Origin: an uncultured Chloroflexia bacterium | GTDB lineage: Bacteria > Chloroflexota > Chloroflexia > QHBQ01 > JADMIH01 | Assembly: GCA_963837315.1 (NCBI GenBank) | Contig: CAWINE010000013.1 | Span: 75,780-139,779, forward strand | Direction of reading: 5' to 3' | DNA length: 64,000 bases | Shown here: in pieces, positions 1-64,000 of the stretch | Layout: every line of letters begins with the position of its first letter | How positions within the stretch are numbered: the first letter of the stretch is position 1 | The notes under the pieces: generated by a model | Told to the model about the DNA's origin: nothing | Databases searched by the model: none | Seen by the model: only the letters and a program-made list of their open reading frames with translations | Position numbers and translations under genes: made by a program

Positions 1-448
1 CCGCGGAGTTTCTTTGCGGGCACCTTGCGGTCTTGAAGCGTATAATGCGCTCTTCGACACCTTGAACCTTGTCTATACTACTGGGTACTAGTACTTCAGC
101 GCATCGGTGGTCTATACCATCAGTACTGGCTCGAAAGTACTACTTCGCGGTGGTGGAATTGGCACAAACGTGCCATGTGGCCTACGTAATTTTACGTAGG
201 GAAGCGCGCCAACAGCGCTGCAGGGCGGACAAATCCCCGTCCTGGTCTTACGCAGTCCGCCCAGGCGCACTATTCAGGATATAGAGATGCATTGCAATAC
301 GTCTCTACTTTCCCAGGCACAATTTTGGGAAAAGGCAGCCCGCGTAGGCGGACTTTGTAAACCTAGCTGGCGGTTTAACCGCCGTGCGGTGTCCGCTAAC
401 AAAATCTGTCGGACACAATGGATATGTCGTGCCGCTACACGGGATCTG

Positions 449-1177
449 TCAGGCACGGCTAGTAAGTGCCTGGTGTCCGCCGGTGGTCTGCGGAGTGACT
501 ATGCCTTCCCTGAACGCGCAGATCGCCAGTTCCAACCGGTTCTCCACACTCAGTTTGTGGTAGACGGTGCCAAGGTGGTGCCGCACGGTGCTATCGGTTA
601 TACAGAGTTGCTCGCTGATCTGCTTGTTGCGCAATCCTTCGCAGACCAATGCTATCACCTCGCGCTCACGCAATGTGAGGCTGGCAATCCTGGCGGCCTC
701 GGGACTGGGGAGGTCATCTTTGCGTGGGTTGCGCAACTCTCCTACCAGCCGCACTATCATAGAAGGGTCCAGCCACACCTCTCCGGCATGCACCCTTTTG
801 ATTGCTTCATGCAGCACTTCCGGTGGCTGTTCCTTGAGCACAACGCCCATCACACCCAGTTGTACTCCCCGCCAGTGTAGCTCCGGGTCAGCTATCGACG
901 TCAAAAGGAGCACGCGCGCCCTGGGTGCGATCATGATAAGTTTGGGGAGTAAATTGAGGTTGCTGTTGCCGTGCAGGTCGACACTTATCAATATGACATC
1001 CGGCTGAAGAGACTCGGCCAGAGCGAGTGGAGTGTCGTCGCTGGAGGCCTCCCCGATTATGGCCATATTCGACCAGCTCTCGATGAGCATTCGAAGGCCG
1101 GCCCTCACAATAAGACGGTTCTCAATTAGCAATAGTCGGATGGTGCCGCTCTTATGTGTAGCCATTAGTGCTATCAT
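449..1177 (-). CDS. LuxR/NarL-family response regulator (receiver + HTH)
   Basis: ORF 449..1285(-). The first 36 codons look like read-through, and ATG at 1177 (MIALMATHKSG) is a better start. Receiver-like motifs DVILISVDLHG, LLLTS and VVLKE are followed by a LuxR HTH (REREVIALVCEGLRNKQISEQLCITDSTVRHHLGTVYHKL). The first acidic pair is EN (LLLIENR) instead of DD. Confidence 0.8.
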   Translation of the reverse strand: MIALMATHKSGTIRLLLIENRLIVRAGLRMLIESWSNMAIIGEASSDDTPLALAESLQPDVILISVDLHGNSNLNLLPKLIMIAPRARVLLLTSIADPELHWRGVQLGVMGVVLKEQPPEVLHEAIKRVHAGEVWLDPSMIVRLVGELRNPRKDDLPSPEAARIASLTLREREVIALVCEGLRNKQISEQLCITDSTVRHHLGTVYHKLSVENRLELAICAFREGIVTPQTTGGHQALTSRA

Positions 1178-1410
1178 GTCCTCGCTTTCACGGGTCGCAT
1201 CAGGCAATGGCAACGGCCATGTACCATAACTTTGCGCGTTATTCGGGGATCTATATGCTCTGCCTTTTGTCGGCCCAAAAGACACTGCTAATGGGCATCC
1301 GCCGCCCGGCGCAGAGTATAGAAATTGTGACTAACGACAATTATAGTCCTCGCCGTGTGCGTTGTCAATGCCCTTTAGCATCAAAGTGTGGCGTTATATT
1401 CTTAGACTTT

Positions 1411-3465
1411 TCATGGCTCATAACCGATGACTACCCGTAAGACTTCCGCCACGCTCCATGCCTGCGAGATACAACCTCTTGGCGTGTGTGGCTCGTCGCC
1501 GTCGAAGATTTCACTGATCGTGCCGAGACCGGCGTCGGCGAGATGGCGGCGGAGATAGGGGAGGGTGCGCTCGAGCTCGGCGCGGGCGGCTTCACGGCCC
1601 TCTACAGCGGCCACGGCGTCGAAGTAAGGGCCGAGGAGCCAGGCCCAGGCGAGGCCCATGTGGTACGCCGCGTCACGCTGGTGGCGGTCGCCTTCGTATC
1701 TTCGGATGTAGCGTGGATCGTCGGGCGAGAGGGTGCGCAGACCGTAGGGTGTGAAGAGCTTCTCGCGCACCGATTTCAGCACGCCACGCGCCTGCTCGGC
1801 TGCCAGCAGATCTTTGTCGAGCGAAAGAGCGAAAATCTGGTTGGGGCGAATGGAGGCATCGTCGCCGTCGGGGCCATCAACCACATCGTACAGGCACTCA
1901 GCATCGTTGCGCCAGAAGCGGCTTCGGAACGAGGCCCTGGCCTGCTCGGCGAGCGCGCTGAAATCAGGCTGCTCCAGCCTGCCCGGCTGCACAGTTCGGC
2001 CCAGCGCCAGCTTCAGCTTCTCCATCACCCTGAGGGCGTTGTACCAGAGGGCGTTTATCTCCACAGGCTTACCTGTGCGCGGCGTGACCACCCAATCGTC
2101 CACTTTGGCGTCCATCCAGGTGAGCTGCACGCCCGGCTCACCGGCGCGCAGGAGGCCGTCAGCCGGGTCCATGCCAATGCCGTATCGAGTGCCGCGCACG
2201 TGCCAGGCGATGATGTCCGACAGCAACGGGAAGAGGCCACGAGCCGTCACGAGGCTGCCGGTGCCCTCAGTCAGCCGCTCGACCGCCTCGAACATCCAGA
2301 GGGTGGCGTCGGCGGTATTGTACTGGGGAGCGCCCGCCTGGTCGGGGAAGTTGTTGGGTAGCAAGCCTTCTCGTGCGAAGGCGGCGAAGGTGCGCAGAAT
2401 CTTGTTGGCCTCGCGCACGCGCCCGGTGGGGAGCGACAGGCCGGGCAGGGATATCATCGTGTCGCGGCCCCAGTCCGTGAACCAGTGGTAGCCCGCCAGC
2501 ACGGTGGGCACCTGCTGGGTTGTGCCGTCGCGATGCAGGTCGCGCAACACCATGAATGTGTCGGCTGCCCTCACCAATTGGGCCGTGAAGGCATCCGGCG
2601 ATGCTGAGGCGTCTGAAGGATCGGCGTCCGCCCCTTTGCTCCTGATACCTGCTGCCCTCACCAGCCGCTGCTGCCGCAACCGCTCGCGCTCCAGAGCGCC
2701 CGGCACGAGGGGGTCGGTCTTATCGGGCGGCTCGGTGCTGGCGACCAGGGTCAGGCTCTGGCCGGGGCTGAGATTGGCGCGGATCACGCCAGGCAGGTAG
2801 AGATCGTCGCGCTCGGTAAAGCCGCGCTCCACGTCTCGCCTGTAGACGAAGTTCCAGTACCAGACGCCTGTATGTGTGAACTCGGCCGGCGCATGGGTGG
2901 TGAGCCAGAAGGGGCGCGCATCCTCTTTCGCCACGATTTTGCAGCCGCCGACCAGCGCCTCGACCCCGAAATCCCACTCGAATCGACCCTTCGTCGTGCT
3001 GTGATAGTCGCGGTAGTTGCACATCGGGTGGAGCGTCATGTTTATCTGGCCGTTTCCCTCGACATAGCTGTAGCGAATGTAGGCCGTATTATGACCGTGC
3101 TCCATCCAGACCGTTTTGAGCAGCAGGCGATCGCCAAGGCGGTATGCTCTAGTGGGGATGTTGTCCTCAAGGCGGAACTCCTCGATATGCACGAAGCCGC
3201 CTGGATATATCTTCCCGTCGGGGTACTCGTTCGCGCCCAGATCATAGGTGCGCCCATCCATCTCCACTTCTTCGTTGATGTTGTTCAGGAGCACGGTGCG
3301 CTCCACCGGTGGCTCGAACGCGGCAACCAGCAGCGCATGGTAGCGCCGTGTGTTGACACCCGATATGGTGCCCGAAGCAAATCCGCCAATGCCGTTGCCC
3401 ACCAGCCACTCCTTATTGAGCGCCTGCTCCAGGTCTATGCAGATTTCGCGGCTGATAGTTAGCAT
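1411..3465 (-). CDS. glycogen debranching enzyme, archaeal type (amylo-alpha-1,6-glucosidase family)
   Basis: Intact 684-aa ORF. The N-terminus EWLVGNGIGGFASGTISGVNTRRYHALLVAA and the C-terminal motifs WFTDWGRDTMISLPGL, QLTWMDAKV and GCISQAWSVAEVLR are typical of the GDE_N/GDE_C family. Confidence 0.8.
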   Translation of the reverse strand: MLTISREICIDLEQALNKEWLVGNGIGGFASGTISGVNTRRYHALLVAAFEPPVERTVLLNNINEEVEMDGRTYDLGANEYPDGKIYPGGFVHIEEFRLEDNIPTRAYRLGDRLLLKTVWMEHGHNTAYIRYSYVEGNGQINMTLHPMCNYRDYHSTTKGRFEWDFGVEALVGGCKIVAKEDARPFWLTTHAPAEFTHTGVWYWNFVYRRDVERGFTERDDLYLPGVIRANLSPGQSLTLVASTEPPDKTDPLVPGALERERLRQQRLVRAAGIRSKGADADPSDASASPDAFTAQLVRAADTFMVLRDLHRDGTTQQVPTVLAGYHWFTDWGRDTMISLPGLSLPTGRVREANKILRTFAAFAREGLLPNNFPDQAGAPQYNTADATLWMFEAVERLTEGTGSLVTARGLFPLLSDIIAWHVRGTRYGIGMDPADGLLRAGEPGVQLTWMDAKVDDWVVTPRTGKPVEINALWYNALRVMEKLKLALGRTVQPGRLEQPDFSALAEQARASFRSRFWRNDAECLYDVVDGPDGDDASIRPNQIFALSLDKDLLAAEQARGVLKSVREKLFTPYGLRTLSPDDPRYIRRYEGDRHQRDAAYHMGLAWAWLLGPYFDAVAAVEGREAARAELERTLPYLRRHLADAGLGTISEIFDGDEPHTPRGCISQAWSVAEVLRVVIGYEP

Positions 3466-3490
3466 TGGTCCCTTCTATTCCCGACAGTTC

Positions 3491-3740
3491 TTTTCACCGC
3501 CAAGACGCCAAGGTCCGCCAAGGTCGCCAAGATTATTATAGTTTTAACCACGAAGGTCACGAAGGTCACGAAGGTCACGAAGGTTTTTATTGTTTTGAAT
3601 TACAGAGATCACAGAGTTTATTAATGGTTCAACCCAAAAGCCTTGGCGAACCTTTGCGTTCTTGGCGTCTTGGCGGTTCCGTTTTACGTTTTACGTCTTA
3701 CGTTTTACGTTTCGTCCGTCGTCCTTCGTCCGTCGTCCCC
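3491..3740. repeat. composite nested-palindrome repeat element (copy A)
   Basis: Left arm caccgccaagacgccaaggtccgccaaggtcgccaaga (3495-3532) pairs with right arm ccttggcg...cttggcgtcttggcggt (3641-3677). The core has (CACGAAGGT)x4 at 3549-3584 and CACAGAG units. These are followed by an (ACGTTTT)n block at 3681-3712 and a GACGAAG-type block at 3713-3738. Confidence 0.85.
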
Positions 3741-4475
3741 GTAGAGCGCCCTCAGCACCCCGGGCAGCTCGCCTATTCGGGTGATTGTGGCATCCGGGGT
3801 GATGGTCAGGTCGTCGAGGTCGGGGGAACGGTTGGGGACCTTCTTCCAGATACCTTTCATGCCCACGTTTTGTGCGCCTTTGACGTCGTAGCGTAGGAAA
3901 TCGCCCACAAAGGCCACCTCTCGGGGCGGGAGAGCCAGGCAGTCTAGGGCGACCTGGAATATCTGCGGCGCGGGCTTCTCCCAGCCGACCTCGCATGAGT
4001 AGAAGCGGCAGGGAAGGAGATCGATGATGCCCAGGCGCACAAGATCGGGGTCGTGGGCGGCGGCGGGCCAGGATGTGTTCGACACCAGGCCCAGCTTCAG
4101 CCCCCAGTCGCGCAAGGTCTCGAGCGCGGGACGCACGTCGGGCTCTATATAAACGTTGCCGGTGACACGCCCGTACCAGGGCAGCAGACATTCTTCAGGC
4201 CGAAGGTCCGCGATACCAAGCCGGTCGAACATAGGCTGCAGAAGGTCGAGCAGCGGTCGGCCACGCATCGTTTCGCGGGCTTCGGTCCAGCGGGCTTGTG
4301 TGCCGGTTTCCATGGTTTCGATGAACTCATCGAGCGGCGGGAGATGAGCACCGTAACCTCGCTCGGTGATATAGGCGTAAAGGCCGCGGCTCAAATCACG
4401 ATTCAGGTAGCCCCAATCCTCGTTGCGGTACTCCTGCAGCGTGCTGCCCAGGTCGAATAAAACGCCCTTTAGCAT
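3705..4475 (-). CDS. HAD-superfamily hydrolase (subfamily IA-like)
   Basis: 256-aa ORF with an N-terminal DxG motif context (MLKGVLFDLGSTL) and a C-terminal VGDFLRYDVKGAQNVGM. The last ~11 codons (DDGRRTTDET) are encoded by the repeat block at 3705-3740. Overlaps the upstream hydrolase gene by 7 nt. Confidence 0.7.
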   Translation of the reverse strand: MLKGVLFDLGSTLQEYRNEDWGYLNRDLSRGLYAYITERGYGAHLPPLDEFIETMETGTQARWTEARETMRGRPLLDLLQPMFDRLGIADLRPEECLLPWYGRVTGNVYIEPDVRPALETLRDWGLKLGLVSNTSWPAAAHDPDLVRLGIIDLLPCRFYSCEVGWEKPAPQIFQVALDCLALPPREVAFVGDFLRYDVKGAQNVGMKGIWKKVPNRSPDLDDLTITPDATITRIGELPGVLRALYGDDGRRTTDET

Positions 4476-5305
4476 CTACCCTCTTCTCTCTGCGAGATAA
4501 AGTCGAATATCGCATCGAACACCCGCAGACGGTCATAGTCCACGGTGACCACGTGGAAGCCACGATGCAGAGCGATCATCTTTTTGTCGTCGGAGCCGAG
4601 GCGCGAGTAGATATGGTGCGACGAGACGCTCGGCACAACATGGTCGCGGCGCGAATAGATGATGAGGGCGGGCATGTGTATCCGGGGCAGCCCTGCCCGC
4701 ACGTGGGCCAGAAAGTCAACAATGGAAGCTGTAGCGTCCACCGGCGAGCGCATATAGCCGACCAGGTTCTGCCTGGCTTCCGGGTCCTCGATGTCGCGGT
4801 AAGGCTTATTAAGGAAAGGCAGCGGCCCCTGGATGCCGCGCAACAGGTAACCCACGCCCGATGGGAAGTAGATAGGCGCGGACATTATCACGATGCCCGC
4901 CAGGTCTTCGCTGCGTTGCGAGGCAGTATATAAGGCCAGCGCCCCGCCCAGCGACAGTCCCACCAGGTAGATGCGGCTGCACTTCGATTTCATCACATCG
5001 AGAGCGCGGCTGACCGACTCGTACCATTCCTGCCAGGTCTTGCCTTGCAGGTCTTCGGGCGCGGTGCCGTGCCCGGCCAGCAGAGGCGCGCCTGCCGTTA
5101 TGCCCCTCTCCGCCAGGAAGCGGGCCAGCTCGCGCATCTCGTATGCAGTCGAAGTGAAACCATGTATGAGCAGGCAGCCCACCGGCCCCGCCTCATATAG
5201 AAACGGCTCGGCCCCAGGCATGAGCGGGTGTGCCGCCTCCGGCAGCTCAAACGGCAGGCTCTCCTGCCAGGAGTCCCGGTCGTTCAGTTCCGCGGTATCT
5301 CGCAA
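4469..5305 (-). CDS. alpha/beta hydrolase (carboxylesterase / monoacylglycerol-lipase-like)
   Basis: 278-aa ORF with LIHGFTSTAYEMRELARFL, the nucleophile elbow GLSLGG, and C-terminal DHVV...H residues consistent with a Ser-Asp-His triad. Confidence 0.7.
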   Translation of the reverse strand: MRDTAELNDRDSWQESLPFELPEAAHPLMPGAEPFLYEAGPVGCLLIHGFTSTAYEMRELARFLAERGITAGAPLLAGHGTAPEDLQGKTWQEWYESVSRALDVMKSKCSRIYLVGLSLGGALALYTASQRSEDLAGIVIMSAPIYFPSGVGYLLRGIQGPLPFLNKPYRDIEDPEARQNLVGYMRSPVDATASIVDFLAHVRAGLPRIHMPALIIYSRRDHVVPSVSSHHIYSRLGSDDKKMIALHRGFHVVTVDYDRLRVFDAIFDFISQREEGRC

Positions 5306-5324
5306 ACTAGGTCCTTTCTAGGCC

Positions 5325-5438
5325 GGTTGTCTGACGTAGTTGTCAGTTGTCAGTTGACCGGGGCGGGCAGTAATAATCAGTCGCCATCACATTTCACGTT
5401 TCGCGCCGTCGGTCGTCTGATGACAACTGCTAACTACC
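5325..5438. repeat. degenerate TGTCAGT-type hairpin element
   Basis: Left arm ggttgtctgacgtagttgtcagttgtcagttgacc (5325-5358) faces right arm cggtcgtctgatgacaactgctaactacc (5410-5438), with a cacgttt-like unit in the loop. Confidence 0.6.
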
Positions 5439-7728
5439 GCACAGGAGGACTGCAGCCTGGGAAGAAGGTGTTGGCATCTATCTTCGATGTCTGTCCCCTC
5501 GTGGCGTTGTTGTTGGGTAGGAAGTATGGCCGGTTATCGGGCGGCACGCATTGCCCTGCAGGTGCTATACCGCATGGATATCCAGACATTACCTCCCGGC
5601 TCACCAGTCTGTAAGTGTAGGTGTAATAGGCGCTTCCTACCGGCACGTCCTCGAACTTCAGCCCGATGGGTACGTCATTGTAACCGGCAGCATTGCTCAC
5701 TATCTTGCTGATCTGGCCCCTGGTGGCGTTGTTATTCGGCCTGAAGTAAGGCAGGTTATCGGGAGGCACACAGGGCTCGCCGTTCCCACCGCATGGATAG
5801 CCGTTGATGAACCCTCTAGATGCAAGGCGACCAATGTATTGGAAGAAGGTAGAACCGACAGGCACGTCCTGGAAGGTTCGGGCAGTCTGGTTATCCGAGA
5901 AGCCGGCAGAGTTAGAGACGATCTTTGATAGCTGGCCTCTTGTGACGTCGTTGCCGGGTTTGAAAGTACCGTTAGGGTAGCCGTTGATGATGCCCAAACA
6001 GGCAAGACAGCGAACAAATGGGAAGAAGGTGCTGCCGGGCGGCACGTCAGAGAAGGTGAGCGTGCATGCGGTTGGCGTAACGGTAGGGGCTTCTGGTGTG
6101 GAAGTCGCGGTAAAGGTGTTTGGCGGCACTGAGGTGTTTGTCGGTACTGAGGTAGCTGATGGGCCGCCCGGGGTCTGGGTCGGCAAGGGGGTATCTGTGG
6201 GCGCCGGTGGCGTGTTAGTAGGAGAAGGCAGGGGAGTAGACGTTCGGGTGCTGGATGGGCCGGTGGTTGGAGTGCGGGTAATGGTGGGTGTAGGAGTGTG
6301 GGTCCCTACCAGGGCGGTATCGGTCGCTGAAGGCGTGCCGCTCGGGGGCAAGCTCCATGCGTTCACATACGAGCCTGAGAGCCAGTAGATGAACCCGTGC
6401 GACACAGCCACCCCAGAGTTGGCAGACCCGGCACTGGCAGGTGTTATAGTGCGAAGCAGACTGCCGTCGGTTTCGCTCCTGATCTGGAGGCCGCTGGACC
6501 CACCATTTATGAAGATGAGGCCGTTGGCGACAGCGATATTGCCATGCGTAGTCGGTATACTCACAGGTCCCCAGCGGAGGTTGCCGTTGGCCGGGTCTAC
6601 CGCGTAGATACTGCCGTTGACGATGAATAGCGTGCCTCCGCTGCCGAAGGTGGGGTCGTAGGCGGGCATCAGACCCACGTTTGTGCCGCCTGCGCTGTGC
6701 GTCCAGATAGCGCCGCTATTCACGTTGGTGATGTCGTACGTGTAGAATATGCCGTTCTTGTGGCCTGCTGCAACCAGCGTACGGTTCTGGCTGTCGTGGA
6801 ATATGATGGCCGTTGTGCCGAAGTCAAGGTCACTACTAGGTGAAGGCTCCTGGTGATGCTGGAGAACAGCCAGGGTGTTCGAGTCCATCGTTACCATGCT
6901 GCGGGTGAGCGAGCAGTCGGTGCAGCTAAAGTCCTCGCCCGTGCCGACGGCCACTGTGCTGCCATCCGGCGATAGAGCCGGCGAGTTCCAGATGCCGCCT
7001 CCCGCCTCCCCAGACCCCACGAAGAATGCGCTTGCAACGGTATTGCCGCTGGTCATATCAACTGCGCGTAGCTCGCCACGCACCGAGGGGTTATCGCAGC
7101 GCGATGCGATACCCACATAGGCGCGGTTATTATAGAGGAACGGCAACTCCCACGGGAAGCCGCTCGCTCCTACACTCATCGTGTTGGTCCAGACCTTGGT
7201 GCCGCTCATTGTATCAATGCCATTGTAAGCGGGATTATTGCTTGCGTTGTCCTCGCCCACGACCACCTGCGTGCCTGATATGGCGGGTGTCGAGCCGATG
7301 CCAACATTGAAGCAACTGCTCCTGTAGCCTATATTCTCGTGCCAAATCGAGTTTCCGCTTGCGGCGTCAAAGGCAAAGAAGTTGTCGCTCGGAGATGCCG
7401 CGCTGCTGCCCACATAGACCACCCCATTCGAGACGCTGGGTGCTGCCGAGCCTGGAGTGCCGTTGTTGCCGACATTCGCCTGCCAGCGCTGCACCAGTTG
7501 GCCCACATTACCCGCGCCAATAATGGTCTCGGATCGGATTGAAGTTAGTGCGCTGGTAATCATGGCCGTACATGGGCCAATCGGCGGGATCGGCCAAGAC
7601 GGCGGCAGGCTGCGATCCCGTGCGGGCCGGCACGCCGGCGGAACCTGGGAAGTCTGCCCCGGCAGCACCAGCAAGACCAGCAGCGCAAGCAAGAAGATGA
7701 TACCGTTGGGCAACATACGCTTCTTCAT
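5434..7728 (-). CDS. secreted PQQ-like beta-propeller protein with Thr/Pro linker and three C-terminal SLH domains (paralog 1)
   Basis: ORF 5434..7818(-). The likely start is ATG 7728 (MKKRMLPNGIIFLLALLVLLVLPGQTSQ, a signal peptide), and the upstream 30 codons are a TGTCAGT-repeat translation. Three SLH-like units are present (FSDVPPGSTFFPFVRCLACLGIINGYPNGTFKPGNDVTRGQLSKIV and others). An internal pair of compensating frameshifts lies at ~7640 and ~7535 (see findings). Confidence 0.75.
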   Translation of the reverse strand: MKKRMLPNGIIFLLALLVLLVLPGQTSQVPPACRPARDRSLPPSWPIPPIGPCTAMITSALTSIRSETIIGAGNVGQLVQRWQANVGNNGTPGSAAPSVSNGVVYVGSSAASPSDNFFAFDAASGNSIWHENIGYRSSCFNVGIGSTPAISGTQVVVGEDNASNNPAYNGIDTMSGTKVWTNTMSVGASGFPWELPFLYNNRAYVGIASRCDNPSVRGELRAVDMTSGNTVASAFFVGSGEAGGGIWNSPALSPDGSTVAVGTGEDFSCTDCSLTRSMVTMDSNTLAVLQHHQEPSPSSDLDFGTTAIIFHDSQNRTLVAAGHKNGIFYTYDITNVNSGAIWTHSAGGTNVGLMPAYDPTFGSGGTLFIVNGSIYAVDPANGNLRWGPVSIPTTHGNIAVANGLIFINGGSSGLQIRSETDGSLLRTITPASAGSANSGVAVSHGFIYWLSGSYVNAWSLPPSGTPSATDTALVGTHTPTPTITRTPTTGPSSTRTSTPLPSPTNTPPAPTDTPLPTQTPGGPSATSVPTNTSVPPNTFTATSTPEAPTVTPTACTLTFSDVPPGSTFFPFVRCLACLGIINGYPNGTFKPGNDVTRGQLSKIVSNSAGFSDNQTARTFQDVPVGSTFFQYIGRLASRGFINGYPCGGNGEPCVPPDNLPYFRPNNNATRGQISKIVSNAAGYNDVPIGLKFEDVPVGSAYYTYTYRLVSREVMSGYPCGIAPAGQCVPPDNRPYFLPNNNATRGQTSKIDANTFFPGCSPPVR

Positions 7729-7748
7729 CAGTACCCTCCATGTATGGT

Positions 7749-7820
7749 CATCGTTCGTCCTTCGTCGTCCATCGTTCGTTCGTCCGTCTACTGACAACTG
7801 ACAACTGACAACTGACAACT
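7749..7820. repeat. half element: GACGAAG-type block + CGTCTA(CTGACAA)4 arm
   Basis: The sequence is catcgttcgtccttcgtcgtccatcgttcgttcgtccgtctactgacaactgacaactgacaactgacaact. It matches the right outer arm of the element at 11672-12039, and no partner arm is nearby. Confidence 0.8.
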
Positions 7821-7827
7821 ACGTCCC

Positions 7828-10800
7828 CTACTTCTCCGGCAGATTGCAGCCAGGGAAGAAGGTGTTCGCATCTATCTTCGAAGTCTGGCCCCTGGTAGCA
7901 TTGTTGTTGGGCAGGAAGTATGGCCGGTTACCGGGCGGTACGCATTGCCCTGCAGGTGCTGTGCCACATGGATAGCCCGACATGACGCCGCGAGTCACCA
8001 GGCGATAGGTATAGGTGTAATAAGTGCTGCCTACTCCGATGTCCTCGAACTGCTGAGCGTGGGGCGGATCGTTGAACCCGGCAGCATTGCTCACGATCTT
8101 GCTGATCTGCCCTCTAGTTGCATTGTTATTCGGCCTGAAGTAAGGGAGGCCAGCGGGAGGCACACACGGCTCTCCATTTCCACCGCAGGCATACCCGCTT
8201 ATATACCCACGGGATGCCAGTCGTCCTATGTACTGGAAGAAGGTAGAGCCCACAGGCACGTCCTGGAAGGTTCGGGTAGTCTGATTATCCGAGAAGCCGG
8301 CAGAGTTCGAGACGATCTTTGATAGCTGCCCTCTGGTGACATCGTTGCCGGGCTTGAATGTGCCATCGGGATATCCATTGATGATGCCCAGGCAGGCGAG
8401 ACAGCGAACGAATGAGTAGAAGGTGCTGCCCGGCGGCACATCAGAGAAAGTGAGCGTGCAGGCTGTTGGCGTGACGGTAGGGGTTCCGGGCGTGGAGGTC
8501 GCGGTAAAGGTGTTTGTCGGCACGGAGGTATTGCCTGGTCTGAGTGCGTTTGTCGAGGCGGACGTCAGCCGTCGGACCGCCTGGGGTCTGAGTAGGTGCA
8601 GTAGTAGGGGTGCCTGTGACAGTGGGAGTGCAATTATATAGATAAGTGTAGGAAACACTTACATTATCGACATACCATCCGGTGGAACCTACCGAACAGT
8701 CGGAGCCTAGCCTGAATCTGAACCGTAGGCTCTGGCCAATGAAAGGTTGGAGATTTACATCTACATCGCCTTCGCCGGTCCCAACCCACGCGCTTTGGCC
8801 ATCGCTAAAGGGGGGTATTATGCTGCCACAAGTAGCACCTGTGCGGGTGATTGTGCCGTTATACCCACCACTTGTGATATATGGGCCGGCATCAAACCAC
8901 GTAGTACCGTTGTCCGTAGAAAGCTCAAGCACACCACCATCGTTATTTGTGCCTCCGGATTGGTCGAAGCTATAGTTATGGCTGAATACCAGGAAGGAAC
9001 CTGTGGAGAATGATGGAATATTCAGCGGGTTAATTAGAGTGAGGCGCTGGTCGGACACGCTATCCGGGTCCGGCGCGAAGGCGGCATAATCGGTATAACA
9101 GGTTACTGCCACGGGCACAGGGGTCCACCCGCCCGTGTCGGTAAGCACTACAGATGACACGAATTCGTCTAGAGTGCCGTTATCAAATCCTTCGTACAAC
9201 AATCGAGAGTTTTGTGACCAGCATGGAGGAATAGTGCCGGGTGGTGTGGTGGTTGGTGGCGGAGGTGAAGCGGTGCAGGTAGGCGTACTTGTAGCGGTAG
9301 ACGTGCCGGTGCCGGACGAGCCTGGGGTCGGCGTGCGGCTAAATGTTCCTGTGGGGACAGGGGTGACTGTGTGCGTAGGCGAAGCAGGCGTGGTGGCTGT
9401 GGCTATGGCTGTGCTTGTACGAGTGGAGGAAGCCGGCGTTGTGACGGTGGCTGTGCTTGTGCGCGTAGGGGTAGAAGTAGAAGTATTGGTGGGAGGCACA
9501 GTTGGAGTGTGGGTAAAGGTGGGTGTAGAGGTACTGGTCGCGACCAGGGCGGTATCGGTCGCCGAAGGCGTGCCGCTCGGGGGCAAGCTCCATGCGTTCA
9601 CATACGAGCCTGATAGCCAGTAGATGAACCCGTGCGACACGGCCACCCCAGAGTTAGCGGACCCAGGGTTGTTAGGGGGGAGAGTTCGGAGCGTACTGCC
9701 ATTCGTTTCATCCAGGATACGGAGGCCACTGGACCCGAGATTCACAAAGATCAGCCCGTTGGCGATGGCGATATTACCATGCGAGGACCCTATGGTTATA
9801 GGTCCCCATCGGAGGTTGCCGTTGGCCGGATCTACCGCGTAGATACTGCTGTTGACGATGAATAGAGTGCCACCGCTGCCGAAGGTGGGGTCGTAGGCGG
9901 GCATCAGACCTACGTTTGTGCCGCCTGCGCTGTGCGTCCAGATAGCGCCGCTATTCACGTTGGTGATGTCGTAGGTGTAGAATATGTTGTTCTTGTGCCC
10001 CGCCGCGACCAGCGTACGGTTCTGGCTGTCATGGAATATGATGGCCGTTGTGCCGAAGTCGAGATCATTATTCGGCGAAGGCTCCTGGTGATGCTGGAGA
10101 ATAGCCAGGGTGTTGGAGTCCATCGTGACCATGCTGCGGGTGAGAGAGCAGTCGGTGCAGCTATAGTCCTCGCCTGAACCGACGGCCACGATGCTACCGT
10201 CAGGCGTCAGGGCGGGCGAGTTCCAGATGCCCCCACCGCGTTCACCGGACCCAACGAAGAATGCGCTTGCCACGGTATTGCCGCTGGTCATATCAACTGC
10301 GCGTAGCTCGCCACGTACCGATGGGTTATCGCAATTAGAAGATATACCTACATAAGCACGGTTATTGTACAGGAATGGCGACTCCCATGGGAAACCGCTT
10401 GATCCCACATTCATCAAGTTGGTCCAGACGTTGGTGCCGCTCACTGTATCGATGCCAACATAAGCGGCGTTGCCGTTTACATTGTCGGCACCCACGACCA
10501 CCTGTGTGCCCGATATGGCGGGCGTGGAGCCGATGCCCACGTTGAAGCATTCATTTCTGTAGCCTATATTCTCTTGCCACACCGGGGTTCCGCTCGTAGC
10601 ATTGAAAGCAAAGAAGTTGTTGCCCGAAGATGCACTGCTCCCTACGTACACCACCCCGTTCGAGATGCTGGGCGCTGCCGACGTAGCGGTGCTGCCTGTG
10701 CCCACATTCGCCTGCCAGCGCTGCACCAGTTGGCCCACATTACCCGCACCGATGGTGGTCTCGGATGGATTGAAGTTAGTGCGCTGGTAATCATGGCCGT

Positions 10801-10960
10801 ACATGGGCCAGTCGGCGGGATCTGCCAACACGGCTGCAGGCTGCGATCCGGCGTGAGCCGGCAGGCTGGCGGAGACCTGGGAGGTCTGCCCTGGCAGAGC
10901 CAGCAGCGTAGCCATTGCAAGCAGGACGATCATACCGTTGGGCAACAAACGCTTCTTCAT
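7828..10960 (-). CDS. secreted PQQ-like beta-propeller + jelly-roll (MAM/choice-of-anchor-like) domain + three SLH domains (paralog 2), one frameshift
   Basis: ORFs 8441..10960(-) and 7828..8658(-) overlap in different frames. Comparison with paralog 1 (TQTPGGPSATSVPTNTSVPPNTFTATSTP) shows the reading frame should pass from ...TQTPGGPTA to TSASTNALRPGNTSVPTNTFTATSTP near 8565-8580. The signal peptide is MKKRLLPNGMIVLLAMATLLALPGQTSQ, and the propeller motif DWPMYGHDYQRTNFNP is present. Confidence 0.7.
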
Positions 10961-11120
10961 CAGGGAGCCTCCATTTAGGTCGTTGTCAGAAGACGATTTA
11001 TGTACGGTGGCTGACGGGGAATGTCATGAATTCGACGGAGAGGATGTGCGGGCTAGCCCAGAGCAGGGCGGGTAAGTCCGTATAATTATAATGTGTGAGC
11101 GAGAAATTGTATATCAGGAA

Positions 11121-11654
11121 TTAATCGCCGCCGGACCAGCGGCTGTCCGAGCCGTCCGTGCATTCGGGGCACTGAACTTGCACATAATCAAGCCAGTCGA
11201 GGGCGATCTGCGCGGGCGGGAGGGCCCTGGTGTCGTGCGCAGTCTGGAGGTTGTAGACAATACCGTAACGGTCGGCCACGCAGAGGGCAGCGTTCGCTTC
11301 GTCACCCAGGAGACGGTGGGTGGTGCCGGAGCCTTCGTCGGCCAGCAGCGTGAAAGGGAGGTTGAGCCTCTGTGCGAGCGCACGCGCTTCGTTGAGCGGC
11401 AAAGATGTCACGGCGATCACACGCGCAGCCCGGCTGAGTATGTCTCGGTAGATGGTGCCGAGAGCTTGCAGATACGCCGCTCCCTCAGGCGTGCCTTCCA
11501 CGAAAGCAAGCACTAGATTATACTTGCTGCGTGTGGCGGCAGGCCCGGCCTGACCACCTTGGCGCGAAGCTGAAGGCAGATAGAATACCGGCACTCTGCC
11601 CGGATAGCTCAATCTAGTGGCCGCAATCGCCATCGTCTGCGCGGAAATCGGCAT
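11121..11654 (-). CDS. thioredoxin-fold protein, AhpC/TSA(BCP)-like but lacking the peroxidatic Cys
   Basis: 177-aa ORF. LVLAFVEGTPEGAAYLQALGTIYRDILSRAARVIAVTSLPLNEARALAQRLNLPFTLLADE follows the peroxiredoxin pattern (VLxFYPxxxTPxCTxE ... S.D ... FPLLSD), but the Cys position is replaced. A C-terminal CPEC motif is present. Confidence 0.5.
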   Translation of the reverse strand: MPISAQTMAIAATRLSYPGRVPVFYLPSASRQGGQAGPAATRSKYNLVLAFVEGTPEGAAYLQALGTIYRDILSRAARVIAVTSLPLNEARALAQRLNLPFTLLADEGSGTTHRLLGDEANAALCVADRYGIVYNLQTAHDTRALPPAQIALDWLDYVQVQCPECTDGSDSRWSGGD

Positions 11655-11671
11655 GATTATGGTACCTCGGG

Positions 11672-12039
11672 GTTGTCAGTTGTCAGTTGTCAGTTGTCAG
11701 TAGACGAACGACCGTTTCTTTCCACCGCCAAGACGCCAAGGGACGCCAAGGGACGCCAAGATTTCTACGGTTTGAACCACCAAGACACCAAGATCACGAA
11801 GGTTTTATTCGTTTAATCACGAAGGTCACGAAGAGCACGAAGATCACGAAGGTTTTTATTGTGTTGAATCACAGGGAGCACAGGGCACTCAGAGATCATA
11901 GAGGATTTTGATGGTCATATACAATAATAACCTTGGCGGATCTTGGCGCCTTGGCGGTTACATTTTACGTTCACTGCCCACTGCCCACTGCCCACTGCCC
12001 ACCCGTCTACTGACAACTGACAACTGACAACTGACAACT
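11672..12039. repeat. composite nested-palindrome repeat element (copy B, most complete)
   Basis: Outer arms are (TTGTCAG)4+TAGACG (11672-11707) and CGTCTA+(CTGACAA)4 (12004-12038). Inner arms are caccgccaagacgccaagggacgccaagggacgccaaga (11723-11761) and ccttggcggatcttggcgccttggcggt (11931-11958). The core has CACCAAGA, CACGAAG and CACAGGG/CAGAG blocks separated by ggttttat..tt(g/t)aatca spacers, plus (CACTGCC)4 at 11972-12004. Confidence 0.9.
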
Positions 12040-12064
12040 GGCACCAGTATACAAGGACACACCA

Positions 12065-12754
12065 ATGGACACCAAACCAAAGAGAGAGCTTGTCTTCCTG
12101 CTGGACGTCGATAACACACTGCTTGACAACGATAGGGCGAAGGCCGATATGGCGGCACGGTTGTTAGAGATATTGGGAGATGAGGGGTCAAAGCGCTTCT
12201 GGGAGCTTTACGAACAGGCTCGCAAAGAGCTCGACGTGGTTAGCTACCCTGAAACGCTGAGGCGCTTTGCCGAGAGTTGGAAAGACAAGGCTGCCGCACA
12301 GCGTGCCGCCGACGTGGTCAACAACTTGCCCTACGAGCAGTACGTCTATCCGGGCAGCCTGCCCGCTATCCGCCACCTTAGCACTCTGGGCGAGGTCGCA
12401 ATCCTGTCGGACGGAGATGAAGTCTACCAGCCTCATAAGATCGCAGTAGCGGGCCTCGCGGAAGCGGTCGGACCTGAAGACGTGCTGATTTACAGCCATA
12501 AAGAGACCTGCTTTCCCGACGTGATGCACCGTCTCCCGGGCGATCACTATGTGCTCGTGGACGATAAAGAAACCATCCTGGCCCACGCCAAAGGGATATT
12601 AGGAAGCAAGCTGACCACTGTCTGGGTCAAGCAGGGCCACTACGCCCAGGACCCTACCCAGTACATCAAACCCGATCCCGATATCGCCCTGGAAAGCATA
12701 GGCGATATCTGCGGGCTGACCAAAGCAGATTTTCTTGGGAAATCTCAAACGTGA
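12065..12754 (+). CDS. HAD-like hydrolase
   Basis: 229-aa ORF with the DxDxT motif in LVFLLDVDNTLLDND and a later SDGDEVYQ / LVDDK pattern. Confidence 0.6.
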   Translation: MDTKPKRELVFLLDVDNTLLDNDRAKADMAARLLEILGDEGSKRFWELYEQARKELDVVSYPETLRRFAESWKDKAAAQRAADVVNNLPYEQYVYPGSLPAIRHLSTLGEVAILSDGDEVYQPHKIAVAGLAEAVGPEDVLIYSHKETCFPDVMHRLPGDHYVLVDDKETILAHAKGILGSKLTTVWVKQGHYAQDPTQYIKPDPDIALESIGDICGLTKADFLGKSQT

Positions 12755-12773
12755 TCTGTCTGTACCCCAAGTT

Positions 12774-13829
12774 TCACCGGCTTATCGCTCCATACACCAC
12801 GTTCAGAGAGCGCTCGCGTGCAGCAAACGGGTCTACCATGTCCCAGCGATTCGAGAGGAAAACGAAAACGAAGTCGTATTCGGGATCGATCCAGAGCAGA
12901 GTGCCTGACGTGCCGCCATGGCCGAATGCGCGCTCCGAAGCGAGGAGGTCGCCATCAGGAGGCGACGAGGGCTTGCCCCAGCCCAGACCGTAATCGAAAC
13001 GAGCTTTCGTGACGAATTGGCTGGCACCCTTCGTGTAGTGCCGAGTCATCATGCTGAGGGCAGCGGGCGAAAGGAGCTTATAACCGCCCGCTGACGTTCC
13101 GCCACGCAAGTATGCCTGTCCGAAAGTGACCAGGTCTGCAGCGGTGCTCCAGAGTCCGCCGCCGGGCATGGCCAGTGCGTTGAAGGCGTCCAGCAAACGC
13201 GCAGGGTGGAAATCATGCAAGGGTGCTGCCCGGCCACGCTCCACCGGCGCAAAATCGGTGCCGGCCATACCAAGCGGCTCGAAAATATGGTGGCGCAAAT
13301 AGTCGGGGTAGGGCTCCCCGCCCAGGCGCGTAATCAGCTCACCGAGCACGCTGAAGGCAAGGGAATTGTACTGGTAGGAGGTGCCCGGCTCGAAGTTGAG
13401 ATTGCTCCTGCAGCATGCATCGTAGAGGAAACCGGGGGCCAATGGCTCGCCGGAGAGGGCAAGCCCCTGAAGCTCGGCCATGAACCGCTCTTCTTCCAAC
13501 CCACTCGAATGGGTGAGAAGGTGCCAGACAGTCACGCGGCCCTTATCATTCGCCCCGAACTCGGGCAAGTAGGTGGCCACCGGCAGATCGAGAGCGAGCT
13601 TCCCCTCCTCCACCAGTCGCATGATAGCAGTCGCCACAAAAGGCTTGGTGATCGAAGCGATCTGGAATATGCTATCCAGCCCCACGCTATCCTCCCCAGG
13701 CGAAACGTGCGTCCAGAGCGTCTCATCGCGGTTCGCTACCGCGATCAAGGCGGTAGGTTGCGGGCCGTTTTTCACCGCTTCATCCGCTATCTGCGCCGCG
13801 TATTCGAGATGGGTAAGGTCAATCTTCAT
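12774..13829 (-). CDS. serine hydrolase, beta-lactamase/transpeptidase-like (class C/esterase family)
   Basis: ORF 12774..13910(-). The likely start is ATG 13829 (MKIDLTHLEY), because the upstream 27 codons cross the purF terminator hairpin. The SxxK motif is IASITKPF, and YxN-like and HGGTSG motifs follow. Confidence 0.7.
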   Translation of the reverse strand: MKIDLTHLEYAAQIADEAVKNGPQPTALIAVANRDETLWTHVSPGEDSVGLDSIFQIASITKPFVATAIMRLVEEGKLALDLPVATYLPEFGANDKGRVTVWHLLTHSSGLEEERFMAELQGLALSGEPLAPGFLYDACCRSNLNFEPGTSYQYNSLAFSVLGELITRLGGEPYPDYLRHHIFEPLGMAGTDFAPVERGRAAPLHDFHPARLLDAFNALAMPGGGLWSTAADLVTFGQAYLRGGTSAGGYKLLSPAALSMMTRHYTKGASQFVTKARFDYGLGWGKPSSPPDGDLLASERAFGHGGTSGTLLWIDPEYDFVFVFLSNRWDMVDPFAARERSLNVVYGAISR

Positions 13830-13851
13830 AGTGCTCGAAACCTTGACCAAA

Positions 13852-13890
13852 GACGAAGGACGAAGGAATTGGCTTCTTTCGTCCTTCGTC
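13852..13890 (-). terminator. hairpin downstream of purF built from GACGAAG repeats
   Basis: On the minus strand, GACGAAGGACGAA (13-nt loop) TTCGTCCTTCGTC followed by TTTGG, lying 37 nt after the purF stop. The wider repeat block spans 13850-13902. Confidence 0.5.
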
Positions 13891-13926
13891 TTTCGTCTTT
13901 CGATGAGCAAAGCGAGCTATCGTCGT

Positions 13927-15474
13927 TTAGTGGTCCGCCCCGATCGGCACTCGGTCGCGATCCATCTCTTCTTGCTCGACGTCAAGCTCCATTCGGCTCT
14001 GCTGGAGGGCGATGCGTGAGCCGGCAGCTACAGCCTCTTCCATCGAGAGCTTGCCGTCGACCACGAACTCCAATTGCACCGGCACAGGGTAGTTACCTGT
14101 GAAGCAGCCTGAGCAAAGCTTGTCGCCACCCAGCTTGACCGCCCGGAATAGCCCCGCGAGGCTGAGGTAGCCGAGCGAGTCTGCCCCCATATGGCGGGCG
14201 ATCTCAGGCACGGTCATCCTGTGGGCAATAAGCTCTTCGCGGCGGGCGGTATCCACGCCCAGGTAGCAAGGGTGAGCCATTGCGGGCGAGTGGATGCGCA
14301 CATGTACTTCGGTCGCGCCTGCCTTGCGCAGAAGCTCCACAATAGGCTTCGTGGTCGTGCCGCGCACAATCGAGTCGTCCACGACTACCACACGCTTGCC
14401 GCTCAGCACTTCGGGCAGAGGGTTGAACTTGAGGCCGATGCCGCGCTCACGCAGGTGCTGGTGCGGCTGGATAAAGGTGCGCCCGATATAGCGGTTCTTG
14501 ATAAGCCCCTCGGTGAAGGGTATGCCCGATTCAAGCGCGTAGCCGATAGCGGCAGGGGTGGCCGAGTCGGGCACGCCTATCACGATGTCGGCATCAGTGG
14601 GGTGCTCTCGGGCCAGCTCGCGGCCCATGTTCTGGCGCGCCTGGTAAAGGGGGATGTTCTCGATCACGCTGTCGGGGCGGGCGAAATATATATACTCGAA
14701 GACGCACAAAGCCTGCTTGTGATCGTCGCGCGGCGGCTCGGCGTAGGATGTAATGCCCTCTTCACCTATGGTCACGATTTCGCCGGGGGCCACTTCGCGG
14801 ATGAACTGCGCGCCAACCGTCATGAGAGCGCACGTCTCGGACGACACCACCCAGCCTCCGCCCGGCAATTTGCCCAGGCAGAGTGGGCGTATGCCCATGG
14901 AGTCGCGCACCGCGATCAGGTGAGTAGGGGTCATGAGGGCCAGCGAATATGCGCCTGTGAGCCTGGACATCGCCCTGCGGAACTTTGTGGCCCAGTCGTT
15001 GCCATGGGAGGCTATGGCAAGCTCGCCTATCACCTCGCTGTCGGAGGTCGTTTGGAACGTGACGCCCTGCGACACCAGCTCGGAATAGAGTGGGACGGCG
15101 TTGGTGATATTGCCGTTATGGGCCAGCGCCATCCAGCCGAGCTTGGGATCGATAAGGTGCAAGGGCTGGGCGTTGCATTCCTTGGAAGAGCCCGTGGTCG
15201 AGTAGCGAGTATGGCCGATTGCCATGTGGCCACTCAGCTTGCCGAGCGATTCTTCGTCGAAGGCAGTAGCGACAAGGCCCATCCTGGTACGGAGCATAAG
15301 CGAGTGCCCTTCGGTAGTGGCGATACCCGCCAACTCCTGCCCGCGATGCTGCAATGCATAGAGGCCGAAGTAGGTCAAACGCGCCACGTCCTCGCCCGGA
15401 GCCCACACGCCGAATATGCCGCATTCTTCGTGTAGCTTGTCGTCCTCGTTATAGGAAGTCATTATTTCACCCAC
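13927..15474 (-). CDS. purF: amidophosphoribosyltransferase
   Basis: 515-aa ORF with the N-terminal nucleophile context CGIFGVWAPGEDVARLTYFGLYALQHRGQE, the PRPP-binding VVVVDDSIVRGTT, and Fe-S Cys residues near the C-terminus. Confidence 0.95.
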   Translation of the reverse strand: MGEIMTSYNEDDKLHEECGIFGVWAPGEDVARLTYFGLYALQHRGQELAGIATTEGHSLMLRTRMGLVATAFDEESLGKLSGHMAIGHTRYSTTGSSKECNAQPLHLIDPKLGWMALAHNGNITNAVPLYSELVSQGVTFQTTSDSEVIGELAIASHGNDWATKFRRAMSRLTGAYSLALMTPTHLIAVRDSMGIRPLCLGKLPGGGWVVSSETCALMTVGAQFIREVAPGEIVTIGEEGITSYAEPPRDDHKQALCVFEYIYFARPDSVIENIPLYQARQNMGRELAREHPTDADIVIGVPDSATPAAIGYALESGIPFTEGLIKNRYIGRTFIQPHQHLRERGIGLKFNPLPEVLSGKRVVVVDDSIVRGTTTKPIVELLRKAGATEVHVRIHSPAMAHPCYLGVDTARREELIAHRMTVPEIARHMGADSLGYLSLAGLFRAVKLGGDKLCSGCFTGNYPVPVQLEFVVDGKLSMEEAVAAGSRIALQQSRMELDVEQEEMDRDRVPIGADH

Positions 15475-15500
15475 TTTATCGCCCCCAATGCAAGATTAGC

Positions 15501-16244
15501 CTATGCCGCCGTCACGATAATCGGGCGGCCTTTTGTGACCACGATTGTATGCTCGAAATTGGCTACCGGGCTGCCGTCTCGCGTCTTGAGCGTCCAGCCA
15601 TCGGGAGCCGTCAGAATGCCACCTCTACCCGCTGTGACGTGCGGCTCCACGGCCAGCACCAGGCCGTCGGTCAAAGGCTTGCGAAACGAAGGCAGATAGA
15701 CGTTCGGCACGGTGGGTTCTTCGTGCATGGACCGCCCAACCCCATGCCCTGTTAACTCGGCCACGATACGAAGGCCGCGTCTTTGCGCCTGGGCCTCCGC
15801 GGCTGCCCCGATGCGGTTGATGGGGCTGCCTGCTCTCGCCGCGCCGATGGCTTCGGAAAGGGCAACTCTGGCGCAATCGTACAATCTTTGCTTCTTGGGC
15901 ATAACGGGCGGCACAGCCACGGTAATTGCAGCGTCGGCGTAATAGCCGTCCAACTCGCCGGTAACGTCCAACTTCACCAGATCACCTTCGCGTATCACGC
16001 GGCTGCCGGGGATGCCGTGCGCAGCCTCGTCGTTGACGCTGATGCAGGTGGCACGCGGGAAATTGACGAGGAGCATGGGAGCCGAGCGCACCCCGTGCGC
16101 GCTCATGAACTCCTCCCCGATAGCGTCAAGCTCGCCCGTGGTTATGCCGGGCCGGACGTGGTCCTTCATTTTACGTAGCGTCAGCCCTACGATCTTGCCG
16201 ATAAGCATTAGAGAAGATAGATCTTTGTCTGTTTCTATTGACAT
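15501..16244 (-). CDS. map: type I methionine aminopeptidase
   Basis: 247-aa ORF with the metal-ligand motifs LVKLDVTGELDGYYADAAITV, HGVGRSMHEEP, LAVEPHV and FEHTIVVT. Confidence 0.9.
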   Translation of the reverse strand: MSIETDKDLSSLMLIGKIVGLTLRKMKDHVRPGITTGELDAIGEEFMSAHGVRSAPMLLVNFPRATCISVNDEAAHGIPGSRVIREGDLVKLDVTGELDGYYADAAITVAVPPVMPKKQRLYDCARVALSEAIGAARAGSPINRIGAAAEAQAQRRGLRIVAELTGHGVGRSMHEEPTVPNVYLPSFRKPLTDGLVLAVEPHVTAGRGGILTAPDGWTLKTRDGSPVANFEHTIVVTKGRPIIVTAA

Positions 16245-16258
16245 CTACGCCACTACTC

Positions 16259-18577
16259 CTAGGTAAGGCCACCCCGCCATGAGGCTTCGAGGTCTAAAAC
16301 AGGCAAGTCCACAAGCGTGCGCTCGCCGCGCCGGATGATGAGAGTGTCTCCGCCTGTGGCACCAAGGCGGAAGAGGCCCACGTCCATAGCTTCCGAAAGC
16401 TCCTTCAGCTCCGGCCACATCTCCGTGGGAAGAGCTATAATTATACGCGATGGCTCCTCGGAAAACAACATGACATCCGACCGTAAGCCGGGGTAAATCG
16501 TCTCCAATCCGTCCAGATTGATCTGCGCGCCCACCCCGCCGGCAATGCAAGCCTCCGCAATCGCCACCGAGAGGCCGCCATCGCTGCAATCATGGGCCAC
16601 GTCCAGGATTCCCTCGCGTATAGCCATGCGGGCCACATATTGCACCGCCCGTTCTACCACGAAATCCACCGCAGTCGGCATCCCCGCTTTCAGCCCGAAG
16701 CGCGTTTCCAGGTACTGGCTCGCGCCCAGGAGAGGTCCGCCACCTCCGAACGGCTCGTCCCCCGTATGCCTGGCCCAGAGCAAGGCGACCGTCAGCCCGG
16801 CCCGGAAGGCCATACCAGCGCGTCGCTCGACGTCGTCCAGCAAGCCGAGCATACCCACCACGGGCGTCGGAAGCACCGCCGCACCCTCGGTCTCGTTGTA
16901 GAGCGATACGTTGCCGCTCACTACAGGCACACCCAGGGCGTTGCACGCGTCGGCCAGGCCGTTGACCGCGCTCTCCATCTGGTAGAAGACGTAGGGATTC
17001 TCAGGGTTACCGAAGTTGAGACAGTCTGTGACCGCCAGCGGCTCGGCCCCCACGCAAGAGAGGTTGCGTGCGGCCTCGGCCACAGCGTGCGCGCCGCCCG
17101 CATAGGGATCGAGATAGCAGTAGCGAGCATTGCAGTCGGTAGTGAGGGCGATACCTTTGTTCGTGCCCTTGATACGGAGCACCGCGGCGTCGGCCTGGCC
17201 CGGCTGTAACACCGTATTCGTGCCTATCGTGTGGTCGTAGGTGCGATATACCTGCTCTTTGCTGGCGATATTTGGCGCTGCCAGCACGTCGAGCAAAGCG
17301 CCGCTGTAGTTCGTCTCGGCGGTTTCGTGGGGCAGAATGGCGTCCCAATCGGGGTGTTGGCGCTCGTCCAAAAGTGGGTCAGGTTCGCCGGTGACGTACC
17401 GGATGGGCACTTCGTCCGCGAGCAGGGTGGCCGGTATCTCGGCAGTGAGGATTTTGCCGTCGTAAATGCGCACAAGTCCATCGTCCGTCACATGGCCGAT
17501 CACGTTTGAGTGAAGGCCCCATTTCTTGAAGACCGCTCGTGCCTCCGGCTCTTTGCCTTTCTCAACAACAACCAGCATACGCTCCTGCAACTCGGAGAGC
17601 ATTAATTCATAGGCGTTCATGCCACGCTCGCGCCTCGGCACGTGGGCAAGGTCGATTTTGATACCTGTGCCTGCCCGCGCCGCGCACTCCACCGCGGACG
17701 AAGTGAGGCCCGCCGCACCCAGGTCTTGCATTCCGACTACCACGCCCGTAGTTAGCACTTCCAGGCAGGCCTCCATGAGGCATTTTTCGAGGAAAGGATT
17801 GCCCACCTGCACGGCAGGGCGGTCTTCGAGGGCGTCCTGGCCCAGGGTGTCGGAGGCGAAAGTTGCGCCGTGGATGCCGTCGCGGCCCGTGTCGGCCCCC
17901 ACCAGGAGCACCGAATTGCCCACGCCCGTGGCCACGGCTCGCATCACGCTGTCGGCCCGCAATAGCCCCACGCACATGGCGTTCACGAGCGGGTTGCCTG
18001 AATAGGACTCGTCGAAGGCGATCTCGCCGCCCACTGTGGGCACGCCAATGCAGTTCCCATAGCCGCCGATGCCGGCAACAACACCCCCAAAGAGGTAGCG
18101 GTTGTGTGGGTTAGAGAGCGGCCCGAAGCGCAGCGAGTTGAGCAAGGCAACGGGCCGGGCGCCCATCGTGAAGATATCGCGCACGATACCCCCAACACCT
18201 GTAGCTGCACCTTCGACAGGCTCGACCGCCGAGGGATGGTTGTGCAACTCGATCTTGAGTGCAGCAGCCCAGCCGTCGCCCAGGTCAACAATGCCCGCGT
18301 TCTCGCCCGGCCCCTGCAGGACGCGAGCGCCATTGGTGGGGAAGCTGCGCAGGAGAGGCTTGGAGTGCTTGTAGCCACAATGCTCGCTCCACATCGCGCC
18401 CGCCATGCCCAATTCGACTTTGTTGGGCGGGCGGCCGAGCATTTCGCGGAACTGGCGATATTCGTCGCGGTTGAGGCCCACTTCGGAGAGCAAGCCGGAT
18501 AGCTCCTCTTCGGGCAGGTCATCCGGAATAGGAGCTACAACAGAGGCTATTGAGTTTGTCATGTGAGGGGCCATCAA
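16259..18577 (-). CDS. purL: phosphoribosylformylglycinamidine synthase subunit PurL (FGAM synthase II)
   Basis: 772-aa ORF containing [42 protein letters not shown] and duplicated AIR-synthase-like domains. Confidence 0.95.
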
Positions 18578-18682
18578 CTCCTGCTGAGGTGAGAGCGGCT
18601 GAGTGGCCGGTGATTAAGTATACCAGGAGGATGAGAGTTTTCCACTTTTCCACATCCCTTGTGCCAGGAGATCAGGCTAGAA

Positions 18683-19264
18683 CTAGCCCAATATATCCGC
18701 GACGGCCATGGATGCGCCAAGGTTAGCGGGCAAGATCAGCAACTCGCCTCGCACTGCTTTTGTAACGTTAGTGTAGCGTATGCCCACTGGCTGCCGGTAT
18801 ATCTCGATTATCTGCTCCGGCAAGTTGACTATCCACACCTCATCAATGCCAGCTTCGGCGTAGATTGGGACTTTGCCGATCCGGTCCGAGACGAGCGAGG
18901 TATCGGCCACCTCAATGGCGAGGAGTACATCCTGGGGTGTCGGGCGGCTCTGCGTATAGAAATCGTCGCGCCAGGTCAGGAGAGCCACATCCGGCTCAGG
19001 TAGAGAGTTGTTTGGGAGGAGGATAGGGTTTTGCCCCCATATTATTGCTTTCCTGCCTAGCTGCTCGCGCAGTAGAAACTCAATGCGGGCCACGCAACCT
19101 GAATGTTGAAGTCCGATTGGAGCCATCTCGACTATCTCCCCCCGCAACAATTCGAGCCTATCATCCTCTTTGAGGATGCCGGCCTCGATCATCTGCTCGT
19201 ACTCTTCAACGGTGAACATCTTATGGGGCATCGGAAACGGGAGCGCCATCTTTATATCACCCAC
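18683..19264 (-). CDS. Uma2-family (DUF820) putative endonuclease
   Basis: 193-aa ORF containing FTVEEYEQMIEAGILKEDDRLELLRGEIVEMAP, PDVALL and LLAIEVADTSLVSDRIGKVPIYAEAGIDEVWIVNL. Confidence 0.8.
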   Translation of the reverse strand: MGDIKMALPFPMPHKMFTVEEYEQMIEAGILKEDDRLELLRGEIVEMAPIGLQHSGCVARIEFLLREQLGRKAIIWGQNPILLPNNSLPEPDVALLTWRDDFYTQSRPTPQDVLLAIEVADTSLVSDRIGKVPIYAEAGIDEVWIVNLPEQIIEIYRQPVGIRYTNVTKAVRGELLILPANLGASMAVADILG

Positions 19265-19398
19265 CTTTCAATGGAGCATGACCAATCATAAAGAGCGATC
19301 TCATCAATTAATGATAGCACTCTCACATGCAGGTGCACAACTGACCGTGCGAACCAAACAAGGGCAGATGCAAAGTTGGTGGCTCGAGCGTCCTCTTT

Positions 19399-19435
19399 CC
19401 CTTGTCATTCCTCACTTCGTTCGGAATGACAAAGG
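19399..19435. repeat. GTCATTCC..GGAATGAC hairpin (short copy of the 41685-41900 family)
   Basis: The sequence is cccttgtcattcc tcacttcgtt cggaatgacaaagg, a perfect 12-13 bp stem. Confidence 0.7.
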
Positions 19436-19627
19436 CTGCTTGGGTGCACTTTCCCAAACCGACTCTCAACTTTGCATCCACGCTGCATAAGGGGCACGTG
19501 TATGTTTCGGCTTGTTTCGGTTCAGTCTTGCGGGTCAAGGATTATCGAAGGTCCAGGTCTGAGATACCATGTCGAAATGCCCTGTTTGGCCGTCTTTGGT
19601 CTTGAAATTCAGGACCTAAGCCGCGCC

Positions 19628-19661
19628 CACGCTTTACGTTTCACGTTTTACGCTTTACGCC
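19628..19661. repeat. ACGTTT-type tandem block
   Basis: The sequence is cacgctttacgtttcacgttttacgctttacgcc. It overlaps the last codons and the stop of the P450 gene. Confidence 0.7.
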
Positions 19662-21087
19662 TCACCGCCCCCACAACATTCCCTGTCACAGGCGCGGGCG
19701 AACGCTCTACGAGGCCGTCCTGGGGGTAGGGGCGCATGTTGATGTGGTCTTTGGGCTGGGTAGTGGTGCGGACGGTGGACTCGATGTACTGGCCGGGGAT
19801 GAGGTCGAGGCGGAAGCGTTGCAGGACCATCGCGATCACGGTCTTGATCTCCATTGTAGCGAAAGGGGCGCCTATGCATGAGCGCGGCCCTGCGGCGAAC
19901 GGTATGTAGGCGTAGTTTGGGATAGGGTCGCCATGCACGGGGTCGAAGCGCTCGGGCCGGAATATTCCCGGCTCGCGGAACTGCTGCGGCATGCGATGGC
20001 TCACGTAGGGCGAATAGATCACCACCTCGCCTTTTTCGATGGTGTAGCCATGCCACTCGAAGGTCTCTTTGGCCACGCGGTTGGCGCTCGGCGCGGGCGG
20101 GTACAGGCGCAGCACCTCCTTCGTGACCTGCTCCAGATAAGGCAGCCGCTCCAGGTCGGCGGGCATCGGCGGCTCGCCTTTAAGCTCGCGGTCCAGTTCT
20201 TCCAGCAGCTTAGCGGTAACCGCAGGGTGCTGCGCGAGGAGATAGAAGGCCCAGGCCAGGCCGTTCGCGCTCGTCTCGTGTCCCGCCACGAAGAGAGTAA
20301 GGAGATGGTCGCGGATCTGTTCGACGGTGAGACGCCCGCCTTCTTCGTCGTGGGCTGCCACCAGCATTGATACGACATCTCCCGTATCGTCGTGCTCTCG
20401 CTCATGCCGCTCGATGATCTTGCTGAGGATGGTGTCGATGCGAGCGAGACTCCGGCGCAAAGTGCGGCCCTTTCCGACGCCTAAAACGTCGAAGGGGAGC
20501 TGCGCCAGACCGATATGGAATGGGTCGCTGATCGCCGATACTACAGTGGCGACCGCCGGGCCGAGGTCGCTGGCCGAATTCGCCAGGTCCATGCTGAACA
20601 GGGTGCGCCCGGCGATTATGAGGGCCAGCCGGTGCATCTCGCGCACAATATCCAGCTCGACACCGGGTTTCCAGCGGTCCAGCACCTGCGTGGTAGCCTC
20701 ACGCATCACGAGCTGGTAATCCTCGATGCGCTTCCGGTGAAAGGCCGGCATTATCAGGCGGCGCTCTCGCTTGTGCTTGGGGTCGTCTATGAAAAGTAGG
20801 CCATTCCCCACGATCCAGCGAGCGTGCACGCGGTCGATCAGCGGAGCGATAAGGAAGTTGTCTACCCCATCCACCAGGATGTAGCGGTTGGCCTCCGCTC
20901 CGTGCAATACCGCGCCCGTCAATCCGAACAGGTCAATACGCACCACATCGCCGTAACGGTGGAAATTATTGAGCGAGAAATCGAGCGAATTGACCCAGAG
21001 CGACTGCACCACGCCCAAAACCGGCAATGCCGGCGGACCAGGCGGCACACGCTTCCGCGCCCGTGCCTTACTTTGTGCGACTGTCAT
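19648..21087 (-). CDS. cytochrome P450
   Basis: ORF 19648..21303(-). The likely start is ATG 21087 (MTVAQSKARARKRVPPGPPALP), and the upstream 72 codons translate repeat copy C. The heme-binding loop is FAAGPRSCIGAPFA, and the ExxR motif (EVLRLYPP) and AGHETS I-helix motif are present. Confidence 0.9.
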   Translation of the reverse strand: MTVAQSKARARKRVPPGPPALPVLGVVQSLWVNSLDFSLNNFHRYGDVVRIDLFGLTGAVLHGAEANRYILVDGVDNFLIAPLIDRVHARWIVGNGLLFIDDPKHKRERRLIMPAFHRKRIEDYQLVMREATTQVLDRWKPGVELDIVREMHRLALIIAGRTLFSMDLANSASDLGPAVATVVSAISDPFHIGLAQLPFDVLGVGKGRTLRRSLARIDTILSKIIERHEREHDDTGDVVSMLVAAHDEEGGRLTVEQIRDHLLTLFVAGHETSANGLAWAFYLLAQHPAVTAKLLEELDRELKGEPPMPADLERLPYLEQVTKEVLRLYPPAPSANRVAKETFEWHGYTIEKGEVVIYSPYVSHRMPQQFREPGIFRPERFDPVHGDPIPNYAYIPFAAGPRSCIGAPFATMEIKTVIAMVLQRFRLDLIPGQYIESTVRTTTQPKDHINMRPYPQDGLVERSPAPVTGNVVGAVRRKA

Positions 21088-21182
21088 CTTTGATACCTTT
21101 CGATGTTGCTTCCAGATTAATAATAACCCATTCTGCGGTCCATACCCAGCGTGATGACACAACTGATAGCAGGCCACTCCTT

Positions 21183-21452
21183 TCTTCAACGCCAAGACGC
21201 CAAGACGCCAAGGTTCTACGGTTTGAACCACAAAGACACCAAGAGCACCAAGGTTTTTATGGGTTTGAATCACGAAGAGCACGAAGGACACGAAGATCAC
21301 CAAGGTTTTTATGGGCGTGAATCGCAGAAACGGCGGAGTACACAGAGATCGCAGAGGATTGTTATACGCGTAAACAATAAAAACCTTGGCGACCTTGGCG
21401 GATCTTGGCGTCTTGGCGGTTCCGTCTTACGTTTTACGTTTTACGTTTTACC
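21183..21452. repeat. composite palindromic repeat element (copy C)
   Basis: Left arm caacgccaagacgccaagacgccaagg (21187-21213) faces right arm ccttggcgaccttggcggatcttggcgtcttggcggt (21384-21420). The core modules align almost base for base with copy D (40197-40370). An (ACGTTTT)n block lies at 21421-21452. Confidence 0.9.
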
Positions 21453-21488
21453 GGCCCCCGACCTCCGGCCCTCCTTCGCCCTTTAAGG

Positions 21489-21494
21489 TATAAT
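21489..21494 (+). promoter_or_regulatory. -10 box TATAAT placing the TSS 2-4 nt before the mtaB ATG (near-leaderless)
   Basis: The context is aaggTATAATttccctgactATG, with no Shine-Dalgarno sequence between the box and the ATG at 21505. Confidence 0.4.
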
Positions 21495-21504
21495 TTCCCT
21501 GACT

Positions 21505-22953
21505 ATGGCGGAACTACTCTTCCTGGATAAGAAGCCGGTTGTCCGGCAGCAAGACGACGGCAATCCGCGGGTGGCTTTCGTGACGCTGGGGTGCAAGGTG
21601 AACCAGAGCGATACGCAGAAGGCTATCGCGGATTTCCGCGCGGCGGGCTTCCGCATCGTGCCGCCTGGCGCACCTGCCGACGTATATATCGTCAATACAT
21701 GCTCGGTCACGCACGTGGCAGATCGCAAGAGCCGGCAGTGGCTCCGCCGAGGGGCGCGTGCTAATCCTGATGCGCTGGTGGTCGCCACCGGCTGCTACGC
21801 CGAATCGGGCCGCGACACCCTCCAGGAGATGGACGAGGTAGGGCTGGTAATCGGCTATCAAGAGAAGGACGACCTGCTCAAGCTGGTACTTGAACGAATG
21901 CGGAATGCGGAATGCGGATTGCGGAATGTTGACGACCGACCACCGGCAGTCGATGACCTAGGTGAACCATTCCGCAATCCGCAATCCGCATTCCGCATTC
22001 CGAGCGACGAGGATACGGACTTCCGGCAGCGCACGCGGGCGATGGTGAAGATCGAGGATGGGTGCAACGACTTCTGCACTTTCTGCATCATCCCGTTCAC
22101 ACGAGGGATGCCGCGCTCGACGCCTACCAATCGGGCTGTCGAAATGGTGAACGAAAGGCTTTCGGAGGGCTTCAAAGAGATCGTGCTCACGGGTGTGCAT
22201 ATGGGCAAGTATGGGCAGGACCACGCGCAGCGCAAGCGCGCCGCCGGTGACCCCACCGAAGCGCCCGATCTTCCCGGCGTGGTGCGCGCTATCCTCGACC
22301 GGACAGATGTGCCGCGCCTGCGTATCACGTCGGTCGAGCCGACCGATGCGGTCATGATGCTGCCTCTCCTCACCGATCCAGCCTACATGGGCAGGCTAGC
22401 TCCGCACCTTCATTTGCCATTGCAAAGCGGCTGCGATGCCACTCTGGCGCGTATGAAGCGCGATTACGACGCAGCGGAGTTCGCGGATGTCGTGAGGCAG
22501 TGTCGCGCAGCAGTGCCGGGCATCGCCATCACCACTGACCTCATAACGGGCTTCCCAGGCGAAACGGACGAGGAGTGGGCGCAAACCGTCAGCTTCGCCA
22601 GGAGCATGGAGTTCGCCAGGATCCACGTCTTCCCATACTCACAGCGACCCAACACTCCCGCCGCCACTATGCAAGGCCAGGTCCACCCCGACGTGCGCCA
22701 CGCCCGCACTCTGCAAATGATGGAGATCAGCCAGGGAGCCGAAGCGGCCTACGCCGTGCAGCAGTTGGGTCGCACACTGCCTATCCTCTGGGAAAACCAG
22801 GCGGGCGGAATATGGAGCGGCCTCACGGATAACTACCTGCGCGTCCATACAAAGTCGCAGCGCGACCTGATGAACGAAATCACCCCTGCTGCTGTTACGT
22901 CATACGATGCGCTTGGGCTGTGGGCCGAGCCATTGGACAAGGCTAGTTGCTAG
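21505..22953 (+). CDS. mtaB: tRNA methylthiotransferase MtaB (radical SAM MTTase) carrying an in-frame repeat insertion
   Basis: 482-aa ORF. The N-terminal MTTase domain is VAFVTLGCKVNQSDTQ...NTCSVT, the radical SAM motif is IEDGCNDFCTFCIIP, and a C-terminal TRAM-like region is present. The linker contains the repeat-encoded RMRNAECGLRN...FRNPQSAFRIP. Confidence 0.85.
   Translation: MAELLFLDKKPVVRQQDDGNPRVAFVTLGCKVNQSDTQKAIADFRAAGFRIVPPGAPADVYIVNTCSVTHVADRKSRQWLRRGARANPDALVVATGCYAESGRDTLQEMDEVGLVIGYQEKDDLLKLVLERMRNAECGLRNVDDRPPAVDDLGEPFRNPQSAFRIPSDEDTDFRQRTRAMVKIEDGCNDFCTFCIIPFTRGMPRSTPTNRAVEMVNERLSEGFKEIVLTGVHMGKYGQDHAQRKRAAGDPTEAPDLPGVVRAILDRTDVPRLRITSVEPTDAVMMLPLLTDPAYMGRLAPHLHLPLQSGCDATLARMKRDYDAAEFADVVRQCRAAVPGIAITTDLITGFPGETDEEWAQTVSFARSMEFARIHVFPYSQRPNTPAATMQGQVHPDVRHARTLQMMEISQGAEAAYAVQQLGRTLPILWENQAGGIWSGLTDNYLRVHTKSQRDLMNEITPAAVTSYDALGLWAEPLDKASC
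21896..22002. repeat. GCGGAWT-type hairpin element inside mtaB
   Basis: Left arm gaatgcggaatgcggaatgcggattgcggaatg (21896-21928) and right arm cattccgcaatccgcaatccgcattccgcattccg (21968-22002) are separated by a 39-nt loop. The arms are near-perfect reverse complements. Confidence 0.9.
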
Positions 22954-25827
22954 AAGGCTCCGGTTCCTTCAGCGCATACTCGATAGCCCGGTTCATATCC
23001 ATAGCTTCCCCCTCAGCCCATGCCTGCTGCCAGCTTTGCTCGTCTAGCTCGGCCCGAGCAATGGAGAGATTGCGCTCGTAATCAGCCATCTCTGCGGCCC
23101 ACATTGTCGCACCCATAGCTTTGCGGAGTGCGGAGGACGCGGCGAACAGCTGTGCAGCGCGGACCGGGCGGCGCAATTTCCCTGCTACGGCGGCTAGCCC
23201 CGCGAGGCATTCCGCTACGCCGTGCTTGTTGCCAAGCTCTCTGTGCAAGAGCAGACTCTCCGTGAAGAACGCCATGGCCCGGCTGACATCACCCGTGGCC
23301 AGCGCCACGTGACCAAGGTTGTGCAGCGACGCCGGGATGTCTCTCTTGACACCCATCTGCCGGAAAAGCTGCAGGCTCTCCTCATAGAATCGTTCCGCCT
23401 GCCCGTAGTCGTCCTGCATACGGACCATGTCACCCATGATGTTCAGAGCCTGCGCTATGCCCCACCGGTCCCCGATCCTCCTGAATATCTCCAGCGCTTC
23501 CTGCAGGGTTGCACGTGCAAGCTCGTATTGCCTCTCGCTGTTGAGCACCATGCCAAATCGCAACATTGCGCTAGCTCGGCCCCACTCGTCGTTCCCGAGT
23601 TTGCTGAAGAGTGCGATACTTTCCTCTACCGTCGCGTGGGCGGCCGCTGCTTCACCCCGCATTAGCTGCAATACCGCCAGCAACACACGTGCCCATGCCA
23701 GGTTCTGCTCGTCGCCTATTTGCAGCGATATTCTCTCGCTTTCCCCAGCGTAGGTAGCCATGCAAGACAGGTCGCCCTGGCTGCGGCATATTCTGGCCAC
23801 CCCATGCAGCGCCCTGGCGTACTCTCCGGTTTGGTTTCCCTTTACTGCGGACAGGTGGCACGCCTCCTCCAGCCATTTGCGCCCCTCCGTGAGGTAACCG
23901 TGTACCCACCAGAAGTACGATAGAGACCCCGCAAGTCTGAGGGCTGTTTGCACAGCTTCGTTCTGAAGCAACCAATCGAGCGCCGCCCGCAAGTTGTCGT
24001 GCTCCAATTCCAGCCTGTCAAGCCACTCAAGCTGCCCCGACCGGTACAGCTGGGGTGCGGCCTCTTCCGCGAGCGCCAGAAAGAATGCAGCGTGGCTTTG
24101 CGAGACGGCCGCGACCTCTCCGCTCTCAGACAGTCGCTCCGACGCGTACTCGCGGATGGTCTCCAGCATATAGAAGCGCGGCTCTCCATCTTCCTGCTCC
24201 TCCTGTCGAAGCAGGCTTTTGTCGAGCAGTGACTCCAGCCTGCCGAGCACATCTACGGAATCTTGAATTCTTAATTTTGAATTCTGAATTGAACTCTTTG
24301 TTTGGCGTTAATTCCGGATTCCGAATTCAACATTTCGACATTGCACACGGCCTCCGCGGCCTGGAGTGTGCACCCTCCCACAGCCACGGAAAGTCGGCGA
24401 AAGAGCGTCTGCTCCTCCTGGTCGAGCAGGTTGTAGCTCCAGTCTATCGCTCCGCGCAGCGTCTGCTGGCGAGAGGGGAGGTCGCGCTCGCCCCCTACGA
24501 GCAGGCTCAGGCGGTGCTGCAAGCGCGCCAGCATCGCCCTTGGAGGCAGCAGCTTTATGCGCGCAGCGGCCAGCTCGATGGCCAGCGGAAGCCCATCAAG
24601 GCGGGCGCAAATCTCGGCCACGGCGGGCGCATTATCGTTGTTGACTTCAAAGTCAGGCTTGACGGCGACCGCGCGCTCAATAAAGAGCCGTACCGCCTCG
24701 TATTGGGCCATCCCCTCGGGCGTGGGCAGCTCTCCCGGGCCCGGCAGGGAAAGAGGCGGGATCGGAAACTCGCGCTCGCCTCGAACGTGCAGCCTGGCCC
24801 GGCTGGTGACCAGCACCTTCAGACCGGGGGCTGCTTTCACAAGTCCGCTCACCACCGGCCCTGCGCCCAGAACCTGCTCAAAGTTGTCCAGCACGAGCAA
24901 CATCTGCTTGTCGCGTAGGTAGTCTTCGAGAGTTTCGAGAAGGGGCCGCCCACCCCCTTCGCGCACCTCGAAGGTGCGAGCAATCGTGGACGCCACCAGG
25001 CCGGCGTCGTTCACCGGCTCAAGAGGTACAAAGAATGCTCCATCCGCGAAATGTTCGAGAAGGTCTGCGGCTACCTGCAGTGACAGCCGGGTCTTGCCCA
25101 TTCCACCGGGGCCGGTGAGGGTCAGTATGCCCACGTCGTCCCGCATGAGCGCGTTGCTGATATCATCGAGCAGTTTCCCGCGGCCCACGAGAGCGCTCCT
25201 CTGCAAGGGCAGATTATTAGGACGTACATCGAGCGTTTTGAGAGGCGGGAAATCGGTGGGGAGGCCCGGCGGCTCAAGCTGGAAGATCCGCTCGGGCTTG
25301 ACGAGGTCTTTGAGCCGGTGCTCGCCCAGGTCCTTTACCGAAACGCCCGGCGGCAGACTGTCGCTTACCAGCGCATACGTGACCTGCGAGAGGAGGGTCT
25401 GGCCGCCGTGGGCGGCGCTGCGCAAACGGGCGCAACGGTTGACCGCGCTGCCGTAGTAGTCGCCCTCACGAAGGTCGGCCTCTCCTGTGTGCAGCGCCAT
25501 GCGCACCTTCAGGGTCGCCGGCGGGGGCCATGGCTCGTTATACATGGCAGCTTGCAGCTCGGCTGCCGCAGCCGCGGCTTCCGTAGCCCGCGCAAACACC
25601 GCGAAGCGACTGTCCCCCTCACCTCGCGGACGTACTAAGCTGCCGCCATGCCGCTCCACAATCTCTTCGATCAGGAAGTCGTGCCGGGCAAGCGCTTCCC
25701 GGGCTACGTCGGGGTGCTTCTCCCAGAGCCTGGTGCTACCCTCTATATCTGTGAACAGAAACGTGACAGTGCCGGTCGGTAGGTTTTGCATAGAAAGCCA
25801 CTCTTCGCTCTGATAGCAGCGCCTCAT
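22943..25827 (-). pseudogene. adenylate/guanylate cyclase - AAA/NB-ARC-like ATPase - TPR signalling protein, interrupted at a repeat element
   Basis: ORF 24271..25827(-) has the cyclase domain (TVTFLFTDIEGSTRLWE, FARATEAAAAA) and a P-loop (LTGPGGMGKTRL). ORF 22943..24250(-) has the winged-helix junction (LESLLDKSLLRQEE) and TPR repeats. The two halves are in different frames and are separated by the element at 24253-24337. The likely start is ATG 25791. Confidence 0.75.
24253..24337. repeat. AT-rich degenerate GGAATTC-type hairpin element
   Basis: ggaatcttgaattcttaattttgaattctgaattgaac ... gttaattccggattccgaattcaac forms imperfect inverted arms. The element carries the TAA that ends the upstream half of the gene. 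Confidence 0.7.
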
Positions 25828-26280
25828 TAGGACTGCGCAGGAGTGGATATATTATATCAGGTTGTTTTGCAGGAAAGCAGGAAGGCTGGAGATAGGGAAA
25901 GCGCTGTTGTGCGCTCCACTAATGCCGGTAGCGAGGATAGTGGGCTTTTCGATAGGTACCGGTTGTCTAAAATAGAGGCAATTGGTTGATTCGAAGCTCT
26001 CTCTTTGGACAAGCTCCCGAATCGGCCATGCTCACTTAAAGAGCTTGAACCGGGGCTCCGCTGGCGTGCGCTCGGCTCCGCTTGCTGACAATCCTGGACG
26101 GTTGATGCCACTCTAACCTATCCATTCTGTCATTGCAACGGAGCCATCCCGTGGACTGTACTCTTAAGCTAATGCGTGTTCATGAAAGATATTGAGGAAT
26201 AGGAAGTTTCGGGGACACCCCCGGCCCCGGCAGGGGAACTCCCCTGCATCCCCTTTGCACAAGACCTCTCCTAACCTGCA

Positions 26281-28693
26281 CTAGGGTGTGGCGACTACAG
26301 CCCAGGACGTACCGTTCCAGTGCAAGCCCAGGGTCTGGTCCAGGCCATTGGTAAAGTCGCTGTTCCCGGCAAAGTAGGTGCCGACCGCCCACACATTGCT
26401 CGTTGAAACCGCCGCCACTGCGTTGAGATAGTTTTCGCTGAAGCCCGCGTTGGGGCTGGTAACAACGCTCCACTGCGATCCGTCCCAGTGCTCGGCCAGC
26501 GTCTGGCTCCCGCCTGTGCCGGTGACCGCCTCGGATCCGACGGCCCACACGTCGCTGCTCGAAACCATCGCCACGCCCATGAAGTCGCTGTCTGCCGACG
26601 TGCTGGGACTCGCAACAACGCGCCACTGCGAGCCGTCCCAGTGCTCGGCCAGCGTTTGATTCACGAGGCCGTCGGCAGAGTAGTAGCCTACCGCCCACAC
26701 ATCGTTCGTTGCCTTGGCCGCCACCGAGACGAAAGCGCTGCTCATGCCTACCCCCACACCAAGTATGGTGGTCCATGCAGTGCCGTTCCAGTGCGCCGTC
26801 AGCGGTGATGTCGTGCTTGACGTGCCTGTTGTGCCCACGGCCCACACGTCGGTTGAGGAGATTTCGGTTACTGACAACAATTCTGTATAATGCTGCAGCC
26901 CGATGCTGGCTGCCATGCTCCAGCCGGAGCCGTTCCAGTGAATAATATCCGCGTTTTCGCCGCTCACTGTGTCTGAGTACCCCACAGTCCAGGCGTCGTT
27001 GGCCGCAATTGCGGTCACACTTCTATAGATCGTGTTGGGCCCCGGACTGGGGCTCGCGATGACGCTCCATACGGATCCGTTCCAGTGCATTACAAGCCCG
27101 GTGCCGGCAATATTGTTCCCAACCGCCCACACATCGTTGCTTGCCCTGGCCGCCACCGACTGAAGACTCGCGTTGGGCGCGGGATTCGGTATGACGTTCC
27201 ATACGCTCCCGTTCCAGTGCTCGGTCAGCGCGCTCGTCAGGGCACCATCGGATGTATAGCCGACAGCCCATATGTCGCTGGCCGATAGTGCGCTCACACC
27301 GTAGAGTACGGCGTTGGCCGGACCGGGGCTGGTCACAGGTGTCCAGGCTGTCCCATTCCAGTGCATTGTGAACGTTATGTTTGTGCTGCCATTTAGTGCG
27401 CTACCTACAGCCCATACGTCGGTGGAGGAGATTGAGCGCACGTCATAAAGGATGCTGGAGGTATTCACGAGCGGGTGCGCTCCACACGTTATTGAGCCAG
27501 TGCACTATCATGCTGCGCGTCACCCCCGCGGAGCTGTAGTACCCAACGCCCCATGCTTCCGTGTCTGAGACGGCTGTAATCCCCTCGATCACCGTGTTTG
27601 GGCCTGGGCTGGGTGGCGGGGTGAGAACGAAACCGGTGCCGTTCCATATCAGAGCCAGCGCCTGGGTGCCATTGGCCCCGTTAGTATAGCAGCCGACGAA
27701 GAAGACATGGGTGCTCGATGAAGCGTCAACCTTTGTAAGGGCGTTATTGCTCGTGCCTAGGTTGGGGCTTGCCACGATGCTCCAGACCGTGCCGTCCCAG
27801 TGCAGCACCAATGTCTGGACGATGTGCAGAGAAGTGCTGAAATATGAGCCGGCCGCCCACACGTCGCTACTTGACACGGCCTTGACCGCAGAAAGCTGGC
27901 TTGTCGATGTGCTCGAGTTGGCGCTGGCGACGATGCTCCAGACCGTGCCGTTCCAGTGCATAGTGAGTGTGCGTAGCATGCTGTTGATAGAGACGTATCC
28001 AACCGCCCAGGCGTCGCTACCTGAGATTGCCGAGACGCCGGTAAGAACATTGTCGGCATTGCCGTCGTTTGGACTGAAGACGATGGCCCAGGAGGAGCCG
28101 TTCCAGCGCTCGATGAGCGTTCGGGATACTCCGCCAATAGTGAAGTTACCCACGGCCCAAATGTTATTCGCGGCTATAGCCGACACGGCGCTGAGCCTGT
28201 TCGCAGAACCTGCATTGGGGCTTGGGATTATGCTCCAGGTGGAACCGTTCCAGTGCTCTACCAGGGTGTCTTCCTGGGAAGTACTGCCGCTCAGGTCGAA
28301 ATAGCCTACAGCCCATACGTTATTTGTGGCGATGGTGGCCGCCGCAAGTAAAAAGCTGTTGTTGGCGGTAGCGTTGAGGCTGGCCGGAGGCTCGCCAGGA
28401 AGGCCGGGCGGCTTGATCCCCTTGATCTCCAAGGCGGTTACGTCCGACACGTCCGTGACATTCATCGGTGCACTCTGACCACCTTGTGCTACAGCCCCGA
28501 AGTTTGTGCCGGCTATATTTACCTGTGCTGTGTTATCTGCCGAGGGAAACGTGGCAAAATTAAATAGGACGATTAGCCCGAGCGCCGCACCCAATATCGC
28601 AGCAGACGACATGACGATCCGATTCCTACCAAATAACCGGTTCTTAGTATCCATTGCCTTGCACCTCGTTTGGTACGTCCCCTGAAGGGACAA
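26281..28693 (-). CDS. membrane-anchored protein with 14 tandem HWNG..W / VWAVG repeats (predicted beta-propeller), one frameshift
   Basis: ORFs 27443..28693(-) and 26281..27468(-) are in different frames. The repeat pattern (HWNGxxWSxV.SP......L..V.A.S..DVWAVG) runs straight across the junction near 27462-27475. The N-terminus is MDTKNRLFGRNRIVMSSAAILGAALGLIVLF (TM or signal anchor), with a likely start at 28654. Confidence 0.65.
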
Positions 28694-28699
28694 GATATG

Positions 28700-29380
28700 G
28701 GGCTCCAGGAGCTGAGCGGGCAGGACACATCAAACTGTCCCACCATGTTCCGTTTGAGCCCGTACACGACACCCATCTTCTCAGCGGGCAAGATCAGCGT
28801 CTTCCTCGCCAGCGTGGTCGGAGGCAGCCCACAAGTGGGGCAGTCTTCGATTGGGTTGGTGACGCACTTCAAGAATATGTGAGAGAGTGGTCGCGCGCAT
28901 CACATGATTCAGTGATTTGTGGTCACTGCGTCGCTCCGGATTCGGGCGGGCGCGGCCTATAATGGGCGTCCGACCTCAGTTGGACAGAAAACAACGGTTC
29001 GGGAAACGCCAGGGGGCGGACCCTATGAGAATTCCTACAGCTTGGTTGGGTTAGGTGGGCAGTCGTATAATGGGTACCGACGGGCGGCAGGAGCTACGCG
29101 TACTCCTCAAGCCCTCATCAGGGCCGGGTTCCTACGGGCAGTTCCACGCACAGACAGTCGCACACCCTGGCCCACCGAGTTCAGACGGTTGGTGAGAAAG
29201 GTAAGGCGGCGCGTAGAAACAGCCTTCTCGGTGCTGAACACCGTATTCAACCTTGCACAACCGGTGTCCAGGTCGCTGACAGGCTTGGTGTCACGAGTGT
29301 CCACTCGTATGTTGGCGTACACTTTAGCCTTCATCACTGCCCCTTTGTTGGCTATTTTCGGCTTTATTACCCGCAATTAG
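28700..29380 (+). pseudogene. degenerate DDE transposase remnant (IS982/IS4-superfamily-like)
   Basis: ORF 28919..29380 ends with RRRVETAFSVLNTVFNLAQPVSRSLTGLVSRVSTRMLAYTL, which resembles the conserved C-terminal RxRIExxFSxL...LAxxL block of IS982/IS4-type transposases. Upstream frames contain only broken fragments, and no terminal inverted repeats were found. Confidence 0.4.
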
Positions 29381-29432
29381 AGTACGTGAAACGTAAGGTA
29401 CGAACTTAAAGGTACGAATTAGTAGTACAATT

Positions 29433-29464
29433 AATCCGCAATCCGCAATCCGCAATCCGCAATT
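29433..29464. repeat. single (AATCCGC)4 arm
   Basis: The sequence is aatccgcaatccgcaatccgcaatccgcaatt, 7 nt upstream of the ATG at 29471. No partner arm is nearby. Confidence 0.85.
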
Positions 29465-29470
29465 GATACG

Positions 29471-29752
29471 ATGCCCAACACAAGAACACAACGACTGATC
29501 GGCTGGCTCGTCTTCGTGGGCGTGCTGGCGACATTCTTCGGCTGCGGCCTCATCTGGCAGAACCAGATGACCGCCGCCGTGATCGCCCTCGTCTTCGCCG
29601 AGCTAATCATCCTCCCTACCTTCTTCTACCTCCTCACCACGCGCCGCCGCCTGAAGAAGATCGTGCGTCGCAAAGAGGATGAGCAGTTGGACGCTCTGGC
29701 CGGGGTGGGCGACCTTACATCGACGCCTTCACAGGACAAAAAACTTAGCTAG
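29471..29752 (+). CDS. small membrane protein (two predicted TM helices), unknown function
   Basis: 93-aa ORF with hydrophobic stretches LIGWLVFVGVLATFFGCGLIW and AAVIALVFAELIILPTFFYLL followed by a basic RRRLKKIVRRK segment. Confidence 0.45.
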   Translation: MPNTRTQRLIGWLVFVGVLATFFGCGLIWQNQMTAAVIALVFAELIILPTFFYLLTTRRRLKKIVRRKEDEQLDALAGVGDLTSTPSQDKKLS

Positions 29753-29859
29753 CACAATTACCGGCCGATTGCCCACTAAAGTAGGCCAGGACATGCCTGA
29801 CCAAAACGAGACTTCCGATATCGCCAGTGGAAGATTATGACGAACTTGTTTAGGTTCGC

Positions 29860-30336
29860 ATGATAGAAGATATCGCCATCCGTATCGCCGCTCTCTCCGA
29901 CGCCCCAACCATAGCCGCCATCCTCCACCAGGCCTTCGTGGAGTTCGAGCCTATCTACACGCCCGGAGGCTTCGCCGCGACCACTCCCACCGCCGAGCAG
30001 ATTGAAGCCCGGTGGGACGAAGGGCCTGTGTGGATTGCTTTGCTGGATGGCGCAATCATTGGTACAGTAGCGGCAGTGCCGAAAGGCGATTCGCTTTACG
30101 TAAGGAGCATGGCAGTCCTGCCGGAGGCGAGGGGCCATCACACCGGCGAGCGATTGCTTGATCAAATAGAGAATTACGCACGCGAGCACGGCCTTGTGCG
30201 CCTTTACCTCAGTACCACTCCTTTTCTCGCCCGCGCCATCCGGCTTTACGAAAACTACGGCTTCCAGCGAAAGAACAGCGGCCCGCAGGACCTGTTCGGC
30301 ACGCCATTGTTCTCGATGGAGAAGTACTTGAAATGA
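29860..30336 (+). CDS. GNAT-family N-acetyltransferase
   Basis: 158-aa ORF with an acetyl-CoA-binding-like segment (MAVLPEARGHHTGERLLDQIENYAREHG) and YENYGF. Its stop overlaps the purB start (ATGA). Confidence 0.75.
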   Translation: MIEDIAIRIAALSDAPTIAAILHQAFVEFEPIYTPGGFAATTPTAEQIEARWDEGPVWIALLDGAIIGTVAAVPKGDSLYVRSMAVLPEARGHHTGERLLDQIENYAREHGLVRLYLSTTPFLARAIRLYENYGFQRKNSGPQDLFGTPLFSMEKYLK

Positions 30337-31656
30337 ATATTGACCGCTACACAAACCCCAAAATGGGCGAAATCTGGTCGGCCCAGCACAAAGTGGACCT
30401 CTGGTGGAGGGTCGAGCTGGCCGTGTGCGAGGCGTGGTCCAGGCAGGGCAAAGTGCCCGCCGAGGTGCTGCCTATCCTGCGGCAAGGCAAGATCGACCTG
30501 GCCAAAATGGACGAATACGAGAAGCAGACCGACCACGACGTGATCGCATTCCTCAAGGCCGCCACCGACAGCCTCTCCGACCCCGACGCCGCTCGCTACG
30601 TCCACCTCGGCCTCACCTCCTCCGACGTGGTGGACACCGCCCTCGCCCTACAGATCAAAGAGGCCATGGACGTTATTGTCGAGGACGTGGAGACCGTGCG
30701 CGTGACCCTGGCGGCGGTGGCCCTGGAGCACAAGCACACCCTGATGATTGGACGCACCCACGGCATACACGCCGAGCCGACCACCTTCGGGCTCAAGATC
30801 CTCGTCTGGTACGACGAGATAGGCCGCCACCTGCACCGGCTGCAAGCCGCCCGCGACGATATCGCCACGGGCAAGATTTCGGGCGCTGTGGGCACCCACG
30901 CTAACGTGCCGCCCGATATCGAGGACGACGCCCTCCAGCGCCTGGGCCTCGCCACCGACCCTGTATCGACCCAGATCGTGCAGCGCGACCGCCACGCCGC
31001 CGTGCTCAACGCGCTGGCCCTGCTCGCATCGTCGCTCGACAAGTTCGCTACCGAGATTCGCCACCTGGCCCGCACGGAGGTACGCGAGGTGGAAGAGCCG
31101 TTCGGCGCGGCCCAGCAAGGCTCGTCGGCCATGCCCCACAAGCGTAACCCTCACAAAAGTGAGCGTATCAGCGGCCTCGCTCGCGTGCTGCGCGGCTTCG
31201 CCCTTACAGGCATGGAAGACGTCGCCCTCTGGCACGAGCGCGACATTTCCCACTCCTCAGCCGAGCGTGTAGCTTTCCCCGGCGCGTTCATCCTGCTCGA
31301 CTATATGCTAACCCAGTTCGACGGCATTATGAGCGCACTCAATGTCTACCCTGGGCGCATGAAGCGCAACCTCGAAATCGACAGGCGGTCTGATCTTCTC
31401 CCAGCCCATCATGCTGGCCCTCACCGAAAGCGGCATCGACCGCCAGGTGGCCTACAAGATAGTGCAGCGCAACGCGATGGCCGTCTGGGAAGCTGACGCT
31501 AAAGGCGAAACCGGGCCGTCTTTCATCGAGCGCATTTCCGCTGAGACCGAAGTGCAGGCGCGTATCCCGCCCGAAAAGCTGAAAGAGCTGGTCAGCCTGG
31601 ACCGCCATCTTGAACACATAGATGAGGCATACAGGCGCGTGGGCCTGGAAGGGTAG
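30333..31656 (+). CDS. purB: adenylosuccinate lyase, apparent frameshift near 31374-31379
   Basis: ORF 30333..31496 (MNIDRYTNPKMGEIWS..., signature GSSAMPHKRNP) loses homology after ...MKRNLE. ORF 31411..31656 in another frame carries the normal C-terminus (MLALTESGIDRQVAYKIVQRNAM...). Deleting one A from gaaatc restores NLESTGGLIFSQPIMLALTES. Confidence 0.9.
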
Positions 31657-31788
31657 CGATATAGCGGGCAATTCGACCGGTTGAATTGACTTCAGGAGAG
31701 CGCTGACGCGCAAAAGCAGGAGAACCCGGATTAGAATAAACCGGAAATAGTGCGCCGGTGCCACCATCCGGTAGCCATGGGTCTACAT

Positions 31789-32619
31789 CTACCACCCCAG
31801 GTCGGAATCTGTTGTGTCACCTTCCTCAATGGCGCTCTTCACTTTCGCTTCAGGAATTTTCAAGATGGCAGCAATATTCCTGATAGATTCACCTTTCGCC
31901 CAGAGGTCGCGGGCTTTCTGCTCCTTTGCAGCACGTAGCTCCGGCTCAACCTCCCACCAGTAGACCATTTGAGCCAGGGTGACGATCTCCCTGAGATCAT
32001 ATTCGTCGCTGTCTGAGAATAGCTGCTCGGCCATATACCGGCGTTTATCGTCATTCGTGGCATCCGGAAAGCGCTCGTGCCGGGCCAGTTGCGATGCCAG
32101 GTGCAGGCGCGTCTCCGCTTCCTCTTTGCTTCGCACGCGCCTCATTTCTGCTTCAACGTTCTCCGCCTCGTCCAGCGCGGCGCGTGCAGCCTCAGCATAC
32201 TCAACATACCAATCCGCCTTCAACGACAGGTAATGCCCTACCCCCTCCTTGAACCAGGCGCACCTCAGATAGCCCAGCCGCCTGTTATACCCTCCCCACT
32301 CGTTCGTGACTTCCATCAGACGCCCGGACAACCAGGTCTGTTCATTATCCCCGGCCGGCAACCTGGCTCCTTTTAGACCGTTTATAAGGCTCAGTGTCTC
32401 TCGCTCCAGGTCGAAGGGGTCCGCTTCTATATACAAGAGTGAGGCTGACACGGAAGCAGCTACCTCCAGGTACTCCATCCACTCTCCTTCCCAGTCAACC
32501 GCCGGAGAGTTGTTGCCTTTCGCCGAGAAGCGCGGCCCCTGCACTATACGGAGGCCATGCTCGTGTGCCCTCTGCCTTATGGCCTGGAGTGCCTCTTGAA
32601 GATCATCGAAACTGTCCAT
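31789..32619 (-). CDS. hypothetical protein with a possible C-terminal HTH
   Basis: 276-aa ORF with no family I recognise. The C-terminal segment GESIRNIAAILKIPEAKVKSAI looks like a helix-turn-helix. Confidence 0.5.
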   Translation of the reverse strand: MDSFDDLQEALQAIRQRAHEHGLRIVQGPRFSAKGNNSPAVDWEGEWMEYLEVAASVSASLLYIEADPFDLERETLSLINGLKGARLPAGDNEQTWLSGRLMEVTNEWGGYNRRLGYLRCAWFKEGVGHYLSLKADWYVEYAEAARAALDEAENVEAEMRRVRSKEEAETRLHLASQLARHERFPDATNDDKRRYMAEQLFSDSDEYDLREIVTLAQMVYWWEVEPELRAAKEQKARDLWAKGESIRNIAAILKIPEAKVKSAIEEGDTTDSDLGW

Positions 32620-32663
32620 AGTTTGCCTTCATTTTGCCAGTAGCTCGCAGTTCCCAATATTAT

Positions 32664-33221
32664 CTACTGAAATAAGTCGTCCACCGGCATCGTCCACCCC
32701 GGCAGCGCAGGTTCCGCTTCTGCCACCTCACCTCTAACGTATACCTTCGGATTTTCCGGATCGCCAGCTCTGTAGACCCGCACGACCATCTCCTTCAGCA
32801 CATCCACGTCCCATACAACCTTCGTACCTGCCTTAAAGTAATCGGCGCGTTTCTCCGCCATGTCGCGCTCGGCTGCCCGGCCGTAATCACCTTCGCTTCG
32901 CACCTCGGCAGCGAAGATAGGGGCACCATCAATGAATTTTCCAGGATCGCTTGTAGGCTCACCCCAAAAGAAGGCTGCGTCAGGGCTGAAGGTGCGCAGT
33001 TCAGGTGTCCTTACAACAAAACCGACGTTATCAGGATAAGCTTCACCACTCTTAGTTTTTCGCTCATAGTCACGTAAGCTGGCGTAGATTTCTCCTCCTG
33101 AGCGACCAGGCATTCTCCCTGTGGGTGACATCAGTATTAACTCCCCATTCACAATCTCGGCCTTGCCGTTCTCGGGCACGTGATAGAGGTCTTCGATTGT
33201 GGCTCTTGCTTTGGTGCTCAT
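32664..33221 (-). CDS. Uma2-family (DUF820) putative endonuclease
   Basis: 185-aa ORF containing ATIEDLYHVPENGKAEIVNGELILMSP, FSPDAAFF and PIFAAEVRSEGDYGRAAERDMAEKRADYFKAGTKVVWDVD. Confidence 0.8.
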   Translation of the reverse strand: MSTKARATIEDLYHVPENGKAEIVNGELILMSPTGRMPGRSGGEIYASLRDYERKTKSGEAYPDNVGFVVRTPELRTFSPDAAFFWGEPTSDPGKFIDGAPIFAAEVRSEGDYGRAAERDMAEKRADYFKAGTKVVWDVDVLKEMVVRVYRAGDPENPKVYVRGEVAEAEPALPGWTMPVDDLFQ

Positions 33222-33378
33222 ACTTCCCTCGCTTTCCCAATTTACGCACGCCTTATTACGGCCAGTATATATTAGGCAACTTTACCTGTCTACGATGCGT
33301 ATACGATAGTGAGAACAACCAACAAGACCCCACTTTGTACTGAGGCTATTGGTTCGTTGATGGTCTTTTTGCCGGTTT

Positions 33379-33750
33379 CTAGGAATTTAGAGAAGGCATT
33401 ACTATCATGGAGTTTAGCCAGCTCATGCCTAGACCTGCAATTACGCTGGAGAAGGTAAGACGCCCCAGGCCAACTTCTCCGTTGAAGGTCTTGAAAGCTA
33501 ACAGGCTAATCAGTATGAAAACCAGGAGGTTTAGCACTGTCAGCGCGTCCAGGAGAGAGCCCTCTGCGAGATAAACATCAACTTTACTGGTCAGTGCAAA
33601 CAGTAGCCGGAAGCCCCAATAAAGGGAGACGTACACGTACAGGCAGTAAATGATGACTGGTGAGAAATCAGTACGCTGGCGGTTCTTGGGGTCCGGAGTA
33701 TTCAATGGTGCACCATTGTTGACGCGGAAGAAATGGTCTTGCTGCCTCAA
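33379..33750 (-). CDS. small integral membrane protein, unknown function
   Basis: 123-aa ORF with three hydrophobic helices (FSPVIIYCLYVYVSLYWGFRLLFAL, LTVLNLLVFILISLLAF, FSSVIAGLGMSWLNSMIV). The start is uncertain. Confidence 0.4.
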   Translation of the reverse strand: MRQQDHFFRVNNGAPLNTPDPKNRQRTDFSPVIIYCLYVYVSLYWGFRLLFALTSKVDVYLAEGSLLDALTVLNLLVFILISLLAFKTFNGEVGLGRLTFSSVIAGLGMSWLNSMIVMPSLNS

Positions 33751-33812
33751 TTCTACAACAAAGTACAGGCTATTTTAGGTGTGCTCAGACATATTCTGTA
33801 AGGAGAAATCAC

Positions 33813-35228
33813 ATGATCAGCGACCAGGCTACCCAGAATCAAGACACGCCTCCATCTACAACCCACAGTGCGCAATTGTTCGATGAGCTTTGCGAGCAAA
33901 TTAAGGAGGCCATGCAGCGCTTCTCGGTGCCGGGGGTGGCTGTGGGCGTGATCGACGGCGACCGGGAATACACAGCGGGCTTCGGCGTCACCAGCATTGA
34001 CAACCCCTTGCCTGTGACCGATGAAACGCTCTTTCAAATAGGCTCCACTACCAAAACTGTCACGGGCACCCTCGCGATGCGCCTGGTCGAGGAGGGTAAG
34101 ATCGACCTGGACGCACCGGTGCGCACCTACCTGCCCGACTTGCGCCTGATGGAAGAGGATGTGGCCGCTCGCGTGACTATGCGCCATCTCCTGACCCATA
34201 CAGGAGGCTGGATAGGTGATTACTTCGACGATTTCGGCACCGGCGAGGACGCCCTCGAAAAGATCGTGCGCAATATGGAGGGCCTGGATCAGCTAACCCC
34301 ACTGGGCGAGGTGTGGCACTATAATAACGCGGGCTTCTACCTGGCGGGCCTGGTGATCCAGACTATCCTGGGCCGGCCATACGAAATGGCGGCGAAGGAG
34401 ATGGTGCTCGCCCCTCTCGGCATGAACATGTCGTACTTCTTCGCGCACGAGGTAATCACTTACCGGGTGGCGATAGGCCACAATAATCCCGAGGAAGGTG
34501 GCAAATGGGCCACCAAAATAGCCCGGCCCTGGGCTTTGCCGCGCACATCATCGCCGGTGGGTGGCATCATCTCCACGGTGAAAGACCAGTTGCGCTACGC
34601 CCGTTTCCATATGGGCGACGGTACTGCCGAGGACGGCACACGCATCCTTTCGCCTCAATCGATGGCCCTCATGCAAACACCGGCAGTGGAGGCCGCTAAC
34701 GAAGAGAGAGTGGGTATCACGTGGTTCATGCGTGACCTGGGCAACGGCATGAAGCTGCTGAGGCATGGAGGCGCAACCAACGGCCAGATGTCGGCCTTCC
34801 ATATGGTACCGTCCCGTCGTTTCGCCATCACCATCCTTGCAAACGCCGACCTGGGCCGCTCACTCAACCGCGACATCGTGGCCTGGGCACTCGAACATTA
34901 CCTGGGTGCCAGGGATCAGGAACACCCGCCGCTCGAAAGCACCGAAGAAGAGCTTGCGGTCTACGCAGGTCGCTATACCTATTTCACAGACGATGTTCAG
35001 CTCTACTTGCAGGACGGCAAGCTCTGGGTGATCGATATACCGAAGATGGGCCTCCCAGGTCAGGAGCTGCCGCCTGCCGACCCGCCGATGCGCGCTGCAC
35101 TCTACGCAAAAGACCGCATCGTCGTGCTGGACGAGCCTATGAAAGACCTCCGCATCGAGATATTGCGCGGGCGAGACGGCACGATAAAATGGCTGAGAGG
35201 GGCCGGAAGGGTTTATGCCAGGGAATGA
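33813..35228 (+). CDS. serine hydrolase, beta-lactamase-related, with a C-terminal extra domain
   Basis: 471-aa ORF preceded by the SD aaggag. The SxxK motif is GSTTKTVT, followed by YNNAGF (YxN) and HGGATNG. Confidence 0.75.
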   Translation: MISDQATQNQDTPPSTTHSAQLFDELCEQIKEAMQRFSVPGVAVGVIDGDREYTAGFGVTSIDNPLPVTDETLFQIGSTTKTVTGTLAMRLVEEGKIDLDAPVRTYLPDLRLMEEDVAARVTMRHLLTHTGGWIGDYFDDFGTGEDALEKIVRNMEGLDQLTPLGEVWHYNNAGFYLAGLVIQTILGRPYEMAAKEMVLAPLGMNMSYFFAHEVITYRVAIGHNNPEEGGKWATKIARPWALPRTSSPVGGIISTVKDQLRYARFHMGDGTAEDGTRILSPQSMALMQTPAVEAANEERVGITWFMRDLGNGMKLLRHGGATNGQMSAFHMVPSRRFAITILANADLGRSLNRDIVAWALEHYLGARDQEHPPLESTEEELAVYAGRYTYFTDDVQLYLQDGKLWVIDIPKMGLPGQELPPADPPMRAALYAKDRIVVLDEPMKDLRIEILRGRDGTIKWLRGAGRVYARE

Positions 35229-35315
35229 GGGTGTTATAATGAACTGTTGCTCACAGGTTAGACATTTATACAATAGAGCTTCCGGAACTCAAATCCAGAT
35301 GTAGAGGAGAAAACC

Positions 35316-37901
35316 GTGACCACCGCAATCGAAAACCCCAGGGCTTACAGGCTACCCGACCATGCGCTACCGGGCCGGTACGACATCGAGCTTGACGCCC
35401 GCGTGGGGCGACCCACCTTTACGGGCAAAGTCACAATCCAATTAGATATTCGCGAAGGGCGTAGCAGCATAGAGCTACATGCTCACGAGCTGCTCACCTT
35501 GAACGAAGCCACCCTCACGGCGGGCGACGCCACCCTCAAGGGCACTATTACCCAGGACGCCGAGCGTGAAATGGCCCGCATCGAGTTTGGGCAGCCGCTG
35601 CCCGTGGGCGACGCGACCCTCGTCATAGTCTACGATGGCCGCATCAGCCCGACCCTGGAGGGGCTCTACCTGGCCAAGGATGGCCCGGAGCAGTGCCTTT
35701 GCACTCAATGCGAAGACACCTATGCGCGCAAGATCCTCCCTTGCTGGGATGAGCCTGCTTTCAAGGCTCACTTCGCCTGGAAGATCACCACCGATCCCGA
35801 AAACACCGTGCTCACTAACGGTCCGCTCGTATCGGCTGAGGCCTCCGCAGACGGCAAATCGAAGGTATGGACTTTCGCGCCCACGAAGCTGATGTCGAGC
35901 TACCTCTGCGCTATCGTGATAGGGGACATCGCCGGCACTCAGGAAGAGACGGTTAACGGTATCCCTGTGCGGGTGTGGGCCATGCGTGGCAAGGAAGATA
36001 TGGGCCGCTTCGCCCACGATTTCACGAAAAGATTACTCCCCTTCTACGAGGACTACTTTCAGGCTCCCTACCACTACGATAAATACGACCAGATAGCCGT
36101 GCCCGGCTTCGCGGCGGGTGCAATGGAAAACGCGGGGCTGGTCACTTACGTTCAGTCGGCGCTCATCATGAACCCGCAGACCGCCTCCTGGGCTGCGGAG
36201 AAGGGCATCGCCCACGTGATCGCCCACGAGACCGCGCACATGTGGTTCGGCGACCTTGTCACGATGGCCTGGTGGGACGACCTCTGGCTCAACGAGTCGT
36301 TCGCCGAGTGGATGTCGTATAAAGCGGTAAACGCCCTCAACCCCGAATATAAGATATGGAACGACGCGCAGGGAGGCAAGCTCACCGCCCTCGCTGCAGA
36401 CGCCCTCGAAAGCACTCACCCCATTTACACCAGGGTGCAGACCCCCGACGAAGCCACCGAGATGTTCGATGCAATCACCTACCAGAAGGGTTGCTCGGTG
36501 ATGCGTATGCTCGAAAACTTCCTGGGTGAAGATGCCTTCCGGACAGGTTTGCGCGCCTATATCAAGGAATTCGCCGAGAGCAACGCCACCGGGGGCGACC
36601 TCTGGCGACACCTTGCCAGCGCGTCAGGCTTACCTGTCGATGAGATAATGCAAAGCTGGATTTCCCAGAGCGGCTACCCTATGATAACGTTCACCCTCGA
36701 AGGCGCCGGCGCTGACGCCAATTTGCATCTCTCGCAGCGCCGCTTCTATTCCTCCCCCACCGCCACGGGCGATCCCCAGGTCTGGCACGCGCCGGTAATC
36801 ATCCGTTACGAAGACGCGGCAGGCACACACGAAAAGCGCGTGCTGATAGTGGGACCGGAAACGGTCGTGCCGCTGCCTCTGCAAGGCCGGCTAAAGTGGC
36901 TCTACGGCAACGACCAGGAGATCGGCTTCTATCGGCAGCACCTGGACGGACCTATTCTGAAGGAGCTTCTCGATGACCTTGACAAGCTCTTGCCGGTCGA
37001 GCAAGCCGGCCTGCTGGCCGACCAGTGGGCGCTCGTTCGCAACGGCACGCAGAAGATAACTGCCTTCCTCGACGTGCTCTCCGCCATGATGAGCCTCAAA
37101 GATTACACGATCCTCGACAACGTAGTGAGCAGACTGCACGCCGTCGACACTCTCCTCAAAGAGGCGGGCGACCGGCAGGCCATCGCAAACTTCAAGGTAT
37201 GGGTAGGAAAACGCCTCAAAGAGCAGATGGACGAGGTTGGCTACGAGCCGCGTAAGGGCGAGCCGCAGGATGTGATCCAGCGCCGCATCGCCCTTATAGA
37301 CGCCATGGCAACCATCGCCGATACGCCCGAAGCCATCAGACAGGCCACTACCTGGGCCGACCGCGAGGCAGAGAACCCTGCATCCGTCAGCGCCGACCTG
37401 GCAGGGTTATTTGTGGCTGCCGCCGCGCAATATGGCGACCGTACCCGCTTCGACCGCTACGTAGAGATATATAAAACCAGGCGCGACGCCGCGGCCTCTC
37501 CTCAGGAGACTAACCGCTACCTCTATAGTCTGCCCGAATTTGAGGCCCCCGAGCTTGTCGATGCCACCCTGCGTCTGTTGGACGACGGCACGATTCCCCA
37601 GGAAGCCATAGGCCGCGTACTGAGAGTAATGCTGAGCCTGCCGCACGCCAAAGTGGCTGCCTGGAACTATGTGAAAACAAACTGGTCCACTATACGCAAC
37701 CTGGGCGACATGTGGACCGGCTTCCTGGTCGAGGCCTCAGGCCAGCTTCCGGCCTCCTTGCGCCCGGACATCGTAGCCTTCTACGACGAGCACCTGCAAG
37801 GCGTCGCCGAGATGAGCTATGCCCGCGCCCTGGAAACTCTTGACCAACTGGCCGAGTTCAAGGCCCGCACAAAGGACGATATGGTCGCCTGGTTCAAATA
37901 G
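35316..37901 (+). CDS. pepN: M1-family aminopeptidase (aminopeptidase N-like)
   Basis: 861-aa ORF with a GTG start preceded by the SD gaggag. It has the exopeptidase motif GAMENAG, the zinc site HETAHMWFGDLVTMAWWDDLWLNESFA, and an ERAP1-like C-terminal domain. Confidence 0.9.
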   Translation: MTTAIENPRAYRLPDHALPGRYDIELDARVGRPTFTGKVTIQLDIREGRSSIELHAHELLTLNEATLTAGDATLKGTITQDAEREMARIEFGQPLPVGDATLVIVYDGRISPTLEGLYLAKDGPEQCLCTQCEDTYARKILPCWDEPAFKAHFAWKITTDPENTVLTNGPLVSAEASADGKSKVWTFAPTKLMSSYLCAIVIGDIAGTQEETVNGIPVRVWAMRGKEDMGRFAHDFTKRLLPFYEDYFQAPYHYDKYDQIAVPGFAAGAMENAGLVTYVQSALIMNPQTASWAAEKGIAHVIAHETAHMWFGDLVTMAWWDDLWLNESFAEWMSYKAVNALNPEYKIWNDAQGGKLTALAADALESTHPIYTRVQTPDEATEMFDAITYQKGCSVMRMLENFLGEDAFRTGLRAYIKEFAESNATGGDLWRHLASASGLPVDEIMQSWISQSGYPMITFTLEGAGADANLHLSQRRFYSSPTATGDPQVWHAPVIIRYEDAAGTHEKRVLIVGPETVVPLPLQGRLKWLYGNDQEIGFYRQHLDGPILKELLDDLDKLLPVEQAGLLADQWALVRNGTQKITAFLDVLSAMMSLKDYTILDNVVSRLHAVDTLLKEAGDRQAIANFKVWVGKRLKEQMDEVGYEPRKGEPQDVIQRRIALIDAMATIADTPEAIRQATTWADREAENPASVSADLAGLFVAAAAQYGDRTRFDRYVEIYKTRRDAAASPQETNRYLYSLPEFEAPELVDATLRLLDDGTIPQEAIGRVLRVMLSLPHAKVAAWNYVKTNWSTIRNLGDMWTGFLVEASGQLPASLRPDIVAFYDEHLQGVAEMSYARALETLDQLAEFKARTKDDMVAWFK

Positions 37902-37906
37902 TCAGC

Positions 37907-39016
37907 TTGGACCCGCAAAACCTCACAGCCAACGCCTCGCTCAACCGCGTGCGAATCGTGGATCTGCCGGGCGTGCGGCTGGGAGAGGAAGATATCAAAG
38001 GCAAGCTCGCCTTCGACCTCCTCTCGGCCGGCGCGCTCGCAAAGTGCATCGGGCAGCAAGCCGGCCAACTGCTGCTGCCCGATGCCGACCTCTCGCAATT
38101 GCCTTTGCTGCTCGACCACTGCTTCGAATCGGAGAGCAAAGCAGCACGCCAAGCAGCGGAATCGATCGCCCGGCGCTACGGCCGCCGCTTAGGATATCTC
38201 ATCGCCACTCTGAAACGAGGTGACGAGATAAACAGGCAAGCGCGCCCACAATGGGACGATTCCTACTGGCAACAGTGGGCCGTCATACGTGAGATCCGGC
38301 TGGGCGGTGGGCTGGTAAGCGGTCACCTGGGCCAACAAGTCGTGCAATATGCCCAGGAGGCTCTCGAAAGCGCGTATGTATACGATTGCACCGTTTCGCT
38401 GTCGGAGTTCCCTTACCTGCTGCCCCTGATCGGAGCGGCCAGGAGCACACCCACCGATAACAGGGCCATGCTTGTGTTCGACTTCGGCGGCACCTACGCC
38501 AAGCGTGCACACGCCTTCTACAACGACGGGACACTCACCTCATTGAAAGTGCTACCCAGGCAAGCAGTCCGGAGAGCAGAACCTGTTGCCGGCGAAGAGG
38601 GGGAAGAATATATGTACAACAAAGCCCTCAGTCTGGCAGAGCAGATGGTAATCACGATGGCGGACACCTGGCAGCAGGCCGTCCGATCCGGCCTTGATCT
38701 CTCGCCCCGGATAGTGGCGGCTATAGCGAGCTACATGGTCAACGGTCGCCCCGAGTTCAAGCCAGAGCGGGCTTTACAGCGAGCTACACCGCCTTCCCTC
38801 AGATATCGAAACCTGGTTTACCGAGGCCCTGGGCAACCGCCTCGGCCAGCCTATTGCTATCACCTTCCTGCACGACGGTACAGCAGCCGCCCGAGCCATC
38901 GCAGGCCCAGCTACAAGCCTCACAGCCGTGATTTTCTCGGCACGGCCCTGGGCGTAGGCTTCCCGCCGTCAACAAAAGGGCTGCGGCCAATAGCGCAACC
39001 GCTAGCCGTGTCATGA
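37907..39016 (+). CDS. ASKHA/ROK-like (sugar-kinase-fold) protein with two compensating frameshifts
   Basis: TTG-start ORF containing MLVFDFGGTYAKRA. Between ~38760 and ~38935 the annotated frame is low-complexity (RYRNLVYRGPGQPPRPAYCYHLPARRYSS), whereas an alternative frame reads SGLYSELHRLPSDIETWFTEALGNRLGQPIAITFLHDGTAAARAIAGPATSLTAVIF and then rejoins LGTALGVGFPP. Confidence 0.45.
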   Translation: MDPQNLTANASLNRVRIVDLPGVRLGEEDIKGKLAFDLLSAGALAKCIGQQAGQLLLPDADLSQLPLLLDHCFESESKAARQAAESIARRYGRRLGYLIATLKRGDEINRQARPQWDDSYWQQWAVIREIRLGGGLVSGHLGQQVVQYAQEALESAYVYDCTVSLSEFPYLLPLIGAARSTPTDNRAMLVFDFGGTYAKRAHAFYNDGTLTSLKVLPRQAVRRAEPVAGEEGEEYMYNKALSLAEQMVITMADTWQQAVRSGLDLSPRIVAAIASYMVNGRPEFKPERALQRATPPSLRYRNLVYRGPGQPPRPAYCYHLPARRYSSRPSHRRPSYKPHSRDFLGTALGVGFPPSTKGLRPIAQPLAVS

Positions 39017-39118
39017 TATAATCGTCCCGGCTGCAGATTCTGGCGATCACCTGTAACTGAACACAGCGCAACCATAAGCCTGCGCACATCACCCCTGCAC
39101 CCCCAATAACCATAAAGA

Positions 39119-39193
39119 ATCTCTGCGAACCTCTGCGCGCTCTGCGCCTCTGCGGTGAGTTAATGGTAAATCCGCATTCCGCATTCCGCAATT
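39119..39193. repeat. CTCTGCG block + (AATCCGC/ATTCCGC) arm
   Basis: atctctgcgaacctctgcgcgctctgcgcctctgcggtgagtt (39119-39161) matches the right arm of the 56789-56929 element and is followed by aatccgcattccgcattccgcaatt (39169-39193). Confidence 0.85.
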
Positions 39194-39195
39194 AA

Positions 39196-39204
39196 TGATA
39201 TAAT
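39196..39204 (+). promoter_or_regulatory. extended -10 (TGATATAAT) positioned for a leaderless purC transcript
   Basis: TATAAT lies at 39199-39204, followed by 6 nt (cgtccc) and then the purC ATG at 39211. There is no Shine-Dalgarno sequence. Confidence 0.5.
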
Positions 39205-39210
39205 CGTCCC

Positions 39211-40128
39211 ATGCTGAACAGACCTGTTACACAGACGGAATTGCCTCTGCCTCTTTTCCACAGGGGCAAGGTGCGCGACACCTACGATATGGGCGACAGC
39301 CTTCTCATGGTGGCTACCGATCGCATCTCGGCTTACGACTCGATCCTGCCCACAGGCATCCCCTGGAAGGGACAGGTGCTGACGGCCTTTTCGGCCTTCT
39401 GGTTTAACGTGACCGAGCCGCTGGTGCCCAATCACCTTATCAGCGCCAGGCCCCGCGATTTCCCCTTCGAATGGCGCGGATGGCCGAAGGCCCAGCAGGA
39501 CCAGATCTGGGGTCGCTCGATGCTGGTCCGGAAGGCCAAGCGAATTGATATCGAGTGCGTGGTGAGAGGCTATCTGGCCGGGTCTGCGTGGAGCGAGTAC
39601 AACAAAGACGGCACAGCGGCGGGCATTAAGCTGCCCGACTGGTTGCATGAAAGCCAGCAGCTTGTCGAGCCGATCTTTACCCCCGCGATCAAAGCCGAAA
39701 ACGGCCATGACGAAAATATCACCTTTGATCAGATGGTAAGCATGGTCGGGCAGGAGCTCGCCGTGCAACTGCGCGACGCGAGCATGCGCATCTACAAGGC
39801 AATGGCCGAGCAGGCCCGCCAGCAGGGCATCATCATTGCCGATACCAAGCTGGAGTTCGGTCTCCTCAACGGCGAGCTGATCCTGATAGACGAGCTTGGC
39901 ACACCCGATTCCTCCAGATTCTGGGAAGTAGCCAAATACAGGTTGCAAGGCCCTCAGCTGAGCCTCGACAAGCAGTATGTGCGCGACTGGCTCACCATCT
40001 CAGGCTGGAACCGTGAGCCCCCGGCCCCCGCCCTCCCCTCCGACGTGGTCCAGAAGACCTCCGAAAAGTATCTCGAAGCCTACAAGCGTATAACACGCCG
40101 CGACTTGCAGGGAGAGTTATATCCTTGA
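39211..40128 (+). CDS. purC: phosphoribosylaminoimidazole-succinocarboxamide synthase (SAICAR synthetase)
   Basis: 305-aa ORF containing LFHRGKVRDTYDMGDSLLMVATDRISAYD and IIIADTKLEFG. Confidence 0.95.
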   Translation: MLNRPVTQTELPLPLFHRGKVRDTYDMGDSLLMVATDRISAYDSILPTGIPWKGQVLTAFSAFWFNVTEPLVPNHLISARPRDFPFEWRGWPKAQQDQIWGRSMLVRKAKRIDIECVVRGYLAGSAWSEYNKDGTAAGIKLPDWLHESQQLVEPIFTPAIKAENGHDENITFDQMVSMVGQELAVQLRDASMRIYKAMAEQARQQGIIIADTKLEFGLLNGELILIDELGTPDSSRFWEVAKYRLQGPQLSLDKQYVRDWLTISGWNREPPAPALPSDVVQKTSEKYLEAYKRITRRDLQGELYP

Positions 40129-40129
40129 C

Positions 40130-40432
40130 GAGTTGTCAGTTGTCAGTTGTCGGTTGTCAGTAGACGGATAACCGACGACAGACGACCATTTTATTTCAAC
40201 GCCAAGACGCCAAGACGCCAAGGATTTTACGGTTTGAACCACAAAGACACAAAGATCACGAAGGTTTCTATGGGTTTGAATCACGAAGAGCACGAAGGAC
40301 ACGAAGATCACTAAGGTTTTTATGGGTTTGAATCAGAGAGTGCACAGAGTATACAGAGATCACTTAATTTATCATGGTTTACGGTTTACGTTTTTGCGCT
40401 TCACTGCCCATCGTCTACCGACAACTGACAAC
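40130..40432. repeat. composite nested-palindrome repeat element (copy D)
   Basis: It starts 2 nt after the purC stop. Outer arms are gagttgtcagttgtcagttgtcggttgtcagtagacgg (40130-40167) and cgtctaccgacaactgacaac (40411-40431). The inner left arm caacgccaagacgccaagacgccaagg lies at 40197-40223, and the inner right arm is missing. Confidence 0.9.
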
Positions 40433-40440
40433 GAGGAACA

Positions 40441-40719
40441 ATGCAAAAATGGCTCGCTAATATAAGAATCACCCTCAAGCCGGTCGTGAACGACCCGCCT
40501 GGCCTGGCGATACGCGATGGGCTGCACAACCTCGGCTACAGCAGCGTCAATACAGTGCGGGCAGGCAAGTATATCCAGCTTTATCTCACTGCCGACGACC
40601 ACGACGCCGCCGAATTGGTGGTCAACTCCATGTGCCAGCGCCTCCTCGCTAACCCGGTCATCGAAGATTATGCGTTCGACGTGCAGGAAGTAGAGCTGTT
40701 CCCATCTGTAGAAGAATGA
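40441..40719 (+). CDS. purS: phosphoribosylformylglycinamidine synthase subunit PurS
   Basis: 92-aa ORF containing ITLKPVVNDPPGLAIRDGLHNLGYSSVNTVRAGKYIQL. Confidence 0.9.
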   Translation: MQKWLANIRITLKPVVNDPPGLAIRDGLHNLGYSSVNTVRAGKYIQLYLTADDHDAAELVVNSMCQRLLANPVIEDYAFDVQEVELFPSVEE

Positions 40720-40723
40720 AACC

Positions 40724-40873
40724 GATTGCGGATTGCGGATTGCGGATTAGTCTTTACCGCCAAGACGCCAAGATCCGCCAAGGGCCGCCAAGATTTTTAT
40801 TGGTGTAAGCAGTAAGCAGTAAGCAATATCCGCAATTCGTAATCCGCATTCCGCATTCCGCATTCCGCATTCC
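40724..40873. repeat. composite repeat element (copy E)
   Basis: Outer arms are (GATTGCG)3 (40724-40748) and atatccgcaattcgtaatccgcattccgcattccgcattccgcattcc (40826-40873). Inside are a GCCAAGA block (40756-40793) and (GTAAGCA)3 (40805-40825). The element ends 3 nt before the mrp ATG. Confidence 0.9.
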
Positions 40874-40876
40874 CCC

Positions 40877-41671
40877 ATGCCTACCTCAATCCCTAATGTC
40901 CGCCGTATCATAGCCATCGCCAGCGGGAAGGGCGGCGTCGGTAAGACTACTGTGACAGTGAACCTGGCGCTCGCTCTGGCGCTTGACGGGGCGCGTGTTG
41001 GGCTGTTCGACGCCGACGTTTACGGGCCGAACGTGCCGATCATGCTGGGCGTTCGACGCAGCAAACCCGCCAGCGGCACCGCGCCCATTGGCCGCGCCGA
41101 CAACACGCCTTATATCAAGCCGCTGGAGCGATATGGATTGCGCGTGATGTCGATCGGGTTACTGGTGGGCGAGACCGAAGCCGTCATGCCCGACCCGAAC
41201 TATATCGGCCTGCTGGTTTTGCGCACCCTCAAAGACGTGCTGTGGGGCGAGCTTGATTATCTGCTGATAGACCTTCCGCCCGGCACAGGCGAGCCACAGA
41301 GTATGCTGGCAAGGACGGTGCGGATAGACGGCGCGATCGTCGTGACCACCCCGCAGGACCTATCACTGCTGGACGCCGGGCGCTCGCTGGGCCTCTTCCG
41401 CAAAGCAGATGTCCCAATCCTGGGAGTTGTCGAGAACATGAGCTACCTGATCTGCCCCCATTGCGGCGAGAAAATAGAGGTCTTCCACCGCAGCGGCGGC
41501 AAATGGGCCGTCCAGGACGAGGAGCTTGAGCTCCTTGGCCGCATTCCCCTCGACATCGGCATCAGCAAAGGCATAGACGCCGGCCACCCCCTGATCGAAG
41601 CCTCCCCGGACGCGAGAGAAGCGGCGGTATTCAGGGAGATAGCAGGCAAGATTGAGAGGAAGCTGGGTTAA
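40877..41671 (+). CDS. Mrp/NBP35-family ATP-binding Fe-S cluster carrier (ApbC-like)
   Basis: 264-aa ORF with the deviant Walker A IAIASGKGGVGKTTVT and a CPHCGEKIEVF motif. Confidence 0.85.
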   Translation: MPTSIPNVRRIIAIASGKGGVGKTTVTVNLALALALDGARVGLFDADVYGPNVPIMLGVRRSKPASGTAPIGRADNTPYIKPLERYGLRVMSIGLLVGETEAVMPDPNYIGLLVLRTLKDVLWGELDYLLIDLPPGTGEPQSMLARTVRIDGAIVVTTPQDLSLLDAGRSLGLFRKADVPILGVVENMSYLICPHCGEKIEVFHRSGGKWAVQDEELELLGRIPLDIGISKGIDAGHPLIEASPDAREAAVFREIAGKIERKLG

Positions 41672-41684
41672 ATGCGCGGCCGCG

Positions 41685-41900
41685 GTCTGTCATTCTGAGT
41701 GTTATGCCAACTATATTGTTGGAGGAAAGAGGGCCCTCTCTTTTGTCATTCCGAGCTTAGCGAGGAATCACCACGGGGAGTACTGTGCTCGGATCCAAGC
41801 GCCATCTCTCCTGCAGTGATTCCTCGCTGTGCTCGGAATGACAAAGGCAAGGGGCTCTCTTATTCCCAATAAAATAGCCGGCGATGCACTCAGAATGGCA
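41685..41900. repeat. nested palindrome of the GTCATTCCGAG...GAGGAATC family
   Basis: Outer arms are gtctgtcattctgagtg (41685-41701) and cactcagaatggca (41887-41900). Inner arms are tttgtcattccgagcttagcgaggaatcac (41742-41771) and gtgattcctcgctgtgctcggaatgacaaa (41816-41845). Confidence 0.85.
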
Positions 41901-42072
41901 AGGTCATCGTGGCTCACCAGGCACCGGCTTTGCTTCACCCCGCAAGACCCCGGCGCGCTTCGCTCACGAACCTCTGCCCAATATGATAAAATCAGACCAG
42001 GCACACTCAGCACGAGCACGATACAACCATGGTTAAGCAGTAAGCAGTAAGCACCTCCAGGAGAACCCACCA

Positions 42073-42813
42073 ATGAAAGTAGGAGTAGTCGTTTTCCCAG
42101 GCTCGAACGGCGACCATGACGCCATATACGCTATGAGCGAAGTACTTGGGCAGGACGCGGAGATCGTCTGGCACACCGAGACGAGCGTCAGGCGCTACGA
42201 CCTGGTTATCCTGCCGGGCGGCTTTGCTTACGGCGACTACCTGCGAGCGGGAGCAATAGCCCGCTTCACTCCTGCTATGGAGGCGGTCAAACGATACGCC
42301 GAGGCGGGTGGGTGGGTGCTGGGTATCTGTAACGGCTTCCAGGTGCTCGCTGAGGCCCACCTCCTACCGGGGGCGCTGCTAAGGAACTTTGATAGATCAA
42401 CCGGCAATCTCTCCTTCGCATGCCGGTGGGTGCATGTAGCCAAAGAGCAATCACCGTGCGCGCTGCTCGATGGCGTGCCCGAAGGGACCGTCTGGCGGCT
42501 GCCCATCGCGCATGGCGAAGGGCGCTACTACGCCGACCCCGAAACCCTCACCGAGATCGAAGCGAACGGACAGGTCGTCCTGCGCTATTGCACTCCGGAG
42601 GGCTTCACCGATCCATCGGCCAATCCTAACGGCTCGTCGCGGGCCATCGCGGGCGTATGCAACCTGGCAGGCAATGTGCTCGGCCTGATGCCCCACCCCG
42701 AGCGAGCAGCCGAAGCGTTGCTTGGCGGGGACGATGGACGCCTGTTCTTGCAATCGGTGCTGGCCGCATGGACCGCCCACCAGGAAAAAAGGGAGCCGCA
42801 ACTTGCGCGCTAG
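42073..42813 (+). CDS. purQ: phosphoribosylformylglycinamidine synthase glutaminase subunit PurQ
   Basis: 246-aa ORF preceded by the SD aggag. It contains MKVGVVVFPGSNGDHDA, the catalytic GICNGFQVL, and MPHPER. Confidence 0.95.
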   Translation: MKVGVVVFPGSNGDHDAIYAMSEVLGQDAEIVWHTETSVRRYDLVILPGGFAYGDYLRAGAIARFTPAMEAVKRYAEAGGWVLGICNGFQVLAEAHLLPGALLRNFDRSTGNLSFACRWVHVAKEQSPCALLDGVPEGTVWRLPIAHGEGRYYADPETLTEIEANGQVVLRYCTPEGFTDPSANPNGSSRAIAGVCNLAGNVLGLMPHPERAAEALLGGDDGRLFLQSVLAAWTAHQEKREPQLAR

Positions 42814-42940
42814 GCACTCAAGTGGGCCGGTCATCGACCCCGTAGAGCTTGAGCGTAAGCTACAGGCCGAGCAGGAGCAGAGCGGTTCCAGGGACGACGA
42901 GCGCCCGGGACCTGTTGGCGGCTGGACGTTCCTGCAAAAG

Positions 42941-44245
42941 ATGGTGGTGGCCCTGGCCCTGGCCCTTATCGTGGGCTACTTGCTGCTCTGGGCGCAAAAC
43001 GTGCAGGACACGGGCGGCCCGCAGGGCTACATCCGCGGCAACGCCCAGCGCGGCCCCATCGACTTCATCTCCACTCTCACCGGAGCGCAGGTGATACGTA
43101 ATGGCGACGCCGCCCAACTGTACAACCTCGACGTGCAGCGTGACGCCCAAAACAGCATTTTCGACGGCTATCGCCCGCCCCTCGCCACCAGCGAGATCCT
43201 CCCTTACAACCACATGCCGTTCGAGGCGCTCCTTATAGCACCTTTCATGAACCTCCCTTATCCCATTGTGTTCGCCCTCTGGACCCTCCTTTGCGGTGTC
43301 GCTATCGGCATGTCCCTTGGCCTGATGGACGGCGCTTTGCCGGTGGCACGCCCAGTCGGCTGGGTGCTGAGCATGGCGGCCTGCTCTTACTTGCCCCTTA
43401 TACGCGGCCTGATGCTGGGGCAGAACTCGGCCCTCGTGCTACTGGGGCTGTGCGGGCTTTACGTCTCGCTCAAGCGCGGGCAAGATGGCTGGGCCGGTGG
43501 CGCGCTCGTGCTCGTGGCCCTCAAGCCGCAGATATTGCCTGCCGTGCTGCTTTTGCTGGTTTTGGAGCGGCATTGGAGAGCCATTGGCGTCTTCGTGAGC
43601 GTGCTGGCCGGGATGAGCCTGGCAGCCATGCCTCTCCTGGGCATCGGCTGGCCTTTTGACTATATAAAGCTGCTGCTGGGAGTGGCAGGCTGGGGCAGTA
43701 CAGGCGCTATCGACCCAGCCATCATGCACAACTGGCGCGGCTTCTTCACAAACCTGCTGGGTGGCGTGGCGCCTGGGCTCGTGACACCCCTCTTTATTTT
43801 GCTATCGCTCGCGTCGCTTCTGTTACTGGCGTGGGCCTGGTATCGCTCGCGACCGCAGGCTTCGTCCGACTACGAGTACGAAGAAGAGAGCGACCCCGAA
43901 GTCCAGCGCGGCTACCTGCCCCGTCGCGACCTATTGTGGGCGCTCACGGGTATCGCGGCGGTGCTCACTTCTCTCCACCTCAACCCGCACGATCTCACTC
44001 TGCTGGTCTTTCCGGCCTGGATAATCGGGGCCTACGCCACCTCCGGCCTCTGGAGCAAAACTGTCTCGCGTATCTGGCTTGCCGTTCTCGCAGTAGGCTA
44101 TATCCTCGCTCCCCTCACGCTGGCCTACCCTGCCAACGTGGTCATCCCCAGCGTGCTGTTGATGGCTGTTGCCTCGGGCTTACTCGTCTGGCAGCTCGCA
44201 GGCTCTCGCGCTGCGCAAGGGCAGATGGCGGCTGCACCGGCCTGA
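42941..44245 (+). CDS. polytopic membrane protein, GT87/DUF2029-like glycosyltransferase
   Basis: The ORF opens at 42722 but overlaps purQ by 92 nt, so ATG 42941 (MVVALALALIVGYLLLW) is the more plausible start. It has LYNLD...PYNHMPFEALLIAPFMNLPYPIVFALWTLLCGVAIG followed by many TM helices. Confidence 0.55.
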   Translation: MVVALALALIVGYLLLWAQNVQDTGGPQGYIRGNAQRGPIDFISTLTGAQVIRNGDAAQLYNLDVQRDAQNSIFDGYRPPLATSEILPYNHMPFEALLIAPFMNLPYPIVFALWTLLCGVAIGMSLGLMDGALPVARPVGWVLSMAACSYLPLIRGLMLGQNSALVLLGLCGLYVSLKRGQDGWAGGALVLVALKPQILPAVLLLLVLERHWRAIGVFVSVLAGMSLAAMPLLGIGWPFDYIKLLLGVAGWGSTGAIDPAIMHNWRGFFTNLLGGVAPGLVTPLFILLSLASLLLLAWAWYRSRPQASSDYEYEEESDPEVQRGYLPRRDLLWALTGIAAVLTSLHLNPHDLTLLVFPAWIIGAYATSGLWSKTVSRIWLAVLAVGYILAPLTLAYPANVVIPSVLLMAVASGLLVWQLAGSRAAQGQMAAAPA

Positions 44246-44379
44246 CAAATCTGGTCAATCACAGCTTCACCAATGTTATCGAAATAACGGTCGCGAGGTG
44301 GCGTCCGACTTCGTTTCCATTGTTTGCTTGATTGGTATTCTACACCTTGCGAGCATAAATCAAATTGGGGCGATCTCTT

Positions 44380-45864
44380 TCAACCGGCGAGAACCCTGCC
44401 CATTGGCGGTCTCTCCACGGGCCCGAGGGCGCGCACTTCGAACATGCTTGGGGCGGAGTCGCTCCGCGCTGAGACGTGCTTGCCCTCGATCTCTTTTTGC
44501 AGGCGCTCGGCGATCTCGGCAGCACAGCGGCGCATGTCGGGGTCTTGCAGGCGGCGGGCCATGATTTGGAGGATGTCTATGGCGCTTCTGACAGCGGGCG
44601 GCGGCGGGAGGCTCGGCTGGTGATGCTGTAGCTCGACCTGGGCGATGGCGTTGGTGCCGTACTGGGCGGCCACGGAGAGAAGCAGGCCCAGCTCAAGATT
44701 CTCCCCGGCGAACACCGGCATGCCCAGCATTGTGTCGCGCCTGGCGGACAGATCGCGGCTGAAGGGGGCCACCACCGCGGCCAGCGAAGGGCTGAGCACC
44801 TGCAAGAGGGTGCGCGGAGGCAGCATTGCGATCTGCCCCGCCGAAAGGGAGGCAAGGTCGGACGGCTTCAGAGCCTGCACCCGCACCTTCTCAGAGAGAG
44901 CACCTGAATCGCGGTGCGGCACGATAAAGTCTCCCCAGCTCATGTCCGCGACTGCGAAATCTTCGTCCTTACCCTGGTTAGCCGAGCGCGCAATGCCTGA
45001 TGTCTCGGCCTGGCCAAAAGCTTTCACCAATTGGAGCCCCGAATTGCGCAGCAGTGGCCCCGCCAGCGAAAGCGCAGTGCTGGGGTGGAACCGCTTTGCG
45101 CGAGGGTCCAGCCATACAAGGATGTCTCCGCGCATCACCGCAAGGCTCTTCCACCAGCACTCGCCCCGACCATGCAGGTCGCCCTGCGAGGGCACTATCT
45201 CGCTCGCCTGGTATACCTCCACTCCCAGGTCTCGCGCTCTTTCAAGAGTAGTGTCGGTTGAGCCTGCATCCACCACCACTATCTGGTCGGCAATGGGGTG
45301 CATCTCCATCAGCACACGCTTCAGGCCGGTTAGCACCGAATAAATGTGTTTGTCGTCGTTGGAGGTCAGCACCCCAATGCTCAGGGTGAGGCCGCTTGCC
45401 TGCTTGGCTCTCAAGAACTCTTCCGGGTCTTTGAACTCGTCGCCGTGATAAGTATGTTCCACGAACCAGTGCTCGAACGGCATATCGGTCCAATGCTTCC
45501 CGGAGCGCCCGGCCCTCACCTTGCGACTATACCCCGCCAGGTCGATCGAGGCAGGAGTGCTCACAAGGAGCATCGGCGGCCCTTTTACCTGCGACACGCG
45601 CATGGCTACGGAGCTTTCCGCCGGACGGCGGCCGTCATTCAAGCCAATATCGGTCGCCGCTCGCTGCTCGCCACGCGCTACCGGGGAAGGGAGGCCCATG
45701 ATGAGGAGGTCATCAGGGCGGGTCTCGCCCAGCAAAGCCTCTACAGGGTCGGCTTGTCGAGTCAGGATGCTCTCCACCGGCACCGTTACATGCTCGCGCA
45801 TCTGCTGCATCTGCTCGTTGAACACGATATAAGGCTCTTCTCCCAGAGCCTCTACCTGCGTCAA
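44380..45864 (-). CDS. glucosyl-3-phosphoglycerate-synthase-like GT81 glycosyltransferase domain preceded by a C-terminal half of a USP domain
   Basis: TTG-start ORF containing VVVDAGSTDTTLERARDLGVEV, GRGECWWKSL, LQLVKAF, AIAQVEL and GPVERPPM, which parallel known GpgS motifs. The DxD position reads WLDPRA. The N-terminus (VPVESILTRQADPVEALLGETRPDDLLIMGLPS) is the second half of a universal-stress-protein fold. Confidence 0.6.
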   Translation of the reverse strand: MTQVEALGEEPYIVFNEQMQQMREHVTVPVESILTRQADPVEALLGETRPDDLLIMGLPSPVARGEQRAATDIGLNDGRRPAESSVAMRVSQVKGPPMLLVSTPASIDLAGYSRKVRAGRSGKHWTDMPFEHWFVEHTYHGDEFKDPEEFLRAKQASGLTLSIGVLTSNDDKHIYSVLTGLKRVLMEMHPIADQIVVVDAGSTDTTLERARDLGVEVYQASEIVPSQGDLHGRGECWWKSLAVMRGDILVWLDPRAKRFHPSTALSLAGPLLRNSGLQLVKAFGQAETSGIARSANQGKDEDFAVADMSWGDFIVPHRDSGALSEKVRVQALKPSDLASLSAGQIAMLPPRTLLQVLSPSLAAVVAPFSRDLSARRDTMLGMPVFAGENLELGLLLSVAAQYGTNAIAQVELQHHQPSLPPPPAVRSAIDILQIMARRLQDPDMRRCAAEIAERLQKEIEGKHVSARSDSAPSMFEVRALGPVERPPMGRVLAG

Positions 45865-45890
45865 TTGCGGATTGCGCGGATTGCGGATTA
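45862..45890. repeat. single AATCCGC-type arm at the junction of the two ORFs
   Basis: The plus-strand sequence is caattgcggattgcgcggattgcggattatt. It supplies the TAA that ends ORF 45888..46661 and the TTG that starts ORF 44380..45864. Confidence 0.85.
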
Positions 45891-46661
45891 TTCCGGGTCA
45901 TCGCCGGCCGGGAACTGGTCGTCTGTCGCCCGTCCTTCGTCCGTGCTCGCCGGCACATTATGCATCACCGCTACAGGAAGCCTCATGCGCTCGGCGAGCG
46001 ACATGCCTACTTGCAGCGCGTGCTCTGCCGCTGGACCGCCACGCACCGGTAGGAAGACGCGCCTGCTTTTCCGCCAGCCTTCCAGGCGAGCGAGAATAAC
46101 GTTGCAAGGGGGGTTCTTGAGAGCAGCGTCGGTGATGCGCCCGTATAGGTGGCGCTTCGGCTCGCGTGCGTAGCCTTTCCAGTAGAGAAGCATCGTGTCT
46201 GCACGCTCGTCACGAGCCGCCTGGTGTATGGCCCCCGCTACGTCGCGCGCCACTTTCACCACCCGGTCCACTCGCGCCCTCCGGCCTTCCAACTCCACCT
46301 CGGAAGGCAAGAAGTCGAGCAATGCGCGATACGAGCGCGCCATATCGAGGCCCATCGTCAGAGGCTCGTCCGGCGGCACCTCCACCACGCTCAGGACGAC
46401 GATGCGCGGAAGGCGTTCCAATTGCGGATTGCGGATTGCGGATTGTGGATTGACGGGGTATCGCCGGTCGTCGGTCATCAGTTCATGAATGGACAGGGGA
46501 CTGTCGCCGCTTGTTGGTCCCACCAGCATCCCTGCAAGCTGAAGTATCTCCGCCGCGTGGCCCGTGTTTAGCATGGGCACCAGTACAACGGTAGGTGCCA
46601 GATCCGACAATATTGAATTACCGGCTGCGGAGAGCAGCCCGTCTTTGAGCATACTATTCAT
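45888..46661 (-). CDS. tandem universal-stress-protein-like domains (probably the N-terminal part of one gene with 44380..45864)
   Basis: 257-aa ORF with USP-like beta-alpha units (VVLVPMLNTGHAAEILQLAGML; RIVVLSVVEVPPDE...ADTMLLYWKGY; VFLPVRGGPAAEHALQVGMSLAERMRLPVAVMHNV). The third unit is truncated at the repeat. It contains the in-frame repeat peptide VNPQSAIRNPQLE. Confidence 0.6.
   Translation of the reverse strand: MNSMLKDGLLSAAGNSILSDLAPTVVLVPMLNTGHAAEILQLAGMLVGPTSGDSPLSIHELMTDDRRYPVNPQSAIRNPQLERLPRIVVLSVVEVPPDEPLTMGLDMARSYRALLDFLPSEVELEGRRARVDRVVKVARDVAGAIHQAARDERADTMLLYWKGYAREPKRHLYGRITDAALKNPPCNVILARLEGWRKSRRVFLPVRGGPAAEHALQVGMSLAERMRLPVAVMHNVPASTDEGRATDDQFPAGDDPE
46420..46452. repeat. 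single (GATTGCG)n arm inside the USP-like CDS
   Basis: aattgcggattgcggattgcggattgtggattg is translated in frame on the minus strand as NPQSAIRNPQ. Confidence 0.85.
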
Positions 46662-46695
46662 AAGTTCGCAAGTCCTCGCCGTTGAGCACCTGCCC

Positions 46696-46803
46696 GAATG
46701 CGGAATGTGGAATTCGGAATGCGGAATATCGATTATTGTTTACTGCTTGTCACGTTTTACATGCGTCGTTATTCCGCATTCCAAATTCCGAATTCATCAT
46801 TCC
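46696..46803. repeat. GCGGAAT-type hairpin element
   Basis: The left arm gaatgcggaatgtggaattcggaatgcggaat (46696-46727) is identical over 32 nt to 59550-59581. The right arm is tattccgcattccaaattccgaattcatcattcc (46770-46803), and it overlaps the vWA stop codon. Confidence 0.9.
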
Positions 46804-48135
46804 TTAAGTCTCGCCGTCTCTGCAGCCGACAGTTTGCGAGTCTCAAAGGTTAGCTTCTTGGTAGCCGCGGCACTTACATGCCCTTCGGATTCGATCTTCT
46901 GGGCCTCTTTTTCCGCCGCCTCGGCAAGATCGGTCTCACCGAGGTTCAAAAGGCGAGTGGCCGCTGCGCGCAGATTGCGCGTCGCCCCCTCCACATCGCC
47001 TACCATACTGGCTTGTAACGCTCTTGTTTGCAACTTGAACGTGGTCGCTTTCTCCACACTGTTCATCACCCTTGGATTGCCCGGGCCTGTGCCTGCTCCG
47101 GTGGCAAAGCCTACAACCAGGTCGATGGCGGTGTCACCTTTGGTCTGGCCGGGGTCTGATGTTTCATATTCAAGCATAAGGTGGGCCAGGCGATAGCTGC
47201 CCGGCTTCCGAGCCGGTATCACTATCTCGTAAAGAAGCGTCTGCCCGTCAGCCGACTGGATGTCGCCCAGAGGCAGGGTGAGGGAAGTGGCCGCGCCGCT
47301 CGTCTGGGGCTGCGCGACGGCTTCCGTCTGGCCGGGCCCCGCGGGCTCGACGCTGGGCCAAAGCCTGGATATAACCGGCGCAACCCTGTACACTGTGCGA
47401 GCCGCTACCCCGCCGGTAGGCGTGAAGGTAAGGCGCAGAGTTGCGCGCGGTGGTTGCCTGCATAGCTCGTAAAGTCTTCTCGAAGGTGCCGGCTATCTCG
47501 TCAGGATTGGCGATATAATCAACGTTGCCGCCGCTCTCGCTCGCGATTGCGTCCAGCAACTCGATGCTCCAGTCCTCTTCAGCGCCCACACCTAGAGCGG
47601 TCACAGGTATGCCCGCTGCACCGGCCTGGGCCGCAAGCTCGATGCACTGCTGTCCGTCGCCCCATGTCTGCCCATCGGTAAGCACTACGATGCGCGATAC
47701 GACCCCCTGCCCCTGCGCCTTCATCGCTTCGCTCAAGCCGACGGCCAGCCCCTTACTCATCGCGGTGCCGCCTGCCTCTTTTATGGCCTCGACCTGGCCG
47801 AGCAGAGCCCGGGGATCGTCCGCTTTCGTGCTCGGCACCAGAGGGTGCACGTCGTCGTCGAAAAGGGTGATAGCAATCGTATCTTGCGGGCTGAGATGGT
47901 CGACAACCCAGGCCACGGCCTTCTTCAAGTTTTGTAGCTTCGCCCCGCCCATCGAGCCGGACCTGTCCAGCACCAGACTGAGGTTAAGTGGCTGCGCCCC
48001 ACCGGAGGACGCCGGCGGCGGCACGGGCGCATCTTGCTGCGTTATGTCAAGCAATAGATAGGCGAGACTTGTCTGCTCGCCCGCAGGAAGAGGGTCGTGA
48101 TTCCAGGTAGCCTTAAGAGTGATGTTCGCGGTCAT
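46797..48135 (-). CDS. von Willebrand factor A (vWA) domain protein, one apparent frameshift
   Basis: ORF 47248..48135(-) has the MIDAS motif LVLDRSGSMGG, then GGTAMSKGL and VVLTDGQTWGD. After ...MQATTARN the frame degenerates. ORF 46797..47393(-) continues in another frame as TLRLTFTPTGGVAARTVYRVAPVIS..., with the junction near 47425-47440. Confidence 0.75.
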
Positions 48136-48240
48136 GAGCTTCCTCTAATAAAACGTAAGGCTGAGCACTAACGTTACACGACAATATATACGTAACTTTC
48201 CCCATTAAAGTATCACTCATTACGTTTTACGCGTCACGCC

Positions 48241-50454
48241 CTAAGTCGCCCCGGCCATCACTCGCGTGAGCACCACGCTTATGTTATCTTCGCCGCCGTT
48301 GGCGTTGGCCTGGTCTATAAGGGCCTGGCTGATGGTCTGGGGGTCGGTGGGAGAGGCCAGTATAGATGCGATGCTGGGATCGCGCACGAAATCCCACAAT
48401 CCGTCCGAACAGAGGAGCAGGCCATCCCCCGGTCTAAGCCGCTGGCTGTAGACGTCTATCTCGTCTTCGGTGAGGCGCGAATTGCCCAGGGCGCGGTAGA
48501 TTTCGTTGCGACGCGGGTGCGTGTAAATGTCATCGGGCTTGATTTGCCCCGCCATCACAAGCTGCATTACCAGCGAGTGATCGCGCGTGAGGACCTGCAA
48601 AGTATTGTCGTGCCAGATATAGGCCCGGCTATCGCCCACGTTTGCAACCGTCAACTGGTTGCCTATGAGGAGCGCAACCACCGTGGTGGTGCCCAGATCC
48701 GAGTGCCGCTCACGAGCCAGATCGGTGATACGCCGGTTGGCTTCGAGCACCGCTTGCTGCAACAGATGGCCGCAGGTATTGGCGTCGCGGGCCACAGGGT
48801 CGCCCGATACGAGCGGACCCAGCAGCGAGGAGTTCACCACAGCCCCTATCGTGCGGATCGCGATAGACGAAGCCACCTCGCCGCTCTGGTGCCCTCCCAT
48901 GCCATCCGCGATCACGTACAGGGCCACCGGAAGATTGCCTTCGTGCTCCAGTACTGTGGCTTCGAAGGTGAGCACGCTGTCTTCGTTTATCTTGCGCACC
49001 CTGCCCACATCGGAGGCTCGCCCGCTCCAGAGCTTAAGGTTGGTGAGGGGCTTGCTCGCCTCGTAGAGATCGCGCAATACCTCGGCGAAGGCATGTGCGG
49101 TAGGGTAAGAGCCTTCTCGCGCTCGCGCCAGTGCCACAGCCGGGTTCATGTCGCGGCCCAACGGTCCCGTCACTTCGTAGGCCGCCACCATCGGCATTGG
49201 CGAGATTGCGACCCCCGAACGCTCCTTAGATACAGGGCCAGGCTCACCTTCCTCGGGAGCGACCTCTTTGCGTACGGCCATGTACCAGCGCTCCAGCTCC
49301 GATGCCAGGGCCCGCACATCCGAAAGCTCGGCTGAGTCTCGCTCTTGCATGCTCAGGTTATCTGTCACGCTGCAACCCGAAGGATCGAGCAGCAGCACGC
49401 GGTCACCCGGCTGCACAAGCAAATTGGCAAGCTCCAGCGCGCAACCGGCTATACTCTCGTCGTGAAGCCGCGCCAGCAAATCAGCAGCCTGCACCATCCA
49501 GGCAAGGGTCTGCTCTTCTTCAGGTTCTAGCGGTACTGCGAGGTGGCCCGACTGGCTCGCCAGCAATTCGTCCGTTACCGTGGACCCCGGCAGCCAGGAG
49601 GCCAGAGTTCGCCCTGATGCTTCCTCCCAGGCCACGTAAATCCGTCCCGTTTGCTCGTCCACCCAAACATCATAGACATGCGCCACGCCCATCACCCGGT
49701 TCTCGAGGATCGCAGGAGCGATCTTGATTGCGGATTGCGGATTGCGGATTGCGGATTGCGAGGACGAAGGTGCATTGCCGATTGCGGATTGCTCAGGAGT
49801 GAGAGCCGGGTACTGAGGATTGAGTGCGGTTTCTTCTACTCCGGCGGCCACTCCCTCGGCTACCATCTCCGGCCCACCCCCACCGTTCGCTATGAGTCCG
49901 TTGCCTGCCGCCGGTACGCCGTCGTCGGTGGTCGATCGTCCGTCGTCCGCCGGCAGATTATACTCTTGCAGCCTGTAGAAGCGTCCCGCCAGTTGCGCGC
50001 CGCATTCCACGCAGTAAATATCGCCGGGCATGGAGCTATCTGAGCCGCAGGCCCAGCAGCGGCGATAGCCTTGCAGGTCGGTCACGCGGTACATATTGGT
50101 ATCGCGCACAACGCCGAGAAAAGCCGCCACCTGGTAGCGCTCGTTCAGCACGGTGTGTTCAGCAAGAGGAGGTGAGGGCGGCCCGCCATTCTCAGGCAAG
50201 GGGGTAGTATTCTTGCCGCGTGTCGTGCCAATGGTGCCAAGCGGCTCGGTGATGATGTTATCCGGCGAGACTGCTACTGCCTCGACTTCGGATTTGGCTG
50301 CAGGCTGTTCGGCCTGTGCGGCATCTTGCGCCTGTGCTGGTGTGTCGCCGGGTGGCGGCTCAGGAGATAGTTCAGACGGTTGAGGGGGTTGAGGAGGTGG
50401 CTGAGGCTGTGTCTCTTCCTCGCTGGTGGGGCCGGCTGCCGGATCTATATTCAT
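48241..50454 (-). CDS. PP2C Ser/Thr phosphatase fused to an N-terminal Zn-ribbon-containing kinase-like (pseudokinase) domain
   Basis: ORF 48241..50577(-). The likely start is ATG 50454 (MNIDPAAGPTSEE), and the upstream codons translate hairpin 50483-50579. The C-terminal PP2C domain has GRVRKINEDS, YVIADGMGGHQSGEVAS, VANVGDSRAY, LLLCSDGLWD and GGEDNISVVL. The N-terminal part has LNERYQVAAFLG, the Zn ribbon CWACGS...CVECG, and a kinase-like C-lobe whose catalytic loop reads GCALELANLL and whose DFG position reads DPS. Confidence 0.8.
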   Translation of the reverse strand: MNIDPAAGPTSEEETQPQPPPQPPQPSELSPEPPPGDTPAQAQDAAQAEQPAAKSEVEAVAVSPDNIITEPLGTIGTTRGKNTTPLPENGGPPSPPLAEHTVLNERYQVAAFLGVVRDTNMYRVTDLQGYRRCWACGSDSSMPGDIYCVECGAQLAGRFYRLQEYNLPADDGRSTTDDGVPAAGNGLIANGGGGPEMVAEGVAAGVEETALNPQYPALTPEQSAIGNAPSSSQSAIRNPQSAIKIAPAILENRVMGVAHVYDVWVDEQTGRIYVAWEEASGRTLASWLPGSTVTDELLASQSGHLAVPLEPEEEQTLAWMVQAADLLARLHDESIAGCALELANLLVQPGDRVLLLDPSGCSVTDNLSMQERDSAELSDVRALASELERWYMAVRKEVAPEEGEPGPVSKERSGVAISPMPMVAAYEVTGPLGRDMNPAVALARAREGSYPTAHAFAEVLRDLYEASKPLTNLKLWSGRASDVGRVRKINEDSVLTFEATVLEHEGNLPVALYVIADGMGGHQSGEVASSIAIRTIGAVVNSSLLGPLVSGDPVARDANTCGHLLQQAVLEANRRITDLARERHSDLGTTTVVALLIGNQLTVANVGDSRAYIWHDNTLQVLTRDHSLVMQLVMAGQIKPDDIYTHPRRNEIYRALGNSRLTEDEIDVYSQRLRPGDGLLLCSDGLWDFVRDPSIASILASPTDPQTISQALIDQANANGGEDNISVVLTRVMAGAT
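49726..49792. repeat. (GATTGCG)5 + (GATTGCG)2 direct blocks inside the PP2C gene
   Basis: gattgcggattgcggattgcggattgcggattgcg (49726-49760) and gattgcggattgc (49780-49792) are translated in frame as EQSAIGNAPSSSQSAIRNPQSAIKIAP. Confidence 0.85.
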
Positions 50455-50482
50455 ATAGCCATAAACCTCGTCAGGCCCGTCT

Positions 50483-50579
50483 GAATGCGGAATACGGAAT
50501 GTGGAATGCGGAATACATAGGTTGTCGGTTGTGGGTCGCCCAGCGGCATTCCGCATTCCACATTCCACATTCCACATTC
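50483..50579. repeat. GCGGAAT/GTGGAAT-type hairpin in the divergent promoter region
   Basis: Left arm gaatgcggaatacggaatgtggaatgcggaata (50483-50515) faces right arm cattccgcattccacattccacattccacattc (50547-50579). The loop contains ggttgtcggttgtggg. Confidence 0.9.
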
Positions 50580-50739
50580 AGTGGGGCCATAAGATAGGCT
50601 AATGATAGCACAAGGGGTAGGGAGGCGCAAACGTCTTTCGATAGGTAATACGTACTAATCAACCCACAAGATTTATATGATCTTAATACCTCTTCATCAT
50701 CAGGCTCGGTTATAATAGGGCAAGCAAAGGGAAACTCCC

Positions 50740-52722
50740 ATGGCACATTCGGACGAGCCCATATCCGTCATTGAAGACCTGGACCCGGAGCCGTCTCCCA
50801 GGCGTGGCGGGCGGCAAGTGTGGGAGGTTGTGCTTGGGGTGCTTTTGCTGGCAGGGGTGCTCGGCTATGTCGGTTGGCAGTGGGCCCGGCAGGAAGCCCA
50901 GCAGCGTACCTACGATGCGGGCAGCGACGCTGCGACCCGGCGTGACTGGGACCAGGCACACACCCTCTTTGCAGCAGCATCCGGCTACCTTGACGCCGAC
51001 ACACAAGCAAAGGCAGCCGCCACCACTATCGCAAAGCGCGATGACCTGTATAAAACCGCCCTTGATAATGAGAACGCGGGCAATTGGATGGCCGGCCTCA
51101 AATCCATCCGGCAGGTAGACGATATCCAGCCGGGCTACAAAGACTCTGCCCAGATCGAGGAACTGACCACCGGCAAGATATATGGGCAAGTGTTGAGCGG
51201 CACCGTAGCCCTCCGCGCCGGTGCCACCCCGCCCGGTCTTTACTACTACGGCCCTGACGGCTGGGGGTGGCTGCCTAACAGCGACCTTTACAGCAGAGTA
51301 GAGGGTAGCGGCTCCGGCAACTGGCTGGTGTACGATGTGCCCGGTGAAGGCTGGACACCGGCGCTCACCCCCACTCCACCAGGCCCTGACATCTGGTCGC
51401 CCCAACTGCAGGGCCGCCGCCTACTGGCAGCACGCCTGCCAGATCTCTCCCAAACAATTGCTATCTCCATACCCATCAACCCAAAGCCATATTACCTGTT
51501 TCAATGGGGTAAATACGGACTTTGGGCGACAACCTATGATCCACAGCCAACTCAGTACCCGCCATCAGGCCCAATCCGCCGGCCACTATTCGGGTCGGAG
51601 CAGACAACCGTAACGTATCAAAGCTTCAACGGCTCTATCACCTCACCCACCCAAGTTGAGAATGCGAAAGACAAGGCCATTATTATGGGACTCGACCCCA
51701 ACAGCAATCGCTTTCTGCTGGCTACCTGGTCCGGCGAGGATAGCGATGGCGGGGTCATCGCCGGCACGGTTACCAACCTATACCTGGTGCGCCCCGGCAG
51801 CGACCGCCGGTTACTCTACTCTGTGACAGGCGGCAGTTTCATCTCGGCGCAGTTCAGCCCGGATGGAGTGCACGCTCTGCTCAGCACTTACACTATTCTC
51901 GACGCCGAAAATGAGGAGCGGTCTGTGATCCTCCTTTCTCTCGACGGCACAGCATCACCACAAACAATCGCTGAGACAACAGCCCACATAAACACTCGAT
52001 CTCCTCAGTGCTGTGATAGTTCGCCCGACACCGTTGATAACTCGTTTACCGCATCATTCATAGACGGCGGATCGTACTCAGGCGACATTATAGTGGCAGA
52101 ATATGACCAGGGGCACAACTACCTGCGCCTGATTGACACCCACTGGGGAGCAGCTCAAGTGATTATGATGGAAGTCCCTACTAACAAGCGGCTCAACTGG
52201 TCGATTTTCGAAGGGCAGAACGGGGAGGCGGTGCTGGTTGCCCTGCAGGAACCTTTCATGGAAAACCTCCGCCAGTCGCAACCTTTCATCCAACCGATGC
52301 CCATCACATTCGTTGTCCTGTCGCCTGACGAAGGGCTCAAAGTAACCAGCCTGGTGGTTGACTGGGACCCCTATCGCACCGAGCTTGACTTTGCCACCGT
52401 CGCCGGCAATCAGCTTGTTTTCAATACGTCTACATGTTGTAGCAAGCAGAATAGTAGGTCCGTCTTCTCCTTTCCGACCTCTCGCTTTGGCGTCCAGGGA
52501 GAACAACCTGCGACCACGTACAACGAGACCGGCGCAGCCTCAAGCGATGATCCCCTTAGCTACGGCAGCCAGAGTTTCGGTTCGAGTTTTTTCGCTGATA
52601 TATCGGCAGGCGATCTGCACGCTCGTTACTACGACGACTCGATTGACGTTGTGCTGGAGCACAATGTTGCTTACCTGTACAACACGTCAGAGAATTTTCT
52701 CTGGCAGAGCTCGCTTCGCTAA
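50740..52722 (+). CDS. membrane-anchored protein of unknown function, tandem family member 1 (intact)
   Basis: 660-aa ORF with TATAAT at 50711-50716 upstream. It has a conserved cytoplasmic tail (SVIEDLDPEPSPRR), a TM helix (WEVVLGVLLLAGVLGYVGW), AASGYLDADTQAKAA, GLYYYGPDGWGWLP and an FSPDG-containing propeller-like region, and it ends LEHNVAYLYNTSENFLWQSSLR. Confidence 0.7.
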   Translation: MAHSDEPISVIEDLDPEPSPRRGGRQVWEVVLGVLLLAGVLGYVGWQWARQEAQQRTYDAGSDAATRRDWDQAHTLFAAASGYLDADTQAKAAATTIAKRDDLYKTALDNENAGNWMAGLKSIRQVDDIQPGYKDSAQIEELTTGKIYGQVLSGTVALRAGATPPGLYYYGPDGWGWLPNSDLYSRVEGSGSGNWLVYDVPGEGWTPALTPTPPGPDIWSPQLQGRRLLAARLPDLSQTIAISIPINPKPYYLFQWGKYGLWATTYDPQPTQYPPSGPIRRPLFGSEQTTVTYQSFNGSITSPTQVENAKDKAIIMGLDPNSNRFLLATWSGEDSDGGVIAGTVTNLYLVRPGSDRRLLYSVTGGSFISAQFSPDGVHALLSTYTILDAENEERSVILLSLDGTASPQTIAETTAHINTRSPQCCDSSPDTVDNSFTASFIDGGSYSGDIIVAEYDQGHNYLRLIDTHWGAAQVIMMEVPTNKRLNWSIFEGQNGEAVLVALQEPFMENLRQSQPFIQPMPITFVVLSPDEGLKVTSLVVDWDPYRTELDFATVAGNQLVFNTSTCCSKQNSRSVFSFPTSRFGVQGEQPATTYNETGAASSDDPLSYGSQSFGSSFFADISAGDLHARYYDDSIDVVLEHNVAYLYNTSENFLWQSSLR

Positions 52723-52735
52723 GGAGATTGTTCCG

Positions 52736-54676
52736 ATGCAAAACTCCGATGAGACAATGTCCGTTATAGAAGATCTGGACCCTGAGCCGCCGCCAAAGCG
52801 AAGCGCCCGCACCTGGGAAGTCATCGTGGGCATGGTGCTGCTTGTAGCCGTCCTCGGCTTCGCCGGGTGGGAATGGGTCCACCAGAACCAGCAGCAGAAC
52901 AACTATAGAGAGGGCACTGATGCCATGCGGCCCGTCAGGACTGGGATGTCAGCGCAAGCCCACTTCGCTGCAGCTTCAGGCTATCTCGACGCAGATAAAC
53001 AAGCACAAGCAGTCGCCACTAAGATCACCCAGCGCGATGACCAGTATAGAATTGCAACCTCAAGGTCGAACTCTGGTGATTGGATCGCCTGTTTGAAAGC
53101 TATACAACAGGTCGAGGCCATCGAGCCGGGTTACAAGGACTTGGCTCAAATAGAGAAGAAAGCAACAGGTCAGATTTATCGTGGGGCGATGAGTGGCACC
53201 GTCGCACTCCGCCTCGATGCCAACCCATCAGGCCTGTATTATTACGGAGCGAACGGTTGGGTATGGTTGCCAAAGAGCGACCGCTACAGCAAGGTTCAAG
53301 GCGCTGGCGTTTCTGACTGGCTACTATATGACGTACCTGGCCCTGAGTGGGTTCAACCAGCGCCGCCAACTCCAACAACATCAAGCTCTCAATTAACATC
53401 ACCACAGCTAGCCAAGCGACTTCTTACGGCTGCTAAGATGCCTGATCTCTCTAAAACCGTTACTTTGTCTATTGATCCTGAGCAGTACTATTATTTTGGC
53501 TGGGGCGAAAACGGGCTTTGGGGGTTTCATGACGCTGGAGTGCATGAGAACTACCAGTCACCACTTGGGGTATCATATTGGCCCAGTAGCACGGTAACCT
53601 ATCAGAGCTATAACAGCCCCGCCACATCAACGGTCCAGTTAAAATAGCATCAGCAAAAAGACGATGATCATGGACCTGGACCCGAATGGCGATGACTACC
53701 TTATGGCAACATGGTCAGGAGACAAGCAAGGCATTGTCATCACAAACACCATTACGACCCTATATCTGGTAAGGCCCAGTGACGGGGCCAGCCCACAACT
53801 ACTCTATACGATTACGGGAGGCAGCTTCGCCTCAGCGGAATTCAGCCCCGATGGCCTCCATGCGCTGCTCAGGACTTACTCCTATACCTTTGGTATAAGT
53901 GATTATGCCACAGAGAAACAGACGATGCTGCTGCTTTCCCTGGATGGGACTTCTCCACCACGAACAATTGGAGAATGCAACAGTCGCTGTGGAAAAGTTA
54001 AGAATTGCTCACAACGCCTATCAAGTCAGGGCATCATTTATTAGCGGAGGGCCATACTCAGGTAACATACTGATAGCCGAATTCGACGGAGACCACTATA
54101 ACGTGAGCATGGTAGACACGCAGCGGGGCACGCCAATAATGGGCCTGGAAGTCCCTGGAGACAAGTTCCTCTTCTGGTCGCAGTTTCAGGGGCACAATGG
54201 AGAAAATGTACTAGTCGGTCAGGATGATGACTACAGCGATTTCACTTCTGTTGGCCAAAATCGCCCCGACTTCGATAGTATTCGTCGTCTTCTCACCAAA
54301 CTTGACGCCTAAAGTAACTACCCTAGTGATTGACGAGGACCGCTACGGTGCTGCATTGGGCAATGCAACTATTATCGGCAATCAGTTGGTCTTCAGCATC
54401 TACGCGAACAATATCAGGTCTATTTATTCCTTTCCAATCGATCGCCTGGGTTCTCAGGGAGAGAAACCTAAATCAGTAAGCATAATTGGCCTATCAAGTG
54501 AGAAAGTATACGCAGACAACACCCAAGCATTTGGGCCCGATCTTTTCGCGAACTTGTCCGGGGGAGATCTTGAAGTAAGGCCCTACGATATATCGGTTGG
54601 TTTCCCGCTGGAGCACAATGTGACATACCTTTACGACACCTCACAGAAGGCATCCTGGCAAACCGCACTCCATTAA
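52736..54676 (+). pseudogene. tandem family member 2, at least five frame changes
   Basis: SD aaggag lies at 52721-52726 and the ATG at 52736 (MQNSDETMSVIEDLDPEPPPKR). Homology to member 1 moves through ORFs 52358..53647, 53664..54044, 53899..54312 and 54224..54676 (start mod 3 = 2 -> 0 -> 1 -> 2), with an additional compensating pair near 52925-52965. It ends LEHNVTYLYDTSQKASWQTALH. Confidence 0.65.
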
Positions 54677-54694
54677 ACAAAAGAGAATTAGCAT

Positions 54695-56719
54695 ATGTCA
54701 GTATTCCAACGAGCCAATATCTATTATCGAAGATCTGGACCCTGAGCCGCCGCCAAAGCGAAGCGCTCGCGAACCTGGGAGGTTATTGCGGGCCTCCTGC
54801 TTCTGGTAGCCGTGCTTGGCTTTGCCAGCTGGGAATGGGTTCACCAGACCCGCCTTCAGAACGAGTACGGCGCGGGCACCGATGCCATCGCACGCCAGGA
54901 TTGGGAGTTGGCGGAGGCCGATTTCCAGGCGGCCTCGGGCTATCTCGACGCCGACAAGCAAGCCCAGCAGGCGGTCGACAATATCGCCACGCGCAACGAA
55001 CAGTACGAAGCCGCGGTGGCTGCCGAGAAACTGAGCGATTGGCCCGCGACACTGAAGGCTATCCAGCAGGTCACCCGGATACAATCGAGCTATAAAGATG
55101 CCGTCCAGATTTAGCAGAAGGCAAGCGGCCAGGTCTACAGTGACGCCCTGAGCGGCACTATCGCCCTGCGCACGAGCGCTAACCCACCCGGCCTCTATTA
55201 TTACGCTCAACGCGGCTGGACCTGGCTCCCGAAGAGCGACCAGGGCAGCCAGGTCAGGGGCCAGAGCGCTAACGGCTGGATTGTGTACGATATACCGGGC
55301 GAGGTTGCGGCCTCTGCCGCGCAGCCAACGCAAACCCCGGCGCAAAACGGCAGGCCGGCTCCGCCTACCCTGGCAGGACGCCGCTTGATGGCGATGCCCC
55401 TTGGTGGCCCCGGCCCCGACAAAGCCGCAGAGCTGGCTCTCGATCCCGGCCAGTATAACTCGTTCCAGGCGGTAAATGGGGGCGTGTGGGCGCTGCGCGG
55501 CGGATTTCGCTACGGAGGGAATAACTTCTCCGGTGGGTTCGGCGGGCAGCGGCGTTCGGGACCGGGCTCATTCGCTTTCGGAGCTACGCCGCTCCCTGCG
55601 GCGGGAGCAATATACGAAAGCTATACAAGCGTCCTCACCACCGGTGTAAAGCTGCCCGCCGGCAGGAGCGAGCAGAATAGCGTTGCCACTATCCTCGCCT
55701 TCGACTTAAGCAGTAACAGCTACATCCTGGCAGACTCGCCCCAAACGAACGCCGCGCCCGGCTCCGCTGTCACCGGAACAACTACCCTTTACCTGGGACA
55801 GGCTGGAGGAGATTTGCAAACGCTTTACGGCCAGCCCGACCGTAACATTAGCTCCGCGCAATTCAGCCCTGACGGGACCTATATCATCGCGCACTCGTAC
55901 AGCGTTTCAACGAAGGCGGAGTTGATTTTGCTCTTCAGCCTTCAAAGTAACGCCTCACCGCGTGTACTGGAAGAATTGACAGGGCAGTTGATCGTGAACC
56001 CTCCCGGCAGCCAACCTTCGAACCCAAACGGCAGGCGCGCCTTCAACTTCGCCGGTTACGGGCTTTCTGCCGCATTCCTGCAGGATGGACCGTTCGCCGG
56101 GAAAATCGTCATATCAAGCTACGAGGGCCAACAAACCGACCTGAAGGTAATCGACCCCAGGGATCCCGCCGAGGCACTCGTAGATCTGCAAGCGCCTGGC
56201 AGCAACAGGATTCCCTGGACGATCGACCCCGGCAATAGTCAGATGTCACTGATTTCCGGCCAGGAAATGGCCCCCGGTGGGGTCCAGGCTCTGGAGACGC
56301 TGTGGGTCGTAGCCCTGGTGCCTGGCAAGCAATCGACCATAACCGCGCTCGCCCTCCCCGCAAATAACTTTGCCGATTTGGCTATGGTCGCAGGCGACCA
56401 CCTATCGTTCAGTGCGTACACTCGCGCTCAAAACCGCGGGGAGACACGCTCCGTCCTCTCCTTCCCGACGAGCGGCCTCGGAGCCGCCGGGCAACGAGAC
56501 CCAACTATGTCCGCGCAGTTGGGCTCAACGAGCGGTAACGGCTTCGGCTTTTTCAACCTGGGCGACTACAGCTACGGTCCAACGCTCTTCGCTTACCTCT
56601 CGGGTACCGACCTCCACGCAAGCCTCTACAACGGCGCAGTTGATGTGGCCCTCGAGCCCCACGTAAGCTACCTCTATAACCCTGCTCTGCATCAGATGGC
56701 AAATAATCAGCTTCGGTGA
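54695..56719 (+). pseudogene. tandem family member 3, two N-terminal frame changes and an in-frame TAG
   Basis: ATG 54695 is out of frame with SNEPISIIEDLDPEPPPKRSAR, and the frame returns at TWEVIAGLLLLVAVLGFASW. TAG at 55112-55114 replaces the Glu of the conserved AQIE(E/K) position. The frame then stays open to 56719 (ORF 55283..56719) and ends LEPHVSYLYNPALHQMANNQLR. Confidence 0.6.
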
Positions 56720-56788
56720 AACCGTAAACATGAACATCAAGCGACCCTGGACAATCGGAGATTACCCATAACTCAAAGCAGCACCCTG

Positions 56789-56929
56789 TAACTCACCGCA
56801 GAGGGAGTTCGCGGCCCAGAGGGCACCCCGCTCATGAGCGCAGAGACGCGCAAAGAATTTATTTGGTTGCGTATCCAACCATAATAATCTCTGCGTAACT
56901 CTGCGCTCTCTGCGCCTCTGCGGTGAGTT
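56789..56929. repeat. CTCTGCG-type palindromic element
   Basis: Left arm taactcaccgcagaggg (56789-56805), with gagcgcagagacgcgcaaagaat, faces right arm atctctgcgtaactctgcgctctctgcgcctctgcggtgagtt (56887-56929). Confidence 0.85.
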
Positions 56930-57041
56930 TATCGGTAATCACCGATTAGATAATAATTGACATCCCCACACCCATGAGGTATAGTTACTGAACACACAAT
57001 GCAGTGTGCTCTATCACGCTTCTCAAGACTACGAGAAAATC

Positions 57042-59551
57042 ATGAGCGCAGCCAACCTCGACGTGGGTGATAGAGAGCCTGAATTGGGCGAAAGCCTTTC
57101 GGAATCAGCACCCCGCCAACAGACCCTAAAACAACCGACGACCGGTCCTGAGCCTGCGAAGGATACCTCGCTAAAGATGCAGCGACCGGCAACCAAAGGC
57201 GCCGCAAATGGCGTCCTCGACGGTCAGAACGGCGCGCGCCCGGCGTCTAACGGACACAAGCCAAAAGCACGCAAAGGCATCGAGATAGAAACGGTCGGCC
57301 AGAGTCCCAGGCCGAAGACTGTCACCCTCGACACGCCTGATAAAGTACGTCCGCAGGCTACAACCCCGACACTGATTTCGAAGGCATCCGCAAATCCTAC
57401 GCCTTCGCTGAGCTTGCCCACGATGGCCAGATGCGCGGCACCGGCGAGCCGTACATCACCCACCCCTTGCAAGTGGCCTATATCCTGGCCGAGATGCACC
57501 TCGACTCTGAGACCATCGAGGCCGCTCTCCTGCACGACACCATCGAGGATACCGCCGCCACCAACGACGACATCACCAAGCTGTTCGGCCCCACCATCGC
57601 GCACCTTGTGGAAGGTGTTACCAAGCTCGGCACGGTCAGCAAGCTGCGCCGCCAGAGCGAAATCGCTGCCGAAAAAGAGCGTGAGCGCGAGAAGAGCCGC
57701 ACCGACACCCACCAGATCCAGGCCGAGAACCTCCGCAAGATGTTCCTCGCCATGTTCGATGACCCGCGCGTGGTGCTCATCAAGCTGGCCGACCGCCTGC
57801 ACAACATGCGCACTCTCCATGGCCTCCCTCCCGAAAAGCAGCAGCGCATAGCCACCCAGACCCTCGAAATCTACGCGCCCCTCGCCAACCGCCTCGGTAT
57901 GTGGCAGATGAAGGGCGAGCTTGAAGACCTGTCCTTCCGCTACCTCGACCCCGAGAAGTTTCGCGAGCTTTCCGACCTCCTCAAGGAGACCGAGACCGCC
58001 CGAGACCGCTATCTTGCCCGCGTCATTACCAACCTCACCGGCGAGATGGAAAGCGCAGGCATCGAAGTCACCATCAAGGGTCGCGTCAAGCACGTATTCT
58101 CCCTCTGGCAGAAGATGCAGCGCAAGAACCGCCCTATCGAGCATATTTACGACCTGCTGGCGGTGCGTATCATCGTCGATTCGGTCAAGGATTGTTACGC
58201 GGCCCTGGGCGTGATCCACTCGCTCTGGCCCCCCATCCCCGGCGAGTTCGACGATTATATAGCGCGGCCCAAAGAGTCGATGTACCAGTCGCTGCACACC
58301 GCCGTGTGGGCGCTCGATAACAAGCCGCTCGAAATCCAGATTCGCACCCATGAGATGCACGAAATCGCCGAGTACGGCATCGCGGCCCACTGGCGCTACA
58401 AGGAGCAGCGTGGCGGCAAGCGGGACTGGCGCTACGAGCAGAAAATCGCCTGGCTGCGCCGCCTGATGAGCTGGCGCGACGAGGTGGAGACCGCCCAGGA
58501 CTTTGTCGAATCGCTCAAAAGCGACCTCTTCCAGGAGCACATTTACGTCTTCACGCCACAGGGCGACATCGTGGAGCTGCCCAAGGGAGCCACGCCCATC
58601 GATTTCGCCTACCGCATCCACACCGACCTGGGCCACCAGGTGGGTGGAGCGAAGATGAACGAAAAGCTGGTGACGCTCGATACGCCTCTGGAAAACGGCG
58701 CTGTAGTGCGTATTATGAAGGACAAGAACCGGGTCGGCCCATCGCGCGACTGGCTGCAGTCTGACCGCTTCATCAAGACCGGCAACGCCCGCCAGAAGGT
58801 GCGCCAGTGGTTCAGCCGCCAGCGCCGCGACGAGAAGATCGTCCAGGGCCGCGCTATCCTCGACCAGACGCTCAAGCACCTGGGCCTAAGCAACGTGGCG
58901 CAGGTCGACATCCTCGAATACTTCCCGCGCTATAAAGAGCTGGACGATTTCCTTGAGGCTATCGGCAATACCGACATCAGCGCGGCCCAGATCACGAGCA
59001 AGGTGGGCGAGCACCGCCAGGAGGAGCTTCTACCCGAAGCCGAAAGCACCGGCGTTACCATCCCGACCAACCTTTCAAACGTGCCGATGGTGCAGCCCAC
59101 CATGCAGGTGAGCGACCTGGGAGGCTTCCTCACGCAGCTTGCGCGCTGCTGCAAGCCCATGCCCGGCGACGAAGTGATCGGCTATACCACCAAAGGGCGC
59201 GGTATCACCGTCCATCGCTCGGATTGCTCCAACCTGTCGCAGGTGCGCGACGTTGGCCGCCTCGTACGCGTCAACTGGGGCGCGAAAGGGATGGCCAGAT
59301 ATCCCGCAGGCGTGCGCATCGAAGCTCTCGACCGCGCCGGATTGCTTCGCGACGTCACCACCATGCTCGCTGACGAGAAAGTGAACATCCTCAGCGTCCA
59401 CACCCACAAGAAACCCGCCTCCGCCACCACCACCCTCATCATGGCCCTCGAAGTCTCCGGTGTAGAACAGCTCTACCAGATGATGGACCGCCTACAGTCC
59501 GTGCATGGGGTGTTCGAAGTGCAAAGGGACACAGGTGGGGCGATTGAATGA
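57042..59551 (+). CDS. relA: bifunctional (p)ppGpp synthetase/hydrolase (RelA/SpoT homolog), apparent frameshift near 57349-57356
   Basis: ORF 57431..59551 has the HD domain (HPLQVAYILAEMHLDSETIEAALLHDTIEDT), the synthetase domain (YIARPKESMYQSLHT), a TGS domain (IYVFTPQGDIVELPKGATPIDFAY) and an ACT domain. The conserved N-terminal helix (GYNPDTDFEGIRKSYAFAELAHDGQ) is open upstream in the same frame but has no start codon. ORF 57006..57851 supplies an N-terminal extension in another frame. Confidence 0.85.
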
Positions 59552-60048
59552 ATGCGGAATGTGGAATTCGGAATGCGGAATGTTAGTCGCGCTTGATTAA
59601 CCTTCAGTAAATCAGTACTGTAAACAGTCCTGGCAATATTCCGCATTCAGGAGCGCTTATTCTGGCGGACAGGGATAACGAAAGCCTTCGCCTTGCGGTG
59701 CTGAAATTGGCAGACAGTTTACCCAGAGAACGTAGCGCTGACGTCATTGGTAAGCAATGCTAAGATGCGCGGCATCAGTTGGCGCGAATTACCGGAGTGC
59801 CTGCCGAGCAAAGTCAACAGCAGATTTCATGCGCAGATGCGATTGTCGGAAGAGGAGCCGACGAAGCTTATCCTCAGATGGAGTTACCGGTTGAAAGCAA
59901 TTTGGTAGCTCAAGGAAACTCACTGGCTTGATGAGACAAGCCAATGAGATAGTTGACTATAGTTGTGGCTTCAGTCAAAACAACAAGAAGTCACAAAGTC
60001 TAACGCAGTCAATAACATTCCGCATTCCGAATTCCACATTCCGCATTC
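59550..60048. mobile_element. MITE-like element: perfect 33-bp terminal inverted repeats flanking a decayed four-helix-bundle (23S rRNA IVS protein-like) gene
   Basis: The left TIR gaatgcggaatgtggaattcggaatgcggaatg (59550-59582) is the exact reverse complement of cattccgcattccgaattccacattccgcattc (60016-60048). The interior has lower GC and, across frames, reads ...LKLADSLPRERSADVIGKQ / RSKADFIAKM.. / ..ELLVESNLV / MRQANEIV.., which fits the TIGR02436-type pattern (my recollection of that family). Confidence 0.6.
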
Positions 60049-60060
60049 AAAGGAGAACGT

Positions 60061-61098
60061 ATGCCGGACCGCGAAGCCTTTCATATTGGTCCCTTCCAGA
60101 TAGGCAACCTTACCATAGACATACCGGTCCATTGGTATGGCATAGTGATTATGCTTGGGGTCGTGGTGGCCTCATATTTCGCTTACCGTGAAGCGAAGCG
60201 GCGCGGCCAGGATCCCGACCACGTTTGGCAGATGTTCCCCTGGGTGCTTATCTTCGGCATCGTGGGTGCACGCCTGGGCTTCGTCATCTCGCAGCTTGGC
60301 GACCCGCACTACCAGGACATGGCCAACTGGATTCGCATCTGGGAGGGCGGCCTCAGTATCCAGGGCGCAATCGTGGGCGGCGTGCTCGCCCTCCTCTTCT
60401 ACTCCCGCCGCTACTTGCTTTCCTTTTTCATGTGGGCCGACATCATCGTGCCGGGGCTCGCCCTCGCACAGGCTATCGGGCGCTGGGGCAACTACTTCAA
60501 CCAGGAAGCCTTCGGCTCGCGTTGCGACCTCCCCTGGTGCATCCCGATCAGTCCGGAGCGGCAGACCCAGGTCGCGGGTATCATCAACCCCGACCCCAAC
60601 GCCCGCTTCCACCCCACCTTCGCCTATGAGATGATCTGGGACCTTATCAACTTCGGCATCCTCATCTGGCTCAGCAGGCAAAAGAAATTCCGCCTGCGAG
60701 AAGGCGACCTCCTCTGGACCTACCTGATCGTCTATTCTGTCGGGCGCTTCATAATCGAACAGATAAGGATCGACAGCGCCACCGTTGCCGACCTCAAGAC
60801 GCCTGCTATAATCGCGATCCTCACTATACTGATCGCCGGGGCAGCCCTCATCTACCGCCACCGGCCCGGCAGCACGGCCCCATACTCCGACGACGTTTTG
60901 CCCGCGATTACCACCCCGGCATCTACTGTGGTCACAGGCAGTTCGCCCACGCTGGCCACAGCCACCGCCGCAGCCTCAGCAGGCACGTCAAGCCCGCCGC
61001 CCTCCCACGAATCGCGTGTCCGGCGTGTCCAGACGTTAGCCGATACTGAAGCCTCATCAGAGGGAGCGGGCAGCTCAGATACCATAGCAGAAGAATGA
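60061..61098 (+). CDS. lgt: prolipoprotein diacylglyceryl transferase with a Ser/Thr/Ala-rich C-terminal tail
   Basis: 345-aa ORF preceded by the SD aaggag. It contains IPVHWYGIVIMLGVVVASYFAYREAKRRG and GRWGNYFNQEAFG. Confidence 0.9.
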   Translation: MPDREAFHIGPFQIGNLTIDIPVHWYGIVIMLGVVVASYFAYREAKRRGQDPDHVWQMFPWVLIFGIVGARLGFVISQLGDPHYQDMANWIRIWEGGLSIQGAIVGGVLALLFYSRRYLLSFFMWADIIVPGLALAQAIGRWGNYFNQEAFGSRCDLPWCIPISPERQTQVAGIINPDPNARFHPTFAYEMIWDLINFGILIWLSRQKKFRLREGDLLWTYLIVYSVGRFIIEQIRIDSATVADLKTPAIIAILTILIAGAALIYRHRPGSTAPYSDDVLPAITTPASTVVTGSSPTLATATAAASAGTSSPPPSHESRVRRVQTLADTEASSEGAGSSDTIAEE

Positions 61099-61131
61099 CG
61101 ATCGTCCGCCCGAAGCAGATAGGCACCACGC

Positions 61132-63141
61132 ATGGATAGCGTAAGCGACGAAGCCCTCGTACCGGAACAAGCAGAACCAGATACAAACGAACCAACTATT
61201 GTCGTTCGAAAAGTAAGCTCACAACCTGTGGAATCCGGTGATTCCGCACTACCCGCTCTGCAACCCTCGCCTGTTAGACCCTGGGTGCCGGGCGAGCAGC
61301 CCGCCCCCGAGCCGGAAATTGAGGGCCAACCGCAAGACGAGTTCAGCCTGCCGCAGGCTCAGCCGGCCGCCGACCTCGCACCCGGTAGACTCAAAACCCG
61401 CTGGGTGCTACTCGTCTTCGGTGTCACCTTTCTCTTCTACGGGCTCTTCGTCAACCGTATCATCCTTTACAGCAGCCCGCCCACCGGCGACCAGGCGTTC
61501 TACCTCATGGTGACGATGAGCATCGTGCAGGATGGCGATTTCAACCTCGCGAACAACTACGCCAACCGCGACGAAAACAAGTTCTACTCTCTAGCTCCTC
61601 ACCCTCCCAACTTCGTAGGCATGGACGCCCCATACCCTCTTCCCCCACATAACGGCTTCACTCCGGCTCGGCCGGCCGGCGAGCAATACAATTTCCACTG
61701 GCCCGGCCTTTCCCTGCTGGTGGCTCCGGCCTGGGTGATAGGAGGCATTTTCGGCCTCTGGTGGCCTGCGACCGTGGTTTTCATGTGCATTATAGGCGCT
61801 CTGCTCGCCACCAATATCTTCCTGCTCGCCCACGAGATTAGCGGCCGAGCCTGGATTGCCCTGGTGGTGTGGGCGGCGCTCGCTTTCAGCAACCCGCTGA
61901 TGTCCTACACATACCTCATCTTCTCGGAGCTGACCTGCGGCCTGCTCATGCTGTATGCTTTCAGGCGATTGGCGCTCGGCTGGGGCGCGAACAGCCCTTT
62001 CAGGCTCCTGCTGGTCGGCCTCAGCATCGCCTACATCCCCTGGGTGGCCTGGCGTTGCGCACCCATCTCCTTCGGCCTGGGCATATACGCCGCCGTGCAG
62101 TGGTGGCGGTGGTACCGAATGCGGAATGCGGAATTCGGAATTCGGAATAAAGACGAATCAAGGAGCATTCCGAATTCCACATTCCACATTCCGCATTCCC
62201 TCTGGCTGGTGATCCCTATAGTCGTGTCACTTGCGCTGCTGACCTGGTACAACTTCTTCCTTTTCGGCAAGTTCTTTCCCAATAACCAGACACCCGAGCG
62301 CGGTGACCTGCCGATTTTCTTCTGGCCCTGGGAGAGCCGCGAGAATCTAACGCATTTCTTGACTTCAGGATACGGCCTGCTCTTCGACCGGGCGTTCGGC
62401 CTGCTGGCTTTCGCCCCGGTCTACCTGCTCGCAGTTGTGGGCATCATTGCTATGTTCCAGTCGCGCAGGCGCAGCGACCGGCGGCTGCTTTTCTGGATGG
62501 GATTCATCGTTCTCCCCTACCTGGGCATCATCATGTCGTTTTATTACTGGAGCGGCATATGGAACCCGCCGGCACGCTTCCAAACTACCCTTGTGCCTCT
62601 CCTTGCAGCGCCGCTGGCCATGGCCCTGGTCGCCTGCAATAACTGGTTTTACCGTGCAATTTTCGGCATCTTATCGGCATGGGGCTTTCTCATGATGAGT
62701 ATCATGGTCGCCGACCCGCGCCGCCTGTGGCCCGCAAATGCGCCTTACGAGTGGATGTCGGGTGCAGTCACCTACCTCAGCGGCGGGAACTTCCCTGTAC
62801 GGATCAACCTGTGGAACCTCCTACCCGCAGTGGACCCAGTCGACGAGAGGACCTTACCCTCCAATACTGCCCTTGTGACCATCGTGTCATTGGCCATAGT
62901 TGTGCTGTGCTATTTCCTGATGACTCGCTGGCGAGAGGCTTCGCGCAATTGCGGAATGCGGAATGCGGATTGCGGATTGAAGACGATCGGGCAACATTCC
63001 CCATTCGCCATTCCCCGTCCCGCATTCGGGCAATCCGCAATCCGCAATCCGCAATCCGCAATCCGCATTCGTCTGGTCCGTAGCGTTTGTGCTGGTGGGA
63101 GCAAGCTGGTATTTCGCCAACTTCGACTATATCCAGCATAG
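61132..63141 (+). CDS. polytopic membrane protein, GT-C fold (ArnT/PMT, GT39-like) glycosyltransferase candidate, with two repeat insertions
   Basis: 669-aa ORF with a first-loop motif SSPPTGDQAFYLMVTMSIVQDGDFNL and at least 10 hydrophobic helices. Repeat-encoded peptides are RMRNAEFGIRNKDESRSIPNSTFHIPHS and NCGMRNADCGLK...SAIRNPQSAIRIR. The 3' end runs through the repeat at 62947-63070, so the true stop is uncertain. Confidence 0.5.
   Translation: MDSVSDEALVPEQAEPDTNEPTIVVRKVSSQPVESGDSALPALQPSPVRPWVPGEQPAPEPEIEGQPQDEFSLPQAQPAADLAPGRLKTRWVLLVFGVTFLFYGLFVNRIILYSSPPTGDQAFYLMVTMSIVQDGDFNLANNYANRDENKFYSLAPHPPNFVGMDAPYPLPPHNGFTPARPAGEQYNFHWPGLSLLVAPAWVIGGIFGLWWPATVVFMCIIGALLATNIFLLAHEISGRAWIALVVWAALAFSNPLMSYTYLIFSELTCGLLMLYAFRRLALGWGANSPFRLLLVGLSIAYIPWVAWRCAPISFGLGIYAAVQWWRWYRMRNAEFGIRNKDESRSIPNSTFHIPHSLWLVIPIVVSLALLTWYNFFLFGKFFPNNQTPERGDLPIFFWPWESRENLTHFLTSGYGLLFDRAFGLLAFAPVYLLAVVGIIAMFQSRRRSDRRLLFWMGFIVLPYLGIIMSFYYWSGIWNPPARFQTTLVPLLAAPLAMALVACNNWFYRAIFGILSAWGFLMMSIMVADPRRLWPANAPYEWMSGAVTYLSGGNFPVRINLWNLLPAVDPVDERTLPSNTALVTIVSLAIVVLCYFLMTRWREASRNCGMRNADCGLKTIGQHSPFAIPRPAFGQSAIRNPQSAIRIRLVRSVCAGGSKLVFRQLRLYPA
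62117..62199. repeat. GCGGAAT-type hairpin inside the GT-C gene
   Basis: Left arm gaatgcggaatgcggaattcggaattcggaata (62117-62149) faces right arm cattccgaattccacattccacattccgcattcc (62166-62199). Confidence 0.9.
62947..63070. repeat. GCGGAWT-type hairpin at the GT-C / NHL gene boundary
   Basis: Left arm aattgcggaatgcggaatgcggattgcggattg (62947-62979) faces right arm cattccccattcgccattccccgtcccgcattcgggc(aatccgc)5attc (62995-63070). Confidence 0.9.
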
Positions 63142-63943
63142 GACCATTTTGACCCAGGTGCAGCGTATCAACGCTTCTACCATCATACAGGCGGCACGCG
63201 GCATCACATACCTGAACGGCAAGGTTTACGTGACCGACTACGATGGCATGTCCGTGGGCGTGTTCAATCTTGCCATCGGTACCTATTCGCAATTGCAAGC
63301 GACGGTAGCCGGCACTCCGCTCAGGTACGGCAAGCCGGGCGATATAAAGGCAGGGACGGATGGCAATCTCTATCTACTCAATAACGGCGTGGGCAACGAT
63401 GCGCTGCTGGAGATGAGACCTGACGGCACAGTCGTGAAACAGCTTGCCCTCAACGGCAAAACGCCTGTAGCCGCAGGCTTGCAGGTCGGTCCGGACGGCA
63501 AAATATACGTGGCTGACGTGGTGGGCGGTAGGATCTGGGAGTATGGCCCCACCGGGGGCGACCCCGCAGCATACTACATAGGCCGGACCGGCAGCTTCAA
63601 CAACGTGCTGGGTGTGCTGGTCACACCCAGCGGCGAGATCTTCGCCGCGGACAGCTCCAACATGCAGGTGCAGGAGATGAAACCTGGAGGCGCATACGTC
63701 AGGTCCTACCAGCTAAATTGCCAACCGAACTATATGGCCGCCGAAGAGAGCTGGATCGATGTCTCCTGCCCCGGCCAGGGCATTATCACGCTAAACACCG
63801 GCACGGGCAGCACGCAGCTTACCTGGACCGAGCCCGCCAGCGCACCTGCCCTCAATTCCCCCACCGGCATGACTTATGGCCCCGATGGTAAGCTCTACGT
63901 AATTGACGGCAGCACCCTGGTCGTTTATGCTGTGCAGCATTGA
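63089..63943 (+). CDS. NHL-repeat beta-propeller protein with an N-terminal hydrophobic anchor
   Basis: 284-aa ORF with a GTG start. The frame is open further upstream into the repeat (..NPQSAFVWSVAFVLVGASWYF). NHL-like blades include KVYVTDYDG, NLYLLNNG, KIYVADVVGGRIWEY, EIFAADSSNMQVQE and KLYVIDGSTLVVY. Confidence 0.7.
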   Translation: MLVGASWYFANFDYIQHRTILTQVQRINASTIIQAARGITYLNGKVYVTDYDGMSVGVFNLAIGTYSQLQATVAGTPLRYGKPGDIKAGTDGNLYLLNNGVGNDALLEMRPDGTVVKQLALNGKTPVAAGLQVGPDGKIYVADVVGGRIWEYGPTGGDPAAYYIGRTGSFNNVLGVLVTPSGEIFAADSSNMQVQEMKPGGAYVRSYQLNCQPNYMAAEESWIDVSCPGQGIITLNTGTGSTQLTWTEPASAPALNSPTGMTYGPDGKLYVIDGSTLVVYAVQH

Positions 63944-64000
63944 TATGTGGAGGAGCCGCCTGTGCAGAATGTCAACGCGTCATTGCGCCGGGTGAGAGTG

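Follow-up and report, generated by a model that had tools for sequence, protein, structure and literature searches.

The spacer between relA and lgt in this Chloroflexota genome most likely holds a decaying cassette of the intervening-sequence (IVS) type: a unit of 501 bp whose two inverted arms, each 37 nt long, are 100% complementary and built of heptamers, and whose cargo is a pseudogene of the PF05635/TIGR02436 four-helix-bundle (4HB) family. We consider it probable that the unit is a dead copy of a heptamer-armed 4HB cassette, IVS-like but situated in a protein-gene spacer, with arms that serve as an RNase III stem or as protein sites; either role of the arms is inferred and has not been demonstrated. 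The locus and a survey of its homologues join three puzzles that have been treated separately, namely the ORF-bearing IVSs of 23S rRNA, the thousands of stand-alone 4HB (S23p) proteins and the over-representation of tandem heptamers in many bacterial genomes. What is new here is that the heptamer arrays are linked to a cognate 4HB gene, and a single orthologous site shows the unit in filled, decaying and empty form. If the 4HB proteins are truly the partners of heptamer arrays, a very large orphan family would acquire a function, and the bacterial heptamer repeats and the IVSs would acquire an origin.

Structure of the unit

The features of the locus are collected in Table 1, where, as below, the window is the whole 64-kb stretch of DNA that was analysed. 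The first-pass annotation had described perfect arms of 33 nt with 433 bp between them, the right arm ending 12 nt before the ATG of lgt. The inverted repeat is real and adjoins lgt, but the arms are longer and enclose the reported ones, with 427 nt separating 59549-59585 from 60013-60049 and 11 nt left before the start codon at 60061. Its other remarks on the layout were accurate: the stop codon of relA overlaps the left arm, the TGA at 59549-59551 being the arm's first three bases, and GC is lower between the arms, at 0.445-0.52 within the unit compared with 0.59-0.65 in the flanking genes. When folded as RNA, the unit has a 37-bp closing stem in both the MFE and the centroid structure, at -205 kcal/mol against -153 +/- 6.6 for shuffled sequences (z = -8).

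Table 1. Coordinates of the relA-lgt unit, its neighbours and the gene-less hairpins of the window
Feature	Position	Strand	Description
Gene-less hairpin, same family as cassette	21896..22000	.	33-nt arms, 97% complementary, 39-nt loop; in frame within ORF
Gene-less hairpin, cassette heptamer family	46696..46802	.	First 32 nt of left arm = those of cassette left arm; arms 84% complementary, 33-nt loop
Gene-less hairpin, same family as cassette	50474..50588	.	41-nt arms, 88% complementary, 33-nt loop
relA/spoT-type (p)ppGpp synthetase gene	57431..59551	+	Upstream neighbour; from ORF list; protein 90% identical to L083 RelA
Left arm	59549..59585	+	37 nt, five heptamers (T)GAATGCG GAATGTG GAATTCG GAATGCG GAATGTTA; perfect complement of 60013-60049
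Variable spacer	59586..59634	+	49 nt, left arm to inner arm remnant; from alignment with L085
Inner arm remnant	59635..59649	+	AATATTCCGCATTCA; complementary to left arm, direct repeat of right-arm end
Former RBS of 4HB gene	59649..59653	+	AGGAG; aligned to the AGGAGG that precedes the intact L085 gene (GTG start)
4HB pseudogene (PF05635/TIGR02436)	59660..60003	+	Former 118-codon gene; from alignment to intact L085 gene, tblastn with P0001, HMM
Right arm	60013..60049	+	37 nt, exact reverse complement of left arm
lgt RBS and gene	60050..61098	+	AAGGAG 60050-60055, ATG 60061; downstream neighbour; protein 71% identical to L083 Lgt
Gene-less hairpin, same family as cassette	62117..62198	.	32-nt arms, 91% complementary, 18-nt loop; in frame within membrane-protein ORF 61132-63141
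Gene-less hairpin, related GGAATGC/GGATTGC heptamers	62948..63067	.	32-nt arms, 94% complementary

Between the left arm and the pseudogene, the unit varies among relatives. The equivalent of the variable spacer measures 50-60 nt in L085 and about 300 nt in L083, and in L167 and L168 it is occupied by a membrane-protein ORF of 70-87 codons; the inner arm remnant is, by alignment, 14 nt or two heptamers shorter than its counterpart in L085, where the full inner arm spans 2001-2024. The right arm is followed by AAGGAGAACGTATG, and neither a terminator-like nor a promoter-like site was found on the + strand of the spacer. No rRNA match was obtained within 59000-60600 and no Rfam family at E<0.1. 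Outside the arms, a reading of the flanks (...GATTGAA and AAGGAG...), short of a systematic examination, made no target-site duplication evident, and the 64-kb window has no second identical copy of the cassette.

On either side lie ordinary genes. The L083 homologue of RelA carries the Pfam domains HD, RelA_SpoT, TGS and ACT, and L083 Lgt carries the Pfam domain LGT; the N-terminal ~96 codons of the window's relA stand in a different frame, upstream of about 57350. The best relatives by Lgt are Chloroflexia MAGs, with 51-62% identity.

The decayed gene

The cargo is a pseudogene of the PF05635/TIGR02436 family, as had been proposed from the letters alone. In pairwise alignment it matches the intact 118-codon orthologue of L085 at 299/344 positions (87% DNA identity), and residues 11-118 of an intact 118-aa homologue (P0001) align by tblastn onto 59680-60000. 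With the TIGR02436 model, the best unedited frame scores 21.1 bits (E=2.7e-4; cut-off 24) and a hand-stitched translation 57.2 bits (E=1.7e-15); with PF05635 (cut-off 33.8), the respective scores are 16.9 and 44.2 bits. Similarity to the 4HB models, whose absence would have refuted the proposal, is thus present, though two of the peptides quoted in support were only approximate: the sequence gives RAKSTADFM and MELPVESNLV, not RSKADFIAKM and ELLVESNLV.

Members of the family are expected to have an intact reading frame of about 115-130 codons, which the window copy does not meet. Its start codon is gone, and the first 8 codons are short of about 9 nt. Single bases have been deleted after 59697, 59757, 59830, 59839, 59855, 59865 and 59915 and inserted after 59846, 59874 and 59955; the original stop is the TAA at 60001-60003. 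The damage amounts to at least 10 single-base indels and about 14 indel events in all over 345 bp, with many non-conservative substitutions. Concerning the protein itself, the subfamily profile matches PDB 2RLD, which has five chains, at E=1.9e-25; searches of PADLOC and PHROGs with the intact protein gave no match, and no catalytic domain was recognised in it, PF05635 being the only match.

Age and constraint at the orthologous site

The relA-lgt spacer of five related Chloroflexota contigs (L083/L084, L085, L166, L167 and L168) contains the 4HB gene in intact form, framed by the same arms. The first-pass annotation had read the perfect arms as a sign of either recent origin or strong structural selection, and the relatives bear on both. 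Recent origin is refuted: because the same gene and arms stand at the same site in relatives that are only 74-88% identical in DNA, the unit is old, and the cassette has been inherited vertically at this spacer of the lineage. Selection on the arms, by contrast, is borne out. Among the window, L085, L168 and L167, the arms are 91-100% identical (for the window's left arm 91-100% and for its right arm 94-97% identity to those of the other three), as against 77-90% in the neighbouring coding DNA, made up of 82-88% for the 3' end of relA, 79-90% for the 5' end of lgt and 77-88% for the 4HB gene. The arms are therefore under constraint, outconserving the surrounding coding DNA across relatives, and in the window genome decay has struck the gene and spared the arms, whose complementarity is 82-97% in the orthologues and 100% here. 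A comparison of the spacer among relatives, suggested in the first pass, turned up none with the interior but without the arms. We had also taken two substitutions in the arms for compensatory changes specific to the window and have withdrawn them: the GTG is found in L168 and L167 as well and the C of TAACATT in L167, and with both common to relatives, the direction of change cannot be inferred.

Other relatives show the site in further states. L254 is close to the window (RelA C-terminus 95% identical) and has lost the 4HB gene; only degenerate arm remnants are left, and no 4HB coding remnant is detectable in its spacer. An empty heptamer hairpin occupies the spacer in L255 and L003, and L007 and L256 have almost no spacer at all. 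In the window's clade, GAATGCG arms accompany a 4HB gene of subfamily A; in L005, whose gene has one frameshift, GAATTAC arms accompany subfamily B, and the empty hairpin of L255 is of this GAATTAC type. The loci form a possible decay series, from the intact cassette (L085) through the pseudogene (window) and the arm remnants (L254) to the empty hairpin (L255, L003). A degenerate DNA pattern derived from the 4HB gene had no match in metagenome_contigs, a collection that evidently does not include the L085 contig.

Heptamer arrays and 4HB genes across phyla

The unit of gene plus arms was found in bacteria of more than 15 phyla. Taking as flanked any locus with inverted repeats scoring 14 or more, inverted heptamer arrays frame the gene at 64/77 loci of the window's subfamily (A) and 62/76 of subfamily B, together 126/153; the corresponding counts were 1/289 and 0/311 for displaced controls and 3/108 for neighbouring ORFs. 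Exact copies of the window's 34-nt arm exist at only two places in the genome collection, both in Gemmatimonadota, one abutting a 4HB gene and the other 2.1 kb from one. The earlier suggestion that the heptamer hairpins are linked to a parent element is strongly supported by these counts and by the Gemmatimonadota copies. In a limited literature search, we did not find PF05635 genes described as tied to heptamer inverted repeats outside rRNA.

The arrays usually consist of 4-5 units (median 4.3-4.7) with the core G-A-n-T, and a period of 7 is essentially their sole periodicity, period 6 appearing in 2 flanks. Within cyanobacteria, the type of heptamer follows the protein subfamily and not the host: the arms are GATTTT[AG] or GATTGCA at 9/9 loci of subfamily A and GAGTTAG or GAGTTTT at 14/14 loci of subfamily B. 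Proteins from many phyla share 55-72% identity. Neighbours are co-oriented with the 4HB gene at 65/80 loci upstream and 44/70 downstream. Such frequencies are close to the usual bacterial background, for which no control was run, so we draw no conclusion on gene orientation. Two conserved 23S rRNA motifs from the helix 43-45 region were present in none of the 253 fetched loci. Separately, many 4HB proteins in the databases have spurious N- or C-terminal extensions, which are heptamers read as protein. This matters for annotation, as does the presence of hairpins in frame inside real genes.

The heptamers are also abundant in the window outside the cassette. With up to 3 mismatches tolerated, the 34-nt core of the arm is present at 4 places (0 in 100 shuffles); a heptamer-dimer pattern occurs 45 times (0.42 expected). 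One copy, at 46696-46729, matches at 33/34 bases, and, as the first pass had noticed, 46696-46727 is identical to the first 32 nt of the left arm. The gene-less hairpins may be leftovers after gene decay. In the window, their loops do not obviously resemble either end of the cassette interior, and hence there is no direct evidence here for an origin by internal deletion.

Possible roles of the arms

An intact cassette would comprise a 5' array of 4-5 heptamers with the G-A-n-T core, a PF05635 gene of ~118 codons with its own RBS and a complementary array. As relA, the cassette and lgt share a strand and no terminator-like site separates them, we infer that they are probably co-transcribed; in the transcript, the arms would pair as a 37-bp RNA stem and place the 3' end of relA beside the RBS of lgt. 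By analogy with the IVSs of 23S rRNA, RNase III might cut this stem and excise the interior, a proposal that we make tentatively and without transcript or cleavage data. We likewise propose, tentatively and without binding data, that the intact 4HB protein binds its own heptamer arrays, since the protein belongs to a pentameric family that includes Avd. Avd binds nucleic acids.

What the comparisons say about these roles is limited. Arm mismatches in 73 loci are compatible with G.U pairing in the sense strand in 67 cases and with the antisense equivalent (A.C) in 71, and without an excess of G.U over A.C, there is no specific sign that selection acts on the sense RNA and not on DNA; the test is weak, most mismatches being swaps of heptamer variants. 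Given that L254 is without the gene and intact arms and that L007 and L256 are almost without the spacer, a long stem cannot be a requirement for relA-lgt expression. The arms show more conservation of sequence than pairing alone calls for, and this agrees with a sequence-specific binding factor at least as well as with an RNase III stem. A wider generalisation is that PF05635 proteins are sequence-specific partners of heptamer arrays, with G-A-n-T units particular to each subfamily and maybe one pentamer per ~5 units, that the hairpins of Chloroflexota, cyanobacteria (STRR-like), Xanthomonas, Bacteroidota and others are their derivatives or targets and that the IVSs of 23S rRNA are the subset that landed in rRNA; we put this forward as speculation, and rather doubt it in this full form.

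Alternative explanations

The alternative that survives best is a mobile or self-maintaining element at the DNA level, comparable with RAYT-REP/REPIN systems, in which the arms are terminal inverted repeats, the 4HB pentamer recognises them in trans, the hairpins are non-autonomous derivatives and the window copy is a dead master. We think it unlikely, although much of the evidence is what such an element would leave behind: a gene framed by inverted copies of a genome-dispersed repeat, with at least five gene-less hairpins in 64 kb, some in frame within coding regions; presence and absence of the cassette at orthologous spacers; two 4HB subfamilies, each with its own heptamer, in the same spacer of different lineages, and heptamer type tracking the subfamily inside one host clade; protein identity of 55-72% over many phyla, which suggests horizontal spread; and arms kept in sequence beyond pairing. 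The 118-residue protein, however, has no recognisable nuclease, recombinase or transposase domain and no match in PADLOC or PHROGs, while the window copy has neither an evident target-site duplication nor an identical second copy in the window. Moreover, orthologous copies have remained at one site through 12-26% DNA divergence, so that movement must be rare, if there is any.

A chance association, with the hairpins belonging to the host and one of them happening to frame an unrelated small gene, is largely refuted by the controls, and we regard it as very improbable. It could appeal to a window full of heptamer hairpins of several families, to loops that host nested insertions (e.g., 11672-12038) and to the empty hairpins at the relA-lgt spacer of relatives. 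Yet inverted heptamer arrays enclose 126/153 4HB loci, compared with only 3/108 ORFs next to them and 1/600 displaced controls; the 64-kb window has no further gene framed in such a manner, heptamer type differs by 4HB subfamily within one host group, and the exact arm copies in Gemmatimonadota abut a 4HB gene or lie 2.1 kb off.

Errors of sequencing or assembly, leaving an intact gene broken only on paper or making the arms falsely perfect, are more implausible still. The single change of frame in relA near 57350 and the single frameshift of the L005 gene leave some indel error possible in such assemblies, but the pseudogene has a lost start, about 14 indel events and many non-conservative substitutions in 345 bp, whereas no change of frame interrupts the alignments of lgt (1 kb) and the next gene (1.8 kb), and relA has one in 2.5 kb; the arrangement of the arms, furthermore, recurs in five independent assemblies. 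Least credible of all is a remnant of a diversity-generating retroelement (DGR) with the 4HB gene as its decayed Avd accessory gene: the Avd of the Bordetella phage DGR and the PF05635 proteins do share a superfamily (PMC10053308), but the window and all orthologous loci have relA and lgt as neighbours, and there is no reverse transcriptase gene or template/variable repeat pair nearby, the repeats being heptamer arrays.

Comparison with known systems

The unit, in our preferred reading a decaying IVS-type cassette, shares its architecture with the S23p-type IVSs in the 23S rRNA of Leptospira, Coxiella burnetii, Brucella and Haemophilus. The Coxiella IVS is 428-444 nt in length, compared with 501 bp here, and has a 28-bp terminal stem that is cut by RNase III; its loop contains an S23p ORF in decay, preceded by tandem heptamers (PMC4990558). 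The correspondence extends to terminal inverted repeats that close a long stem, of 28 bp there and 37 bp in the window, to a sense-oriented PF05635/S23p ORF in the loop (a pseudogene in the window and intact in the five orthologous loci), to tandem heptamers beside the ORF with copy numbers that shift by whole units (PMC4990558) and to decay of the ORF with the stem retained (PMC4990558). The window unit differs in lying between relA and lgt, not in helix 9, 25 or 45 of 23S rRNA, and in having arms that are themselves heptamer arrays; also, RNase III excision has been shown for the rRNA elements and is only inferred for the unit described here.

With RAYT genes and REP/REPIN sequences, the unit shares the plan of a single gene framed by an inverted short repeat that is also dispersed as gene-less, mostly intergenic hairpins. 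RAYTs are Y1 (HUH) transposases with catalytic motifs, and REPs are palindromes of 20-40 nt, whereas the 4HB protein has no known catalytic domain, matching PF05635 only, and the repeats are tandem heptamer arrays; an overview of REPs is given in PMC3733652. MITEs and DNA transposons have inverted repeats in common with the unit, which nevertheless contains no transposase-type gene and no evident target-site duplication. Avd resembles the 4HB protein in belonging to the four-helix-bundle superfamily and in being pentameric (PMC10053308), 2RLD likewise having five chains; the window locus, unlike a DGR, is without reverse transcriptase, template or variable repeats, and its context is unrelated.

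Finally, the arms resemble the heptamer repeats of cyanobacteria (STRR), Xanthomonas and Beggiatoaceae, which are intergenic, tandem and often arranged as inverted pairs. According to two studies, Xanthomonas (GGGAATC) and Beggiatoaceae (TAACTGA) carry intergenic tandem heptamers, often in convergent pairs, of which Xanthomonas has 70-75 (PMC4692102, PMC4679880). These studies differ from ours in treating the repeats as G-quadruplex or translational elements, and a search of them found no mention of S23p or four-helix-bundle genes (PMC4692102, PMC4679880). The Xanthomonas unit fits the pattern of the cassettes: read as GAATCGG, GGGAATC conforms to the G-A-n-T core.

A frame-broken gene between perfect arms

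The relA-lgt spacer holds an inverted repeat whose arms, each carrying the five heptamers GAATGCG GAATGTG GAATTCG GAATGCG GAATGTT, lie 427 nt apart. The first-pass annotation had noted the repeat, with the relA stop codon in its left arm, and both features are real, the arms being slightly longer than the 33 nt it gave. The ribosome-binding site of lgt, AAGGAG, follows the right arm immediately, with the ATG 11 nt past the arm's end, and GC content is 0.445-0.52 within the unit vs 0.59-0.65 in adjacent genes. A 34-nt core of the arm occurs four times in the window at up to three mismatches and not once in 100 shuffles; the heptamer-dimer pattern is seen 45 times, 0.42 being expected, and a distant copy shares the first 32 nt of the left arm, as noted before.

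Coordinates and arm properties of the features discussed
Feature	Sequence	Positions	Length	Property
Left arm	window	59549-59585	37 nt	100% complementary to right arm
Right arm	window	60013-60049	37 nt	100% complementary to left arm
relA stop codon (TGA)	window	59549-59551		first three bases of left arm
Copy of arm	window	46696		first 32 nt of arm
Inner arm	window	59635-59649		
Region aligned to P0001	window	59680-60000		P0001 residues 11-118
Original 4HB stop codon	window	60001-60003		retained
relA frame change	window	57347-57359		near 57350; region about 57042-57431
Arms	L168		34 nt	97% complementary
Arms	L085		36 nt	94% complementary
Arms	L167		26 nt	85% complementary
Arms	L083		30-33 nt	82-87% complementary
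Inner arm	L085	2001-2024		complete
Extra ORF	L167	363-575		
Extra ORF	L168	645-908		
Subfamily-B gene	L005	3603-3950		one frameshift
Spacer repeats	L266	220-400		include a GACGACG/GACGACA-type hairpin
Cassette arms	L087	556-612 / 1165-1221	57 nt	perfect; GGATTGC
Second perfect inverted repeat	window	11672-11706 / 12004-12038	35 nt	GTTGTCA
Diverged nested module	window	40132-40432		
In-frame hairpin	window	21896-22000		ORF 21505-22953
In-frame hairpin	window	62117-62198		ORF 61132-63141

Read in one unedited frame, the interior matches the four-helix-bundle (4HB) models TIGR02436 (E=2.7e-4) and PF05635 (E=0.0078) below their curated cut-offs; a hand-stitched cross-frame translation exceeds both (57.2 and 44.2 bits). 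Because stitching by hand can introduce bias, we sought an independent check in database homologues: with that translation as query, 1236 PF05635 proteins were retrieved, the best being P0001, an intact protein of 118 aa encoded on contig L085. The window copy is 87% identical in DNA to the L085 gene, compared with which its start codon is lost, the first eight codons are short by about 9 nt, and seven deletions and three insertions of one base each have accumulated. In alignments to orthologues, lgt and the next gene show no frame change and relA only one, and the approximately 14 indel events clustered in 345 bp of the 4HB copy are therefore, on this comparison, real decay and not general assembly error. 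The architecture of the unit, its 4HB homology and the decay of its gene, as first proposed, are thus established; the window holds no other 4HB-like sequence.

As for the relA change itself, residues 1-96 of the RelA of L083, a Chloroflexota MAG, align in one frame (57042-57347) and residues 100-829 in another (57359-59551), which may reflect a genuine frameshift, an error in sequencing or the use of another start.

Orthologous cassettes and the state of the site in relatives

The five best protein matches all come from one genomic position, relA-lgt. An intact 118-codon gene lies there in L083 (identical in sequence in L084) and in four metagenome contigs (L085, L166, L167 and L168), and these loci share GGAATGC-type arms, the left beginning at the relA stop codon where the contig extends that far and the right ending just ahead of the lgt ribosome-binding site in all of them. 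Arm identity among the window, L085, L168 and L167 is 91-100%, compared with 77-88% for the 4HB gene, 82-88% for the last 300 nt of relA and 79-90% for the first 180 nt of lgt. Nothing else in the region is conserved as well as the arms, which means constraint on their sequence, not youth. The first-pass annotation had offered recent origin or structural selection as the meaning of the perfect arms and was essentially right apart from the former: the same cassette at the same site in relatives, with arms more conserved than flanks, contradicts a recent origin and demonstrates vertical inheritance at one site together with constraint on the arms. A perfect pair remains unusual, being found in only 3 of 73 arm pairs in the survey loci. 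Two window arm substitutions considered as pairing-restoring changes were withdrawn, both states being common to other orthologues.

The window lineage also has an extra inner copy of the right arm directly upstream of the 4HB ribosome-binding site, exactly two heptamers shorter in the window than in L085. The segment between the left and inner arms is variable, about 50-60 nt in the window and L085 and about 300 nt in L083; in L167 and L168 it is occupied by a small membrane-protein ORF of 70-87 codons, with the hydrophobic stretch …LLFGT.VGG.VL…, which has no Pfam match and is absent from the window and L085.

Across Chloroflexia, relA-lgt synteny is kept and spacer content differs. The spacer is almost nil in L007 and L256, contains unrelated hairpins in L004 and L006 and, in L003, a short gene-less hairpin of GGATTGC/GAATTTC heptamers. 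In L254, whose RelA C-terminus shares 95% identity with that of the window, 4HB sequence is absent and both arms survive only as degenerate remnants. In L005, a 4HB gene of a second subfamily (B, the window's being A) with one frameshift lies between GAATTAC arms; L255, only about 75% identical to L005 in coding DNA, has in this position an empty GAATTAC hairpin whose loop is 14 nt long. The site thus exhibits filled, decaying, remnant and empty states and two cognate pairings, in which subfamily A goes with GAATGCG arms and subfamily B with GAATTAC arms. The spacer is a hot spot for repeat turnover.

The frameshift of L005, a Chloroflexia MAG, falls near ...EEALAAE|QSRNDFIAKL... and may represent another instance of gene decay at this site or an error of assembly. 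The spacer of another relative, L266, combines its hairpin with a 23-nt direct repeat and CACTTAT repeats.

Gene and arms across phyla

From a species-representative genome collection we took 80 subfamily-A loci (protein identity to the query 54-72%) from Chloroflexota, Acidobacteriota, Planctomycetota, Verrucomicrobiota, Cyanobacteriota, Nitrospirota, Bacteroidota and other phyla, and gave each gene the score of the strongest ungapped inverted repeat shared by its two 200-nt flanks, upstream and downstream. A score of at least 14 was reached by 64 of the 77 loci with both flanks present (median 20), against 1/289 for displaced controls of the same geometry at the same loci and 3/108 for neighbouring ORFs of at least 100 codons; for subfamily B, the figures were 62/76 loci and 0/311 controls. 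The suspected link between the heptamer hairpins and a 4HB parent element or cargo is thereby supported, and the unit is demonstrably general, with subfamily-specific heptamers.

The arms (median length 32 nt, 87.5% complementarity) are nearly always tandem heptamers, with period 7 essentially the sole periodicity detected and a median of 4.3-4.7 units per array. In one register the units have a common G-A-n-T core; the register was selected to maximise this core, and its near-100% frequencies follow in part from that choice. Within cyanobacteria, heptamer type differs by 4HB subfamily, with GATTTT[AG] or GATTGCA arms at 9/9 subfamily-A loci and GAGTTAG or GAGTTTT arms at 14/14 subfamily-B loci with arrays, so that the arms, by this sequence evidence, go with the gene and not simply with the host. 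The 34-nt window arm recurs exactly at only two places in the entire collection, both in Gemmatimonadota: one copy directly adjoins a subfamily-A gene that is followed by the complementary array, and the second forms a gene-less hairpin, with a 4HB gene 2.1 kb away.

Several further observations concern individual loci. In six Acidobacteriota genomes (L110, L115, L122, L139, L147, L149), the cassette immediately follows a tRNA-Sec gene, its left array adjoining the tRNA 3' end, and the downstream gene is the same in at least five of the six. A Chloroflexota MAG, L087, has the longest perfect arms among 153 loci examined. Only five IMG/VR contigs (L249-L253) encode subfamily A, with GGATTGC arms in L249 and L250, and the cassette is therefore rare in that viral collection. 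Many database 4HB proteins (seen with P0006, P0007, P0099 and P0102 and at loci such as L103, L116 and L139) are extended at the N- or C-terminus by translated heptamer arrays, as in ...NPKSEFPNPKSL, and at several loci the stop codon falls within the right array; annotated gene ends in this family are thus often unreliable.

Other heptamer repeats in the window

The second perfect inverted repeat encloses no gene, only nested arrays of CCAAGAC, CACGAAG, CACAGAG and CACTGCC heptamers; the heptamers of this module and of its diverged copy do not match the G-A-n-T core. GGAATGC-type hairpins also lie in frame within two long ORFs. The first reads as ...RMRNAECGLRNV...FRNPQSAFRIPS..., in an ORF whose N-terminus, judged by eye without a homology search, resembles that of a methylthiotransferase; the other reads as ...RNAEFGIRNK...IPNSTFHIPHS... 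and lies in a membrane protein, in a stretch poorly conserved against the L083 orthologue.

Discussion

As relA, the cassette and lgt are all on one strand and no terminator-like or promoter-like site was found on the + strand of the spacer, we infer that the three are probably co-transcribed. In such a transcript the arms would close a 37-bp RNA stem that RNase III, by analogy with the rRNA elements, would cut. Conservation of the arms beyond the needs of pairing, and a heptamer type that tracks the subfamily, suggest that the 4HB protein may bind its own arrays. The main rival places the relationship at the DNA level, as in RAYT genes and REPINs, with the gene-less hairpins as cassette derivatives; repeat dispersal and the presence/absence pattern of the cassette fit it, but the 4HB protein has no catalytic domain and no movement has been observed. 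A host requirement for the stem is counted against by close relatives with arm remnants or no spacer. The spectrum of arm mismatches does not indicate selection specific to the sense RNA. With the 4HB-heptamer pattern, the function of a very large orphan family becomes open to testing.

A profile of the subfamily hits PDB 2RLD (five chains, E=1.9e-25), and the 4HB superfamily includes Avd of diversity-generating retroelements (PMC10053308); unlike these, none of the loci examined has a reverse transcriptase gene or a template/variable repeat pair nearby. Heptamer arrays as such are known, in Xanthomonas as convergent pairs of GGGAATC arrays, 70-75 pairs per genome (PMC4692102), and also in Beggiatoaceae and cyanobacteria (PMC4679880). 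Searches within these two papers gave no mention of S23p or 4HB genes, no paper linking heptamer inverted arrays with such genes was found in the searchable literature, and inverted arrays of subfamily-specific heptamers framing 4HB genes across many phyla seem to be undescribed there.

The closest likeness is to the intervening sequences (IVSs) of 23S rRNA, after whose ORFs the 4HB/S23p family is named. Neither of two conserved 23S rRNA motifs (helix 43-45 region) was found in any of 253 loci, and most 4HB cassettes would thus probably lie outside rRNA. The Coxiella burnetii IVS, 428-444 nt long, is closed by a 28-bp terminal stem that RNase III cuts and has a decaying S23p ORF in its loop and, just before the ORF, tandem heptamers of strain-variable copy number; the authors of that study concluded that the RNA part is more important than the protein and pointed back to an earlier proposal that elements of this kind had once moved (PMC4990558). 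The anatomy is that of the window unit, which lies, however, in an mRNA spacer: an IVS-type cassette caught mid-decay, its arms still perfect.
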